Source of the DNA: Nostoc sp.
GTDB taxonomy: Bacteria > Cyanobacteriota > Cyanobacteriia > Cyanobacteriales > Nostocaceae
Reading direction: 5' to 3'
Length of the DNA: 64,000 nt
Assembly (NCBI RefSeq): GCF_036917135.1
Contig: NZ_JBALEA010000089.1
Span: 47,974-111,973, forward strand
Shown in pieces: positions 1 through 64,000 of this stretch; position 1 is the stretch's first letter; the number at the start of each line of letters is the position of its first letter. The position numbers and the translations under genes were made by a program. The notes beneath the pieces are model-generated. The model saw only the letters and a program-made list of their open reading frames with translations, had not been told where the DNA came from and made no database searches.

Positions 1-106
1 CATTACCAGTACCAATAAAAATCCTATCGACGAAGCGGGAGTCCTAACTCATGATGGATGCAGCAAAAGAACGCTATCATAGCGTTTGTCAGTTGCGAGT
101 TATGGT

Positions 107-1525
107 ATGCAAAGACAGCGATCGCTTTTAATTTTAATTGTAGTCCTGGTAATCGCCGCCATTGCGGTGATTACCACAATTTCGATTCCGTTAGGACTGG
201 ACTTGCGCGGAGGCTCACAGCTCACAATTCAAGTGAAAACAACACCGGAGATTAAACAAATCACCGATCGCGAATTGGAAGCTGTGAAAAAAGTAGTGGA
301 AGGCCGCATTAACGGTCTTGGCGTTTCTGAACCAGTGGTACAAACTGTAGGGAAAGATCAAATTCTAGTGCAGTTACCCGGAGTCAGCGATCCCCAACAA
401 GCTGAACGGGTGTTAGGGGGTACAGCACAGTTAGAATTTCGGACACAAAAACCAAATACAGAAACCCAACTGCTTGCTTTCCAAGCATCCAGAGCTGAAT
501 ATAAATCCAAGCAGCAAGATTTGAGAAAGAGTAACAATCAAGCAGAAATTGTCAAAAATCAGCAAGATTTACAGAAAAATAATCAAGCGATCGCTGAATT
601 GTTTGAAAGCACAAACCCCCCACTCGCAGGGAAATTCCTCAAAGAGGCAGCCGGTGAACCCTCTCAAGGCAACAATTGGAATGTTGCCATTCGCTTCGAT
701 CAAAAGGGTGGTGAACTGTTTGCCGAACTGACGAAAAAACTTGCCGGTACAGGACGCAGTATTGGTATTTTCCTAGACAATGAATTGATCAGCGCTCCCA
801 GTGTCGGGCCAGAACATGCCGCTACTGGTATTACTGGTGGTGCTGCTGTGATTACAGGTAGATTTACCGCCGAAGAAGCTAACAACTTAGGTGTGCAGCT
901 ACGGGGGGGTGCTTTACCCTTGCCAGTGCAAATCGTCGAAAACCGCACTGTTGGGGCAACATTAGGTAAAGATAGTATTCAACGCAGTATTTACGCTGGT
1001 GCTGGCGGATTGCTGTTAGTATTGATTTTCATGTTAGTTTACTACCGACTACCAGGATTAATTGCCGACTTTGCCTTGATTATCTATGCCGTATTGACTT
1101 ATGCCACCTTCGCTTTGCTAGGTGTGACATTAACTCTTCCCGGTATTGCTGGATTTATTCTCAGTATCGGTATGGCAGTTGATGCTAACGTATTGATTTT
1201 TGAGCGCACCCGTGAAGAACTACGCGCTGGCAAAAGTTTATATCGTTCTGTAGAGTCAGGATTCTACCGAGCTTGGTCTAGCATTTTAGATAGTCATGTC
1301 ACATCATTAATTTCTTGTGCTGCACTGTTTTTCTTAGGAGCAGGTTTAGTTAAAGGCTTTGCTTTGACATTGGCGCTAGGGTTATTGGTGAATTTGTTTA
1401 CTGCCATTACTTGTAGCCGCACACTGCTGTTCTTATCATTGCAATTTCCCAACTTGCGTAAGCCAGAGTTGTTTTGTCCCAATCTCTCAACGTCAATTAA
1501 GTCTGGTGCAGAGGTGCAGTTATGA
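107..1525 (+). CDS. secD: Protein translocase subunit SecD
   Basis: GLDLRGG N-terminal motif, C-terminal TM bundle with [17 protein letters not shown]; overlaps secF. Start moved from TTG 86 to ATG 107 (MQRQRS). Confidence 0.97.
118..125. repeat. HIP1 octamer GCGATCGC (representative; many copies across the window, three inside the island FAAL gene at 11034, 12140, 12312)
   Basis: Palindrome read directly in the sequence; HIP1 is the established cyanobacterial highly iterated palindrome. Confidence 0.95.
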
Positions 1526-2499
1526 AATTTAGTGTCATCAAACAGCGTGGATTATGGTGGACAATTTCTGCCACCCTGATGATCATTGGCATCGTGGCGA
1601 TGGTGATTTCTTGGCAACAACTCGGCGCACCACTACGTCCCAGCTTAGATTTTGTTGGTGGTACACGACTACAATTTGAACGCGATTGTACACAAGCAAA
1701 CAACTGCACTCAACCCATTGATATCTCTAACGTCAGGGAAGTCGTTGACGCTCAGAAATTAAATAATAGTAGCATCCAAGTTGTTGGTAAAAACCAACAG
1801 GGAATATCCATTCGCACAAAGACATTAGATGTCGAGCAACGCACCCAGTTGCAAACAGCTTTGAGTGAAAAAATTGGAGCCTTTGACCCGAAAGCCACTC
1901 AAATTGATACCGTTGGTCCAACACTTGGTCGTCAACTACTTTCCCAAGGGTTATTAGCTCTGCTTGTCTCCTTTGCTGCGATCGTTATTTATTTGAGTGT
2001 GCGTTTCCAGATAGACTATGCCGTAATCGCAATTCTTGCATTATTCCATGATGTTTTGATTACGCTGGGTGCTTTCTCCATCTTGGGATTAGTCGCAGGT
2101 ATTGAAGTTGATAGTCTTTTCGTCGTTGCTATTTTGACTATTACCGGTTTCTCAGTGACAGATACCGTAGTTATCTACGATCGCATTCGAGAAATACTGA
2201 CTCTACATCCTAACGATGACATTGACAAAGTTGTTGATGATGCCATCAATCAAACTCTAACGCGCTCAATTAATACCACGTTAACCGTTTTGCTAACCTT
2301 GTTTTCCCTATTCCTATTTGGCGGAGAAACACTGAGAAACTTTTCCCTAGCTTTGATTATTGGCTTCACGATGGGTGCTTATTCAAGTATTTTCATCGCC
2401 AGTACTCTCCTAGCTTGGTGGCGAGAGCGCAAAGGTCAAACCAGCGTGGTAGAAGGTGCTGGGTCAATTGATACACCTACTAGTTCTCAGGATAGTTAA
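1522..2499 (+). CDS. secF: Protein translocase subunit SecF
   Basis: LDFVGGT motif, [24 protein letters not shown]; 4-bp overlap with secD. Confidence 0.97.
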
Positions 2500-2573
2500 A
2501 CTTGTGTATATTTCACAATTGGGTAAAAGCATTTTAAATTGCTCACCTATGCTTTGAAATTTTATTTCCATTT

Positions 2574-2987
2574 ATGGATCAACCAGAAGAACCATTAACT
2601 ACTGTCCCAGACTTTGACAAATCTGACCCAGCCTTTGCCCAACAAGTACAAAGGCTACATCAGCTGACAGTATATGGCCGATGGCTGTTTGTGGGCTGTT
2701 TATGGCTGACCATTGCGCCTGTTTCCTTGTGGGGTCTACGTGCAGAAATTTCTTTGTGGCAACAATATTTTACCTGGGTGGCAGTGAGATTTGGACTCTT
2801 CTACCATCCACTATCTACCTTTGGTTTAGCCTTTTGTCTGGGTATGACTGCTGCTGTTTTAGTTTGGCAAAGTCGAAATATTCTATTCGGATTACCAGAG
2901 CCGGAAAAACAACGTTTAGAAAAACAAGTTTATCGGATACGTCAACAGGGAGCAACTCATCCTCTGTGGAAGTGGGTTTGTCATTAA
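2574..2987 (+). CDS. Conserved cyanobacterial small membrane protein, function unknown
   Basis: 137-aa ORF with two hydrophobic segments, co-oriented after secF. Confidence 0.75.
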   Translation: MDQPEEPLTTVPDFDKSDPAFAQQVQRLHQLTVYGRWLFVGCLWLTIAPVSLWGLRAEISLWQQYFTWVAVRFGLFYHPLSTFGLAFCLGMTAAVLVWQSRNILFGLPEPEKQRLEKQVYRIRQQGATHPLWKWVCH

Positions 2988-3036
2988 ATTTTCTTTCTCC
3001 TTGGATATACATATACACGTACAGCAATTTCTAGAG

Positions 3037-3507
3037 ATGAATGAGCCTCAGATTCAATTTAGCGAACGCCAGTCTGAAATTGACCTTTACCAACTTCAAG
3101 AACTGTTAAACGTTTCAGCTTTCTGGGCAAAGGGACGTAGTATTGAGGATTTAGGTATAGCCATTGCCAACAGTGAACCAGTGATTTCTGTGTGCGATCG
3201 CGATCGACTCATTGGCTTTGCGAGAGCAACATCTGATGGCATATATCGCGCCACAATTTGGGATGTTGTGATTCATCCAGATTCTCAACATAGTGGGTTG
3301 GGAAGCAAGTTAGTCGAAACCGTTTTGAATCATCCCCGCATGAGGTCGGTTGAGCGCATTTATCTAATGACTACTCACCAACAGGGTTTCTACGAAAAGA
3401 TTGGTTTTCAACCCAACACTACCACGACGATGGTGCTACACAACCTAGCTAACCGTGCTTTCCTTGCTGCTACAGAAGTTCAGCTTCAGGAATCACTAGG
3501 GGGATAG
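3037..3507 (+). CDS. GNAT family N-acetyltransferase
   Basis: [30 protein letters not shown] (acetyl-CoA binding Q/RxxGxG), GFYEKIGF; start set at ATG 3037. Confidence 0.9.
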   Translation: MNEPQIQFSERQSEIDLYQLQELLNVSAFWAKGRSIEDLGIAIANSEPVISVCDRDRLIGFARATSDGIYRATIWDVVIHPDSQHSGLGSKLVETVLNHPRMRSVERIYLMTTHQQGFYEKIGFQPNTTTTMVLHNLANRAFLAATEVQLQESLGG

Positions 3508-4390
3508 AGATTTGTAGTCTGGTAAACTGCTGAAGTGGTTCTTTCACAATGGTCGAGGGCAGGATTTCTAACTTTCCTCCCATAACTTCCATCAAAGTCT
3601 GATTGATTAATAGCCTCATTCCTGGGGAAAGAGCAGCGTTTTCTTGGTCAATTTTGGTCAGATGATCTTCAGATTTGAGCAAATCAATCGGCTCGCTCCA
3701 GGTCATAGCATGGGTTGGTACATCCAGCCAAATGGTTACAAATTTATTTGTACCTATGGCGCTGCTGGAAATACAGATGCTACCTTCCTCCATCTGACTA
3801 ATTGCAGTGTCTATTAAACTTATTAATACTTGGCGCAGCCAAAGATAATCTGCCAAAACATAAATTTCTGGGTCGCTGGGTAACAATTGCAAGGGAAAAT
3901 TGCGATTTGCCGCCAGCATATAAGTTAATTTATGAACTTCCTCTAAAATTTGGGCTAAGGGTCTAGGCTGAATATCTAATTTATTGGTACCATGTTCAGC
4001 TCTTGCAACGTTGAGAATTTCATCCATCAGCTTCAGCAGCTTCAGAGTTCGCTCGTGAGCTTGGGCAATAAATTCTCGCTCTTCAGCTGGATTTTCACAC
4101 AAATCTGACAAAATTAATTGATGTAAGCCAATTAAACCATTAAAAGGCGATCGCAATTCATGGGTAGTTCGTGCCAAAAAACCAGCTTTAAACAGACTCA
4201 TTTCCCTAGCCATCAGATATGCCAGATGGGTTTGCTGTAGCTGTTGTGATATTGATGGCATATCCGGTTGAGCTAATGGCGCTACTGGGGATGAGCTAGA
4301 TGAAACATTTGGCCATCGCCCAAATAACTGACGGAAAACCATACCTAGTGCTATTCCTGCTCCTAGATATATCCAGTTGCTCCAATTCAT
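3470..4390 (-). CDS. hepN: HisKA-domain sensor kinase-like protein, probably the HepN ortholog; ATP-binding boxes look degenerate
   Basis: N-terminal TM helix, H-box THELRSPFNGLIG. The name rests on recalled Anabaena synteny (tic22-hemK-sua5-kinase-secDF) and was not verified by search. Confidence 0.65.
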   Translation of the reverse strand: MNWSNWIYLGAGIALGMVFRQLFGRWPNVSSSSSPVAPLAQPDMPSISQQLQQTHLAYLMAREMSLFKAGFLARTTHELRSPFNGLIGLHQLILSDLCENPAEEREFIAQAHERTLKLLKLMDEILNVARAEHGTNKLDIQPRPLAQILEEVHKLTYMLAANRNFPLQLLPSDPEIYVLADYLWLRQVLISLIDTAISQMEEGSICISSSAIGTNKFVTIWLDVPTHAMTWSEPIDLLKSEDHLTKIDQENAALSPGMRLLINQTLMEVMGGKLEILPSTIVKEPLQQFTRLQISIPLVIPEAELL

Positions 4391-4488
4391 AATCTGGCAA
4401 TTATTAACTTGTTAATTAACCACAACAGCGCAAACTAAAGTTTCAGATTTCTCTGTTGTTCAAATCAGGAAAACAACATTATAGCTAT

Positions 4489-5097
4489 CTATACCTTGTT
4501 ATCAGTCGAAATATCTAACTTGATCCCACCTTGCCGCAAAATCTGCCAATTGATCCCTGTCCATTTAGCAACGGTGGAAGGTACACCCATCCCCCGCATT
4601 TCACCTTGGCATTCTGTTGTTGCTAAAGTCAAAACCTGGGGAAACTGAGTCTGAATTTCTGCGATCGTTTGCAAAGGCGGTTGACCGGAAAAATTGGCGC
4701 TAGTGGTAGCAAGAGGGCCTGTTTGAGTCAGAATAGATTGAGCGATCGCACTGTTTGGGACTCGAATCCCAATTGTCGTTGGATCAATAGGGTTCATAAC
4801 TTTTGGCACGCGATCGCTTGCTGGTAAAACTAACGTCACCCCTCCTGGCCAATATTTATCTGTTAATTCTTGCCATATTTTATACTCGTTCTCATCACCT
4901 TTGACATAAGGCCACAAATCTCCAGCATTAGCAGCCATCAAAATCAAAGGTTTGTCTTGACTGCGTTGTTTAGCCGTAAAAATTAATCCGGCTTTTTCTG
5001 GTATCGCCGCAAGTGCAGGAACCGTATCCGTGGGAAAGCTCACCAAAAGGCCGGCCTGTGCGCCAGCTATTAGGTCTGTGAGGGAAACTTGCGTCAT
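4489..5097 (-). CDS. tsaC: L-threonylcarbamoyladenylate synthase (Sua5/YrdC)
   Basis: SFPTDTV, KQRSQDKPL, GIRVP, PLATTSANFSG motifs. Confidence 0.93.
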   Translation of the reverse strand: MTQVSLTDLIAGAQAGLLVSFPTDTVPALAAIPEKAGLIFTAKQRSQDKPLILMAANAGDLWPYVKGDENEYKIWQELTDKYWPGGVTLVLPASDRVPKVMNPIDPTTIGIRVPNSAIAQSILTQTGPLATTSANFSGQPPLQTIAEIQTQFPQVLTLATTECQGEMRGMGVPSTVAKWTGINWQILRQGGIKLDISTDNKV

Positions 5098-5174
5098 CTT
5101 ACTAAGTAAGTCGGGGAGAACAATTTAATATATATTTTGATTTGAGCTTAAATCAAATTCTTGCATAAGTTAGG

Positions 5175-5205
5175 CAAAAGGGAAAAGGAATCAAAATCCT
5201 TTCCC
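5175..5205 (-). terminator. Probable intrinsic terminator downstream of the cluster
   Basis: Minus strand reads GGGAAAGGA-loop-TCCTTTTCCC followed by TTTT. Confidence 0.55.
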
Positions 5206-5309
5206 CCATTTTTGCATAAATATATTTATGCAAGATGTCTAATATTTATCAACCAGTAGCACGGTATTTAATTACTTGGTTAAATCTTGAAAAAGAGATG
5301 CTCAAATAA

Positions 5310-5431
5310 GGGACTTCCAAATAAAAAAATATCCCAAAACTGACGCAAAAATCTTCTCTATTTCTCCTATCTCTGTGTTATCTGCGTCTCTGTGGTTCGT
5401 TCATTTGGATAATTTATTTCTTGAAAGTCCC
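5310..5431. mobile_element. MITE-like element, 122 bp, GGGACT...AGTCCC termini, 3-bp TAA target duplication
   Basis: Imperfect terminal inverted repeats gggacttccaaataaaaaaatatccc / tggataatttatttcttgaaagtccc; TAA at 5307-5309 and 5432-5434. Confidence 0.75.
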
Positions 5432-5468
5432 TAAGAGTCTTATACATCTTCCAAAATTTAGACTAAAA

Positions 5469-6428
5469 TCAGCTAGCAGTTTTTTTCGCTTCAATCATTC
5501 CGAGTGTGGGAACTTTAACATCCCAAGCTAAACCTAATACTTCCAGAGTGTGGATTAACCAGTACCCTAAATCAACTTGCCACCATTGCAACCCAAACTT
5601 TGCCGAGTTAGGAAAAGCATGATGATTATTATGCCATGCTTCTCCTCCTGTAGGAATTGCCAGCCAAACATTATTAGTACTCTGCTCACTACTATTGAAG
5701 GGGCGACTGCCATACAGATGACTAATGGAATTAATAGTCCAAGTTAAATGATGCACTACAAAAATTCGCACAAGTCCTCCCCACAAAAGTCCTTGCCATA
5801 TACCTATCCAAGTACCTGATAAAAGTCCTCCAAGAATAGCTGGAATCAAAAGACCTAAAAAGACCAGAACTAGGTATTGTTGGTTGACTTTTTTTATCAC
5901 AGGGTCTTGCAGCAAATCCTTCGCAAACACTGTAGAATTTGTGATTTCGCAGTTAAGCATCCAACCAATATGGCTATACCATATTCCGTTTAACCTTCCC
6001 CAAAATCCTCCTTGGTGAAGGTTGGGTGAATGAGTATCTCCTATCTGGTCACTGTATTGATGATGGCGCCTATGATTGCTCACCCAATTAATAACAGGTC
6101 CTTGAGCCGCCATAGAACCTAAGATAGCCAAACCAACTCGAACAGATGGGTGGGTTTTAAAAGTGCAGTGAGATAAAACCCGATGAAAACCTACAGTAAT
6201 CCCTCCGACCATAGTGAGAAACCAGAAGACCAAAAGCAATGCTAATTCCATGAGATTAATTCCAAAATCCCAAGCGAATTTGAGCGCTATCATTGTCCCG
6301 ATCAAAGGAATTATGATTGTGGCTATAGCAAAACGCCTTTGTACTTGTTGTAAGTAATCATTTTGGATTATTATCTTTGTTGTTTTACTTAAAGTCGCCA
6401 AACCATGACTTTGATTGTCTAACTGCAT
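5469..6428 (-). CDS. Membrane-bound fatty acyl desaturase A (delta-9-like fold, JamB-like context)
   Basis: His boxes HRVLSH, HRRHH, HNNHH; 319 aa; paralog of 8038-8997. Confidence 0.92.
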   Translation of the reverse strand: MQLDNQSHGLATLSKTTKIIIQNDYLQQVQRRFAIATIIIPLIGTMIALKFAWDFGINLMELALLLVFWFLTMVGGITVGFHRVLSHCTFKTHPSVRVGLAILGSMAAQGPVINWVSNHRRHHQYSDQIGDTHSPNLHQGGFWGRLNGIWYSHIGWMLNCEITNSTVFAKDLLQDPVIKKVNQQYLVLVFLGLLIPAILGGLLSGTWIGIWQGLLWGGLVRIFVVHHLTWTINSISHLYGSRPFNSSEQSTNNVWLAIPTGGEAWHNNHHAFPNSAKFGLQWWQVDLGYWLIHTLEVLGLAWDVKVPTLGMIEAKKTAS

Positions 6429-6484
6429 TAGGTTCTACATCCTCCTTAAATCTTGTCTTCACTATTAACTTCGTACCATTTGGC

Positions 6485-7720
6485 TTAGGTGTAAATGGTG
6501 AAGGGTGGGATTTGTTCGTTGAGTACCCAGTCACCAACTTCGTGGACTTTGTAAACAACTGGATCGTGCAGAGTATGAGTACGGACATTGCGCCAGAAGC
6601 GATCAAAGCGATATTTTGTCGCAGTAGCACGAGTTCCCATCACTTCAAAAATCTTGCTTGTCACTTCTAATGCCACTCGTGTAGTCAAGACTTTGGCAGT
6701 GCTAATAATAACAGCAGTTTCACCGCGTTCGGTGGCTGTCAGGTCTTCTCCCTTTTCCCAGGCAGATTGGAAGACCGAGTTGACATAATCAACATGGCTG
6801 ATGGTTGAAATCAAACTCACCCAGAGATTACCGTATTGCTCAATAATATAAGGATCTTTAGCTGCCGTGTGGGCAGGTGAAAAAATCCAGGGACGGCTTC
6901 CAGATAGTGTATATTGCTTGCCTTCCTCAAAGGCACCTAGTGCAATTCCCAGATAGAAATTGACAAAGACGGACTGGAAAGCAGGAGTTACCAATGAGGC
7001 AAAGGAGCTAGGCGCATCTTTAGAGTTAGGATTGCCCAGAATCTCATCTCGGTGAATCAAGACATTATTAAAAGTGACGCTACCGCTATCGGTTTGTCGC
7101 TGTCCAATGTAATCCCAATCGTCATTGAGAACCACTCCTTCTCGATGGGTGGGAACAATGGCAATGGGAAGATTCTCCACAGCTTCCCGATGCTTGGCAA
7201 CAATGCTAACGGGAAGATTCTCTACATATCCTCGCGCTGCTGTCACTACAATAATGTCGGAGCCAGTACTGCCTGTGGCAAAGTTTTTAGTACCATTGAG
7301 CCGGAAATTTTTTCCATCTGCTGTTAGCACCAATTTAGGATCTCGCGGATTAACAGCATCACCCCAAAACCAGTTGTTGCGAGTAGTTTCGCTGTAGAAT
7401 CGGGCTTTTTGTTCGGGAGTACCATTTAGTTCAGGGATGACAGAATTGACATAGTGGTATCCCAAAAGTTGACCAAGGGAGCCATCCGCTTTGGCAATTT
7501 CTCGTACAACTTTGAGGGCTGTAACCCAACTTTGACCAAATCCACCATATTGTTCTGGGATCAGGAGTTTAAGCAGACCACTTTCTCGCAGACGATTTAG
7601 TTCGGCAGTCGGACTACCACCTTTGGCATCCCGTTCGACTGCTGTTTTAGCAAACTCCTTTCCTAATGACGCAGCTAGAGCAATGTAGTCTTTTGTTTCT
7701 TGTAAGGTAGATAAAACCAT
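6485..7720 (-). CDS. Acyl-CoA dehydrogenase-fold flavin-dependent monooxygenase, DszC/SfnB type
   Basis: DDWDYIGQRQTDSGSV and C-terminal FDRFWRNVRTHTLHDP motifs typical of DszC/SfnB. Start set at ATG 7720 (GGAG 9 nt upstream); the ORF extends to 7735. Confidence 0.85.
   Translation of the reverse strand: MVLSTLQETKDYIALAASLGKEFAKTAVERDAKGGSPTAELNRLRESGLLKLLIPEQYGGFGQSWVTALKVVREIAKADGSLGQLLGYHYVNSVIPELNGTPEQKARFYSETTRNNWFWGDAVNPRDPKLVLTADGKNFRLNGTKNFATGSTGSDIIVVTAARGYVENLPVSIVAKHREAVENLPIAIVPTHREGVVLNDDWDYIGQRQTDSGSVTFNNVLIHRDEILGNPNSKDAPSSFASLVTPAFQSVFVNFYLGIALGAFEEGKQYTLSGSRPWIFSPAHTAAKDPYIIEQYGNLWVSLISTISHVDYVNSVFQSAWEKGEDLTATERGETAVIISTAKVLTTRVALEVTSKIFEVMGTRATATKYRFDRFWRNVRTHTLHDPVVYKVHEVGDWVLNEQIPPFTIYT
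7136..7225 (-). repeat. In-frame 2 x 45-bp tandem duplication inside the monooxygenase
   Basis: VENLPVSIVAKHREA / VENLPIAIVPTHREG, visible at DNA level. Confidence 0.9.
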
Positions 7721-7751
7721 TTTCAGCATCTCCATAAAATTCGTACTAAAA

Positions 7752-8012
7752 CTATTCGCTTAAATGTTGTGCAAGAGATGCGATCGTCGGGTAATCCCAA
7801 ACTAGCCTTAGCTCTAGCTCTTTTCCTAGCCAATCTGCTAAATCTCCGGTTAAAACCACCGCTACCGATGAATCTAAACCATAACGGGCAAAAGTGGTTT
7901 CTACATTTACTTCTTCGGGTTCGATTTCTAGCAAATCTGCTAGATAAGAAATCAACCATTCTTTGATTTCTGTAGTAGATACTTTCAAAGTTTCAGTTTT
8001 TTGAGAAAGCAT
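7752..8012 (-). CDS. Stand-alone acyl carrier protein
   Basis: YGLDS phosphopantetheine Ser motif, DYPTIASLAQHL C-terminus; GGAGG RBS upstream of ATG 8012; 86 aa. Confidence 0.93.
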   Translation of the reverse strand: MLSQKTETLKVSTTEIKEWLISYLADLLEIEPEEVNVETTFARYGLDSSVAVVLTGDLADWLGKELELRLVWDYPTIASLAQHLSE

Positions 8013-8037
8013 ACATCCTCCAAAATTTAGACTAAAA

Positions 8038-8997
8038 TCAGCTAGCAGTTTTTTTCGCTTCAATCATTCCGAGTGTGGGAACTTTAACATCCCAAGCTAA
8101 ACCTAATACTTCCAGAGTGCGGATTAACCAGTACCCTAAATCAACTTGCCACCATTGCAACCCAAACTTTGCTGAGTTAGGAAAAGCATGATGATTGTTA
8201 TGCCATCCTTCTCCTCCTGTAGAAATTGCCAGCCAAACATTATTAGTACTCTGTTCACTAGTATTCAAAGGGCGACTACCATACAGATGAACAATGGAGT
8301 TAAGACACCAAGTTAAATGATGGACTACAAAAATTCGCACAAGCCCTCCCCACAAAAATCCTTGCCCTACACCTATCCAAGTACCTGATAAAAGTCCTCC
8401 AAGAATAGCTGGAATCAAAAGACCTAAAAAAACGAAAATTAGGTATTGTTGATTGACTTTTTTCATCACAGGGTCTTGCAGCAAATCCTTCGCAAACACT
8501 GTAGTATTTGTGATTTCGCCGTTAAGTATCCAGCCAACATGGCTATGCCACATTCCCCTTAACTTTCCCCAAGATTCTCCTTGATAAAGGTTGGGTGAAT
8601 GAGTATCTCCTATCTGGTCGCTATATTGATGATGTCGTCTATGATTGCTCACCCAATTAATCACAGGGCCTTGAGCCGCCATAGAACCCAAGATAGCCAA
8701 AGCAACTCGCACAGATGGGTGGGTCTTAAAAGCACAGTGACATAAAAGCCGATGATTACCTACAGTCACCCCGCCAATCATTGTGAGAAACCAGAAAACC
8801 AAAAGCAGTTCTAATTCCATGAGATTAATTCCAAAATCCCAAGCGAATTTCAGCGCTATCAGTGTCCCGATCAAAGGAATAACGATCGTGGCTGCGGCTA
8901 ACCGCTTTTGTACTGTTTGTAAGTAATCATTTTTGATTGTGATTTTTGCTTCTTTAGTTGAAGTCAACAAAGAAGGATTTTGATTATTTAACTGCAT
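8038..8997 (-). CDS. Membrane-bound fatty acyl desaturase B (delta-9-like fold, JamB-like context)
   Basis: His boxes HRLLCH, HRRHH, HNNHH; 319 aa; directly upstream of the ACP. Confidence 0.92.
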   Translation of the reverse strand: MQLNNQNPSLLTSTKEAKITIKNDYLQTVQKRLAAATIVIPLIGTLIALKFAWDFGINLMELELLLVFWFLTMIGGVTVGNHRLLCHCAFKTHPSVRVALAILGSMAAQGPVINWVSNHRRHHQYSDQIGDTHSPNLYQGESWGKLRGMWHSHVGWILNGEITNTTVFAKDLLQDPVMKKVNQQYLIFVFLGLLIPAILGGLLSGTWIGVGQGFLWGGLVRIFVVHHLTWCLNSIVHLYGSRPLNTSEQSTNNVWLAISTGGEGWHNNHHAFPNSAKFGLQWWQVDLGYWLIRTLEVLGLAWDVKVPTLGMIEAKKTAS

Positions 8998-9029
8998 GAG
9001 CTTTTACATCCTCATTCAATCCTTTAAAA

Positions 9030-10637
9030 TTAGGCTTTTTTACAGAGATATTCATCCAGTTCATCTTCTTCTCCAGCTAAACCTTGCTCGATATCACCAA
9101 TTTTTTCGGCATACTGATTAATCAGACTTTCTACCTGATTAATATCTAGTAAAGTCTGAGCATAGATATTTCCTGTAAGAGCATTAGCTATCTTTGCCTG
9201 AAAATATTGTTGACCCCAATTTTCGACACGTTGTAATTCATCTGTCGGTTCACTTTGATATGACTTTTGTATGCAAGCAACCACAAATGCCCATGCAGCT
9301 ACATCACCCAATTTCTGGGATAATATTTTACTTAATTTCTTATTACTGTTCCCAGAGAGGTTTTTCTTTTTGAGGTAAGAAGCACAAGTTTCAGCCGTCT
9401 GTTGCAATTGTTCGCTGATTTTTGTCGCTCCCAAAAACTCATTAAGAGATGAAAAGACTTGAGGTGTTTGGTATAAAGTTAATAAACCCAAATGCATCTG
9501 TAAAGTTTCAGTTGGCCCCTCAAAAATCCGAAATAAACGAGCATCCCGTAAGATTTGGGGCGCAATATTAGATTCGATATAACCCCGTCCACCTAGTAGC
9601 TGAACTAGATTATCTGCTGCTTGCCACATTAATTCGGGGGCGATAATCTTAGCGACAAGATAAGCTTCTAAAGGAACAGGTTTCTCTTCATCTAGGGATG
9701 TTGCAATGGTTTTCACCAAGCACTCAACTGCACCAATTGCTGCTGTTAAATCACTCAGACGTTGTAAAGTAATCTGTTGATTTATTAGCCGTTCTATACC
9801 AATTGAGCGACGGGTAGCATAACGAAGCATGAGTTGGGCACAATGTTTCATTCCGCCAATACAGGTGGCAGAAATTCCCAATCTCGCTAGTTGCATTGCG
9901 TCCTGGGCTACTTCAAAACCAGAACCAATTTCGCCTAAAACATTTTCATGATTGACTTTTACCTGCTCAAGGTGAATAGTATTCTGAACCATACCTCGCA
10001 TTCCCATCGTCAGAGCTTCAGTACCTTGCCTCAATCCTTGAGCATTTTCGGGAATGGTAAATGCTGTGATTCCCAAAGAGTCGCCTTGTTCATCTACAAC
10101 ATGAGCAAAAATATTGATCGCGCTTGACCAAGATGCAGAACCGCTCCAAATTTTGGTGCCGCTAAGTAACCACCCACCACTTCCATCTGGATGGGCTTCA
10201 GCCTTGATTCCTCTAGGATTAGATCCGGCAGATGGTTCGGTAATGGCAAAGGCTGCTAAATCTCTCCCTTGGGCTAAATTCTGGAGATAGGTTTCTTTAA
10301 TCTCAGGTGTACCATGCTTAAGAATTGGGTAGATTCCGAGAAAATTGTTTACACCAACAAATGAAGCTAAGTTGAGATCAATAGCTGCAAGTTGTTCCAT
10401 CACTTGCAACATATCACTGTAACTTAAGCCAAGACCCCCGCATGATTGAGGCACAATCATTCCCAACAAACCTTTTTTGCCAAAGTCTAGAACGACGTGA
10501 GGAGTTATACACCGTCGCTCGTCCATAAGTCTAGAATTGATTCGTCTTTGGGCATAGTCACGTAACCAATGGATGACTTGCTCTGCACGTTGACGACTTG
10601 AACTTTCTAAAGACTGACTTTGACTATTGAACTGCAT
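9030..10637 (-). CDS. Acyl-CoA/acyl-ACP dehydrogenase
   Basis: AFAITEPSAGSN, LSGTKIWSGS, QLLGGRGY, RIFEGPTE (catalytic Glu position); extended C-terminus. Confidence 0.9.
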   Translation of the reverse strand: MQFNSQSQSLESSSRQRAEQVIHWLRDYAQRRINSRLMDERRCITPHVVLDFGKKGLLGMIVPQSCGGLGLSYSDMLQVMEQLAAIDLNLASFVGVNNFLGIYPILKHGTPEIKETYLQNLAQGRDLAAFAITEPSAGSNPRGIKAEAHPDGSGGWLLSGTKIWSGSASWSSAINIFAHVVDEQGDSLGITAFTIPENAQGLRQGTEALTMGMRGMVQNTIHLEQVKVNHENVLGEIGSGFEVAQDAMQLARLGISATCIGGMKHCAQLMLRYATRRSIGIERLINQQITLQRLSDLTAAIGAVECLVKTIATSLDEEKPVPLEAYLVAKIIAPELMWQAADNLVQLLGGRGYIESNIAPQILRDARLFRIFEGPTETLQMHLGLLTLYQTPQVFSSLNEFLGATKISEQLQQTAETCASYLKKKNLSGNSNKKLSKILSQKLGDVAAWAFVVACIQKSYQSEPTDELQRVENWGQQYFQAKIANALTGNIYAQTLLDINQVESLINQYAEKIGDIEQGLAGEEDELDEYLCKKA

Positions 10638-12489
10638 TAGCTTTTGCGCCCTCCTGAATATTTACTTTTTGAGAATCAGGATTATCTTGCTGCACTTTTA
10701 CTAAGAGTGAGTTGACATCAACTTCCAACTTGTGAAACTGGGCTTGATGCTGAAGAGTTCCACTACAGTGCGCCACCACATTCAAACTGCCATCTAGAAA
10801 CCCACGCCGACAGGCATGACGCTGAATTTTCCCGCTAGATGTCTTGGGAATACTCCCAGGTTTAATTAAAACTGTGGCATACACTTGTAAACCGTGATTA
10901 TCTACAACTGCTTCAGTGATATTGCCGACGACTTCTTGAATATCCAACCGCCTTAAATAGGTTCGTTCTACCTCTTGAACAACAATTAATCGCTGTTGTC
11001 CCTTCTGATCTACAGTGAAAGCTGCTCCACAATGCGATCGCAATGCTGGATGACTTTTTTGCACTGTTAACTCAATATCCTGGGGATAATGATTTTGTCC
11101 TCGGATGATAATCACATCTTTTAGTCGTCCGGTAACAAATAGTTCGCCATCTTGCAAAAATCCCAAGTCACCCGTGCAAAGAAACGGCCCTTCTCCTGTA
11201 TCCCCCAGATAACTTTGAAAAGTTTCCGCAGTTTTTTCTGGTTGGTTCCAATAGCCACCAGCCACAGAAGAACCTGATACCCAAATCTCTCCCACCTTCC
11301 CAGGAGGACACTGAGTTAAAGATTCGCGATCGACAATGACGATTTTTTCATCTAACCAGGTGCGACCACAGCCCACAATTGTTTTAGTTCCTTCCCCAGA
11401 TTCAGCCGCCACCACCTGATTTTCCTCAAGGGCTGCTGCTTCAACTTGGTACAGAATCGGCGAAGCTGTTTTTAAACCTCCAGAAACGAATAAAGTTGCC
11501 TCAGCCATCCCGTAACAGGGATAAAATGCTTCTCGACGGAAACCACAAGGAGCGAAATAGTTAGCAAATAGCTCCATTGTCTCGGCACGGACTGGTTCGG
11601 CTCCATTGAAAGCGACTTCCCAACTGCTTAAATCAAGACTAGAAAGCTGTTCGGGAGTAATCTTGCGAACGCACAAATCGTAAGCAAAATCTGGCCCGCC
11701 GCTAGTAGTGGCTTTGTAACGAGAAATAGCTTGCAACCAGGAAAAAGGCTTTTGCAGGAAAGCTACTGGTGACATCAAAATAGACGGGATACCCAAATAT
11801 AGAGGCTGCAAAACGTTCCCAATCAGACCCATATCGTGGAATAAGGGTAACCAACCGACAAAAATTGTTTTATCTGTATGTCCGAAACCCATTCTGATGG
11901 ATCTCTGGTTGCACAGTAAATTTCCATGAGTGATCATCACTCCCTTCGGCGTTCCCGTAGAGCCTGAAGTGTATTGCAGAAATGCCAGAGTGTCTCTCTC
12001 TAGTCTTGGTTTTTGCCAATCTGAACTGAGATTGCTGTCAATGCAATCAGTATTTAACCAGCGCATAGTTGCCAATTCTGGATTTTCGACCGTTAACAAA
12101 GATTTTGTGGTCAAGACTATCTTGGCTTGGGCATCTTTAGCGATCGCCTGCAACCTGAGCAAGTTCATATTGGCTCGGGGTGGATAAGCGGGAACGGCGA
12201 TAACACCCGCATATAAACAGCCAAAGAAGGCGCTAATGAATTCTAATCCCGGTGGATACAACAGCAAAGCCCGTTCGCCAGGAGATACTAGAGACTGAAG
12301 ATGGGTAGCGAGCGATCGCGCTTGCAGGTCTAATTCTCCATAAGTCAGGCTGTTTTCTTCAGTTTCTCCATCTTTGAGAAATATATAAGCCCTTTGCTGA
12401 GGCTGATTTTTAGCTCTGTAGCTGAGTAATTCTATTAAATTTGAAAATTTGTCAAGAGGGTTTTGGAGATCAGCCAAACAAATAGTCAT
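10624..12489 (-). CDS. Fatty acyl-AMP ligase (FAAL)
   Basis: LQYTSGSTGTPKGV, WLPLFHDMGLIG, YPCYGMAEATL followed by the FAAL-type insertion, GRLKDVIIIRG, PKTSSGKIQR. Confidence 0.93.
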   Translation of the reverse strand: MTICLADLQNPLDKFSNLIELLSYRAKNQPQQRAYIFLKDGETEENSLTYGELDLQARSLATHLQSLVSPGERALLLYPPGLEFISAFFGCLYAGVIAVPAYPPRANMNLLRLQAIAKDAQAKIVLTTKSLLTVENPELATMRWLNTDCIDSNLSSDWQKPRLERDTLAFLQYTSGSTGTPKGVMITHGNLLCNQRSIRMGFGHTDKTIFVGWLPLFHDMGLIGNVLQPLYLGIPSILMSPVAFLQKPFSWLQAISRYKATTSGGPDFAYDLCVRKITPEQLSSLDLSSWEVAFNGAEPVRAETMELFANYFAPCGFRREAFYPCYGMAEATLFVSGGLKTASPILYQVEAAALEENQVVAAESGEGTKTIVGCGRTWLDEKIVIVDRESLTQCPPGKVGEIWVSGSSVAGGYWNQPEKTAETFQSYLGDTGEGPFLCTGDLGFLQDGELFVTGRLKDVIIIRGQNHYPQDIELTVQKSHPALRSHCGAAFTVDQKGQQRLIVVQEVERTYLRRLDIQEVVGNITEAVVDNHGLQVYATVLIKPGSIPKTSSGKIQRHACRRGFLDGSLNVVAHCSGTLQHQAQFHKLEVDVNSLLVKVQQDNPDSQKVNIQEGAKANAVQ

Positions 12490-12579
12490 AAGCCAATTTC
12501 ACAGTTTACACAGTAACGTCATCTGTATGTATGGGTTTGTCAGCTACGAGTCTGTCAATAAATAATTGATAAATTCCCT

Positions 12580-12606
12580 GTAGAGACGGCGATTTTTCGC
12601 GTCTCT
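12580..12606. repeat. GTAG-type REP-like hairpin between the AOS and FAAL genes
   Basis: gtagagacggcgatttttcgcgtctct: GTAG start, stem agagac/gtctct with inner gcga/tcgc. Confidence 0.6.
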
Positions 12607-12621
12607 CTAACCGTCAACGAT

Positions 12622-13986
12622 TTATCGAATGATGCCTAATTCACGATCCAATTTTTGGAAAACGTGAATAAATGTATCTAAATCTTCACGTGTATGGGTT
12701 GCCATGACACTGATTCGGAGTCTTTGGGCATTGAGGGGAACAGCAGGGTACTCGACCGAATTCACAAAGATGCCTTCTTGGTGAAATCTCCAGGCAAGAG
12801 TGCGAATTTCGACTTCAGACGGGATTCTCACTGGTATAATTGCAGAGTCGCTGCTGGTTTGGAATCCTGCCGCTTGCAGTTGCTGCAATAAGTAAGTGCT
12901 ATTGGCTCGAAGTTGACTAACACGCTCCGGCTCCCGCTCAATGATATCTAGACCTGCCAAGATAGCCGCAACAACAGGAGCAGGCAAAGATGCCGAGAAC
13001 ATATAAGACCGAGCAAAGAAGCGCAGATACTCGATTACCTCACGACTGGCAGCGATGAAGCCGCCTGTGACACCCAATGCCTTACTGAAAGTCCCCATCG
13101 TGACATCAATTCGACCTTTCAGACCAAAGTGTTCATCAGTGCCACCGCCCTTTTTACCCATAACACCAGTGCCGTGTGCATCATCCACGACAAGAATAGC
13201 CCCGTAATCGTCGCAAAGTTCACGAATTGCTGGGAGTGCAGCTAAATCGCCATCCATCGAATATACGCCTTCTATAGCCACATAGATTAATCGATTTGAT
13301 GCTCCTCCAACTTGCTTGCATTTGATCAGACGCTGTTCGAGGTCATCACAATCATTATGCTTGAAGCTAAAAGCGCGAACGCTGGAACCCATAGAGACAA
13401 GCTTAATGGCATCATAAAGACTGGCATGGCTTAACTCGTCGCAGATTAAAACATCATCATCACGTAACAGACCATTAACCCACCCTAACTGTGCCTGAAA
13501 TCCACTGGCAAAAAGGAGAGCATCTTCTGCGCCTTTGAACTGGGCTATACGAGCTTCAAGTTGGCGATGGAGGCTACTCATGCCATTGAGTAGAGGTGGT
13601 CCACCCATACCAACACCAAATTCTTCAATAGCTCGTTTTGCTGCTTCTCGAACATAGGGATGGGTGGTCAATCCCAGGTAGTTATTTGATCCGAACATCA
13701 GCATTGACCTGATTTCACCAGTGAGCGGATCTTTAATCAGAGTTCGATTTTCAATCGGCCCAACGACCTCACGAGGAAAATAGGTGAGCATACAGGCATT
13801 GGGACCGATAGAGGCATTTGGTGTATGCAACCAATTAGAGCAAGGTTTCACGCGCTCCGCTAAGGATGAACCAATCGTTGGGAAAAAATCTTTGAAGGAA
13901 AAATTCTCGGCATGGCTGCTGGTATCCGGTGCAACCCATATATTCCTAACATCTTCTGGGAATTTATTAGTCTGTTTACTTAACAT
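12622..13986 (-). CDS. PLP-dependent alpha-oxoamine synthase (serine palmitoyltransferase/BioF/KBL family)
   Basis: MFGSNNYLGL, SHASL, EGVYSMDGD, DDAHG, GTFSKALG (Schiff-base Lys); long N-terminal extension. Confidence 0.92.
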   Translation of the reverse strand: MLSKQTNKFPEDVRNIWVAPDTSSHAENFSFKDFFPTIGSSLAERVKPCSNWLHTPNASIGPNACMLTYFPREVVGPIENRTLIKDPLTGEIRSMLMFGSNNYLGLTTHPYVREAAKRAIEEFGVGMGGPPLLNGMSSLHRQLEARIAQFKGAEDALLFASGFQAQLGWVNGLLRDDDVLICDELSHASLYDAIKLVSMGSSVRAFSFKHNDCDDLEQRLIKCKQVGGASNRLIYVAIEGVYSMDGDLAALPAIRELCDDYGAILVVDDAHGTGVMGKKGGGTDEHFGLKGRIDVTMGTFSKALGVTGGFIAASREVIEYLRFFARSYMFSASLPAPVVAAILAGLDIIEREPERVSQLRANSTYLLQQLQAAGFQTSSDSAIIPVRIPSEVEIRTLAWRFHQEGIFVNSVEYPAVPLNAQRLRISVMATHTREDLDTFIHVFQKLDRELGIIR

Positions 13987-14052
13987 TGTGAACTCTAACC
14001 TAGATTTATTTCTCTGTTTTTAGCAAAGCAAACTAACCGCTTAAGTCTTTTA

Positions 14053-14175
14053 GGGACTTCCAAGAAATAAATTATTCATCTTGTGGGGTGGGCATCCTGC
14101 CCGCCCTGAATATAGGACGGGTGAGGACACCCATCCCACAAGAAAATTTGGGATGTTTTTTTATTTGGAAGTCCC
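14053..14175. mobile_element. MITE-like element, 123 bp, same ends as 5310-5431 but in opposite orientation, TTA target duplication
   Basis: gggacttccaagaaataaatt ... ttttttatttggaagtccc; TTA at 14050-14052 and 14176-14178. Confidence 0.8.
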
Positions 14176-15027
14176 TTAAGCAATAGACCTCTTGTGTGAA
14201 TCAGATTATGAACTGCTCAACAGATAAGTCGCTAGTTTGTGAGTATGCATTTTTTCTAATAGTCAATCGCACAGTTTCATTGCATTTTTTTCACAAAATC
14301 TATATCTACTTTATTGGTGAAGACATTGAGAATAGCAAGCAGTTTTTATCTGAGTAAAGGCTCTCTTAAGACTTTTTTGTGTTTTTTATATGCAGTACTT
14401 TAAAAAGTACTCGCACACCAAGAAAACTGCTCAAAATGATTTCACTAAAGAATGGAAATTAGCAAATAAATATCATCAATTACTTTTTATGTAGAGCAAT
14501 CTTATTTGAAGTGTGAGCATCCTAAAATCAGAGAAAATCAACATTTTCTCGGTTTTTATAAAGCATTTAAGATTGCTGTGTAATATTAATCTAACGAGGA
14601 GTACCAGTTGGCCAATATTGTAACCAATTTTCAACTTTAAACATGATTTTAGCTGGAAGAGAAGACATACAAATAGAAAAGCCCTTCTCTAGTGAAAGAT
14701 TAAGCACTAAAAGTTTTTCCTCTGATCTAAACGTATCAATATCTAAATCTTTTTGGATGTGTTGGAAATCTGGATTAGAGTGAATTTTCAATCCGAGATT
14801 AAAGCTACCACTATTTAGATTTTGTTGTCAATCAACAAAAGCTAAATAAAATGAGTTAAACAAGATGTTTAGATAAAAATATATAGGTAGATATAGATAC
14901 AGAATCTCACTAGATATATCACAAGCACATAAGTTGTTACGACAAATTGCCGATGCAATTGATAATATTAGAGTGATATTGGAATAGCTAAAACAGATGG
15001 AGATAGCCAAATTGAGTAAGGGAAACC

Positions 15028-15918
15028 CTAACTTCTATAAGCTAGGGCGAAGCGTTCAATTCCAGCTAAATCAGCGTGAATTTGAATATTGCAATAATTA
15101 CCTTGATTTTGCAAAAGTTCTCGCACTCCATCGGCCTGTCCAGCCATCATCTCAATCAGCCACACGCCACCCGATCGCAAATAACTAGGTGAAATTTCTA
15201 CCAAATTCCGAATGCAATCTAAGCCATCAGCGCCACCATCCAAAGCTAGATGCGGTTCATGGTTAACTACTTCTGGCTGCAAAGTAGGTAAGATGCTGGT
15301 GGGGATGTAAGGAGGGTTGGAAACCATACCACTGAACTGACCTTTTAACAATGCCAGTGGCTCCCACCAGGAACCTTGATAAAATTTAATCCGGTCAGCA
15401 AAACCCAAATCATCGGCGTTGGCTTGGGCGATCGCCAGAGCTGCTAAACTGTAATCCACTGCATGAATTGTTGCGTTTGGCAAGGCATCTGCTAATCCGA
15501 TGGCGATCGCACCACTCCCAGTACCCAAATCCGCCCAATGTCCTGAAGCATTTGCGAACAATGCTTTCGCCAAATCAATTAAGCACTCTGTCTCTGGTCT
15601 GGGAATCAAAACCGCACTCGACACCGCAATTTTAAAATTACGCCAAGGTGTAACACCCGCAATATACTGCACTGGTAAGCGATCGTTTAATCGCCTCTGC
15701 CAAAGATGGTCTAACTCTACTAGAGGCAATTGCATCTGAATTTGCGGCGAGTTTTTAAAAGACTCCAAACGTAGTGCCAAGCGGTCTAATCCAGCCACCT
15801 CTATAAGTAGCCAGTCTACCTCCCTTGGTGGAACATCAGTGGCGATCGCTGCTTGGATAGCTACATTTCGCCACTGCCAAAGTTGTAAACCAGAAACTAT
15901 CAGATGTTTCTCTTCCAT
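15028..15918 (-). CDS. prmC: Release factor glutamine methyltransferase (HemK)
   Basis: PVQYIAG, LIPRPETE, DLGTGSGAIA, SNPPY, LALDGGADGL. Confidence 0.96.
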   Translation of the reverse strand: MEEKHLIVSGLQLWQWRNVAIQAAIATDVPPREVDWLLIEVAGLDRLALRLESFKNSPQIQMQLPLVELDHLWQRRLNDRLPVQYIAGVTPWRNFKIAVSSAVLIPRPETECLIDLAKALFANASGHWADLGTGSGAIAIGLADALPNATIHAVDYSLAALAIAQANADDLGFADRIKFYQGSWWEPLALLKGQFSGMVSNPPYIPTSILPTLQPEVVNHEPHLALDGGADGLDCIRNLVEISPSYLRSGGVWLIEMMAGQADGVRELLQNQGNYCNIQIHADLAGIERFALAYRS

Positions 15919-15943
15919 ACCTCAACCTTGGAGCGCCTATCCG

Positions 15944-16750
15944 TTATTTTTTCGGAGCGACCGCAGGAGCTGGTGATTGATTTGGCGCAAGGGAGCGAAT
16001 AAAATTGATCGACTCCCGCGATGGATACAGAACAATTTTATTTATACTAGGATCGTTGCTGCTATTGAGAGCCTCTAGAACACCGTACAAATCCACCACT
16101 TGAATTTCAGTGTTTTCTGCTTCCTTTGGCACAGCTTTTTTGAATTGGTCTAACAGAGCCACTGCTTGTTCTTTCTCAAAAAAGAAAGGGATGTAGCGCT
16201 CGTTGCCTTTGGCGAGGGGAATAGTCAGATAGCTATTATCTTTCTTAAATTTCGGTACAAATAAGGGAATACCATTGAATTGCTCCCCTTTTTTACCATT
16301 CTGATTCAGCATACTAGTTGCCGATGCTACCTGTTCTTGCGTCGGCACTAAAGTATAAATCACAGAATCTGGTTTCTTTTTGCTTTCTTGCACTATTTTA
16401 AAGTAGTCTGCCAAAGACAAAGGTCTCACCTGTAGGGTACTTGCCAACTGGGGATTTTCTTTTTTGAGCCGATTGTCAAGGAATTTTTGAGCATCTTGCT
16501 TGCTAATAAAAAATCCCACTTGGGAGATCGTCTTGGATTCGTTTTTCCTCGAAAGAACTACGAATTCGCCTTTAGGATTGGTGAGGGTGAATACAGGTAC
16601 TTCTTGGAGCTTTTTCACTATCTGATCTTGTGGCAATGCGATCGCCTCTAGATTGCCCATCCCTGGTAGATTGCCTATTCCTGAAAGCCCCGTTAAAAAT
16701 ACACTGGTAGCTATACCCAATGTTGCGCCCAAGCGAATAAATGATTTCAT
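15944..16750 (-). CDS. tic22: Tic22 family periplasmic chaperone
   Basis: Signal-like N-terminus, KLQEVPVFTLTN, FNGIPLF, IPFFFEKEQ; ATG 16750 preceded by AGGAG. Confidence 0.88.
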   Translation of the reverse strand: MKSFIRLGATLGIATSVFLTGLSGIGNLPGMGNLEAIALPQDQIVKKLQEVPVFTLTNPKGEFVVLSRKNESKTISQVGFFISKQDAQKFLDNRLKKENPQLASTLQVRPLSLADYFKIVQESKKKPDSVIYTLVPTQEQVASATSMLNQNGKKGEQFNGIPLFVPKFKKDNSYLTIPLAKGNERYIPFFFEKEQAVALLDQFKKAVPKEAENTEIQVVDLYGVLEALNSSNDPSINKIVLYPSRESINFIRSLAPNQSPAPAVAPKK

Positions 16751-17246
16751 GACTGCTCCTCGCATCAATAGTCCAATTAAATTAAACAAATGGTTGGATT
16801 TGCACAGCACCAACTAGCTTTAGTTATATAGCAATCTATTTCAGTTGTGAAAAATTCATTATGCGCGTTGAGGTTGAGTGTTAACTGTGAAGCAGCCCGG
16901 TCTTGTTGTTCCAACGCATTGGGACTGCCGTTAGCGCAAGCGGTAGCGACGCAGGAGCGTCACTCGGAGGGTCAACGGACAAAATCCAATATTCCCTAAC
17001 TACTTAGGGTTGCTATAGTATCCCTTTCACCAATTGACTGTACTCGACTTGTGTTTTTCCCGATTTCGCTTTGCTATTCACTGCGAAATACTGTAGATGC
17101 CTATTATATGTCTTCTCAAACAGTGGAAAGCTTTCCCAGCTTAGAAATGATAAATGCCATTTTATCGGCTTTTTCTAATATGGGGTGACGCTACTACTTA
17201 ATCAATCGTTCCATCTGCGATCGCTTTAATATCTTCATTAATTAAA

Positions 17247-17320
17247 TCGGGATGACAGGATTTGAACCTGCGGCATCCTGCTCCCAAAGCAGGCGCGCTA
17301 CCAAGCTGCGCTACATCCCG
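17247..17320 (-). tRNA. trnP: tRNA-Pro (anticodon TGG), CCA not encoded
   Basis: Cloverleaf cgggatg acceptor stem, anticodon arm cctgc-TTTGGGA-gcagg, GGTTCAAATCC T-arm. Confidence 0.97.
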
Positions 17321-17620
17321 GTTAGACTTATCGACTTTTTTGGCTTGGTTTTAACTTACCATCAAAGCGATCGCCCTTTCACAAGAGCGTTAAATTAATC
17401 ATATCATATAACACGGCTCACGCCTAATATCTTTTATCTTCTGCAACGACTGAGCTAGATTACATCCCTAGACTGATAAAGGTTTTGCTGCCGACTTAGT
17501 TTTACAAGAGATATACTTGCTCGTTCGTCGGCTAAACCTTGTCAAACCAAATCGAAATAATAGATTTGTACTACTATACCTGATTTTATTGTGCGAATCG
17601 GGTTTTATTTGGATTGAGCG

Positions 17621-18172
17621 CTAGTGAGGATACCAGAACATACCTTTGATGCCTTCTGGATCAGCCATAAACCCCATAGTTCGGTAGAAATCTACAACAT
17701 GAGGATCGGCAAAGAGAGTGACATTACTAATTTCTTCACTCCTAAGTTTTTTGAGAATGTATTTCATCAGTGCCTTGCCCAATCCTTGACTTTGAAAGTC
17801 TGGATGAACCACCACATCCCAAATAGTGGCATTAAAAGCGTGATCTGAGGTAGCGCGGGCAAAACCAATGAGCCGCTTTTGGTTTCCTCTCACCTGCCAC
17901 ATTGAGGCAACGAGAAAACTATGCTCAATAGCTTTTTTCACTTTTCTTAGCGGACGACGCGACCAACCAACTGCATCACAGAGTTCTTCTAGCTCATATA
18001 GGTCAATGTCTCGTTCCGTGCTGAAGACGATGCGAGTCTCCTTTGAAGAAGCTTCGCTAATGCTACCGAGGCCAGAATTGCCCGCAGTTTCAGCTCTATG
18101 CTCTTCAAAAGAGTTTGTCCTAGTTGTCCCTACAGATTCAGGAGTGCTAAACCAAGTTTTCCAAAAACCCAT
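17621..18172 (-). CDS. GNAT family acetyltransferase, Ycf52-like
   Basis: [48 protein letters not shown]. Confidence 0.9.
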
Positions 18173-18633
18173 GCCAACGTGGTTCGGGTAGTATAACTGA
18201 ATTGGTTTCCACTCTCAGGAGTGTTGATTCACGTTTAACATAGCTACCCCCATTTATTACCCCTGACACTCAAAGTTTTTCGGTTGTTTTCGGGATTTGC
18301 AATGGTAACAGCCATTTAGGGCGTGTCTCACACCAATCATTTTCAACTTTAGCATTTTGTTGTAGAGGCTAGTAGAAATTCACCAAAAGGGAAGAATATA
18401 AACAATTCAAAATTCAAAATTCAAAATGGAAAAATCTAATCCTGGCAATTGCTCGTATAGTGCTTAAATGCACGTTAGCTTAGGAGTGTATTGTATATAA
18501 GAAATTGGGCATGGGGTATGGGGCATCGGTATTGAGAACACTCTTCTCTTGTCCCCCAGTCCCCAATCCCTAATCCCTAATCCCCAACACCCAGCCCCCA
18601 GGTGACGAAAGCAAGCGAGTCTTACCCTTAACA

Positions 18634-19353
18634 ATGGCTTCTGGTTTAAAATCTTCGACACTGGAACTCCTAAAGCGCTTTAACCGAGCGTTTCCCCAGT
18701 TTTATGAGCAATTCGTCAGCAGTGAAATTCAACTGCAAAATTTGCGGCTAGCTTACCGTCTTTATAAAACTAGACGCGCTGTGATTGAACTGAAACCGGA
18801 AGGTAGCAAAAGTGCCCTGCATTTTGCTTACCGCAATCAGTCTTTTCTTCTCAGCGATATTTTTGGTGTACTAGCAGCTTATGGGTTGACTATCCACGGT
18901 CTAAGTCTATACGGTCAGATCCGTCCGCCAATGTTAGTTTTTATCAAACTGTTGGTATCTCGTGGTAGCAAAGCTTTGACCGAGAAAACCGCAGAAAATG
19001 TCTGTCGTGCTATTCGTGAGGCTTTAGGAGGTCGGTTTGAGGTAGAAGAGATGCTGGCAGTGGAATTCAATCTTGACACTGGCTTAGAGCAGGTACAAAC
19101 TGAGTTCTATGTTGATCCGGTATTTCATCTCCCTGCCCTAGTGATTGAAGCTGATAATCAACCAGGGTTATTCTACAAAGTGATGTACGCCATCTGGCAA
19201 GAAGACCTTCTGGTAGTCAATGCCAATTTATTGGTTTGGCGCGGACGTACACGGCTAATTCTCTACTTGCTGGGGCCAAATGAAAGCCTCATTCCCGAAT
19301 ACCTGGGTCACAAAATCGCTGAAGGGGTGCGACAGAGGTTGTTAGGGAAATGA
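18634..19353 (+). CDS. Hypothetical protein with two ACT-like repeats resembling the GlnD C-terminus
   Basis: NQSFLLSDIFGVLAAYGLTIHG and IEADNQPGLFYKV...LLVVNANL resemble ACT signatures (by eye). Confidence 0.65.
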   Translation: MASGLKSSTLELLKRFNRAFPQFYEQFVSSEIQLQNLRLAYRLYKTRRAVIELKPEGSKSALHFAYRNQSFLLSDIFGVLAAYGLTIHGLSLYGQIRPPMLVFIKLLVSRGSKALTEKTAENVCRAIREALGGRFEVEEMLAVEFNLDTGLEQVQTEFYVDPVFHLPALVIEADNQPGLFYKVMYAIWQEDLLVVNANLLVWRGRTRLILYLLGPNESLIPEYLGHKIAEGVRQRLLGK

Positions 19354-19358
19354 AAAAA

Positions 19359-19440
19359 GTTATGAGTGAGGAGTGAGGAGTGAGGAGTTATGAGTTAACA
19401 ACTTTCTAAATTCTAATTCCTAACTCCTAACTCCTAATTC
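19359..19440. repeat. STRR heptamer arrays (gaggagt)n and inverted (cctaact)n
   Basis: Visible 7-bp tandem units in intergenic DNA. Confidence 0.85.
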
Positions 19441-19482
19441 TTCGCATTTAGTCGCACCCGCCCTTAAGGGTACGATATAAGT

Positions 19483-20394
19483 ATGGCAACTATTGAAATC
19501 TTGGGCGTTCCACACGCATACGAGCTAACGGCTCCCACTTCTTGCCCCCACGCTTTAGTATTTATCCACGGTTGGCTCAATAGCCGTGGATATTGGCAAC
19601 CTGTGATTTCCCGCCTATCAGATGATTTGCAGTGCCTTTCCTATGATTTGCGGGGTTTTGGTGAATCGCAATCTCAGGTAAAAACCGATTTTAGTCAAGC
19701 ACAAACGTCTCTGAGTCTTACGCCCATCTCAAGTAGTGCGGTTGGCTCACCAATGGAATCTCTTTATACTCCTGCTGCATATACTCAGGATTTAGCAATT
19801 CTCCTAAAACAGCTAAATATTACCAGTGCTTGGCTAATTGGTCACTCGTTGGGTGGGACGATCGCTCTTTGGGGAGCAGATCAAATACCTGAGTGTGTTA
19901 AGGGTGTTATCTGTATCAATGCTGGTGGTGGTATTTATCTCAAAGAATCCTTTGAGCAGTTTCGCTCGGCTGGTCAGAAATTTTTGCAAGTCCGTCCGCG
20001 CTGGCTCTCCCAAGTACCTTTGATTGATTTGCTGTTTACTAGAGCGAGTGTGGCTCGTCCTTTGGAGCGCTATTGGGCACGTCAACGAGTAATAGATTTC
20101 GTTGTGGCTGATCCAGAAGCAGCTCTTGGAACTCTATTAGACTCCACAACGGAAGAAGAAATCAATCGTTTACCTGAGCTAGTATCTCAACTGAAGCAGC
20201 CAGTTTATTTTTTGGCTGGCGCGGAAGATAAGGTTATGGAACCTAAGTATGTGCGTCATTTAGCTAGCTTTCACAGACTGTTTCAATACTGTGGTGACAA
20301 TGTTCTGGAAATTCCTAATTGCGGACACCTGGCTATGTTGGAACAGCCGGATGCTGTGGCTAATCACATTCGGGCGATAGTTACAAGTCAATAA
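19483..20394 (+). CDS. Alpha/beta fold hydrolase
   Basis: FIHGW oxyanion motif, YDLRGFG, GHSLGG nucleophile elbow, CGHLAM catalytic His. Confidence 0.92.
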   Translation: MATIEILGVPHAYELTAPTSCPHALVFIHGWLNSRGYWQPVISRLSDDLQCLSYDLRGFGESQSQVKTDFSQAQTSLSLTPISSSAVGSPMESLYTPAAYTQDLAILLKQLNITSAWLIGHSLGGTIALWGADQIPECVKGVICINAGGGIYLKESFEQFRSAGQKFLQVRPRWLSQVPLIDLLFTRASVARPLERYWARQRVIDFVVADPEAALGTLLDSTTEEEINRLPELVSQLKQPVYFLAGAEDKVMEPKYVRHLASFHRLFQYCGDNVLEIPNCGHLAMLEQPDAVANHIRAIVTSQ

Positions 20395-20459
20395 TTATTG
20401 GGGATTGGGCATTGGAGCAAACAGAAAGTTCTTCTCTCCTGACAAATGACAAATGACAA

Positions 20460-20582
20460 GGGACTGACAACAAATAAATTATCCAATCTTGTGGGGTGGG
20501 CAACATGAGCGCCTTTGGCTGTGGGCGGGTGAGACACCCACCCCACAAGAAATAGTTAAGTATTTTTTTATTTGTCAGTCCC
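20460..20582. mobile_element. MITE-like element, 123 bp, third family member, CAA target duplication, inserted in a (caaatga)n STRR
   Basis: gggactgaca ... tgtcagtccc termini; CAA at 20457-20459 and 20583-20585. Confidence 0.8.
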
Positions 20583-20596
20583 CAAATGACTAATGA

Positions 20597-21646
20597 CTAC
20601 TCAACAGATTGATACAATTTCATCACCTGGGTAAGCGCTAACCTAGACTCAACGCCTAGTGTGAGGGTGGATGTATGACCACGCGATAGATGATCTGCGG
20701 CAGCACAGCCAATCATGGCGGCGTTATCGGTACAGAATTTGAGAGGTGGGAATAGGACGCGTAAGTTATGTTTAACGGCGGCGGCTTGGAGGTTTTTTCT
20801 CAACCCGCTATTAGCTGCTACGCCGCCACCAATGGCAATTGTGTCTAAACGATAGTCTAGGGCACAGGCGATCGCTCTTTTGGTTAGCGATCGCGCTACA
20901 GTATCCTGAAAACTAGCTGCGACATCTGCCACTGGCACTTGTCCACCATCTTTTTCTAACTGCTGCACTAAACGCAATACAGCCGTTTTTAATCCGCTAA
21001 AACTCGTATCATAACGATGAACCCCCCCGCCCGGTACAGAAACTCTTCCTTCTGGTAGGGCAAAGGCTTGAGGATTCCCCTGTTCTGCCAACTTGTCAAT
21101 CACTGGACCACCGGGATAACCCAGCTTTAACAATCGCGCCACTTTATCAAAGGCTTCACCCGCAGCATCATCACGGGTTTGACCCAGGGTTTCGTAATTA
21201 CCACAATCTTTGACATAAATCAAGCTTGTATGTCCGCCTGAAACCAGTAAGCTAAGGAAAGGGGGATTTAAAGTTGATTCACTCAAGTAAGTTGCGTAAA
21301 TGTGACCTTCCAGGTGATGAACTCCCAAAAATGGCTTGTTGTGTACCATTGCCAGGGTTTTGGCAGCAGTTAACCCCACCAATAGCGCTCCTACAAGTCC
21401 AGGGGCACAGGTGGCAGCAATTGCGTCAATTTTTCCCCAGTCTAGTTGGGCTTGTTCTAAGGCTTGTGCGATCGCAACATTGATCGTTTCCAAGTGCTGG
21501 CGAGATGCTACTTCTGGCACTACCCCGCCATACTGCTGATGGACTAGAATTTGCGAGGCGACGACACTGCTGCAAACTTTACGATTGTTAACAATTGCGA
21601 CGGCAGTTTCATCACAGCTGGTTTCTATTGCTAAAACGGTTGTCAT
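20597..21646 (-). CDS. tsaD: tRNA t6A threonylcarbamoyltransferase
   Basis: [54 protein letters not shown]. Confidence 0.97.
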
Positions 21647-21925
21647 TGAGAGTAATCAGTGCTGGGTGCTGAGTCTGGAGTCCTGAGTGATAGAGAAAAT
21701 CTTGCTTCTTTACTACCCTACAACAACAATTCTTATAGTTGGCACTTCTTCCTGGGCAGTCAACACTCTATTTTGGTTGAGAAGCTTTAACTTTTATTTA
21801 CTTAAACTTTACTCGGTTCCCACCCAAGAGTATGATGACTTCCTAGTTATGCAAATAAACAACTGTACAAGCCGCTTCGTTTTGTACAAAAAACTTCTTG
21901 TTTTGTAATAAAAGGAAACAACTCT

Positions 21926-22420
21926 ATGCGACGATTGTTTGCTTTGATGTTAGCGATCTGTCTTTGGTTCAACTTTGCTCCCCCAGCACAGGCTTTAGGG
22001 GCTAATTTGACACCCTGCAAAGACAATCCCGCTTTTCAACAGCTAGCAGCTAATGCCCGTAATACCACTGCTGATCCCGAGTCAGGGAAAAAGCGGTTTG
22101 AGCGTTATTCTCAGGCGCTATGCGGTCCTGAGGGATACCCTCACTTGATTGTTGATAGTCGTCTAGATCATGCTGGTGACTTTTTGATCCCTAGCATTCT
22201 GTTTTTATATATTGCTGGTTGGATTGGTTGGGTAGGTCGTGCCTATCTGCAAGCAATCAAAAAGGAATCTGACACTGAACTCAAAGAAATCCAAATCGAT
22301 CTTGGTTTGGCACTACCCCTAATATTGTCAGGCTTTGCTTGGCCAGCAGCAGCAGTCCAAGAACTTCTCTCTGGAAAATTAGCAGCCAAGGATTCAGAAA
22401 TCACTGTTTCCCCACGCTAA
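21926..22420 (+). CDS. psaF: Photosystem I subunit III
   Basis: [37 protein letters not shown]. Confidence 0.97.
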
Positions 22421-22459
22421 ATCAGCTTAACTAATTCATTCGTTTTGGAGACTAAATTC

Positions 22460-22609
22460 ATGGCAGACAAAGAAGATCAAGCATCTTATTTGATTAAATT
22501 CATTTCCACAGCGCCCGTGGCAGCCACAATCTGGCTGACCATCACAGCAGGGATCTTGATTGAATTCAACCGCTTTTTCCCCGACCTACTTTTCCACCCA
22601 CTGCCATAA
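22460..22609 (+). CDS. psaJ: Photosystem I subunit IX (49 aa, not in the ORF track)
   Basis: Hand translation [49 protein letters not shown]; follows psaF. Confidence 0.96.
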
Positions 22610-22646
22610 GTGTCAAACAATTTTGGATTTTAGATTTGCGTTAGCG

Positions 22647-22822
22647 CGTTCGCTTTTAGCGTCTCGTAGAGAGCCTCTTTTAGATTGACACTGCCCACAA
22701 GGGACGGGTCAAAGGATTTTGGATTTTAGATTTGCTTTCTTCCTAGCGTTAGCGAGTCTCCGTTCGCTTTTAGCGTCTCGTAGAGAGCCTCTTTTGGATT
22801 GACACTGCCCACAAGGGGCGGG
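22647..22822. repeat. Two about 62-bp direct repeats (22647-22708, 22761-22822; period 114 bp) embedded in STRR DNA
   Basis: cgttcgcttttagcgtctcgtagagagcctctttt(a/g)gattgacactgcccacaaggg occurs twice. Confidence 0.85.
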
Positions 22823-23178
22823 ACATGAACCAAAAAACTCTTTTAATCTAAAATCCAAGTTGCGCTGTCAGCGCACCAGAGGTGCGACCCAAAATCCAAA
22901 ATTGTTGGTCAAATGGAATTTACGAAAGTTGAATGTCTTGTCTTTTGCCTAATATTGTGTAGTTGGTATATTCAGCTTAGTTAGGCAGAATTATCACCAG
23001 AATAGGCAGCAAAAATAGTTTTTTGAAACTCGTGATTCTGTTTACAGATCGCGAGTTTCACAGTTTTAAAACTCGCTAAATTAATTTTTCTAAACTTCCT
23101 AGCAAAAAGACATCTTTGGCTACAATTATTATTAATATAAAAATGCCACCATTTTAATTTAGAGGCTGAACATAAAAT

Positions 23179-23700
23179 ATGGCACAAGCAGTAGATGCAT
23201 CAAAAAATCTTCCCAGCGATCCTAGAAATCGGGAAGTTGTTTTTCCCGCATTCGGCGATCCACAGATTGGGAACCTAGAAACCCCAGTTAATTCTCTTCC
23301 CTTGATCAAGTGGTTCATTAATAACTTACCTGCCTATCGCCCAGGTTTGGCTCCTGCTAGACGTGGTTTAGAAGTTGGTATGGCTCATGGTTACTTTCTA
23401 TTTGGCCCCTTTGCGAAATTGGGGCCACTGCGGGACACAGCTAACGCTAACTTAGCTGGGTTACTGGGAGGTATCGGCTTGGTTGTAGTTTTCACCGCCG
23501 GACTATCGCTATATGCCAATAGCAATCCGCCCAAAGCACTTCCTAGTGTTACCGTACCGAATCCTCCGGCAGATGCTTTTAATTCTAAAGAAAGCTGGAA
23601 CAACTTCGCCAGTTCTTTCTTGATTGGTGGTATTGGTGGTGCAGTAGTTGCTTACTTTTTGAGTAGTAACTTGGCACTAATTCAAGGTCTATTTGGTTAA
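23179..23700 (+). CDS. psaL: Photosystem I subunit XI
   Basis: GNLETPVN, NNLPAYRPGL, RRGLEVGMAHGYFL. Confidence 0.97.
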   Translation: MAQAVDASKNLPSDPRNREVVFPAFGDPQIGNLETPVNSLPLIKWFINNLPAYRPGLAPARRGLEVGMAHGYFLFGPFAKLGPLRDTANANLAGLLGGIGLVVVFTAGLSLYANSNPPKALPSVTVPNPPADAFNSKESWNNFASSFLIGGIGGAVVAYFLSSNLALIQGLFG

Positions 23701-23707
23701 TTAGTAG

Positions 23708-23747
23708 GAGTTAGAAGTTAGGAATTTAAATTCCTAACTTCTAACTC
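23708..23747. terminator. Perfect 40-bp palindrome built from inverted STRR units between convergent psaL and gmk; likely bidirectional terminator
   Basis: gagttagaagttaggaattt|aaattcctaacttctaactc. Confidence 0.6.
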
Positions 23748-23759
23748 TTAACTCCTAAC

Positions 23760-24359
23760 TTATTTAAACAAAACCGCTTCAATATCATTTAGAGCAGTTT
23801 CAAAATCGTCATTAACGATTTGAATATCAAATTCGTCTGCGGCTTGAATTTCTTCTTGGGCGCGGAGTAGACGACGGGCGATCGCTTCTTCAGAGTCTTG
23901 GCCACGAGACCGTATCCGTTTCTCTAATTCATCAAAAGAAGGCGGTAAAATAAAAATGCTGAGGGCACTAGGGAAGGAAGCACGAGTTTGTCTTGCTCCT
24001 TCTAGTTCAATTTCCAGCACTACCAACTTACCAGAATTAATTTGGTTAAGCACAGCTTCACGGGGTGTGCCGTAACAATTGCCAGCAAATTCTGCCCATT
24101 CCAAAAATTCACCTTCAGCAACTAATTGTTCAAACTTACTGCGGCTGATAAAGTAATAACTTTTACCATCGGTTTCCCCTGGACGGGGAGAACGAGTCGT
24201 TACAGATACGGAATAGTAGAGTTCTGGATGACGTTGTAGGAGCGATCGCATTAAAGTCCCTTTCCCAACCCCACTGGGGCCAGTTAAAACAATTAGTTTG
24301 CCTAAATGTAAGCATTCTTCGGTAATAGCACTATTCTGGATGGGTAAAACTGGCATCAT
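23760..24359 (-). CDS. gmk: Guanylate kinase
   Basis: [11 protein letters not shown]-loop, [22 protein letters not shown]. Confidence 0.96.
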
Positions 24360-24529
24360 CCCTTAAACCTATAAATCAATCAATAGATATTATTCATCAG
24401 TCTTGTGTTCCTGGCCAAGTACACTAGTACCGCAGAGCGGAATTCAAAATTTAAAATTCAAACTAGGTATACAGCGTAAGGGTTTTATTGATTTGGAATG
24501 GGTGGTTTATTTACGCCGTGTTGTAATGG

Positions 24530-24796
24530 TCAATTATCTACAGTCTGATGATCGCGGGAAATCACAAAGCGATTCGCTACCGTTTCTGGCTGAATTGCTG
24601 AGAGAATGACGTGACTGGAATCGGTGATAATTACAGCCCTAGTCCGACGACCGTAAGTTGCATCAATGAGTTGATTTTTGTCCCGTGCTTCGGTAATAAT
24701 CCGCTTAATCGGGGCAGACTCTGGACTGACAATGGCAACTACTCTGTTGGCAGACACGATGTTACCAAAGCCGATGTTGATTAACTGAATATCCAT
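24530..24796 (-). CDS. remA: RemA / DUF370 family protein
   Basis: [41 protein letters not shown]; usual position upstream of gmk. Confidence 0.92.
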
Positions 24797-25188
24797 AAAA
24801 AAACTGACGCTAAACGCGGTTTGAAAAGCTTGAAATAAACTTATCCTTATGTTATCGCCAAAAAACGTGAGTTACAACGCTTAAATTCAAGCCAGTCTGT
24901 GTTTTTAAATAATGTCTGCTTTTTTTTAGCTGTTTATCACCTATTTTTCCTGAAAATCTTCCCAAAGATATATGTGAAATTCCACTGATCCAAATACAAA
25001 CCCGACCTGTCGCTTGCTGTACGAAAACCGCTTAACAGATCACCCATATTCCGCTCCACAGTAAGGGGATAGTGGCATTCTCCCTTGCCTGTTGTTAAAT
25101 GATGAAAAAATATTAATAAATTTGAATTTACTTTAATTTGTATCAATAGTACATTACTAAACTAATCTGAGTTCGACGAAGTTCAATT

Positions 25189-25902
25189 TTATCTACCACC
25201 CACATTCATAGTACGCATCCGTCGCACACTTCCAGCTTGACAATCGCGTAACCAAGCTTTAACCCCTTGAGCGATCGCACCATTACTACTATCACGTGGC
25301 GGGGATAGTGGCTGCTGTGGTGACTGGGAACCAGTTTGAGAAAACATCATCACTAAACGCCAACCAGTTGTAGTTTTTGTCAGCAACAGCCAATGGAATT
25401 GTTGCAATTCTATGGCTTTCTTTCCTATGTACTGCCGCTCCAAGGTCGTAAAGAAAACTTGCTCAATTCCTGATGCAGAGCTTTTAGCCGCATCTGCACT
25501 ATATTCTTCCAGATTAAGGGGCAGAGGAGTAAACTCAGGTCTTCCTGCCACTAGCATATAACTATAAACATCACCGCTTCTGCTGAGGCGACGGGCGCGT
25601 TGACTGGCGCGATTGGTATAACTAGGTAAATCTTGTACTAGCTGTATAGTTAATGTTTCTAAATTTTGCTCAGAACATAAAGACTTGGCTCTATCGTTGA
25701 CATTTTCTTTTTCTGCGATCGCAGAGGGTTTAGGGGTGAGGTTGATCGAGAACGCTGGGTAAGCAAGGCTATTTGATCCTAAAATCCAGAAGCCGCAAGC
25801 TAAAAGCCAACTATAATTTTTCTTCTTGAGCGAAGAGACAAGATTGCTCTTTGCTATACCCTTTACCCTGTCCCCCTGCTTCTCACTGACTGCTAGCTTC
25901 AT
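25189..25902 (-). CDS. Conserved cyanobacterial hypothetical protein
   Basis: 237-aa ORF overlapping the pyrF stop by 4 bp; FFTTLERQY motif; no function recognised. Confidence 0.75.
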
Positions 25903-26630
25903 GTCACCGTGCTTAACTCCTCAGAAATCCTCTTCCAGGCTAACTCCGGCTCCGTAGCAGTAGTGATGGGACGGCCAATTACGAGATAATCTGCACCTGC
26001 AATAATTGCTTGTGCTGGGGTGAGCGATCGCTTTTGATCGCCAATATCAGCCCAAGTTGGTCTAACCCCCGGACAAACTAGTAAAAAGTCATCTCCACAA
26101 GTTTGCCGCAATTGTGCCACTTCTTGAGGCGAACAAACTGCCCCATCCAATCCCGCCTCTTGAGCCATTAATGCCATTTCTAGAGCATATTCTGGTAATT
26201 CTAGGGGAATCTTCAAATCAAACGCCAACTGTCTAGTAGAAATGCTCGTTAACAAAGTAATCGCAATTAACTTAGGCGGTTTTACACCTGCTTGGGTAGC
26301 CCCTTCCTGTGCCGCCTCTGTTGCAGCTTTGAGAGCGTCTGTACCAGATGCAGCATGAATTGTCAATAAATCCACTCCATATTTAGCCGCACTACGACAA
26401 GCACCGGCGACTGTGTTAGGGATATCGTGAAACTTTAAATCTAGGAAAATGCGCTTTTGCCGAGACTTTAACACTTCCAGAATTTTTGGGCCAGTGCTGG
26501 TAAACAACTCTAAGCCGACTTTCCACCAAACCACTTGCGGAAGTTGATCTATAAGAGCGATCGCACTTTGTTCATCCGGCACATCCAAAGCCACAATAAC
26601 TTGTTGTTCTGCCTGTTGACTATTCCCCAT
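25899..26630 (-). CDS. pyrF: Orotidine-5'-phosphate decarboxylase
   Basis: [36 protein letters not shown]. Confidence 0.97.
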
Positions 26631-26651
26631 TCCCTACTCCCCACTCCCCAT

Positions 26652-27839
26652 TTAAACTAAACGGACAAACTTATTTTTCCCAACTTGTAAAACCTTACCT
26701 TGTAACTCGGCGGCATCAGCAAAAGTAGTATCGACATCGGTAATGCGATCGCCATCTAAGCGCACCCCACCCTCTTGAATTTTCCGCTTTCCTTCCCCTG
26801 TACTTTTGCACAAGCCAGTGGCATTGAGAATATACGCTAACTTAGTAGGGAACTGATCCAAGCCAGCTAGAGAAAATTCGGGAACTGCACCTTCTTTGCC
26901 GCCGCTTTGGGCTGCAACTTTTGCTTCTTGGGCTGCGGTTTCGCCGTGGTACTGTTTAACAACTTCATAAGCTAAGAGTGTCTGGCGATCGCGGGGATTT
27001 TCTGGTAGTTTATCCAAAGGTAAATCCGTCAATAGTTCAAAATACTGTGACAGCAGATGATCGGGAACTCCTTGCAACTTTTGATACTTTTGTCCTGGGT
27101 GTTCTGACAATCCGATATAATTACCTAAAGACTTAGACATTTTTTGCACGCCATCTGTGCCAATCAAAATTGGCAGCAGCATCCCAAATTGTGGCTCTTG
27201 ACCAAAATGGCGTTGCAAATCTCTGCCTACAGCAATGTTAAATTTCTGATCAGTGCCACCTAATTCCACGTCTGCCTCGACTGCAACCGAATCAAAACCT
27301 TGCATTAACGGGTACAGGAACTCATGGATAAAAATCGGATTCTCTTTCTTATAGCGATCAGCAAATCCTTCCTTCGCCAACATCTGCCCCACCGTCATCG
27401 TGGAGAGTAACTCCAAAATTTTCTCTAAGTTTAGCCCAGAGAGCCATTCGGAGTTATAGCGCACCTCTAATCTTCCTGGTGTGTCAAAATCCAAGATAGG
27501 ACGTACTTGATCAAGATAAGTCTGAGCATTTTGGGCTACGTCTGCTTCTGTAAGCTGACGACGCACTTCAGATTTACCAGTTGGATCGCCAATACGGGCT
27601 GTAAAATCGCCAATAATCAGAACTGCTATATGGCCTGCATCTTGAAACGCTCGCAGTTTACGTACTGGTATGCTATGACCGAGATGAATATCAGTACCTG
27701 TAGGGTCAATGCCCAATTTGATCCTCAAAGGTTGGTTTGTAGTTAGTAAGAGCCTTTCTAGGCTTTCACTGTTAACATCAACTGATTGTGGGAAAACTTC
27801 TACAACACCACGACGAAGCCAAGTGAAATCTGGTGTCAT
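26652..27839 (-). CDS. tyrS: Tyrosine--tRNA ligase
   Basis: [27 protein letters not shown]-terminal S4 domain; start set at ATG 27839. Confidence 0.96.
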
Positions 27840-28012
27840 CTTAAGAGACTCATTACTCGCTATGTTTTGCACACTAGAAGTTAAGTTGGTTATAAACACT
27901 TGCAATTTATCCACTTTCTCATCTGCCAAACTACTATAATTGCAAAAAATTAACCGCCTTGCTTCGTCCAATCAATTACAGTTAAATTTATAAGTGAGGA
28001 AGTGAAATCGCC

Positions 28013-29938
28013 GTGTCGTCGTCTAGGACTTTTGAAAACAAACAGCCACAACGTCAGGCTTCATCAGGTTTTGAGTTTCTAAAAGGAGTTGGTCAGGTAA
28101 CTGGCGGTACTCTGCTCTCAATCACCATGCTGGCAAGTTCCATTGTAGCCGGAGGACTGGTTGGTTTAGCGATTAGTTTCCGTAACTTGCCAGATGTCAG
28201 ACAGCTACGTAACTTTTTCCCCTCAGAAACGACTTATATTTATGACGTTAAGGGCAAACTCTTAACGAGTATTCACGGGGAAGCCAATCGAGAAGTAGTA
28301 CCTCTAGATAGAATTTCCCCGAATTTAAAACGGGCCGTGTTGGCAAGTGAAGATAGCCACTTTTACGATCATCACGGTATTAACCCCGTGGGTGTTGGGC
28401 GTGCTGTAGTAGTTAATGCTGTAGCGGGTGGAGTCAAAGAGGGTGGCTCTACTGTTACTATGCAATTGGTAAAAAACCTGTTTTTGTCTCACAAGCGTGC
28501 TTTTACCCGGAAGTTAGCAGAGGCGGTGCTAGCAATTCGCTTAGAACAAATTCTCAATAAAGACCAAATATTAGAAATGTACCTCAATCAAGTTTATTGG
28601 GGTCATAACAATTATGGTGTACAAACGGCAGCCCGCAGTTACTTTAATAAGTCAGCAGAATATTTAACCTTGGGTGAGTCGGCAATGATGGCGGGTTTGA
28701 TTCAAGCACCTGAAGAATTCAGCCCGTTTGTCAGCATGGAGAAAGCAAAACAAAAACAAAAAGAAGTGCTGGGACGGATGCGGGACTTGAACTGGATCAG
28801 CCAGTCAGACTATGACGATGCCCTCAAGCAAGAAATCAAACTTGGTAAAATCAAATCCTTTCAAGGTAGTGCCTTACCTTATGTAACCAATACTGTAGCG
28901 CAAGAGTTAGCTAAGAAGTTTGGGCGTGAGACACTACTCAAAGGCGGGATGCGGGTGCAAACTACAGTTGATGCCGACTTCCAAAAGATGGCAGAAGAAA
29001 CTGTCACGAAGTGGCATAAAACACTTTTAGAGCAGGGATTATCTAAGAATCAGATGGCTCTGGTAGCAGTTGATCCACGCACGCATTTTATCAAAGCATT
29101 GGTGGGCGGTATAGATCCTAAGATCAGTGAATTTAATCGTGCAACTCAATCTCAACGCCAGCCCGGATCTTCCTTTAAACCGTTTGTATATTATACTGCT
29201 TTCGCTACTGGCAAGTATGCACCAGACTCAACGGTAGACGATTCTCCAGTCAGCTATCGAGATGGTAACGGTTGGTACTTTCCGAGAAATTATGATAATA
29301 GTTTTAGGGGAGCGATGCCAATCCGCACGGCTATAGCCCAATCGCGCAACATTCCCGTAATTAAGATTGGTAAAGCTGTGGGGATGAATAGAGTGATCGA
29401 AACCTGCCGTACCTTGGGCATTACCAGTCCGATGGAACCTGTGTCTTCTTTGCCACTTGGGGCAATTGGTGTGACTCCTTTGGAAATGGCTAGTGCCTAT
29501 GCTACCTTTGCTAATTATGGCTGGCAATCTCCACCAACTGTAATTGCCCGTGTTACCGATAGTAGTGGTAACGTGTTGCTAGACAATACGCCTAAACCCC
29601 AGCTAGTTCTCGATCCTTGGGCATCAGCAGCAATTTTAGATGTGATGCAATCGGTAATCAATGAAGGTACTGGTAAAGGTGCTGCCATCGGTCGCCCAGC
29701 TGCCGGGAAGACGGGAACAACATCATCAGAAAAGGATATTTGGTTTGTGGGCACTGTGCCACAGTTAACAACTGCTGTCTGGGTAGGGAGAGACGACAAC
29801 AGACAATTAGCTGACCATGCAACAGGCGGTGTTATGGTCGCTCCCATTTGGAAGGATTTTATGGAGAAAGCACTTAAGAACGTACCTGTAGAAAAATTCA
29901 AGCCAACTTCGCAGTTTTCTCGCCCCAAGTCGCAATAA
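28013..29938 (+). CDS. Class A penicillin-binding protein (transglycosylase + transpeptidase)
   Basis: EDSHF, GGSTVTMQLVKN (GT51); SSFK, SRN, KTGT (transpeptidase). Confidence 0.95.
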   Translation: MSSSRTFENKQPQRQASSGFEFLKGVGQVTGGTLLSITMLASSIVAGGLVGLAISFRNLPDVRQLRNFFPSETTYIYDVKGKLLTSIHGEANREVVPLDRISPNLKRAVLASEDSHFYDHHGINPVGVGRAVVVNAVAGGVKEGGSTVTMQLVKNLFLSHKRAFTRKLAEAVLAIRLEQILNKDQILEMYLNQVYWGHNNYGVQTAARSYFNKSAEYLTLGESAMMAGLIQAPEEFSPFVSMEKAKQKQKEVLGRMRDLNWISQSDYDDALKQEIKLGKIKSFQGSALPYVTNTVAQELAKKFGRETLLKGGMRVQTTVDADFQKMAEETVTKWHKTLLEQGLSKNQMALVAVDPRTHFIKALVGGIDPKISEFNRATQSQRQPGSSFKPFVYYTAFATGKYAPDSTVDDSPVSYRDGNGWYFPRNYDNSFRGAMPIRTAIAQSRNIPVIKIGKAVGMNRVIETCRTLGITSPMEPVSSLPLGAIGVTPLEMASAYATFANYGWQSPPTVIARVTDSSGNVLLDNTPKPQLVLDPWASAAILDVMQSVINEGTGKGAAIGRPAAGKTGTTSSEKDIWFVGTVPQLTTAVWVGRDDNRQLADHATGGVMVAPIWKDFMEKALKNVPVEKFKPTSQFSRPKSQ

Positions 29939-29939
29939 T

Positions 29940-30047
29940 TTTGGGTTTTAGATTTTAGATTTTGGATTAATTGCCAATCCAAAATCCAAAATCGTTCGAC
30001 TGAGCATCTCGACTTCGCTCGATGGAACCGTAGCCGAAGTCTAAAAT
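29940..30047. repeat. Inverted STRR arrays (ttttaga / aatccaa) with a nested small dispersed repeat (about 29994-30041)
   Basis: Heptamer units interrupted by ttcgactgagc...tagccgaagt. Confidence 0.65.
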
Positions 30048-30050
30048 GGA

Positions 30051-30374
30051 CTAGGTTTGTTTTTCTAGCTCGGCTTTCATCCGTTCTAAAGTGAGGTGCA
30101 TTTGGTCAAACATTTGTTGCGGGGTGATACCGAACTGACCTAATTGTGTTTTCAGTTGCTCTACTGTCATTTGTGCCATGAAATCTTCTGATAACTCGAA
30201 GCGCTTCATAAAGATGCGGTATCGATCCATCATGGTTTCCATTTGCTCAATAAACAGCTTTTTGCCCTCGCGGTCGAATTTGCCGTAGCCGTTGCCAAGC
30301 TGAATCAGCGCTTGATAATCCTCAAACAGCTGTTTCGCTTCTTGCTGAACTATTTCGGAATCGAAGAATCCCAT
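30051..30374 (-). CDS. DUF1825 family protein
   Basis: MGFFDSEIVQQEAKQLF...YGKFDREGKK, recognised cyanobacterial family. Confidence 0.85.
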   Translation of the reverse strand: MGFFDSEIVQQEAKQLFEDYQALIQLGNGYGKFDREGKKLFIEQMETMMDRYRIFMKRFELSEDFMAQMTVEQLKTQLGQFGITPQQMFDQMHLTLERMKAELEKQT

Positions 30375-30500
30375 ATTGCTTATATTAAACTGAGCGCCCA
30401 GACTCAGTAGCTTAATAGTTTTACTTCTATTTATTATTTTAGTCTAGGTGAGTAGTTTAATGATAAAGCTTCGGTTTTAGTACGGTTTGTTACCGAAATT

Positions 30501-31433
30501 TCAACACTTGACTTGAGGACTTTTCCCTAATCTAAACCGATTTAATAAAGCTGCAATACTTAGAGCTTTAGCCATTGATTTAGGATTGGTGTTTTCATTC
30601 GGTTGAATTTTCAGTTCGGGAGCGTATTTCAAGGCTAGTGAATTTTGCGGGTTCAGTTTTAATGCTTGATAGATGTAAACCCTAGCCATACCGGTAAATT
30701 TCTGTTTGAGATGTACCAAACCTAATAAGGCATAATAGTCGCTGTTATTTGGCTCTAACTTGATAGCATCACGCAGTTCTTGCACAGCTAGTGGCCATTT
30801 GGCTAGCCTAACGTACTCAATAGCCCGTTGGTAGTGACGTTGAGCGTAGTTTGTCAAAACTGGTTTGACATCAGTTTGTTCAGATAATGTCAATTCAACT
30901 AGCTTGACTTTTACCTCAGGAATGATGGTAACAGTTTTTTGCGGTAGGAATAGGTCTGGTTTATGCAACCGTAAGTATACTAAATTCAGTATAGTAATTT
31001 GTTGCGTCACCTGATAAAACTGATCTAGTGATTTATATTGAGCTTCTGCATAACAGGCGATCGCTTCTTCATAAAATAATTCTGCTTGGGGTGTAGGCAT
31101 TTCCATAATTTCCTGAGCTATGGCACTTTGAGAAGATAAAGTCTTCTGCTCCAAAACTCTTCCATCTGATCGCAGCATCGCGATCGCAATCAAGCGCTTC
31201 TGTCGATGTTTCAGTTGTTGATATGCTGGATTGATTAAATGGCTAAATATTGCCGTTGCTAATTGTTGGTCGGAATTAGAGTTTTTGGACTGGCGATCGG
31301 GATGTAGCAACTTTGCTATAGCATGATAGCGTTTGAAAATCTGACGATCATCAGCAAGAACCGAAATTCCTAGCACAGCGTAAGGATCACAAAGCTTTTC
31401 AACCCATTTTGGTGGTAGCAAGGTCTGTGACAT
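30501..31433 (-). CDS. J-domain protein with C-terminal TPR
   Basis: DPYAVLG...LHPDR J-domain; AIKLEPNNSDYYALLG TPR-like region. Confidence 0.88.
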   Translation of the reverse strand: MSQTLLPPKWVEKLCDPYAVLGISVLADDRQIFKRYHAIAKLLHPDRQSKNSNSDQQLATAIFSHLINPAYQQLKHRQKRLIAIAMLRSDGRVLEQKTLSSQSAIAQEIMEMPTPQAELFYEEAIACYAEAQYKSLDQFYQVTQQITILNLVYLRLHKPDLFLPQKTVTIIPEVKVKLVELTLSEQTDVKPVLTNYAQRHYQRAIEYVRLAKWPLAVQELRDAIKLEPNNSDYYALLGLVHLKQKFTGMARVYIYQALKLNPQNSLALKYAPELKIQPNENTNPKSMAKALSIAALLNRFRLGKSPQVKC

Positions 31434-31533
31434 AGTAGTAATAAGGCTGTTAAAAACTTAAAATTAGCATCAAAGCTCAATGCACAGTCATGTGAAACTT
31501 ACCCAATTTTCTGTGGGATTTCACATCTAAATT

Positions 31534-31624
31534 AGGACTTACGCAAAACTGCACGCTGTAGGGGCAATTCATGAATTGCCCCTACCTAAAAATCAGGGTT
31601 TTAGCTATTGTTTTCGTAAGTCCT
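31534..31624. repeat. 91-bp element with aggacttacg/cgtaagtcct inverted ends containing a perfect 28-bp GTAG palindrome (31558-31585)
   Basis: gtaggggcaattca|tgaattgcccctac read directly. Confidence 0.8.
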
Positions 31625-31702
31625 GTAAATATCTGAAGGGCAAGGCAGGGTAGTTGACTGTCTGATTGTAGGAACTGTGGTATTGGTATATTTGTTATAA
31701 AT

Positions 31703-32077
31703 ATGTTGACTAAGCGCAAAAGTCGAAGTGTTGCTGCTGTTTTAGCTTTTTCTGGGACGCTGACAATTTCAGGATTACATAAATTCTATTTGGGACAGCC
31801 ATTTTGGGGTGTTTTGTATGTGTTGCTTTCCTGGACACCTATCCCCAAGGTAGCTAGTGCGATTGAGGGAGTTTGGTATTTAGCCCAAGATGAAGAAGCT
31901 TTCGATCGCAATTTTAATCTAGGGAAGTCAGCAGCCAAGAACTCACAACGGGTGATTAATCAGGTAGGAGTGATCGCTGATGCAATGCGTGAATTAGATG
32001 CTCTGCGCCAGGATGGACTGATTTCAGAGTATGAATTTGAGCAAAAGCGCCGCCAATTGTTAGACCAGATTTCTTGA
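31703..32077 (+). CDS. NINE/TM2 domain protein with C-terminal SHOCT
   Basis: GLHKFYLGQ...GVLYVLLSWT; LRQDGLISEYEFEQKRRQLL. Confidence 0.88.
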   Translation: MLTKRKSRSVAAVLAFSGTLTISGLHKFYLGQPFWGVLYVLLSWTPIPKVASAIEGVWYLAQDEEAFDRNFNLGKSAAKNSQRVINQVGVIADAMRELDALRQDGLISEYEFEQKRRQLLDQIS

Positions 32078-32091
32078 GGTGAGCGACAATC

Positions 32092-32625
32092 ATGAATAAC
32101 TGGCTACCTTTAAACTCCAGGCTGCAAAAACTCCGCGCCAAGCTCCTCAACGATCCTTACTATCGCCTGCAATCTGGGGAAGAAATTCAGATAGCAGCCA
32201 AATTGGGTATCCGCATTGATGCCAATCAAGCGACTGTAGATGATTGGTTACGCCTACCAGGTTTGTCAATTCACCAAGCGCGATCGCTTGTGGAACTTTC
32301 ACGTTCGGGTGTGAAATTTTACTGTATTGAAGATATCGCTGCGGCTTTGGGTATGCCCGCGCCGCGCCTAGAGCCATTAAAGCCTCTGCTGAATTTTATT
32401 TACTATGACCACGAATCTTTAGAAAATCCCACGCATTTAGTTAATCCGAATACAGCAACCGTTGAAAAATTAGCACAAATTCCATTTATCGATTTGTCTT
32501 TGGCGCAAGCAGTGGTGCAAAATCGGCAATCAGGGGGATTTTACCGCAACTTGGCTGATTTTCAACGACGGTTAGAGTTAACTGGTGATGCGATCGCTCA
32601 GATCATGTATTATTTAACGTTTTAA
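32092..32625 (+). CDS. ComEA-like helix-hairpin-helix DNA-binding protein
   Basis: IDANQATVDDWLRLPGL and VNPNTATVEKLAQIP HhH repeats. Confidence 0.85.
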   Translation: MNNWLPLNSRLQKLRAKLLNDPYYRLQSGEEIQIAAKLGIRIDANQATVDDWLRLPGLSIHQARSLVELSRSGVKFYCIEDIAAALGMPAPRLEPLKPLLNFIYYDHESLENPTHLVNPNTATVEKLAQIPFIDLSLAQAVVQNRQSGGFYRNLADFQRRLELTGDAIAQIMYYLTF

Positions 32626-32795
32626 GTTTAAAGTGTAGGGCTTCTTATTTGTATGCAATACACTTTGACCTCACTTCCATTCCTCTCTCCTTTTAGAAGA
32701 GAGGCTTTGAATCTGACTCCCCAACGCTAGTAGGGAAGGGGTTAGGTCTCTATTAGACTCAACTCCAAACTCCTAACTCCTAACTCCTAACTAAG

Positions 32796-33368
32796 TTAAA
32801 TGAACCCAATGCGATCGAGAGGCCAAAAGCGAAACGTTGCCCGACCGATGACATTTTTTGTGGGCAAAAAGCCCCAATAGCGAGAGTCATTACTATCGTT
32901 GCGATTATCTCCCATAACAAACAATTCGTTTTCTGGGACTTTCACTGGTCGATATGGCTGATTTGGGGGTTCAGCGATATAGTCTTCTGCCAAGGGTTGA
33001 CCGTTGAGGTAGACTTTCCCAGAATCAACACTAATTACCTCACCAGCCTTGCCAATAACCCGCTTGATGAAGGCTTGGTCTTTGGGATATCCACGACGTT
33101 GTAATTCTGCCGATGGCTGAAAAACAATAATATCGCCAGTTATGGGGGGGTGAAAATGGTAAGAGATTTTTTCAACTACCAAGCGATCGCCTGTATGTAA
33201 GGTGGGTAACATCGAGTCAGAAGGTATATAGCGGGGTTCGGCGATAAAAGTCCTGATTAGGAATGCCAAACACAATGCGATCGCAATTAAAATCAGATTT
33301 TCCTGCCAATTACGCCATACTTTTAAAGATGCGCGCTCTTCTTTTGCATCACTTTCGTCAGGAATCAT
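32796..33368 (-). CDS. lepB: Signal peptidase I
   Basis: IPSDSMLPTL (Ser), FIKRVIG (Lys), GDNRNDSNDSR. Confidence 0.96.
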   Translation of the reverse strand: MIPDESDAKEERASLKVWRNWQENLILIAIALCLAFLIRTFIAEPRYIPSDSMLPTLHTGDRLVVEKISYHFHPPITGDIIVFQPSAELQRRGYPKDQAFIKRVIGKAGEVISVDSGKVYLNGQPLAEDYIAEPPNQPYRPVKVPENELFVMGDNRNDSNDSRYWGFLPTKNVIGRATFRFWPLDRIGFI

Positions 33369-33824
33369 AAAAGTTTCTACCCAGTTTAAGAAGTGAGATA
33401 AATACCTTGATTATTTTGACTCAAAAGGTATATTAATACGAAAGATGGGTTTAGCGCCAAACTCATACAGATATTAAATAATACACTTATTGCATCTACT
33501 AAAGATAAGCAAAAGTACCGCAAATAAACCTAATTCTAATTGCTGTAATTATAAGGCAAGTTATAAGATAGTTTTCAGTTTTGCTTCTTCCTGCTAAAAA
33601 ATCTAGTTACCGAGTAGTGGAGTCATCCAGTCAGTCGATTTTTTCTTTGAGCAAAAAATTGGTCATTGAGTGTCAAAATAAGTTACCCCGTATCTATCTG
33701 ACAATATCTGCTTCACTTTACCGAAAAAAGGCAGAGGGCAGCCTTGCTCGAGGCTGAGTTGAAAGAAAATATATTTTTATATGTACTATTAAGTAACATT
33801 ACATAAAATCAATCGCCGTACAAA

Positions 33825-33840
33825 TGTAGTTTTAGATACA
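33825..33840. promoter_or_regulatory. Consensus NtcA-binding box TGTA-N8-TACA
   Basis: tgtagttttagataca matches GTA-N8-TAC; the nearest -10-like hexamers are at non-canonical spacing (19 nt on +, 24 nt on -). Confidence 0.45.
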
Positions 33841-34890
33841 TAATTTACCTGAATAAAGTATAATTAGTAAAAAATATCACATTTGAATGTAGAATTTAAT
33901 GGTTGAATAGAGAGATGCCATACTATTGCAATGGAATTTTAACATTTTCCTATATATATGGAATTAACTTCCGTAATTACACGGTGACGGTGCATATAGA
34001 ATTGCACTATTAATTAAGATATAAATCTCCTTAATCATCGAGAAAAACATTAACAGACAGAAAACTACTAGCAATTTAGGCTAAAGTATCAACATCTAAA
34101 AGAGAACTAAACTGGCGATAAAACTATTTTTGCTAAATGAGTCAAAAGTATCTAGATTAACGAATAAGTGCCCCTTGGCAATGAGAAACTATATTGAATC
34201 AATTTTCGTCTGGTCTATTTCATAGAAAGTACAAGGTCACATTCTGTCAGTTGAAGATTTAACTTTTTCTTAAAAAGGAATTAATGGCAGTAGGCAGTAG
34301 AATATATCTTATCAAGAATAGAACTAATAGTTTACTAAACTCTAAACTCTTTTTTGAAAGATACCCCACCTATTCTAAGTAGTTTTGTATGTTAATCAAA
34401 TAACTCAATAGGTTGTAAATTATACAACTTGTCTTTGAGAAAATATGACAATGAAAACTTCAGGCTGCGAAAAGTGCAAATTGTCAGCGCGACATCTTAG
34501 TTCATCTTATTTGCAAAGCGATAAGACTTGAAAGGATAATGCTGCCTTCGCGGTGAAGCGAAAAACAGCAACTAATTCAGAACTCCTATTAAGAGGATTG
34601 TGGGGTGTGGTTAATTATCTGATTGCGCTCCTTCTGAGAGCTAGCGGTAAGAATGTGAAAGTGCAGACCTTGCCTCTGATGAGTGGATTGACATTAAACA
34701 TCGCTCAAATCTAGAGTGTATAGATTTCAGTTAAAGTAAATAGTCTGTCTTCTCGATTCTGAATTTCCGTTAGTCCCAGTTCCAATTTTCATAATTACCA
34801 GAAAGTAACTGGTATCTAAATATAAAAAAAATGTGGTATAACGTACCGTCATAACCTTAGTGACGGTTCGATCTTTGAAGGAGCTATGAG

Positions 34891-35802
34891 GTGGAAAACA
34901 ATAAGTCGTTTCTCTGGCCAGAAGGAATATTAATTGCGCTGCTTGCCTTAGGTGGTGTTTTTAGCCTTGCTTTCATGATGCTTCTAAGGCCAAATGCTTC
35001 GGAGGCTCAGAGTAGACAAAGTATAAATATCAAGGATGTCGCTGCAAATGTAGGAACTCAGCAGCGCATTGAAAAATTAAAGGCGGCGATGCTTACAAGT
35101 TGGCAGCAAGAAGCGCAAACAAAAGGTTTAGCCTACGCTCTACCATCACGTTTTCAAGGAGCAATAATTGAATCGGCAAAACTTACTCAAGGTGAGAAAG
35201 TCATTGCTCTCACCTTTGATGATGGTCCTTGGCCTCAAACCACAGAGCAAGTGCTAGATATCCTGAAATCAAATAATATCAAAGGGACGTTTTTTGTCGT
35301 CGGACAGAATCTAAAAAATTATCCAGAGTTAGGAAAGCAGATTGTCGCTCAAGGTCACGTCATTGCCAACCATACTTGGCATCACTGGTATCATTTCTTG
35401 AATCCACAAGCAGCTGCTTTTGAAATAGATCGCACAGAAGACCTAATTTATCAAGTTACAGGTGTTAAAACAAATCTCTTTCGACCACCTGGTGGCTTCC
35501 TGCACAATGGATTAGTTGCTTATGCTAAAGGTCAAAAATATGCTGTGGTGATGTGGTCAGCTGACTCCACAGACTACAAGCAGCCAGCTGTATCAAAGTT
35601 GATCAATAATGTGATTCAAGATTCAAAACCTGGTGGGATTGTGCTAATGCATGATGGTGGTGGCAACCGTTCTAGAACTGTGCAAGCTTTACCAGAAATT
35701 ATTAGCAACTTTAGAAAGCAAGGCTATCGCTTTGTGACTATTCCAGAACTTTTAGAAATTCAAGATACAGAGCAAAAGTTGCTTGCTAACAAAAAGCAAT
35801 AA
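34891..35802 (+). CDS. Polysaccharide deacetylase (CE4/NodB family)
   Basis: TFDDGP, NHTWHH, FRPPGG, IVLMHDGGG; N-terminal TM anchor. Confidence 0.94.
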   Translation: MENNKSFLWPEGILIALLALGGVFSLAFMMLLRPNASEAQSRQSINIKDVAANVGTQQRIEKLKAAMLTSWQQEAQTKGLAYALPSRFQGAIIESAKLTQGEKVIALTFDDGPWPQTTEQVLDILKSNNIKGTFFVVGQNLKNYPELGKQIVAQGHVIANHTWHHWYHFLNPQAAAFEIDRTEDLIYQVTGVKTNLFRPPGGFLHNGLVAYAKGQKYAVVMWSADSTDYKQPAVSKLINNVIQDSKPGGIVLMHDGGGNRSRTVQALPEIISNFRKQGYRFVTIPELLEIQDTEQKLLANKKQ

Positions 35803-35811
35803 TTATTTATT

Positions 35812-36252
35812 ATGTGGCAACCAGAGAGTCTAAAATTATCAAGACTTCTCACAATATTATTTGGATCGCCTTTTCCTGAACCACCAAGCACTCTAGAGTT
35901 TTTAATATTTGTTACAACACTCTTTGGACTAATTTTTTTTGGAGGAGCATTTGCTGGGATAGCTACTCTAATTATCACAAAGAAAAGTAATTTTTTTATT
36001 GAAATATTTAGACTATTAATTGGGGCTATAGGAGGGTATGAAGGTGCATTAATCTATATTTTGCTTAATTCTTCATTTAAACATCCAAATAAAATATTTG
36101 AACTAATTATTGGTTTTAATCATGGAATACTTCAAACAGTTATTAATTTTTATCAAGTTGATTGGATATTTTTCATTCCGGGTGTATTAGGGGCAATAGG
36201 TGCAAGTATAGCTATATTTATGATGAGAAAGGTATTTGGTTGGCGTTTATAA
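35812..36252 (+). CDS. Hypothetical membrane protein
   Basis: 146-aa ORF with about 3 hydrophobic helices; AT-rich. Confidence 0.6.
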   Translation: MWQPESLKLSRLLTILFGSPFPEPPSTLEFLIFVTTLFGLIFFGGAFAGIATLIITKKSNFFIEIFRLLIGAIGGYEGALIYILLNSSFKHPNKIFELIIGFNHGILQTVINFYQVDWIFFIPGVLGAIGASIAIFMMRKVFGWRL

Positions 36253-36598
36253 ATCAATCCAGTTCAGTTAGCAAGAAAAGACTTATAACATTTCTCAGTT
36301 AAATGAAGTACAAGAACCCCACCCCCAACCCCCTCCCCGCAAGCAAAGAGGGGGCTATGATGTAAGCTGTTCCACAAATAAACTTGCATATACTGGGCGG
36401 GCAGGATGCCCACCCCACAAGAGTTATATTTAATAAGGGTTATGCAAATTAAATGTTTTTTAGCTTACCTCATGTGATTAGGAAACGCTATAAGAAAGTC
36501 GGCGCTAATATTTCAACCTATACATTGAATTTTTCTTGCCGAAAATTATTGGTAGACACAATTTGTGAATTGTGCCTACGTGATTTTGATTCCGATGT

Positions 36599-39500
36599 CT
36601 AATGAGTAGTTACTAAATTAAACTCAGCTATTTTTTCAGGATTAGCTTCGGGGCTATCAGCTTCAGAAGGTGGAACCAACTGCCAGAATTTCGGCAAAAA
36701 TTCTTGCCAGTTTTGCAGAATTTTCTTCGCCTTTGGTGAACCAGTGCGTTCCGCATGAGTTTGGATTAACTCTTGCAGTTGCTTTGCACCTACTTCTGTA
36801 ATTACTCGCTGCATTTTGACAATTTCCGGGTTGACTAACTCACGAAATGAGTCGTCTTCATCCAAGAAGTATGCCAATCCTCCAGTCATTCCAGCTGCTA
36901 CGTTACGTCCTACTTTGCCGAGGACGACAACCACACCACCTGTCATGTATTCGCAGCAGTGATCCCCAGCACCTTCAATCACTGCTATGCCTTTGGAGTT
37001 TCTCACAGCAAAGCGCTCTCCTGCTAAACCGTTGGCAAATAAGATCCCACCAGTAGCACCATAGAGGCAGGTATTGCCAACTATCACATTTTGTGATGCG
37101 TTATAGGTAGCATCAGTTGGAGGTTTGATGATGATTTCACCACCATGCATCCCTTTACCTACGTAGTCGTTTGCCTCTCCTTCCAGGCTCAAAATTATGC
37201 CGGGGAGGTTGAAAGCACCAAAGCTTTGCCCAACACTGCCTGTGAAGTTGAGATTAATTTGTCCTTCAAAGCCACTGTCACCGTATTGGGAAGCGATCGC
37301 ACCTGCTAATCTTGTACCCACTGTTCTGTCAGTATTGACAATGGGGTAAGTCTTAGTAACAGTGGACTGATCCCTAATGGCAGTCTGAATGTCAGGATCG
37401 GCCAGGAACTTGTCATCTAAAACCACGCCGTTGCTGTGGACTTCTTCATGCACCAACCAGCTACGATTGTCTTTACTATTTGGTAGCTGAAGTAAACAGT
37501 CAAGATTCAGCGATCGCGTTTTGGTAAGTTTTGCATCTTGGCGCAGTTTTAACAAATCTGCACGTCCAATGATTTCTGATAAAGAACGGTAGCCAAGTCC
37601 GGCTAACAAACTACGCACTTCTTCGGCAATGAAGTAGAAGAAGTTGACAACTTGTTCTGGTATTCCTGTAAACCGCTTACGCAGTTCTTCTTTCTGAGTA
37701 GCAACACCCACAGGGCAAGTATTTAGGTGGCAGATACGCGCCATGATACAGCCTTCGGCAATCATGGCAATGGAGCCGAAACCGAATTCTTCACCACCCA
37801 TCAATGCACCTATTACCACATCCCAGCCACTCTTGAGTCCGCCATCTACGCGTAAAATCACGCGATCGCGCAGGCTATTTTCCATCAAAACGCGATGCAC
37901 TTCAGTTAATCCCAGTTCCCAAGGTGAACCCGCATGTTTAATTGAACTGAGTGGCGATGCACCTGTACCACCATCATGTCCAGAAATCTGGATAATATCA
38001 GCGTTTGCCTTAGCTACACCAGCCGCGATCGTGCCAATGCCAACTTCTGAAACTAGCTTCACCGACACCTTTGCTTTGGGATTAATTTGGTGCAGATCAA
38101 AAATCAGTTGCGCTAGGTCTTCAATGGAATAAATATCGTGGTGCGGTGGTGGCGAAATCAGCGTTACACCTGCTTTGGAGCGCCTTAACATGGCAATGTA
38201 TTGGCTGACTTTTGGTCCTGGTAGTTGTCCACCTTCCCCAGGCTTGGCGCCTTGGGCGATTTTGATTTCAATTTGTTTGGCGTTGACTAGGTATTCTGGC
38301 GTGACACCAAAGCGTCCCGATGCAACTTGTTTAATGGCACTATAAGCTTGATCACCATTCCGCAATCCTTTTAAATGAGGTAGGGTTGGCGAGTGGCCAG
38401 ACTCGTCTACATCATCTAAAACTGTATAGCGCACTGGATCTTCGCCACCTTCTCCAGAATTTGATTTACCGCCAATGCGATTCATGGCGATCGCTAAAGT
38501 TTCATGGGCTTCTCTTGACAAAGCGCCTAAAGACATCCCACCAGTGCAGAAGCGTTTGACAATTTCATATACCGATTCCACTTCTTCGAGAGGAACTGGC
38601 GGCGCATCACCTTGGAAGTCTAGTAAGTCCCGCAAAGCCGTTACTGGTCTACCTTGCAGGTGCTTTTTGTAAACTTCGTAGTGGTCGTAGTTTTTGCCAT
38701 CTAGAGCTTTATGCAGCGCCCTAACCATTTCTGGGCTATTCATGTGGTACTCGCCGCGAGCGCGGTACTGCACAAAGCCCAGGTTTTCTAACCTATTGGT
38801 CGTAAATTCCGGGAAAGCCTTGCTGTGGAAGGAAAGCACTTCATCTGCCAGATCGCTCACACTCAAACCCCCGATGCGGGAAGTCGTACCACGGAATCCT
38901 AGCTCGATTAAATCTCCACCGATGCCAATAGCTTCAAAGATTTGGGCTGCTTGATAGCTAGAGAGCAGAGAAATTCCCATTTTGGAGAGAATTTTTAGCA
39001 AACCTGACTCTACTGCTTTGCGATAGTTGCCTAAAGCTTGTTCTAGGGTGAGGGTTGGAGTTTTTTGCAACCCCACTAAATTTTTTTGAGTTCCGGGATC
39101 AGACCACCAATCACGCACTGTATCTAAAGCCATATACGCACAAACTGCACCAGCACCATAGCCAATCAGACAAGCAAAGTGATGGGTACTCCAGCATTGA
39201 GCAGTATTGACAATCAGGGATGTTTTCATTCGCAGCCCTTCACGAATCAGATGGTGATGCACCGCACCCACTGCTAATAAGGGAGGAATGTAAGTATATT
39301 CTGTACTGATTCCTTCATTGCCCCCATTAATAAGGGGAGCCAGTGCGTTGGGCGGCTCTGCCGACTTGAAGCAACTGGCGTGGGTTGGGGGGATCTGGTC
39401 GCTTAAGATTAAAATCCTTGCCCCTGCCCGGACTGATTCAGCAGCTTGTGCTTGTAAAGACTGCACAGCTGCTTTCAATCCTTCTGGGCCGTCGGCGATC

Positions 39501-41356
39501 GCAAATAGAGTTGACAACTCTGCTGTGGCAAATCCTGACAGCTTAATCGCCTCTAATTCAGTATCCGTTAATACTGGCGATTCCAGCTTCAATCTCCGAG
39601 CATATTCTGGCTTGGGTTCTAATAAGTTACCCCGTTCACCCAGTTCGACTTTCAGAGACATTACCAGCTTTTCCCGCAGGGGATCGATCGCCGGGTTCGT
39701 CACCTGAGCAAAGCGCTGTTTGAAATAGTCATAAAGCAGGTGAGGTTTTGTTGACAGCACTGCTAAAGGAATATCATCCCCCATGCAGAAAGTTGGCTCT
39801 GAACCAAGCTTCGCCATTTCTTTAATCACCATGTCTACATCTTCTGTGGTGTAGCCAAAGGCGGTTTGACGCTGAAGCAAGGTTTCCTTCTCAATTTTCT
39901 TACTATGCCCATTACCATTTTCAGCAGCCAGATGTCCATTTCCATTACCATCTTGACTACTGACAATTTCTTTGAGTTCTTGACGGTACTCTTGTAGCCA
40001 TTCCCCATAAGGGTGCTGCTTGGCGATGCGCCCCTTTATATCCCAATTTTTCAGCACTTCATGGTTTTCTAAATCCACAGCAATCATTTGCCCTGGGCCG
40101 AGTCTACCTTTCTCGACAATATCGGCTTCTGGGAATTCCACTACACCAGCTTCGGAAGCTACAACAATGTAGTCGTCTTTGGTGATCAAGTAACGAGCTG
40201 GTCTTAAACCATTACGATCTAGAGTCGCACCAACTTTTTTGCCATCGCTGAATACTAAAAGTGCTGGCCCATCCCAAGCTTCTTGTAAACCACTGTAATA
40301 TTCGTAGAAAGCAACAATTTCTGGAGATTCACGTAAAGAAGGCTGATTTTGATAAGCCTCTGGAACCATAATCATTAAAGCTTCCAAGGGGCTGCGTCCA
40401 GAGCAAACCAGCAATTCCACTACATTGTCTAGGGTAGCTGAGTCGCTGTTATCAATGTGAACTAATGGTTTAAGTTCCTGGATGCGATCGCCCCATACTG
40501 GATGATTCAGGCTAGCTTCTCGTGCCATCATCCAGTTGATGTTACCCAATAAGGTATTGATTTCGCCGTTGTGGCCCAAAAACCGCATTGGTTGGGCTAG
40601 AGGCCACTTGGGCATCGTGTTGGTACTAAAACGGCGGTGATAGACAGCAAAGGCAGTTTTATAAGCTGGATTTTTTAAATCGTCATAAAAATTGCCCAAG
40701 ACGGCGGAACGCACCATCCCTTTGTAGACAATTGTCCGACTTGACAACGAGCAGATATAAAATTCTTCTGAGATTTTGGTTGCAACTTTACTAATTCGGC
40801 GGCGGGTAATGTACAACTGCCGTTCCAATTCATCGCCGCTTTTCTCAACAGAAGCTAACAAAACTTGTTCAATCTGGGGTTGATTTTCTCTGGCTTGTAC
40901 CCCCAGTAAATCAGATTGCACTGGCACTACTCGCCATCCCAGTACAATTAATTTTTCTTCAGCAGCTACTTGCTCAACAGTCGCCCTAGCTTTTTGTGCA
41001 GCTTCTTGGTCTTGTGGGAGAAATATCATCCCCACAGCTATATTATTGGTGGATGGAAATTCCTTACCCCTTTGGTGAAAGTCTTGTTGGAACAATTCCC
41101 AAGGTATTGCTGTCAATACTCCAGCACCATCACCAGAGTCTTGATCGGCGCTACAACCTCCCCGGTGTTCTAAGCAGGTTAAAGCAGCTAAGGCTTTTTC
41201 GACAATTTCGTGGCTGGTATGATTCTGGCGATGAGCAATAAAACCTACACCACAGGCATCTCGTTCCTCTACTAACCACTTTTGCCCCTGATAGGTATCT
41301 CTTGAGTTGATATCCGCCGTGATTTTCTGGTCTTGATTCATCGGTTTATTATTCAT
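36599..41356 (-). CDS. glsF: Ferredoxin-dependent glutamate synthase
   Basis: Propeptide then [47 protein letters not shown] [3Fe-4S]; no gltD nearby. Confidence 0.96.
39321..39395. repeat. Nested dispersed-repeat-like sequence lying in frame inside glsF
   Basis: Outer cccccattaataagggg...gggttggggggatc split by inner gccagt...actggc element; encodes [25 protein letters not shown]. Confidence 0.6.
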
Positions 41357-42135
41357 ACCCTGTTCCTGAAGTATTGAGTTACCAATTTTGCCACTACTTA
41401 CGGGAAAAAACTTCTAAATTTCGCTGTGGATAATATATATAAGCACCGAAATTTAGGGAAAAAAAATTTTAACTTCGGTTTTACTTTATTAGTTCACCCG
41501 TGTTAAAATAGTTGCGTATTGCTTATGTATTTATGCGGTCTCAGACAACTTACCTCCGCCAAGACATTATTTTTGCCCTGACAGTTTCTTTTTTATATTG
41601 TGAAGCTAAGTATTTTCTCAATCCCCTTTTTCCAGATGCACGCTAGTTACTCATAGAGCCTATTTCGGCTCACCTGAAACAAAACTAAAACTTAACGCTG
41701 TACTATGTTTTAAAGCCGAAATCATCCTGATTCAGCAATAAAATCAGCGTATTACAATATATACCCATTTGACAATTCCCAAATATTTTTGTTGTTGTCT
41801 ATAGTTTTGGTGTTTACCACTTACCACATATATTACTACTAACTACACCCAACTGAAGTAGCAACAGTAGCAAGGTTCCGTGAGGATTAAATATCTTAAT
41901 CCAGTTTTGCTGGCCAAAGCTACCGTGTATGTTGTGGTTAGAATTAGTGCCGATTAAAACACTTTATTGCAATGGCTTTAGCTTCTAAATTGGTGGTTTA
42001 TGCTTAAAAGAGACAACTAGCCAATATATATAATACCATATTTATTTAAAAACAAACTCATGTTATTTTTATATTTCCAAATAATTAGTTAGTTTATACC
42101 TTGGGTGATAGTTTTCATTCATTACCTAGTAAAAT

Positions 42136-44190
42136 ATGGTAAAAATGCCAAATTTTTGCCAATCAGGGATTAGCGATCGCTCCGCCCACCGCAGGCATCG
42201 CAAGTTTTTTCGGGCTACTGTGTCACCAATACTTTTGACAGCCCTGTGTTTAATTACTACCTATCCTCTCAACGCCCAGGAGTCCCCGAAAACCACCAAT
42301 TTAATACCCACGTTAACCTCACAGTCACCTGCACCTCCTTTACCAGGTGTGGCATCCTCTGGTAATCAAATTTCCCTCAATGGACGTACTTTACCAGGAA
42401 CTTGGTTACAGCGACCTGGAAAATCTGGTCAAGTGACAACTAATCTTAGTGACGGGGCATTCAGACAATTAATTGGAATAAATTTCTTAAACAGTAGTAA
42501 TTGGGTGAGGCAACCGATACAGTGGTTTTCCTCGGTGACAACGCCACAAGTGTTAGCCGCCAGACTATTAGGAGCATATCGCTATTTGGATATTACTAAT
42601 TTTGCCCAAACATCTGGATGGCAAATCCAAGCCAATGGCAACACCTTAGTAATTGCTACCCCAAAAGCGCAAATCACAAATATTGTTCAGAGCCAGCAAC
42701 CTCCAGAGGCGAGTGCCCCTTTGCAACAGGCTCGCATTCTTGTAGATTTAGATCATCCAACACCCTGGCAAGTTGCACAAGGGTCAGCGATCGCCAAACC
42801 CCAAAGTTCATCCTCTGATCCAGATACGCCAACTCCCAAACCCACTACACCGCCAAATCGAGAGTGGACAGTTACCCTGGATGGAATCGCTGATCCTGTT
42901 TTGATCGAACGCTATACCCCCCAGCCACCAGCAGCACCACCAGCATTGCTGCCAAACCTGCTCAAACAATTATTACCAGCTACACCAACAGAACCAATAC
43001 CACCAGCCCCCCAAACACTGATTCAACAAGTGGAGGTGGTGAAAAACCAAACGATTATTCATCTGAGCGTTCCCTTTGGTCTATCGCCTCAAGTTAGCAC
43101 TGTAGATAATCCCAATCGCCTGATTATCGATATTCGACCCGATCCTCTAGAAGAGCGGGATATTACTTGGGCACCTGGATTGCGCTGGCGACAGCATTAT
43201 GTCAATTTAGGCACAGAACGCTTTCCGGTGGTCTGGTTAGAAGTTAATCCCCGCAAATTTGGGTTAACTTTGAAGCCGATGTGGGCTAGTCCTGATGGGC
43301 TTGCGGGTACTGCTCCCTTAATTCAAACAGCACAACGTTACTTAGCAGTAGCTGGGATTAATGGTGGTTATTTTAACCGCAATAATAGATTGCCATTGGG
43401 TGCGATTCGTCGGGATAATCAGTGGTTATCAGGCCCTATTTTAAATCGAGGTGCGATCGCTTGGAATGATTCAGGCCAATTTTACTTCGGTCGTCTCACC
43501 TTAGAAGAAACTTTAATCACAGCAAATAACCAGCGCTTACCGATTCTGTTTCTTAACAGTGGCTACATCCAAAGTGGTATTGCTCGTTACACCCCAGCTT
43601 GGGGATCAACTTATACGCCTCTGACGGATAACGAAATTATTCTAGTGGTAGAGAAAGACCAAATTACTGAACAGTTACCAGGTGGTAAAGTTGGTGGTAT
43701 TGTGGTTCCCATTCCCCAGGATGGCTACCTGCTAACCTTACGCGCCAACGCTATTAGTGCCGCCTCACAGCTACCTATTGGAAGCACGGTAAGTATTTCC
43801 AGCACCACTGCTCCCACTGATTTTAGTCGTTATCCCCACATTATCGGAGCGGGTCCACTATTAGTCCAAAACCGTCAAATTGTCCTTGATGCCAAAAGCG
43901 AAAAATTCAGCAATGCCTTTATTGCCGAAAAAGCTATTCGTAGCGGTATTTGCACAACGACAACAGGCACACTAATGATTACTGCCACACATAATCGTGT
44001 AGGGGGTTATGGGCCAAATTTGGCAGAACACGCCCAATTGATGCAACTCATGGGCTGTGTGGATGCCCTAAATTTGGATGGTGGTAGTTCAACCAGCCTT
44101 TACTTAGGAGGGCAACTACTCGACCGATTGCCTAGTACAGCAGCTCGTGTTCATAACGGAATTGGTATTTTCCTGCAACCACGAAAATGA
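42136..44190 (+). CDS. Phosphodiester glycosidase (NAGPA) domain protein, exported
   Basis: Signal-like N-terminus, GINGGYFN, GAGPLL, LNLDGGSST. Confidence 0.88.
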   Translation: MVKMPNFCQSGISDRSAHRRHRKFFRATVSPILLTALCLITTYPLNAQESPKTTNLIPTLTSQSPAPPLPGVASSGNQISLNGRTLPGTWLQRPGKSGQVTTNLSDGAFRQLIGINFLNSSNWVRQPIQWFSSVTTPQVLAARLLGAYRYLDITNFAQTSGWQIQANGNTLVIATPKAQITNIVQSQQPPEASAPLQQARILVDLDHPTPWQVAQGSAIAKPQSSSSDPDTPTPKPTTPPNREWTVTLDGIADPVLIERYTPQPPAAPPALLPNLLKQLLPATPTEPIPPAPQTLIQQVEVVKNQTIIHLSVPFGLSPQVSTVDNPNRLIIDIRPDPLEERDITWAPGLRWRQHYVNLGTERFPVVWLEVNPRKFGLTLKPMWASPDGLAGTAPLIQTAQRYLAVAGINGGYFNRNNRLPLGAIRRDNQWLSGPILNRGAIAWNDSGQFYFGRLTLEETLITANNQRLPILFLNSGYIQSGIARYTPAWGSTYTPLTDNEIILVVEKDQITEQLPGGKVGGIVVPIPQDGYLLTLRANAISAASQLPIGSTVSISSTTAPTDFSRYPHIIGAGPLLVQNRQIVLDAKSEKFSNAFIAEKAIRSGICTTTTGTLMITATHNRVGGYGPNLAEHAQLMQLMGCVDALNLDGGSSTSLYLGGQLLDRLPSTAARVHNGIGIFLQPRK

Positions 44191-44444
44191 GGTAATAGAA
44201 AAAAACTTAATCTCCAGCCCCCAGTCACTTTTTAAAGTTTAGAACAAGCTGTCATTTTGCTTGATGAAGAGTTGGTGTAGACATAGTATTTTTAGTAGTG
44301 ATGATTTACACCATAACGTCTGATTTTGCTATGTTTATCAAGGTGCAACACAATTGCTAATTTTCAAAGTTGCAAGATAGCGCCAAATTTTTTATCAATA
44401 GTTAAGAGTACCAACGGTTTGTTATGTCTCCAAATGAGGTAACT

Positions 44445-44864
44445 ATGGCTCGATATCAAGAAACTACACAGACTGAAACTCTACACCTGCCTCCAAACAT
44501 AACTTCCAGGGGCGTTGCTGCAACTGAATTGCGTCCTTGGGGTGCCTTTACAGTTTTGGAAGAAGGGCGCGGATACAAAATTAAGCGCATCGAAGTTAAG
44601 CCCGGACACCGCCTCAGTCTACAAATGCACCACCACCGCAGCGAACATTGGATTGTCGTATCTGGTACAGCTAGGGTAACTTGTGGTGAGCAAGAAGTAC
44701 TATTGAGCAATAACGAATCAACCTATGTACCCCAATGTACATCTCATCGTTTAGAGAATCCTGGCGTGATCCCCTTGGTATTGATTGAAGTGCAAAATGG
44801 CGAATACTTGGGCGAAGATGATATTATTCGCTACCAAGATGACTATGCCCGTACTAAGGATTAA
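44445..44864 (+). CDS. Stand-alone cupin, type II mannose-6-phosphate isomerase C-terminal domain
   Basis: RPWG, LSLQMHHHRSEHW, HRLENPG, YLGEDDI; GAGGT RBS before ATG 44445. Confidence 0.9.
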   Translation: MARYQETTQTETLHLPPNITSRGVAATELRPWGAFTVLEEGRGYKIKRIEVKPGHRLSLQMHHHRSEHWIVVSGTARVTCGEQEVLLSNNESTYVPQCTSHRLENPGVIPLVLIEVQNGEYLGEDDIIRYQDDYARTKD

Positions 44865-45119
44865 AACGAAAAGAACCATATTAAAGCTCTAAAGGCTTTA
44901 ATCGCAAAACCAAATGCATTTTTGTGCAAAGCGTCTTTGGGAAATATTGCACCCCAGAAGTCCCTACCTAGCTAAGGTGGGGACTGAAGCATATTAGTGT
45001 TATAAATGTAGTAATAGCGATCGCGCTCATGCCTTCGGTGATTTGGAATTTTGCACAAGCGAGGGTCAACCCATCTGTAAAATGAAAGATGGGGTATTCA
45101 ATTGCAAAAAACGAGTTCC

Positions 45120-45452
45120 ATGATTCATCTGAGTCAAGCAGCAGCAAGTGAGATTGGGCGAATAAAGTCCAAGCAGCAGCCAAATGTATTGTTTCGATTG
45201 GCAGTAAAACTAGGTGGCTGTTCCGGGTTATTTTATGATATGTCCTTCGATGAAGCAATAAAAGTTGGCGACCAGGTTTTCGATTTGGATGAGATTCAAG
45301 TAGTCATAGATGCCGCAAGCTTAAATTACCTCAACGGTTTGAGGGTGGATTATTCAGAAGACTTAATGGGTGGTGGTTTTCGCTTCCACAACCCCCAGGC
45401 GATCGCAACCTGTGGCTGTGGCAATTCCTTCTCTATAAGTATAAGTCATTGA
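45120..45452 (+). CDS. HesB/IscA family Fe-S assembly protein
   Basis: GGCSG and CGCGNSF motifs. Confidence 0.92.
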   Translation: MIHLSQAAASEIGRIKSKQQPNVLFRLAVKLGGCSGLFYDMSFDEAIKVGDQVFDLDEIQVVIDAASLNYLNGLRVDYSEDLMGGGFRFHNPQAIATCGCGNSFSISISH

Positions 45453-45555
45453 GCAAAAAACCATGAGAAATGACAATTGACATAAAGCCGTAAAAAAAGA
45501 TATAATTAGGATTTGTTAAAACTTAGACCATAAGCAGCTTTACGCGCTGTAACTC

Positions 45556-45939
45556 ATGCCAACAATACAGCAGCTAATACGAAATGAGCGCGAACAAGCG
45601 CGTCAGAAAACCAAGTCACCCGCTCTGAAGCAATGTCCCCAACGTCGGGGAGTTTGTACCAGAGTTTACACGACCACACCAAAAAAGCCTAACTCAGCCC
45701 TACGCAAAGTAGCAAGAGTCAGACTTACCTCTGGATTTGAAGTTACAGCTTACATTCCAGGCATTGGTCACAACTTACAAGAACACTCAGTTGTGATGAT
45801 TCGTGGCGGTCGGGTTAAGGATCTACCAGGCGTGAGATACCACATTATCCGTGGCACCCTAGATACAGCCGGAGTCAAAGATCGCAAACAAGGCCGTTCC
45901 AAGTATGGAACCAAGCGTCCTAAAGCAGCGAAAAAATAG
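45556..45939 (+). CDS. rpsL: 30S ribosomal protein S12
   Basis: [32 protein letters not shown]. Confidence 0.99.
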
Positions 45940-46463
45940 GATCAGGCGATTAATCGCAGCCAACACGATTAATCGTCTACCTTAAAAGCGCTGCAAAAAA
46001 CCATCGCCGCCTGTGTTCTAACAGCAGTTATGTCTGTTTCAAAAAAATCAAGCAAGCTACACTAAGCGAGCAAGTGTAGAGGTTCTGAAGAGAAAGCTGT
46101 AACTAACAGCATAATTCTCATCTGGACATTAAAGTTTATAATCTTGTCGCCTTGAGTATTTAGTTGTAGGTAGCAAGTCAAACAATTTGAGATTTGAGAT
46201 TTGCGATTTTGGATTGGTCGAACCCAGAAGTGGATGAGGCTTAACAGATTTTTGATTTTTCTGACCCCTGTGGTCGAAATATATACCGAAAACTTTTAAT
46301 CCAAAATTAAAAATCCAAAATCAAAAATTGGCAGTCAATAAGTCAGCCTTGCTGCAACGGTCGAAAAAAATTGAGGAAGTCTGAGGGTTGGGTTCTACCA
46401 CTTTTAGTTTCCGGTGTCTGATAGCATATAATTTCGTTGCCAATTCCGAATTAAAGGTGAAGT

Positions 46464-46934
46464 ATGTCTCGTCGTGGTGTTATTCAAAGGCGCCCAGTTC
46501 CGTCTGACTCTGTATATAACAGTCGCCTTGTGAGCATGATTATCAGACGGATCATGCGTCATGGCAAGAAATCCCTTGCCGCACGGATTGTTTATGAAGC
46601 ATTAAAAACTATTGAGGAACGCACTGGTAACGGTGCTTTAGAAACCTTTGAAAGAGCAGTGCGAAATGCCACGCCTTTAGTAGAAGTAAAAGCTCGGCGA
46701 GTTGGTGGAGCAACCTACCAAGTACCAATGGAAGTGCGTACAGAACGGGGCACTACCCTAGCACTGCGTTGGTTAGTGCAATATTCCCGGTCTAGACCAG
46801 GCCGGACAATGGCAAGCAAATTGGCAAATGAGTTAATGGATGCTGCCAACGAAACTGGTAATGCCATTCGCAAACGCGAAGAAACGCACCGGATGGCGGA
46901 AGCTAACAAGGCATTTGCACACTATCGTTATTAA
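46464..46934 (+). CDS. rpsG: 30S ribosomal protein S7
   Basis: [24 protein letters not shown]. Confidence 0.99.
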
Positions 46935-47071
46935 GTAGAAAAGCGATATATCGCCTTGCCGAAGCGGTATATCGGGGATTTACAAAAAAAGACGGTTTTC
47001 CGTAAAAGTATAGAATCTTAACAAAGAGTAATATACAAGATATCATGAGGCAAAAACTATAGGAGGTAGCT

Positions 47072-49150
47072 GTGGCACGCACGATCCCGCTAGATAAAGT
47101 ACGCAACATTGGTATTGCGGCGCATATAGATGCGGGCAAAACAACAACAACAGAGAGAATATTATTTTACTCTGGGATAATTCATAAAATTGGCGAAGTT
47201 CATGAAGGAACTGCCGTCACAGACTGGATGGAGCAGGAGCGGGAGCGGGGAATTACCATTACTGCTGCTGCTATCAGTACCAGTTGGAAAGATCATCAAA
47301 TTAACATTATCGATACTCCAGGTCACGTAGACTTCACAATTGAAGTTGAGCGTTCCATGCGCGTGTTGGATGGTGTAATCGCCGTATTTTGTTCTGTGGG
47401 CGGCGTGCAACCGCAGTCTGAGACAGTGTGGCGTCAAGCAGAACGTTACAAAGTTCCTCGGATCGCCTTTATCAACAAGATGGATCGCACCGGAGCGAAC
47501 TTTTATAGAGTTCACGAGCAAATTCGCGATCGCCTGCGGGCAAATGCGATCGCTATTCAACTACCAATTGGTAGTGAGAACGACTTCCAAGGTATCGTTG
47601 ACCTAGTAGGACAACGTGCGTATATTTACGCTAATGACCAAGGAACCGATATCCAGGAAACAGATATCCCGGAAGAATTACAAGAGCAGGTAAAAGAATT
47701 CCGCACCAAGCTAATAGAAGCTGCGGCAGAAACCGATGATGCTCTGATGGCTAAGTACTTCGAGGGCGAAGAACTTACAGAACAGGAAGTTCGGACTGCC
47801 CTGCGTAAAGGCACAATTGCGGGGACAATTGTACCAGTACTTTGTGGTTCGGCATTCAAAAACAAAGGCGTGCAGTTGATGCTGGATGCAGTTGTCGATT
47901 ACCTGCCAGCGCCAAGTGAAGTACCGCCAATTCAAGGCTTACTACCCAATGGCGATGCTATTGAGCGGCGGGCTGATGACAACGAACCCCTAGCGGCTCT
48001 GGCATTCAAGATTATGGCTGACCCTTACGGTCGCCTGACATTTGTTCGTGTTTATTCTGGTGTCCTGAAAAAGGGCAGCTACGTTCTCAACGCTAGTAAG
48101 AATAAAAAAGAACGGATTTCCCGCTTAGTTCTCATGAAGGCAGATGATCGGCAAGATGTCGATGAGCTGCGAGCGGGTGATTTGGGAGCAGCTCTGGGAT
48201 TGAAAGATACCTTGACAGGTGACACCCTCTGTGATGATGCATCGCCAGTAATTCTGGAATCCCTATTCATTCCTGAACCTGTAATCTCGGTGGCGGTTGA
48301 ACCCAAAACCAAGAACGACATGGATAAACTATCCAAGGCTCTGCAATCTCTCTCAGAAGAAGACCCCACCTTCCGTGTCCGCGTCGATCCCGAAACAAAC
48401 CAAACCGTGATCGCGGGGATGGGAGAGCTACACCTAGAAATTCTAGTAGACCGGATGTTACGAGAATTCAAGGTGGAAGCGAATGTAGGTGCGCCGCAAG
48501 TAGCTTACCGAGAAACAATTCGGAAAGCTGTGAACAAAGTTGAGGGCAAATTCATCCGCCAGAGTGGTGGTAAAGGTCAATATGGTCACGTTGTGATCAA
48601 TTTGGAGCCTGGAGAACCCGGTACTGGCTTTGAATTCGTGTCCAAAATTGCCGGCGGTACAGTACCTAAAGAGTACGTTGGTCCTGCAGAACAAGGAATG
48701 AAAGAAAGCTGCGAATCCGGTGTACTAGCTGGGTATCCCTTAATTGACGTCAAAGCGACGCTAATTGATGGGTCATACCACGATGTAGACTCTTCGGAAA
48801 TGGCTTTCAAAATCGCTGGCTCAATGGCGATGAAAGAGGCTGTGCTGAAAGCTTCACCCGTCCTCTTAGAGCCTATGATGAAAGTTGAAGTTGAAGTTCC
48901 TGAAGACTATATCGGGAACGTCATTGGCGACCTCATCTCCCGCCGAGGGCAGATTGAAAGCCAAAGCACTGAACAGGGAATCGCTAAGGTCGCATCCAAA
49001 GTTCCACTAGCGACCATGTTTGGCTACGCCACTGATATCCGTTCAAAAACGCAAGGTCGGGGTATCTTCACTATGGAGTTCAGCCACTACGAAGAGGTGC
49101 CTCGCAGCGTAGCTGAAACTATCATTGCAAAAAGCAAAGGGAACGCTTAG
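47072..49150 (+). CDS. fusA: Elongation factor G
   Basis: [23 protein letters not shown]. Confidence 0.99.
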
Positions 49151-49173
49151 TTAAAATAAGGAAATGAGCATTC

Positions 49174-50403
49174 ATGGCACGCGCAAAGTTTGAAAGGAAT
49201 AAACCCCACATTAATATCGGTACAGTTGGCCACGTTGACCACGGTAAAACTACCTTGACAGCAGCCATCACCATGACCTTGGCAGCTATGGGTCAAGCTG
49301 TAGCTAAGGGCTACGACCAAATTGATAATGCTCCAGAAGAAAAGGCACGGGGTATTACCATCAATACCGCTCACGTAGAGTATGAAACCGAAAGTCGGCA
49401 CTATGCTCACGTAGACTGTCCAGGACACGCTGACTATGTGAAGAACATGATCACCGGTGCTGCCCAGATGGACGGAGGAATCCTTGTAGTAGCTGCTACC
49501 GATGGACCTATGCCCCAAACCCGCGAACACATTCTGTTGGCAAAACAGGTAGGCGTTCCCAGTCTGGTTGTCTTCTTGAACAAAGAAGACTTGATGGATG
49601 ACCCAGAACTCCTGGAACTAGTGGAACTAGAACTTAGAGAACTGTTAAGCAGCTACGATTTTCCTGGTGACGACATCCCCATCGTCAAAGGCTCTGGTCT
49701 GCAAGCTCTAGAAGCAATGACCAAGAATCCCAAGACCAAACGCGGTGAAAATCCCTGGGTAGACAAAATCTATGAACTGATGGATGCTGTAGATTCTTAC
49801 ATCCCCACTCCTGAGCGGGATGTTGATAAACCCTTCCTGATGGCTGTAGAAGACGTGTTCTCAATTACAGGTCGTGGTACTGTCGCCACTGGTCGGATTG
49901 AGCGGGGTATTGTCAAAGTTGGCGATAACGTTGAACTAGTGGGTATCAGAGATACTAAAGCCACTACCGTAACTGGTATTGAAATGTTCAAGAAGAGTCT
50001 TGACCAAGGTATGGCTGGAGATAACGCCGGTGTACTACTCCGGGGTATCCAGAAGGCTGATATTGAACGGGGTATGGTAATTGCCAAACCAAATTCAATT
50101 AAACCTCACCTGGAATTTGAAGGTGAAGTATACGTCCTAACAGAAAAAGAAGGTGGTCGCAAGACTCCATTTTTCGCTGGCTACCGTCCCCAGTTCTATG
50201 TACGGACAACCGATGTAACTGGTACCATCAAAGCCTATACCTCTGATGAAGGTAAAGAAGTAGAAATGGTAATGCCAGGCGATCGCATCAAGATGACAGT
50301 TGAATTGATCAACGCGATCGCTATTGAACAAGGAATGCGCTTCGCTATCCGCGAAGGTGGCCGCACCATCGGTGCTGGTGTCGTCTCCAAAATTATCAAG
50401 TAG
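49174..50403 (+). CDS. tuf: Elongation factor Tu
   Basis: [30 protein letters not shown]. Confidence 0.99.
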
Positions 50404-50421
50404 CACCTTTTCGCTCATAAC

Positions 50422-50459
50422 AAAGGAGCAGAGATGGTATAATTCCTCTCTGCTCCTTT
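50422..50459 (+). terminator. Strong hairpin between tuf and rpsJ
   Basis: Stem aaaggagcagag / ctctgctccttt. Confidence 0.65.
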
Positions 50460-50582
50460 CTCTTCCCTCTATAAATAAGGTAATAGGTTACAGGGGACAG
50501 TTGAGAGTTTTCTGTAACCTTTACCCTGTAACCTTTAACCTGTAAATACTCCCCTAATTACGCAGAACCTGGAAAATTAAAG

Positions 50583-50900
50583 ATGGCAACTCTACAGCAG
50601 CAAAAGATTAGAATTCGCTTACAAGCCTTTGACAGACGCTTATTAGATACATCTTGCGAGAAGATTGTAGACACAGCTAACCGCACCAACGCTACAGCTA
50701 TAGGCCCAATTCCTTTACCAACAAAACGCCGGATCTATTGTGTGCTGCGATCGCCTCACGTAGATAAAGATTCACGGGAACACTTTGAAACCCGTACTCA
50801 TCGCCGGATTATTGACATTTACCAGCCCTCTTCTAAGACTATAGATGCCTTGATGAAATTGGATCTACCATCGGGTGTAGATATTGAAGTCAAACTTTAA
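50583..50900 (+). CDS. rpsJ: 30S ribosomal protein S10
   Basis: [31 protein letters not shown]. Confidence 0.99.
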
Positions 50901-50967
50901 TTAGTTATTAGTCATTCGTCATTAGCAAAGGATAAATGACAAATGACGTTAGTATGAATATTTACAT

Positions 50968-51000
50968 AGCCCTGAAGAAATATATCTCAGGGCTTTTATT
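50968..51000 (+). terminator. Intrinsic terminator after rpsJ
   Basis: agccctga ... tcagggct followed by tttatt. Confidence 0.7.
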
Positions 51001-51090
51001 TAGCTAGTAAACAAATGATAGAATGTAGGGAAAGTGCGGGAAAAGCAGAGAAAAAGAAATTTTAAAGATTAAGTTTATACCAAAGTAACA

Positions 51091-51738
51091 ATGACATCAT
51101 CTTCTAAAATTGCAGTTCGTGAACTACCTCTGTTCCCGTTACCCGAAGTAGTTCTGTTTCCTACCAGGCCATTACCCCTGCACATCTTTGAATTTCGCTA
51201 CCGAATCATGATGAACACGATTTTGGAGAGCGATCGCAGGTTCGGTGTTTTGATGTTCGATCCAGTCAAAGGTACAATTGCAAACACTGGTTGCTGTGCC
51301 GAAATCATTCATCATCAAAGGCTGCCAGATGATCGGATCAAGATGATGAGTTTAGGGCAGCAAAGATTTCGTGTATTAGAGTATGTTCGTGAAAAGCCAT
51401 ACCGCGTTGGCTTAGTGGAGTGGATAGAAGACCAACCACCAACTAAAGATTTACGACCTTTATCAACTGAAGTAGAACAGCTACTGCGAGATGTTGTGCG
51501 TCTGTCAGCTAAATTAACCGAACAAAATATCGAATTGCCAGAAGATTTGCCTGATCTACCAACAGAGTTATCTTATTGGGTAGCTAGTAATCTTTATGGT
51601 GTCGCCGCAGAGCAGCAATTATTGCTAGAAATGCAAGATACTGTAACTCGTCTAGAGCGGGAAGCAGAAATTTTAACTTCTACTCGGAATCACTTGGCAG
51701 CTCGCGCTGTTCTCAAAGACACATTTAGTGAAAAGTGA
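51091..51738 (+). CDS. LON peptidase N-terminal (substrate-binding) domain protein
   Basis: LPLFPLPEVVLFP, LHIFEFRYR, GQQRFRV. Confidence 0.92.
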   Translation: MTSSSKIAVRELPLFPLPEVVLFPTRPLPLHIFEFRYRIMMNTILESDRRFGVLMFDPVKGTIANTGCCAEIIHHQRLPDDRIKMMSLGQQRFRVLEYVREKPYRVGLVEWIEDQPPTKDLRPLSTEVEQLLRDVVRLSAKLTEQNIELPEDLPDLPTELSYWVASNLYGVAAEQQLLLEMQDTVTRLEREAEILTSTRNHLAARAVLKDTFSEK

Positions 51739-51860
51739 GGAGTTGGGAGTTAAAATTATGAGGAGTGAGAAGTTAGGAAAAAATAACAAAAAATAAAACA
51801 TTGACAACTTATAATTGATATCCCCTAACTGATAACTTATAACTCTTAAATCCTAACTTC

Positions 51861-52742
51861 TCAAGTAACAGCGCTAATCGGCAAAACATTGTAAGCGCCA
51901 AGAATTTTTAAAATTTCTGTGTGGATAGTTAACTCTGCTAAAGCAGATTGCATTTGTGCTTCGTTGGCATCTGCTTCTAAATCCATGAAAAATAAATATT
52001 CGCCTAGCGATCGCTTCGTCGGACGAGATTCAATCCGGCTGAGGTTAATCCCTCGTTGAGCAAATATTTGCAAAGGTTTGACTAATGCTCCAGGTGTGTT
52101 AGCAGGCATACTAAAAGCCAAGGATGTATGACTGGTAGGCACTTTTGATGTCTGGTATCCAGCCTTCATTTCACCCTGACTTACTACCCAAAAACGAGTA
52201 AAGTTTTCTGGATTGTCGTTGATACCACTAGCAAGTATCGGCAAGTTGTATAATTGAGCAGCTCTACTAGAAGCGATCGCTGCTGCTGTTGTTTCTTGCT
52301 CTAATCCCTGTAGTGCCTCGGTTGTTGAATTGCTGGGAATAATTTGTACAGTTGGGAGAAACCGCTCTAACCATCCCTGACATTGTGCCAAAGCTTGTGG
52401 GTGAGAATAAATAGTTTTAATGCTATCTAAATTAGGCGCACAAGAAATTAATGTATGGGCAATAGGTAATACTAAAGCCAACTGAATTCGCAAACTGTCC
52501 AACTGCCAAAGTGTATCCAGTGTTGTGGTGACACTCCCTTCAATAGAATTTTCCACTGGCACAACAGCGAAGTGGGCATGACCATCGGCAACCGCATGCA
52601 GTGATTGGGATATGGTGGGATAGGGGCATAAGCATAATGTAGCTTCAACTCCCATACTTGTGCCCAGCCAGTTGATATAAAAAGCAGCTGCTTGTTCCGT
52701 GTAAGTGCCGGGTGGACCTAAATGTGCGATCAATATAGTCAT
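51861..52742 (-). CDS. pheA: Prephenate dehydratase
   Basis: LGPPGTY, PVENSIEGSV, SHPQALAQC, NFTRF, IESRP. Confidence 0.96.
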   Translation of the reverse strand: MTILIAHLGPPGTYTEQAAAFYINWLGTSMGVEATLCLCPYPTISQSLHAVADGHAHFAVVPVENSIEGSVTTTLDTLWQLDSLRIQLALVLPIAHTLISCAPNLDSIKTIYSHPQALAQCQGWLERFLPTVQIIPSNSTTEALQGLEQETTAAAIASSRAAQLYNLPILASGINDNPENFTRFWVVSQGEMKAGYQTSKVPTSHTSLAFSMPANTPGALVKPLQIFAQRGINLSRIESRPTKRSLGEYLFFMDLEADANEAQMQSALAELTIHTEILKILGAYNVLPISAVT

Positions 52743-53059
52743 GCCTTTAACCTTGAGTTGATAGTTTCACTGTCAAATTTCTGGGCAACTTTTTCATTAA
52801 ATCCCTCTGAAGATTTAAGATAAACTATATTAGTTTCTACAATTTTTCCTGCATATTTATAGCGTTTTGTCAAGGCTTAATTTTTAATCTAGACTTTCTG
52901 AAAGTGAAGATAATAACGAGCGTAACAACTTTTTGCTAATAATGTATAGCTAATAAGCAACTATAATTTTCATAGTGAATAAACTATATACTTTTCTGTA
53001 ATTAGATATAACTTGTTAAAAAATATTAAAATTAAGAAGAAAGATACTTTTACCCGCTC

Positions 53060-53647
53060 ATGGCTACCCGGTTCACTGCCTCCCAATCGGTTGAAATAGC
53101 TGTTCCAGAGCAGCCTATTCCCATTCAGCAATACTTGCGTCAGCCTCAACGTCTGGTTAAGGCTTTGGTTGACAATAGCCGGATTCAGCAGCTTTCTGAG
53201 GAAGTATTTCGCTTGAAAATGCGTCCGCTAACTTTTATGTCACTAAGTATTCAACCTACTGTGGATATGAGAGTCTGGGCAGAATCAAATGGAATAATTT
53301 ATTTGCGATCGCTAGGCTGTGAAATCTTGGGTTTCGAGTATATTAACCAGCGCTTTGCTCTCAATTTAAAAGGGTATTTGTCTCCGAAAGAGTTTAGCAC
53401 TGGCACTCGCCTGCAAGGAAGGGCTGATTTAGAAGTGCTGGTGGATTTCCCCCCGCCATTTTCCTTCACTCCTAAGCCAATTTTAGAAGCTACTGGCAAT
53501 GGTTTGCTCAAAAGCGTACTGTTGTCAGTTAAACAAAGGTTATTAAATCAACTTTTGGCGGATTATCGCTACTGGGTGATATCACAAACCAAAGATAGAG
53601 GACTTGACGGTGATAGTACTGAATTACCAATCTTGAATGCTGAGTAA
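53060..53647 (+). CDS. DUF1997 family protein
   Basis: Recognised cyanobacterial family pattern (YLRQPQRLV, EATGNGLL). Confidence 0.8.
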   Translation: MATRFTASQSVEIAVPEQPIPIQQYLRQPQRLVKALVDNSRIQQLSEEVFRLKMRPLTFMSLSIQPTVDMRVWAESNGIIYLRSLGCEILGFEYINQRFALNLKGYLSPKEFSTGTRLQGRADLEVLVDFPPPFSFTPKPILEATGNGLLKSVLLSVKQRLLNQLLADYRYWVISQTKDRGLDGDSTELPILNAE

Positions 53648-53655
53648 TTATTTCA

Positions 53656-54312
53656 TCAGTCAGCATTTGGTAGTTTGATTTGGCAAGGACGAAAAGACTG
53701 ACGATGCAGGGGCGAAGACCCGTATTGTTGCAAAGCCAGCAAATGGCGCTGGCTACCATAACCCTTGTTACACTCCAGGTTGTACATAGGGTATTTTAAT
53801 GCTAGACGCATTACTAGATCGTCACGCCAAACCTTAGCAACAATACTAGCAGAGGCAATAGCGAGTGATCGCTCGTCTCCTTTGACTATTGTATGTTGTG
53901 GCAATAGCAAATCTTTGATTAACTGATTGCCATCAATCAAACAGAGGGCAGGCTGTACCTTTAACTTCAGCACAGCCCGCTTCATTGCTAACAGCGTCGC
54001 TTGCAAAATATTTATCTTGTCAATTTCAGCAGTGGAAGCAAACCCAATTTTCCAGTCTATAGCTAGCTCACAAATTTGCTGTGCTAGCTGAGTTCTACGA
54101 GAACTAGACAACTTTTTACTGTCTTTAATTTTAGCTGCCATCAGTATTGGCAAAGCGTGATCTGGTAGGATCACTGCTGCCGCCACCACAGGACCAAATA
54201 AAGCACCTCGCCCGACTTCATCTACACCTGCAAGCAACCCTGGAATCCCTGAGAAGGTAGAAAACTCTAGCCAACTAGATTGTTCCAAGGATGCCGGCGA
54301 TGTTTCTACCAT
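53656..54312 (-). CDS. rnhB: Ribonuclease HII
   Basis: AGVDEVGRGALFGPV, DSKKL, IDGN, SIVAKVWRD, KGYG. Confidence 0.96.
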   Translation of the reverse strand: MVETSPASLEQSSWLEFSTFSGIPGLLAGVDEVGRGALFGPVVAAAVILPDHALPILMAAKIKDSKKLSSSRRTQLAQQICELAIDWKIGFASTAEIDKINILQATLLAMKRAVLKLKVQPALCLIDGNQLIKDLLLPQHTIVKGDERSLAIASASIVAKVWRDDLVMRLALKYPMYNLECNKGYGSQRHLLALQQYGSSPLHRQSFRPCQIKLPNAD

Positions 54313-54320
54313 AAAGGAAA

Positions 54321-56498
54321 CTAATTATCCTCGATCGCAGAGGAACGACGACGACGGCGACGACTGGCAGTAGCGCTGCTATTAGCTTCAGCTTCACTTT
54401 CATCGGCACTCTCGTTGGCGACGGCTTTTGCCGCCAAGCGTCCCGAAGGATTCACAGTCAACTCCGATGCTTCGGTTGTCTCTTCGATCAAAGATTTTTG
54501 TTCTGCTTCAATAACTTTTGGTGTGGGTATTTTGCTTGCAGTTATTTCAGGTATTGCTTTTTGAGCAATAGTGGTTATTTCAGGTGTTGCTTTTTGGACA
54601 ATAGGGGTTATTTCAGGTATTGCTTTTTGGACAATAGTTGATTCTGAGGTTGATTCTGTTGGGGTAGTTGGCAATTGGCCAGGCTGAATCACATTAATAA
54701 TCACAGACTTGGTATTTTTAACCTCTTGCTCTAACTTCACCAAGGGAGATATTCCCATCAAGGCAAACATATCCTGTTCTTGGAGGCTCATTTCTACAGT
54801 TCTAATTTCCGGTGGTTCTACCACTGGTTTGATTGGGTCTGCCTTGATAACTTTAGTCCGCTCTGCTCTTTCACTCCAACCTGGTTTTCCAAGGGTTGGT
54901 GAGGGGATCTCTGGTGCAACTCCTATTTCTGGTTCTACATCAATATCTAAATCTGGCTCATTGACAAAAGTCAGGGGATTGGGAACAATCCGAGTTTCAT
55001 CTTTCCCATTTAAGCCATTGACACCAATTCGACTGCGGCGAGTGCGGGTACGACGCTTATCATTAAGCTCTTGATAACTAGGATGATTGATCAGATTTAG
55101 GTTACTCAATTCTGGGTCGCCATCAAATGCTTCCCCAAATCCATCATAAGTTTCTCGTGGTTCCGGGGTACGGGCAGATGGCTGACGTGGTTCTCGGTGA
55201 GGTAGGGATACAAAACGCTCACGGTCTGGTGTCTCTGCCGGTATTGGTAATCGGTTTTCGATTTCTCCAGGGAGACGCACAGTATGTCCTAAACCGCCAC
55301 AGGTGGGGCAAGTTTCACCAAATAATTCGTAAATATTTTGACCCTGACGTTTGCGGGTCAATTCTACTAAACCTAGTTCGGTGAGTTGGGCAATCTGGGG
55401 ACGAGCTTTGTCTGCTTTGAGTCCTTTATTAAAGTGTTCGAGAACTTGTAGTTGGTCACGTCGTGATTCCATATCAATAAAATCAACGACAATCACCCCA
55501 GCGATATTCCGCAGACGCAATTGGCGAGCGATTTCGGTTGCAGCTTCGCAGTTTGTCCACAAAACTGTTTCTCTAGCTGTTGCCGATCGCGTGAAGGAAC
55601 CTGAGTTAACATCGATTACGGTTAATGCCTCTGTCGGCTCGATGATGACGTAACCTCCAGAAGGTAAGTCCACTCTGGGTTTTAGGGCTTCTCTAATGGC
55701 GGCAGTGATGCGGAAATACTCTAAAATTGGGGAGCGATCGCGGTGATGGTCAATCAACAATCCCTGCGGTGTTTGACCGCCACTCCAATTCTGCAAGTAC
55801 TGTTTCACGCGCTTCAAACCAGTACTAGAATCCACAACAATCCGATTTACATCCGCGCCGTACATATCTCGCAATACGCGCTGGATAAAGTCATCGTCTC
55901 GGTTGAGCAGTGCTGGAGCGCGGGTGGAATGGGCTTCCTGCTGAATGGCCTCCCATTGCTTTTGCAGCAATTCCAAATCTTCCATAATCGCTTCTTCGGG
56001 TTTGCCTTCGGCTTCTGTACGCACGAGCAAACCCATTCCCGCCGGCTTTACCAAAATCGCCAGTGCCCGCAAGCGGTTGCGCTCACTTTCACTTTTAATT
56101 CGTCGGGATAAATTTACGCCCCGACCATAGGGCATTAGTACTACGTAGCGTCCAGGTAAGGTGATATTACCTGTGAGCCTGGGGCCTTTTGTCCCCGTTG
56201 GCTCTTTCATTACTTGCACCAAAACTTTCTGCTGTGGTGCTAGTAGTTCTGTAATTGCGGCTGCGGTACGTTTGAGCTTCAATGGCCCCAAGTCGGTGAC
56301 GTGAATAAAACCGTTTCGCTCTGGATCGCCAATATTGACAAAAGCCGCATCTATCCCAGGCAATACGTTTTCTACTACTCCTAAGTAGATATCACCTATT
56401 TGATGATGACCCGTAGCAACAACGAGTTCCTGTATTTGATCTTCAGAAAAAACTGCAGCAATTTGGTGCTGCTCCGCAATGATAATTTGTTTTGGCAT
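54321..56498 (-). CDS. rne: Ribonuclease E
   Basis: S1 domain, TVIDVNSG, IVVDFIDM, CPTC Zn-link, disordered C-terminus ending RRRRRRSS. Confidence 0.96.
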   Translation of the reverse strand: MPKQIIIAEQHQIAAVFSEDQIQELVVATGHHQIGDIYLGVVENVLPGIDAAFVNIGDPERNGFIHVTDLGPLKLKRTAAAITELLAPQQKVLVQVMKEPTGTKGPRLTGNITLPGRYVVLMPYGRGVNLSRRIKSESERNRLRALAILVKPAGMGLLVRTEAEGKPEEAIMEDLELLQKQWEAIQQEAHSTRAPALLNRDDDFIQRVLRDMYGADVNRIVVDSSTGLKRVKQYLQNWSGGQTPQGLLIDHHRDRSPILEYFRITAAIREALKPRVDLPSGGYVIIEPTEALTVIDVNSGSFTRSATARETVLWTNCEAATEIARQLRLRNIAGVIVVDFIDMESRRDQLQVLEHFNKGLKADKARPQIAQLTELGLVELTRKRQGQNIYELFGETCPTCGGLGHTVRLPGEIENRLPIPAETPDRERFVSLPHREPRQPSARTPEPRETYDGFGEAFDGDPELSNLNLINHPSYQELNDKRRTRTRRSRIGVNGLNGKDETRIVPNPLTFVNEPDLDIDVEPEIGVAPEIPSPTLGKPGWSERAERTKVIKADPIKPVVEPPEIRTVEMSLQEQDMFALMGISPLVKLEQEVKNTKSVIINVIQPGQLPTTPTESTSESTIVQKAIPEITPIVQKATPEITTIAQKAIPEITASKIPTPKVIEAEQKSLIEETTEASELTVNPSGRLAAKAVANESADESEAEANSSATASRRRRRRSSAIEDN
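54541..54639 (-). repeat. 3 x 33-bp in-frame tandem repeat in the RNase E C-terminal region
   Basis: IVQKAIPEITP / IVQKATPEITT / IAQKAIPEITA; DNA units at 54541, 54574, 54607. Confidence 0.92.
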
Positions 56499-57444
56499 TC
56501 AATTTCCTCAAAAATTGGCAGCACTTACAGGTTTGAGGTTTGTTGTATCAAATCCGGTTAATTACTTATATTTCAAAACTACCCGCGTCTCCGCCTCAGT
56601 TTGAATTATCAGTGTTTTATCGGTTTGATATTATACTTTTGCTGCCCTCACAACCCTCAAAAGGCGCTACTGGTAATAAAAATCGTCAATCTGAGCTTCT
56701 AAGTTAAATAGCTATTGGCGCTCTTAAGAGCATTTCCACTGCTGATGATTCGAGAACGGCTGCATATCGTTTAAGAAATTAAATCAACCGTTAATCAACC
56801 GTCCGTGGTTGATTTGTGATGCAATACCCTCAAATCTTGAGAGTTCTGAGTTGAAAGTTCTAAATCCTGAGTAAGAATTTTAACTCAGGACGCTTTATTT
56901 GAGAGTAACCTACTGAATTCGTTAAGAAAAAGAAACTATTTCTATTTTCCATTCCCCGGATTTATCTTAGGGTTATACTCAGCAGCGCCAGTAGCCATCC
57001 TGCCTTGAGCCGCTCTAGCCTAAGACAAGCCTCGCCTTCCGCGTCTGTGAACTTCTACAAGTTGGTATAACCAACAGTAGTGCTTCAACTCTAAAAAAGT
57101 AATGCACTAGCTCGTGGGCACTACGTGGATTAGACATTCAGCAGTTGTTTAAAAAGCATGGATTTAGAGAAGCTAACCGAGCCTGCTGTTAGTTACTGAT
57201 TCACAAGGTAGCTATAGAGAGAGTGTGCATTCTTTAATCTGCTTTTTGTTTGTCTAGGATAAAATCCTAGAAGTTGCACTCTAATATCTTTGCTTTCGCC
57301 CCCTGAATACCAGGGTAGTGAACCAGCTAATTCAATGCAGCGCCAGAAAATTTCTCTTCACCCTATTCTAACGCAACCTTGCTAAAAATCAATTCCTGCG
57401 ATCTGCCGTGTTAGGACAACTACTAGCAAATTGGCCTACAGGGA

Positions 57445-60126
57445 TTATACCTCTAAAATTAGCCGATTGCGGTGAATATGCAGGAGTTGAAATTCTACAT
57501 TAGCCACTGTCTCTAACATAAACAGGATTTGTTCGGGACGCAACAGTAAACCGTCCTGGCGATAACTACCTAAATAACGGATCACAGATGAGATAGATTC
57601 TGCTCTGCTATTGTGGGTTTCGACTAATTCGAGTTCAAATAAGCGATCGCGCAGATTTATTAATTGGCTCTTGCCTGATTTAGTTATTTGCTCGTACCAA
57701 AACTCCTCTTTTGCTTTGATTGTATCAATCCAGTCTTGCCATTGTATAGATGTTGTTTCTGCAAGTGCTGCTACAGTAATCAAATACTCTGCCGACTCTA
57801 ACAGTTGGGTAGCGGCACTTGCTTTTAAATCTATCTGCTCCACATTATATATAGGTATGTCTGTGGGCATTTCACGAGCCAACTGTTCTCGGAAAGTATC
57901 AATTTCCACTGGCACGGTTAACTCAAAATCTGCAATTTCACCACTACTAGTAGCCCCTAGAGCCAACGCAGTTGCTAGAGAAATTCGCGGCATTGGGTGA
58001 AATCCACCAGTGAAAGCGATTGGCAAGGCTGCTCGCCGCACAACTCGATCAAACAGACGGATTAAATCTAGATGGCTGATTAAAGCGATATTACCCTGTT
58101 TGCCAAACCAAACTCGCAGTCTTTGCGCCTTAGTTTTGTTGGGGATAAACTCGCCAGCGAATTTTGGGATAGCAGGTGATTCAATCACGATGTTATGCCC
58201 AAAGTCTGTGCCACAAACGCCACAGTGAGAACACCCTTCAAAAGAACAGTCGGGTACAATTGCGGCTTCTAGAGCGCGTTGCAAGTCTTCTTTGAGCCAC
58301 TTTTTGTCAATCCCGGTATCAATATGATCCCAAGGAAGGGGAATATCGAGGGAGTGGGGAGTGGTAAGTGGGGAGTTAGGAGTTAGGAGTTGGGTATTTT
58401 CTCCATCTTCTCTGCTCTTGGGCGCTTCTGGGTGAAACAAGTTCCATTCGCCATTTTCTACTTGGCGGTATTTCCAATCTAAACCTGCTTGGGCGATCGC
58501 AGATCCCCAAGCACTAAAAGCTTGCTCTAAATTGTCATACCAGGAATCCATACCTGCACCTAATTCCCAGGCGCGGCGGACTACTTTGCCCAAATTGCGA
58601 TCGCCTCGTCCCACAAAATCTTCCATTGCCGAAATACGGACATCGGTGAAATTTACCTTCACTCCCTTTATTCGGCGGAATTCTTGCCGCAACAGGTTTT
58701 GTTTACGCTTAAATTCAGCCGTAGAAACTGAGTGCCACTGGAATGGTGTATGGGGCTTGGGTGTAAAGTTAGAAATTGTCAGGTTAAAGTTTAGGGGTTT
58801 TCTGGCTTTACCTCGACATTCTCGCTGTAGCCAGCTTACTGTTTCCCCAATGCCCAAAACGTCAACATCCGTCTCACCCGGCAAGCCAATCATAAAATAC
58901 AACTTGATTTTATCCCAGCCTTGCTCCCAAGCCGTTTTCACCCCCCGCAACAATTCTTCATTCGTCAAACCCTTGTTTACGATATCTCGCATCCTCTGAG
59001 TACCAGCTTCGGGAGCAAAAGTCAGTCCCCCTTGGCGTGTACCTCCCAGGATGTTGGCAATATTCTCATCAAATCTGTCTACCCGTTGGCTTGGTAGAGT
59101 CAGAGAAATGTTTTCATTTTTTAAGCGATTTTTGATTTCCATCCCCACTGCTGGTAGGGACAAATAATCAGAACAACTCAGAGATAGTAGAGAAAACTCA
59201 TTGTAACCAGTTGCTCGCATTCCCTGTTCAATTGCTTCCACAACCTGATCGGGTTCTACATCCCGGGCTGGTCGAGTCAGCATTCCTGGTTGACAGAAGC
59301 GACAGCCACGAGTGCAACCACGCCGAATCTCAATGGTCAGACGGTCATGTACCGTTTCTACGTAAGGAACTAACCCAATGGAATATGCTGGTATGGGAGT
59401 TGCAACCCTTCGCAAAATTCGTTTTGGGATGTCTGGGCGACGAGGATGAACTGAGCCATCCTCTGCCATTTCGTAAAACTGAGGAACATATACGCCTGGT
59501 ATCTGTGCCAAATCCAGTAACAGATGTTCCCGACTCAATCCTGCTTGTTTGCCTTCTTCCAACACTAAACCAATTTCTGGCAGCAGTTCTTCTCCATCCC
59601 CAAGGGCGAAAAAGTCGAAGAAGTCGGCATAAGGCTCAGGATTTGATGTCGCTGTTTGCCCACCAGCAAAAATCAAAGGATAGGAGGACTGGGTATCACT
59701 CAACTCTCCCCTGCCCTCCTGCCTCTCTCTCCACGTCAAGGGAATTCCAGCCAAATCCAACATTTCGAGGATATTAGTTGCACCCAGTTCGTAACTGAGG
59801 CTAAAGCCTAAAATGTCGAATTCTGTCAGCGATCGCTTTGACTCTACCGCAAACAACGGCGTATTAGTTTCGCGTAGTTTGGCTACCAAGTCTTGTCCTG
59901 GGAGGTAGGCGCGATCGCATAATTGACGCGGTTGGGCATTCAAGATGTTATAAAGGATGATGTGCCCCAAGTTAGATGCACCGACTTCATACACTTCTGG
60001 GTAGGTTAAAACCCAATGTATTGCTGTCGTATCCCAAGGTTTGTGTACTGCTAACAGCTCGTTACCCAGGTAACGGGCTGGTTTTGAAATATCTGACGTT
60101 ATTAATCTTTCAACTGCAACAACCAC
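57445..60126 (-). CDS. Radical SAM protein (TIGR03960 type) fused to a TIGR03936-type linked domain
   Basis: KPARYLGNE, RGCTRGCRFC (CxxxCxxC), FAPEAGTQR, LPWDHI, C-terminal ISHLD...GGFHP domain. Confidence 0.88.
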   Translation of the reverse strand: MVVAVERLITSDISKPARYLGNELLAVHKPWDTTAIHWVLTYPEVYEVGASNLGHIILYNILNAQPRQLCDRAYLPGQDLVAKLRETNTPLFAVESKRSLTEFDILGFSLSYELGATNILEMLDLAGIPLTWRERQEGRGELSDTQSSYPLIFAGGQTATSNPEPYADFFDFFALGDGEELLPEIGLVLEEGKQAGLSREHLLLDLAQIPGVYVPQFYEMAEDGSVHPRRPDIPKRILRRVATPIPAYSIGLVPYVETVHDRLTIEIRRGCTRGCRFCQPGMLTRPARDVEPDQVVEAIEQGMRATGYNEFSLLSLSCSDYLSLPAVGMEIKNRLKNENISLTLPSQRVDRFDENIANILGGTRQGGLTFAPEAGTQRMRDIVNKGLTNEELLRGVKTAWEQGWDKIKLYFMIGLPGETDVDVLGIGETVSWLQRECRGKARKPLNFNLTISNFTPKPHTPFQWHSVSTAEFKRKQNLLRQEFRRIKGVKVNFTDVRISAMEDFVGRGDRNLGKVVRRAWELGAGMDSWYDNLEQAFSAWGSAIAQAGLDWKYRQVENGEWNLFHPEAPKSREDGENTQLLTPNSPLTTPHSLDIPLPWDHIDTGIDKKWLKEDLQRALEAAIVPDCSFEGCSHCGVCGTDFGHNIVIESPAIPKFAGEFIPNKTKAQRLRVWFGKQGNIALISHLDLIRLFDRVVRRAALPIAFTGGFHPMPRISLATALALGATSSGEIADFELTVPVEIDTFREQLAREMPTDIPIYNVEQIDLKASAATQLLESAEYLITVAALAETTSIQWQDWIDTIKAKEEFWYEQITKSGKSQLINLRDRLFELELVETHNSRAESISSVIRYLGSYRQDGLLLRPEQILFMLETVANVEFQLLHIHRNRLILEV
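58351..58392. repeat. Six heptamer STRR units in frame inside the radical SAM gene
   Basis: ggagtgg ggagtgg taagtgg ggagtta ggagtta ggagttg = 42 bp, read as QLLTPNSPLTTPHS. Confidence 0.85.
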
Positions 60127-60274
60127 TGTGCTATCTTCTAGCTACCTTAATTACAGCTACTCAACCCCAACCTTAGCATTGAATTAGCTCTTATAACAGA
60201 GTTTATCGTTGTAACTTACAACTCCTTTACATAAAGTCCACTTCTTGCCCGAACCTTTGTGCTTTTACATAAAT

Positions 60275-60604
60275 TTATGTTACGGCCAACTCGGCTTCGC
60301 CGTCTAAGATTTCAAATATCCTATCAAGTTGCGTCAGTTCAAAAATAATTCTAATTGACGGAGCGATCGCGCAAAGTCTGAAACTCCGTCCTAAAGTAAG
60401 AGCCAACTTGTGTGTAGATAACAATGCCATCAACCCCGCGCTGTCTAAGGATTCTACCAATGCTAGATCTACTACCAAGATGGAAATACCATTTTGTGCC
60501 AACGCTGTGGTCATATCTCGTTCAAATTCCAAGGCATTTGCAGCATTCAAACACCCTTGGGGGCGAATAACTGCAATCTTGGGATAGTTAAGCACTGCTT
60601 GCAT
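60275..60604 (-). CDS. STAS domain anti-sigma factor antagonist
   Basis: DLALVESLDSAGL (phospho-Ser motif), IFELTQLD. Confidence 0.92.
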   Translation of the reverse strand: MQAVLNYPKIAVIRPQGCLNAANALEFERDMTTALAQNGISILVVDLALVESLDSAGLMALLSTHKLALTLGRSFRLCAIAPSIRIIFELTQLDRIFEILDGEAELAVT

Positions 60605-61075
60605 AGTTACATCCTATCGAGAATTGTGAGAGCGTCAAGCTAAGGATCATTTGAACATAAACTCTATTTTGTAGCATCGTCCTTATGTCTTAGCTCTCTT
60701 TGCTGAATCTTTATTGCTTTAGTATCTCTGTTTAAAGATTGTTATAATTCCAGGTTAAAATGTGTTTATGTATACTTTTTTTTTATCCCAGTTCAAAAAC
60801 AATCAACTATAGACAGCCATAGAACAGACAAATTCATCAGTAACTATGCTGAGAAAACTTGCTTAGTCTATAACTCAACCTAATTTAGCCAAGTCTTAAT
60901 GGTAGGTGAAATCTCAAGCCTTACCGTTGCTGATGTCTTGTGGCAAGGTTATCGCACATCATCTATCTAACTAATTAGGTTGTGATATATGTCACTAGTA
61001 AGTTAGTATTTGATCACTCTTTATACCTAGACTAATCGGGGATGATTATTATCATATACAGTTGGGTTATTACTT

Positions 61076-61276
61076 ATGAGAACTCAGTACGCTATTCGTA
61101 AATTGGTAGAAAAAGCTCTTGACATTAAAAAACTAACTCCTGAGATAGAAAATGAAATAAACTCAGAACTAACGGAAAGGGGTTACATTTCTGATGTTGA
61201 TTACGAAGCCTTAGAATTATTAATGGCAGAGATGGATGCTGGCCGAATCCAGTTGGTTCCTAGCCTGGGATTTTAA
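61076..61276 (+). CDS. Small conserved cyanobacterial hypothetical protein
   Basis: 66-aa ORF with protein-like composition, isolated in intergenic space. Confidence 0.7.
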   Translation: MRTQYAIRKLVEKALDIKKLTPEIENEINSELTERGYISDVDYEALELLMAEMDAGRIQLVPSLGF

Positions 61277-61278
61277 AA

Positions 61279-61303
61279 TAATTCGTAATTCGTAATTCGT
61301 AAT
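61279..61303. repeat. STRR (taattcg)n array
   Basis: Three full units plus a partial; a longer array is at 62357-62390. Confidence 0.9.
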
Positions 61304-61424
61304 AAAGATGCTGGTATTCGCTACGGTTGATAAGGGGATGGGGAATGAGAAATTGGCAGTAGGGAGATGAGGGAGCAAGGGGAGAATGATAAATGCCCAA
61401 TGCCCAATGCCCCATACCCAATCC

Positions 61425-61772
61425 CTATTGATATGCTTGCCAAAGTTGGTGAATAAACTGGTTGAGTTGCTGCTTCGCTGCTGAGTCAGGTTCAGTTTTT
61501 GGTTCTTTTGCTAAAACCTGACTCAAGAAGGTAATTACTTCTGTGTCTAAAGCTGGGCGAAATAAATTGGCAGGCCAAAGCAAATCAGATGCATCTCGCA
61601 AATCGGTAATTAGGGGCGATTCTTCAATAAAAGTAACCATTAATAAAGGACGCACCCAGCACAACTGACGGGAAACTACAAATTGAATGACTTCTGCATA
61701 GAGATTCCTGTCACCATGCTCTAAAGACACAATTTGTCCCGGTTGAAGAAAATCTAGGCTGATGTCCATCAT
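61425..61772 (-). CDS. Conserved cyanobacterial hypothetical protein
   Basis: Likely start MMDISLDF at 61772; LYAEVIQ...CWVRPL and DLLWP motifs. Confidence 0.7.
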   Translation of the reverse strand: MMDISLDFLQPGQIVSLEHGDRNLYAEVIQFVVSRQLCWVRPLLMVTFIEESPLITDLRDASDLLWPANLFRPALDTEVITFLSQVLAKEPKTEPDSAAKQQLNQFIHQLWQAYQ

Positions 61773-62069
61773 TATGCACTTTGGGCAGGGGCAAGGATTA
61801 TTTTGCAACTTCCTTAATCTTAAAAGTGAAAATGCGCTACGTTTAAGGAAAGCTTCTGTAAGATTATGGTAGCACTCTGACGGCAGCCATGTCTTAGACA
61901 TCTGCCTCACAAGTTGCTACGCAAAACTAATACGAGCAATCCCTAGCAGCAAAGGGTTTTCCTAGCATAGTATCTGAGCAGAAATACTATAGAATAGGTG
62001 AACGACTGTTTAGCGATCGCAAAACAGAGACTTTGTTGTAGTGAAGTAACGAGAAAAGAGCAAAGAGCC

Positions 62070-62351
62070 GTGTCAGTTGAAACTATTCAAAAGCCTTCCA
62101 CAACCCGCAAGCTCGCGCCTCGGTATCGCGTTTTGCTCCATAACGACGACTACAACTCTATGGAGCATGTTGTACAGTCACTAATAGCCACTGTACCAAG
62201 CCTTACCCAACCCCAAGCCGTGAGTATCATGATGGAAGCCCATACTAACGGGCTAGCTTTAGTCATTACTTGCGCTCTGGAACACGCTGAGTTTTATTGC
62301 GAAACATTGATAAGTCACGGTTTAAGTAGCACGATTGAACCTGATGAATAG
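62070..62351 (+). CDS. clpS: ATP-dependent Clp protease adaptor ClpS
   Basis: YRVLLHNDDYNSMEHV, MMEAHTNG; GTG start at 62070. Confidence 0.94.
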   Translation: MSVETIQKPSTTRKLAPRYRVLLHNDDYNSMEHVVQSLIATVPSLTQPQAVSIMMEAHTNGLALVITCALEHAEFYCETLISHGLSSTIEPDE

Positions 62352-62356
62352 TCAAA

Positions 62357-62390
62357 TAATTCGTAATTCGTAATTCGTAATTCGTAATTC
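62357..62390. repeat. STRR (taattcg)n array
   Basis: Four full units plus a partial. Confidence 0.9.
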
Positions 62391-62506
62391 AAGAGGGTAC
62401 AGCAGCCCACGCTGAATTTTTAATTTAGTGGAGAGCAAAACTGTGGAAAGTTCTTAGCTCAGACTGATTGGAATTACGGATTACGCATTATTTTGACCTA
62501 TTTAGT

Positions 62507-63331
62507 ATGAAAAAAAACCTTGCCCGTCTTGCTGAACGCTCTGCCCCTATCAGGCTGGGTTGTTTTATTTTGACTTTATTGTTGCTATGGTTGCCATTGG
62601 CTACACCAATATACTTACTAGTACATGATTCAAACTTAGAAAGTATATTGACATTGGTATTGTTATATGTAGTATTTATTTTTGTCCTGAGACTATGGGG
62701 TAAATATGTCTACCAACAGCCCCAAATTCTGCGACATTATGGCTTAGAATTCACGCGGCAAAATGGTGTGGATTTACTGCGTGGCTTGGCTCTGGGGATA
62801 ATTAATATTCTGATAATTTTTGGGGTAGAAAGTTTGTTGGGTTGGTTGGTGTGGCAACAACCGAAAGTTTTTTTGCTGAAAGTTGTTTTAGAGGGTTTAC
62901 TTGTTGGCTTAGGTGTTGGATTTGCTGAGGAATTGTTATTCCGAGGCTGGTTGTTAGATGAATTACAACGAGATTACAGTCCGCGTGTGGCACTGTGGAC
63001 AGATGCAACTGCCTTTGCTACATTGCACTTTATTAAACCCTTGGAGGCAATTATTCATACACTGCCGCAATTTCCAGCTTTAGTACTGCTGGGGTTAACG
63101 CAAGTGTGGGGAAAGCGTTGGCGGAGGGGACGCTTGGGTTTTCCAATTGCTTTGCATGGTGGTTTAGTTTGGGGTTACTACATTATTAATGTTGGGGAAT
63201 TAGTGAAATATTCTGGTCAGGTTCCTGATTGGGTAACTGGTGTAAATAATAATCCCCTACAAGGAGTTATGGGAGTGTTGTTAATGAGTGTACTAGCTTT
63301 GTGGATACGAGGGCGAACAGTGAAAAATTAA
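62507..63331 (+). CDS. CPBP/Abi family intramembrane metalloprotease
   Basis: AEELLFRG (EExxxR), FATLH, HGGLVWG; multiple TM helices. Confidence 0.92.
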   Translation: MKKNLARLAERSAPIRLGCFILTLLLLWLPLATPIYLLVHDSNLESILTLVLLYVVFIFVLRLWGKYVYQQPQILRHYGLEFTRQNGVDLLRGLALGIINILIIFGVESLLGWLVWQQPKVFLLKVVLEGLLVGLGVGFAEELLFRGWLLDELQRDYSPRVALWTDATAFATLHFIKPLEAIIHTLPQFPALVLLGLTQVWGKRWRRGRLGFPIALHGGLVWGYYIINVGELVKYSGQVPDWVTGVNNNPLQGVMGVLLMSVLALWIRGRTVKN

Positions 63332-63475
63332 AAATGGGTAATGAACTTGTACAAAAATAAAATATCGGCTAAAAAGAAACTACATTAATTAATATTCCAT
63401 TTAGGCAAAGTGTCAGAGTGTAGCCAAAAGGTTTTTAAAGATTCAACATCAAACAAATATTTAGGGTTATAAATA

Positions 63476-63937
63476 ATGGATTTAGCTCGTTTGGAATATA
63501 TAAAAAATGTCAATGATGATGAAGATTGGGCGTATGAAAGTTTTCCTGTTGGAGCTTACTTTCAGTTAAACTTTAAAGAGGGTATAGGTGTAGATACTCA
63601 CGCCTTTTACTTACCAAAAGGATCTCTTATCATCCTTTCTCAAAAACCAGATGGGTATCATGACCGATACTTGACGCACGTAGTTGAACTGGTTAATGAG
63701 GGAAGTGAAGATAAACCTCAATGGGAAACAGGTACATGGGGTATTTTCCGATGGGTTAAGGTTCATTGGATTGCTGATTTCACAGATGTCAGCCGTATTC
63801 CTCTTGATCAGAAGGAAATGAGAGCCAATTGGAGTTTTCAGAACACTAAAGCTAAATTGTTGTCTAGTGACAACTTGATGAAGCAGTGGGGTAGTATCGA
63901 TAAATTAAGAGCGCACTTAGGGGAAGTCTTTAATTAA
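63476..63937 (+). CDS. Hypothetical protein, no family recognised
   Basis: 153-aa ORF with ATG start, Trp-rich, protein-like composition. Confidence 0.7.
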   Translation: MDLARLEYIKNVNDDEDWAYESFPVGAYFQLNFKEGIGVDTHAFYLPKGSLIILSQKPDGYHDRYLTHVVELVNEGSEDKPQWETGTWGIFRWVKVHWIADFTDVSRIPLDQKEMRANWSFQNTKAKLLSSDNLMKQWGSIDKLRAHLGEVFN

Positions 63938-64000
63938 ACGATGACGCAATCTAACACCATTAAATACCAGCGATCGCAAAGAATATTAGAACTATTTGCG

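What the first reader, a model, noticed from the sequence alone, without database searches (positions are those of the whole stretch)
12622..13986. Alpha-oxoamine synthase as probable chain-release enzyme, with an altered substrate loop
Seen: all PLP motifs are intact (SHASL, DDAHG, TFSK), but the usual GxGGSRLL loop reads GMGGPPLLNG, and about 70 residues precede the MFGSNNYLGL motif. It is the first gene of the operon and no thioesterase is present. Inference: it accepts the modified acyl-ACP and an atypical amino donor. If the donor were sulfur-containing (Met, Cys, or SAM as in CqsA), that would explain the DszC-like S-oxygenase in the same operon; this link is speculative.
Basis: partly seen in the sequence, partly recalled or inferred. 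Interest (0 to 1): 0.72.

Follow-up and report, generated by a model that had tools for sequence, protein, structure and literature searches.

The report
Odd-loop oxoamine synthase in Nostoc lipid island
This gene encodes an intact PLP-dependent condensing enzyme from a large, unstudied branch of the serine-palmitoyltransferase/BioF family; in a few Nostoc strains it heads a mobile seven-gene island that most likely joins a desaturated fatty acid to an amino acid to make an unknown amino lipid.

Summary
The observation largely holds. The ORF at 12622-13986 (minus strand, 454 aa) is an intact alpha-oxoamine synthase (AOS). Its usual G-S-R loop reads GGPPLLNG. It is the first gene of a seven-gene operon that has no thioesterase. 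One detail is wrong: 96 residues, not about 70, precede MFGSNNYLGL.

The Pro-Pro loop and the N-terminal motif are not special to this operon. They are invariant in a monophyletic, uncharacterised AOS clade found in hundreds of species (Bdellovibrionota, Ignavibacteriota, Bacteroidota, Rhodothermota, Nocardia, Burkholderiales). That clade is distinct from BioF, KBL, SPT, ALAS, CqsA and SulA. Elsewhere it sits next to a lipid kinase and a ThiL-like kinase, not a DszC-like enzyme.

In Nostoc the gene lies in a 9.9-kb island inserted between prmC and sua5, together with a JamABC-type FAAL/desaturase/ACP cassette. A FAAL-ACP-AOS fusion in another bacterium supports acyl-ACP off-loading by this clade.

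Published SPT structures place the two prolines on the amino-acid side of the active site, so an unusual amino substrate is plausible for the whole clade. The sulfur link stays speculative. It is not baseless, because the nearest relatives of the DszC-like gene sit in sulfur-scavenging clusters.

Verdict: a new variant of a known kind, of moderate interest.

The parts
12622..13986 (-). Alpha-oxoamine synthase (454 aa) of the uncharacterised 'Pro-Pro loop' clade
   Evidence: Pfam Aminotran_1_2, 1.4e-53. Below every NCBIfam equivalog cut-off. AlphaFold pLDDT 87 with an AOS fold. The clade is monophyletic, SH-aLRT 99.
13882..13914 (-). Clade-specific N-terminal motif H25-AENFSFKDFF-35, preceded by about 24 disordered residues
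   Evidence: E27 is invariant and N28/F29 are nearly invariant in alignment A1. The motif is absent from the SPT, KBL and BioF references. pLDDT is below 50 for residues 1-25.
13582..13617 (-). Glycine-rich loop G124-VGMGGPPLLN-G135, with P130-P131 in place of Ser-Arg
   Evidence: It is equivalent to the SmSPT Ala79-Asn85 loop that lines the amino-acid pocket (PMC10196870).
13261..13263 (-). Y242 (EGVYSMDGD), where the SPT, KBL and BioF references have Phe
   Evidence: 100% conserved in the clade. Tyr is also present in the characterised SPT PfSgaB.
13081..13083 (-). K302, the Schiff-base lysine of the TFSK motif
   Evidence: Aligned to SmSPT Lys244. Invariant in A1.
12751..12753 (-). E412 (VEYPAVP), a clade-specific Glu at the column where both BioFs have Arg
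   Evidence: 98% conserved in the clade. References: V in SmSPT, F in KBL, R in both BioFs. Its equivalence to SpSPT Arg378 is from my memory of that sequence. The role of Arg378 is from PMC6148460.
10624..12489 (-). Fatty acyl-AMP ligase (621 aa)
   Evidence: Pfam AMP-binding plus DIP2-like C-terminal domain. Best NCBIfam hits are FAAL families. 56-63% identical to the FAALs of cyanobacterial FAAL-desaturase-ACP cassettes.
9030..10637 (-). VLCAD-like acyl-CoA-dehydrogenase-fold protein (535 aa), likely an acyl-ACP dehydrogenase; dispensable
   Evidence: All three ACAD domains are present. Best PDB hits are VLCAD and ACAD9. The sequence has IFEG where ACADs carry the catalytic Glu motif (the motif's role is from memory). 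Reduced to a 51-aa remnant in the L114 version of the cluster. Precedent: NocC and NocI (PMC9486936).
8038..8997 (-). Membrane fatty-acid desaturase 1 (319 aa)
   Evidence: Pfam FA_desaturase. 48-60% identical to the desaturases in FAAL-Des(x1-4)-ACP cassettes of other cyanobacteria.
7752..8012 (-). Acyl carrier protein (86 aa from the internal Met; the ORF extends to 8063)
   Evidence: Pfam PP-binding, 9.8e-17. The L114 orthologue is called as 86 aa. A GLDSS motif is visible in the sequence.
6485..7735 (-). DszC/MsuC/SfnB-family flavin monooxygenase (416 aa) with a 15-aa tandem duplication
   Evidence: PDB MsuC and DszC, about 342 bits. Y96, H388 and H391 equivalents are kept, H92 is Q and S163 is T. 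The insert is found only in cluster-linked copies. The closest homologues sit in sulfur-scavenging clusters.
5469..6428 (-). Membrane fatty-acid desaturase 2 (319 aa), 84% identical to desaturase 1
5098..15027 (.). 9.9-kb accessory island between sua5/tsaC (4489-5097) and prmC (15028-15918)
   Evidence: prmC and sua5 lie 67-90 bp apart in eight other same-genus genomes. The AOS clade is present in only 5 of 401 sampled Cyanobacteriota genomes.

Best explanation
The gene encodes a functional PLP-dependent alpha-oxoamine synthase. It belongs to a widespread, uncharacterised clade of the AOS family. The clade is marked by a Pro-Pro replacement of the Ser-Arg in the glycine-rich loop, by Glu412, and by an N-terminal ENFS(L/F)xDF motif.

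A few Nostoc strains acquired the gene horizontally as part of a 9.9-kb island. Proposed pathway in that island:
1. The FAAL adenylates a free fatty acid and loads it on the dedicated ACP.
2. One or both membrane desaturases introduce double or triple bonds on the ACP-bound chain. In some versions of the cluster the VLCAD-like dehydrogenase also acts.
3. The AOS forms the external aldimine with an amino acid and attacks the acyl-ACP thioester. Decarboxylative Claisen condensation then releases an unsaturated alpha-amino ketone lipid. The AOS thus does the job of a thioesterase or a downstream PKS.
4. The DszC-family flavin monooxygenase then oxygenates the product.

Shown here: gene content, clade membership, intact catalytic residues, island status, purifying selection, and a FAAL-ACP-AOS fusion in the clade.

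Inferred: substrate order, chain length, the amino donor and the site of oxygenation. The Pro-Pro loop is an ancestral clade feature. It most likely alters how the amino-acid substrate is bound. It is not an adaptation to this operon.
For: AOS identity and integrity:
- Family assignment and intact PLP residues.
- Confident AOS-fold model.
- dN/dS of 0.09 for the AOS and 0.15-0.30 for the other genes against L005.

Distinct clade:
- All equivalog cut-offs are missed.
- A true BioF lies elsewhere in the genome, at 465 bits against a 426-bit cut-off.
- The Pro-Pro clade is one side of a branch, SH-aLRT 99.
- An AU test rejects grouping with BioF, p = 3.9e-5.

Link between the clade and a FAAL:
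- L059 is a single ORF of AMP-binding, PP-binding and a Pro-Pro-loop AOS.
- A FAAL lies near the AOS in 18 Nocardia loci and in 2 of the 3 other cyanobacterial-phylum loci.

Cluster cohesion:
- The same genes in the same order occur in L004, L005, L007 and L114, and L114 is at a different genomic site.
- The island is inserted between prmC and sua5.

Cassette homology:
- FAAL-Des(x1-4)-ACP cassettes occur in six other cyanobacterial genomes, and PKS genes lie near two of them.

Precedents:
- Acyl-ACP-using AOS enzymes: AasR/AcpR/Spt (PMC9386255), SulA (PMC9304779), PfSgaAB (PMC12134224).
- Acyl-ACP dehydrogenases NocC and NocI (PMC9486936).
Against: - No biochemical or expression data.
- Outside Nostoc the clade mostly sits beside a lipid kinase and a ThiL-like protein, with no FAAL or ACP in the same locus. 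Acyl-ACP use is therefore not shown for the clade as a whole.
- The AOS is separated from the FAAL gene by 132 bp, the largest gap in the operon.
- No flavin reductase, ketoreductase, N-acyltransferase or exporter is encoded, so the final product cannot be predicted.
- Promoter and terminator scans were uninformative.
Confidence: 0.65

Rival explanations
1. The AOS uses a sulfur-containing amino donor (Cys, Met, cysteine sulfinate, or SAM as in CqsA), and the DszC-like enzyme S-oxygenates the resulting lipid. The product would be, for example, a sulfoxide, sulfone or capnine-like sulfonate lipid.
For: - The best characterised relatives of the DszC-like protein all oxidise organosulfur compounds: MsuC, DszC and TdsC at about 320-344 bits.
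- Its closest non-cluster homologues (68-72% identity) are paired with DszA-size luciferase-like monooxygenases. Two of them also lie near TauD or sulfonate-type ABC transporters.
- The Pro-Pro loop and E412 lie on the amino-acid side of the active site (PMC10196870, PMC4525017, PMC6148460).
Against: - The loop and E412 are clade-wide, and no DszC-like neighbour occurs outside Nostoc.
- The SulA signature lysine (K281') is Ala332 here (PMC9304779).
- CqsA-type HMM score is 187 against a 428-bit cut-off, and the PDB CqsA hit is only 93 bits.
- No cysteate or sulfinate synthesis gene lies in the island.
- The cluster copy of the monooxygenase has diverged by about 30% and gained a 15-aa insert, so its substrate may have changed.
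- ACAD-fold monooxygenases also N-hydroxylate amines (from my knowledge; not tested here).
Confidence: 0.17
2. The AOS keeps the ancestral, still unknown function of its clade. That would be making a long-chain base for a membrane or phospholipid-like lipid from ordinary acyl-CoA or acyl-ACP. On this view it is only a passenger next to an independent FAAL/desaturase/ACP cassette.
For: - Most clade members lack a FAAL, ACP or desaturase neighbour.
- A 132-bp gap separates the AOS from the FAAL gene.
Against: - The usual partners of the clade (YegS-type kinase, ThiL-like protein, PPDK-like protein and others) have no close homologue in this genome.
- The AOS always travels with the other six genes, even to a different genomic site.
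- It is the most constrained gene of the island.
- Without it the cassette has no off-loading enzyme.
Confidence: 0.12
3. It is a housekeeping BioF or KBL paralogue.
For: BioF and KBL HMMs give high but sub-threshold scores: 358 against 426, and 365 against 460.
Against: - A bona fide BioF lies on contig C48.
- An AU test rejects a BioF grouping, p = 3.9e-5.
- The gene is present in only 5 of 401 sampled Cyanobacteriota genomes.
- It lies on an accessory island.
Confidence: 0.02

Closest known systems
AasR / AcpR / Spt module of Caulobacter and other Proteobacteria (PMC9386255)
   Same: A dedicated adenylating enzyme loads a free fatty acid on a dedicated ACP. An AOS-family enzyme then condenses acyl-ACP with an amino acid and releases the aminoketone.
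   Different: - This AOS is in a separate clade: SPT HMM scores are 250-371 against cut-offs of 500-670.
- It has Pro-Pro instead of Ser-Arg.
- The loader is a FAAL.
- Desaturases and a DszC-like oxygenase act in the pathway.
- No bCerS or CerR genes are present.
JamABC / TtuABC terminal-alkyne cassettes and bacterial polyyne desaturase triads (PMC8341276, PMC9828172)
   Same: FAAL, membrane desaturase(s) and ACP encoded together and acting on ACP-bound chains. Cyanobacterial homologues are 41-63% identical.
   Different: The acyl-ACP is consumed by a stand-alone AOS. JamABC feeds a PKS/NRPS line (PMC8341276). That polyyne clusters use a thioesterase is from my memory. Whether these desaturases make alkenes or alkynes is unknown.
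SulA / CapB cysteate acyl-ACP transferase (PDB 7u7h; PMC9304779)
   Same: An AOS that uses acyl-ACP and a sulfur-containing amino acid.
   Different: Only 195 bits. The Lys281' signature is Ala332 here.
PfSgaAB, PKS-derived sphingolipids (PMC12134224)
   Same: A stand-alone AOS off-loads a carrier-bound chain inside a small secondary-metabolite cluster. It shares Tyr in the EG(V/I)YSMDGD motif.
   Different: 35% identity, a Ser-Arg loop, and outside the Pro-Pro clade. The chain comes from an iterative PKS.
S. multivorum SPT and E. coli KBL (PDB 3a2b/8guh, 1fc4)
   Same: Best sequence and fold matches: 255-271 bits; 34-37% identity, target-normalised TM-score 0.89-0.94. All PLP and catalytic residues are shared.
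   Different: P130, P131 and E412 differ. This protein also has an N-terminal extension of about 50 residues carrying a conserved motif.

Membership tests
Alpha-oxoamine synthase superfamily (fold-type I PLP) | PLP lysine; stacking His; Asp to the pyridine N1; His to O3'; Asn and Arg for the substrate carboxylate | tested here: met
   K302, H187, D268, H271, N101 and R424, aligned to SmSPT and read with PMC10196870 and PMC9304779. AOS fold at target-normalised TM-score 0.86-0.94 among the top 16 PDB hits.
BioF (8-amino-7-oxononanoate synthase) | Score above the TIGR00858 cut-off; groups with BioF in a tree | tested here: not met
   358 bits against a 426-bit cut-off. The genome's own BioF scores 465. 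AU test p = 3.9e-5 against a BioF grouping.
KBL (glycine C-acetyltransferase) | Score above the NF005394 or TIGR01822 cut-off | tested here: not met
   365 against 460 and 311 against 493. E. coli Kbl and its relatives form a separate clade. No tdh neighbour.
Bacterial serine palmitoyltransferase | Score above one of the three SPT equivalog cut-offs; Ser-Arg in the glycine-rich loop | tested here: not met
   371 against 640, 325 against 500, and 250 against 670. The loop is Pro-Pro. The SmSPT group is a separate clade, SH-aLRT 98.
CqsA / LqsA autoinducer synthases | Score above the NF005526 cut-off | tested here: not met
   187 against 428. PDB CqsA hit is only 93 bits.
5-aminolevulinate synthase | Score above the TIGR01821 cut-off; Thr-Arg in the loop | tested here: not met
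   240 against 339. The loop is Pro-Pro.
SulA / CapB cysteate acyltransferase | Lys281' in place of the Spt alanine after the FS motif (PMC9304779) | tested here: not met
   A332 is invariant in alignment A1. 195 bits to 7u7h.
PKS-embedded or PKS-associated AOS (Fum8, SxtA, PigH, PfSgaB) | Fusion to, or adjacency with, a PKS; grouping with such domains in a tree | tested here: inconclusive
   No PKS in the island. PfSgaB falls outside the clade.
Pro-Pro-loop AOS clade (defined here) | GGPP[L/I]LNG loop, EGVYSMDGD, (V/I)E(Y/F/A)PAVP, N-terminal ENF(S/D)L motif | tested here: met
   All four features are present. The protein nests inside the clade.
JamABC-type cassette (for the neighbouring genes) | FAAL, membrane desaturase and ACP encoded together and homologous to such cassettes | tested here: met
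   FAAL 56-63%, desaturase 48-60% and ACP 41-56% identical to six cyanobacterial FAAL-Des-ACP cassettes. Acetylenase activity is not testable with these tools.

The most novel reading that the evidence does not exclude
The Pro-Pro/Glu412 AOS clade binds a non-canonical amino substrate. Its changed active site removes the Ser-Arg of the loop, and Pro has no backbone N-H to donate. It also puts a Glu at the column where both BioFs have Arg and where, from my memory of that sequence, S. paucimobilis SPT has its carboxylate-binding Arg378. In lichen-type Nostoc the enzyme would then couple that substrate, possibly a sulfur-bearing one, to an alkyne- or polyene-bearing acyl-ACP. A recruited DszC-family enzyme would S-oxygenate the product, giving a new class of sulfur-oxidised, unsaturated amino lipids.
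Probability: 0.15. Interest if true: 0.8.

Novelty: new variant of a known kind. Interest (0 to 1): 0.58.

Why it matters
- AOS enzymes set the head group of sphingolipids, sulfonolipids, biotin, haem precursors and several signals and toxins.
- This work defines a large AOS clade with no characterised member found here, present in hundreds of species. Its substitutions sit on the amino-acid side of the active site. It also has its own conserved partners, a lipid kinase and a ThiL-like kinase.
- The Nostoc island is a compact seven-gene, 8.5-kb test bed. It pairs that enzyme with a JamABC-like cassette, so heterologous expression could reveal the clade's amino substrate.
- Expression could also reveal a new unsaturated, possibly clickable, amino lipid from Nostoc strains. 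The strain and MAG names suggest lichen symbionts, but I did not verify that.

Tried and rejected
- Nocuolin (noc) cluster as a match: it has FAALs, an ACP and acyl-ACP dehydrogenases but no AOS. I kept it only as a precedent for the ACAD-like gene.
- Literature searches for AOS + FAAL + cyanobacteria, and for SPT + Nocardia, found nothing relevant.
- Rfam found only a tRNA at 17247-17320 and no riboswitch upstream of the AOS.
- Promoter and terminator scans gave fewer hits than shuffled sequence.
- Does the clade replace SPT? None of 12 clade-bearing genomes reaches the CFB-SPT cut-off. Seven of them do have a separate paralogue that groups with SmSPT. The clade is therefore not simply 'the SPT' of those genomes.
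- PfSgaB as a possible characterised member: it is 35% identical, has a Ser-Arg loop, and falls outside the clade.
- Earlier-findings look-ups by place and by sequence returned nothing.
Full report
**1. What is at the coordinates**

ORF 12622-13986 (minus strand, ATG start, 454 aa) matches Pfam Aminotran_1_2 (1.4e-53).
- Motif positions: MFGSNNYLGL starts at residue 97, GMGGPPLLNG at 126, SHASL at 186, DDAHG at 268, TFSK at 299.
- I aligned the protein to Sphingobacterium multivorum SPT and read the alignment with the residue roles in PMC10196870 and PMC9304779. All PLP and catalytic residues are present: N101, H187, S243, D268, H271, T299, S301, K302, S331/A332 and R424.
It is 96, of which about 50 are extra relative to SPT.
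- The AlphaFold model, built on a 27-sequence alignment, has mean pLDDT 87. Residues 1-25 are disordered and the rest is ordered.
- The best fold matches are KBL, SPT and ThAOS, with target-normalised TM-scores of 0.89-0.94.

**2. The operon and its island**

Seven co-directional genes run from 13986 down to 5469, with gaps from -14 to 132 bp. In order:
- AOS
- FAAL
- a VLCAD-like ACAD-fold protein
- membrane desaturase 1
- ACP
- a DszC/MsuC-family flavin monooxygenase
- membrane desaturase 2, 84% identical to desaturase 1

None of the seven has a thioesterase domain.

Evidence that the block is a mobile accessory island:
- prmC and sua5 flank the block. In eight other same-genus genomes they lie only 67-90 bp apart. 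The 9.9 kb between them here (5098-15027) is therefore an insertion.
- The same cluster occurs at the same site in three Nostoc MAGs and in one sampled genome.
- It also occurs at a different site in L114, next to AbiE and caspase-like genes.
- L114 has lost the ACAD, leaving a 51-aa remnant. L005 has three desaturases and two ACPs.
- All genes are under purifying selection. The AOS is the most constrained, with dN/dS 0.09.

**3. The AOS belongs to a large uncharacterised clade**

- It scores below every NCBIfam equivalog cut-off:

| Family | Score (bits) | Cut-off (bits) |
|---|---|---|
| SPT | 371 | 640 |
| KBL | 365 | 460 |
| BioF | 358 | 426 |
| ALAS | 240 | 339 |
| CqsA type | 187 | 428 |

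- The genome has a true BioF elsewhere, scoring 465 bits.
- Homologues at 45-60% identity and similar length are numerous. At least 576 stretches were found among species-representative genomes. They come from Bdellovibrionota, Ignavibacteriota, Bacteroidota, Rhodothermota, Calditrichota, Nocardia, Burkholderiales and others.
- In trees with E. coli BioF and Kbl, the genome's own BioF, SmSPT, SPT-like and KBL-like paralogues and the characterised PfSgaB, the clade is one side of a branch with SH-aLRT 99.
- An AU test rejects putting the Nostoc sequences with BioF, p = 3.9e-5.
- GGPP[L/I]LNG is invariant in about 90 members.
- Four positions are at least 95% conserved in the clade and differ from all four named references (SmSPT, E. 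coli Kbl, E. coli BioF and the genome's own BioF): P130, P131, Y242 and E412. Tyr at 242 also occurs in PfSgaB.
- The N-terminal ENF(S/D)L motif is likewise clade-wide.
- Only 5 of 401 sampled Cyanobacteriota genomes carry the clade.
- The Nostoc sequences sit on a long stem. Their nearest relatives, at about 60% identity, are from a Bacteriovoracaceae MAG and unassigned contigs. This fits horizontal acquisition. The deeper branching is weakly supported.

**4. What the clade's neighbours say**

- Outside Nostoc the AOS lies next to a YegS-type lipid kinase in 60 of about 83 loci, and next to a ThiL-like AIRS protein in 48.
- A subset of loci adds NTP_transf_5, an Rph/PigC-like PPDK-type phosphotransferase, a HAD hydrolase and a thymidylate-kinase-like protein.
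- The Nocardia loci also carry a FAAL; in L013 a P450 and an SDR are present as well.
- The Nostoc genome has no close homologue of these partners.
- A DszC-like neighbour occurs only in Nostoc.
- A FAAL accompanies the AOS in 18 Nocardia loci and in 2 of the 3 loci from the other cyanobacterial-phylum families.
- In L059, AMP-binding, PP-binding and a Pro-Pro-loop AOS form a single ORF. This fusion is the best comparative evidence that enzymes of this clade accept FAAL-loaded acyl-ACP.

**5. The other genes**

- FAAL, desaturase and ACP are 56-63%, 48-60% and 41-56% identical to FAAL-Des(x1-4)-ACP cassettes in six other cyanobacterial genomes. PKS genes lie near two of these cassettes. This is the JamABC/TtuABC/polyyne layout (PMC8341276, PMC9828172). 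In the island the AOS takes the place of the downstream consumer.
- The ACAD-fold protein has IFEG where ACADs carry the catalytic-Glu motif; the role of that motif is from memory. It has a VLCAD-like C-terminal extension. NocC and NocI are experimental precedents for acyl-ACP dehydrogenases in cyanobacterial FAAL clusters (PMC9486936).
- The DszC-like protein keeps the Y96, H388 and H391 equivalents of DszC.
- It belongs to a cyanobacterial subfamily with Gln at the H92 position. The non-cluster members of that subfamily (68-72% identity) are paired with a second ACAD-like gene and a DszA-size luciferase-like monooxygenase. In L115 a TauD gene and sulfonate-type ABC transporter genes lie nearby, and in L116 a sulfonate-type binding-protein gene.
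- Only the cluster-linked copies carry a 15-aa tandem duplication.

**6. The loop**

- In SmSPT the Ala79-Asn85 loop of the partner subunit lines the amino-acid pocket. The backbone N-H and side chain of Ser81 bind the substrate carboxylate through water. The methyl group of L-Thr pushes on Gly80-Ser81 (PMC10196870).
- In ALAS the equivalent Thr83 positions the succinyl carboxylate and directs amino-acid specificity (PMC4525017). The loop Arg is a structural salt-bridge partner (PMC8892079).
- Proline at both positions removes the Ser side chain, two backbone N-H donors and the Arg.
- E412 occupies the column where both BioFs have Arg. From my memory of the S. paucimobilis SPT sequence, this is also the position of Arg378, which swings in to bind the L-serine carboxylate (role from PMC6148460).
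It is a property of the whole clade, though, and not of this operon. It cannot be what 'explains' the DszC-like gene.
- The SulA lysine signature for cysteate is absent: the position is Ala332 (PMC9304779).

**7. Verdict**

- Most likely (0.65): the AOS is the off-loading condensing enzyme of a FAAL/ACP/desaturase cassette and releases an unsaturated alpha-amino ketone lipid. That lipid is then oxygenated.
- The amino donor is unknown. A sulfur-containing donor is possible (about 0.17). The pedigree of the DszC-like gene supports it, and nothing in the AOS itself does.
- A passenger role (0.12) and a BioF or KBL role (0.02) are unlikely.
- The system is a new variant of a known kind, namely AOS off-loading from a dedicated loader and ACP, as in AasR/AcpR/Spt (PMC9386255), SulA and PfSgaAB.
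- It uses an AOS clade for which I found no characterised member.

Noticed in passing
L001 1912-11368; L002 1690-11314; L008; L084; L085 7037-11320: Outside Nostoc, the Pro-Pro-loop AOS sits in a conserved module that I could not find described. A YegS-type lipid kinase and a ThiL-like AIRS protein lie directly upstream. NTP_transf_5, an Rph/PigC-like PPDK-type phosphotransferase, a HAD hydrolase and a thymidylate-kinase-like protein are often present too. In L085 a UbiA-type prenyltransferase is present. A lipid kinase followed by a phosphate kinase suggests a diphosphorylated long-chain base.
   Followed up: partly
L059 7535-11131: A single 1198-aa ORF fuses AMP-binding (FAAL-like), PP-binding (ACP) and a Pro-Pro-loop AOS. 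It branches at the base of the clade and lacks the Glu412 signature (it has Val).
   Followed up: partly
L013 71-15179 (Nocardia sp. CNY236; similar in the 17 other Nocardia loci): The Nocardia version of the module has two PPDK-like proteins, a thymidylate-kinase-like protein, FAAL, P450, AOS, NTP_transf_5, HAD, a lipid kinase and an SDR. It looks like a complete long-chain-base-type pathway in an actinomycete.
   Followed up: partly
window 6485-7735 (protein residues about 166-196): The DszC-like protein carries a 15-aa tandem duplication (VENLPVSIVAKHREA / VENLPIAIVPTHREG). The duplication is found only in cluster-linked copies and not in the 63-78% identical homologues elsewhere.
   Followed up: partly
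L114 5749-6086; L005 15999-20508: The cluster varies between strains. L114 has lost the ACAD-like gene, leaving a 51-aa remnant, and sits at another genomic site next to AbiE genes. L005 has a third, more distant desaturase and a second ACP.
   Followed up: partly
window about 14080-14141: A near-perfect palindrome lies about 100 bp upstream of the AOS start. It belongs to a dispersed repeat family: one arm has 134 copies in the genome at up to 3 mismatches.
   Followed up: partly
L006 (CAZZZY010000865.1): A 3-kb contig binned as 'Acetobacteraceae' carries an AOS 88% identical to the Nostoc one. It is probably a mis-binned Nostoc contig.
   Followed up: no
L119 8603-12944; L120 904-5058: Two cyanobacterial genomes of the same family carry a FAAL followed by four tandem desaturases and an ACP. 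This polyyne-like array lies about 6 kb from a PKS ketosynthase gene in L119.
   Followed up: no
genome contigs C35 75652-76845 and C91 149175-150353: Two further DszC-family paralogues (48-49% identical to the island copy) lie elsewhere in the genome. Their contexts were not examined.
   Followed up: no
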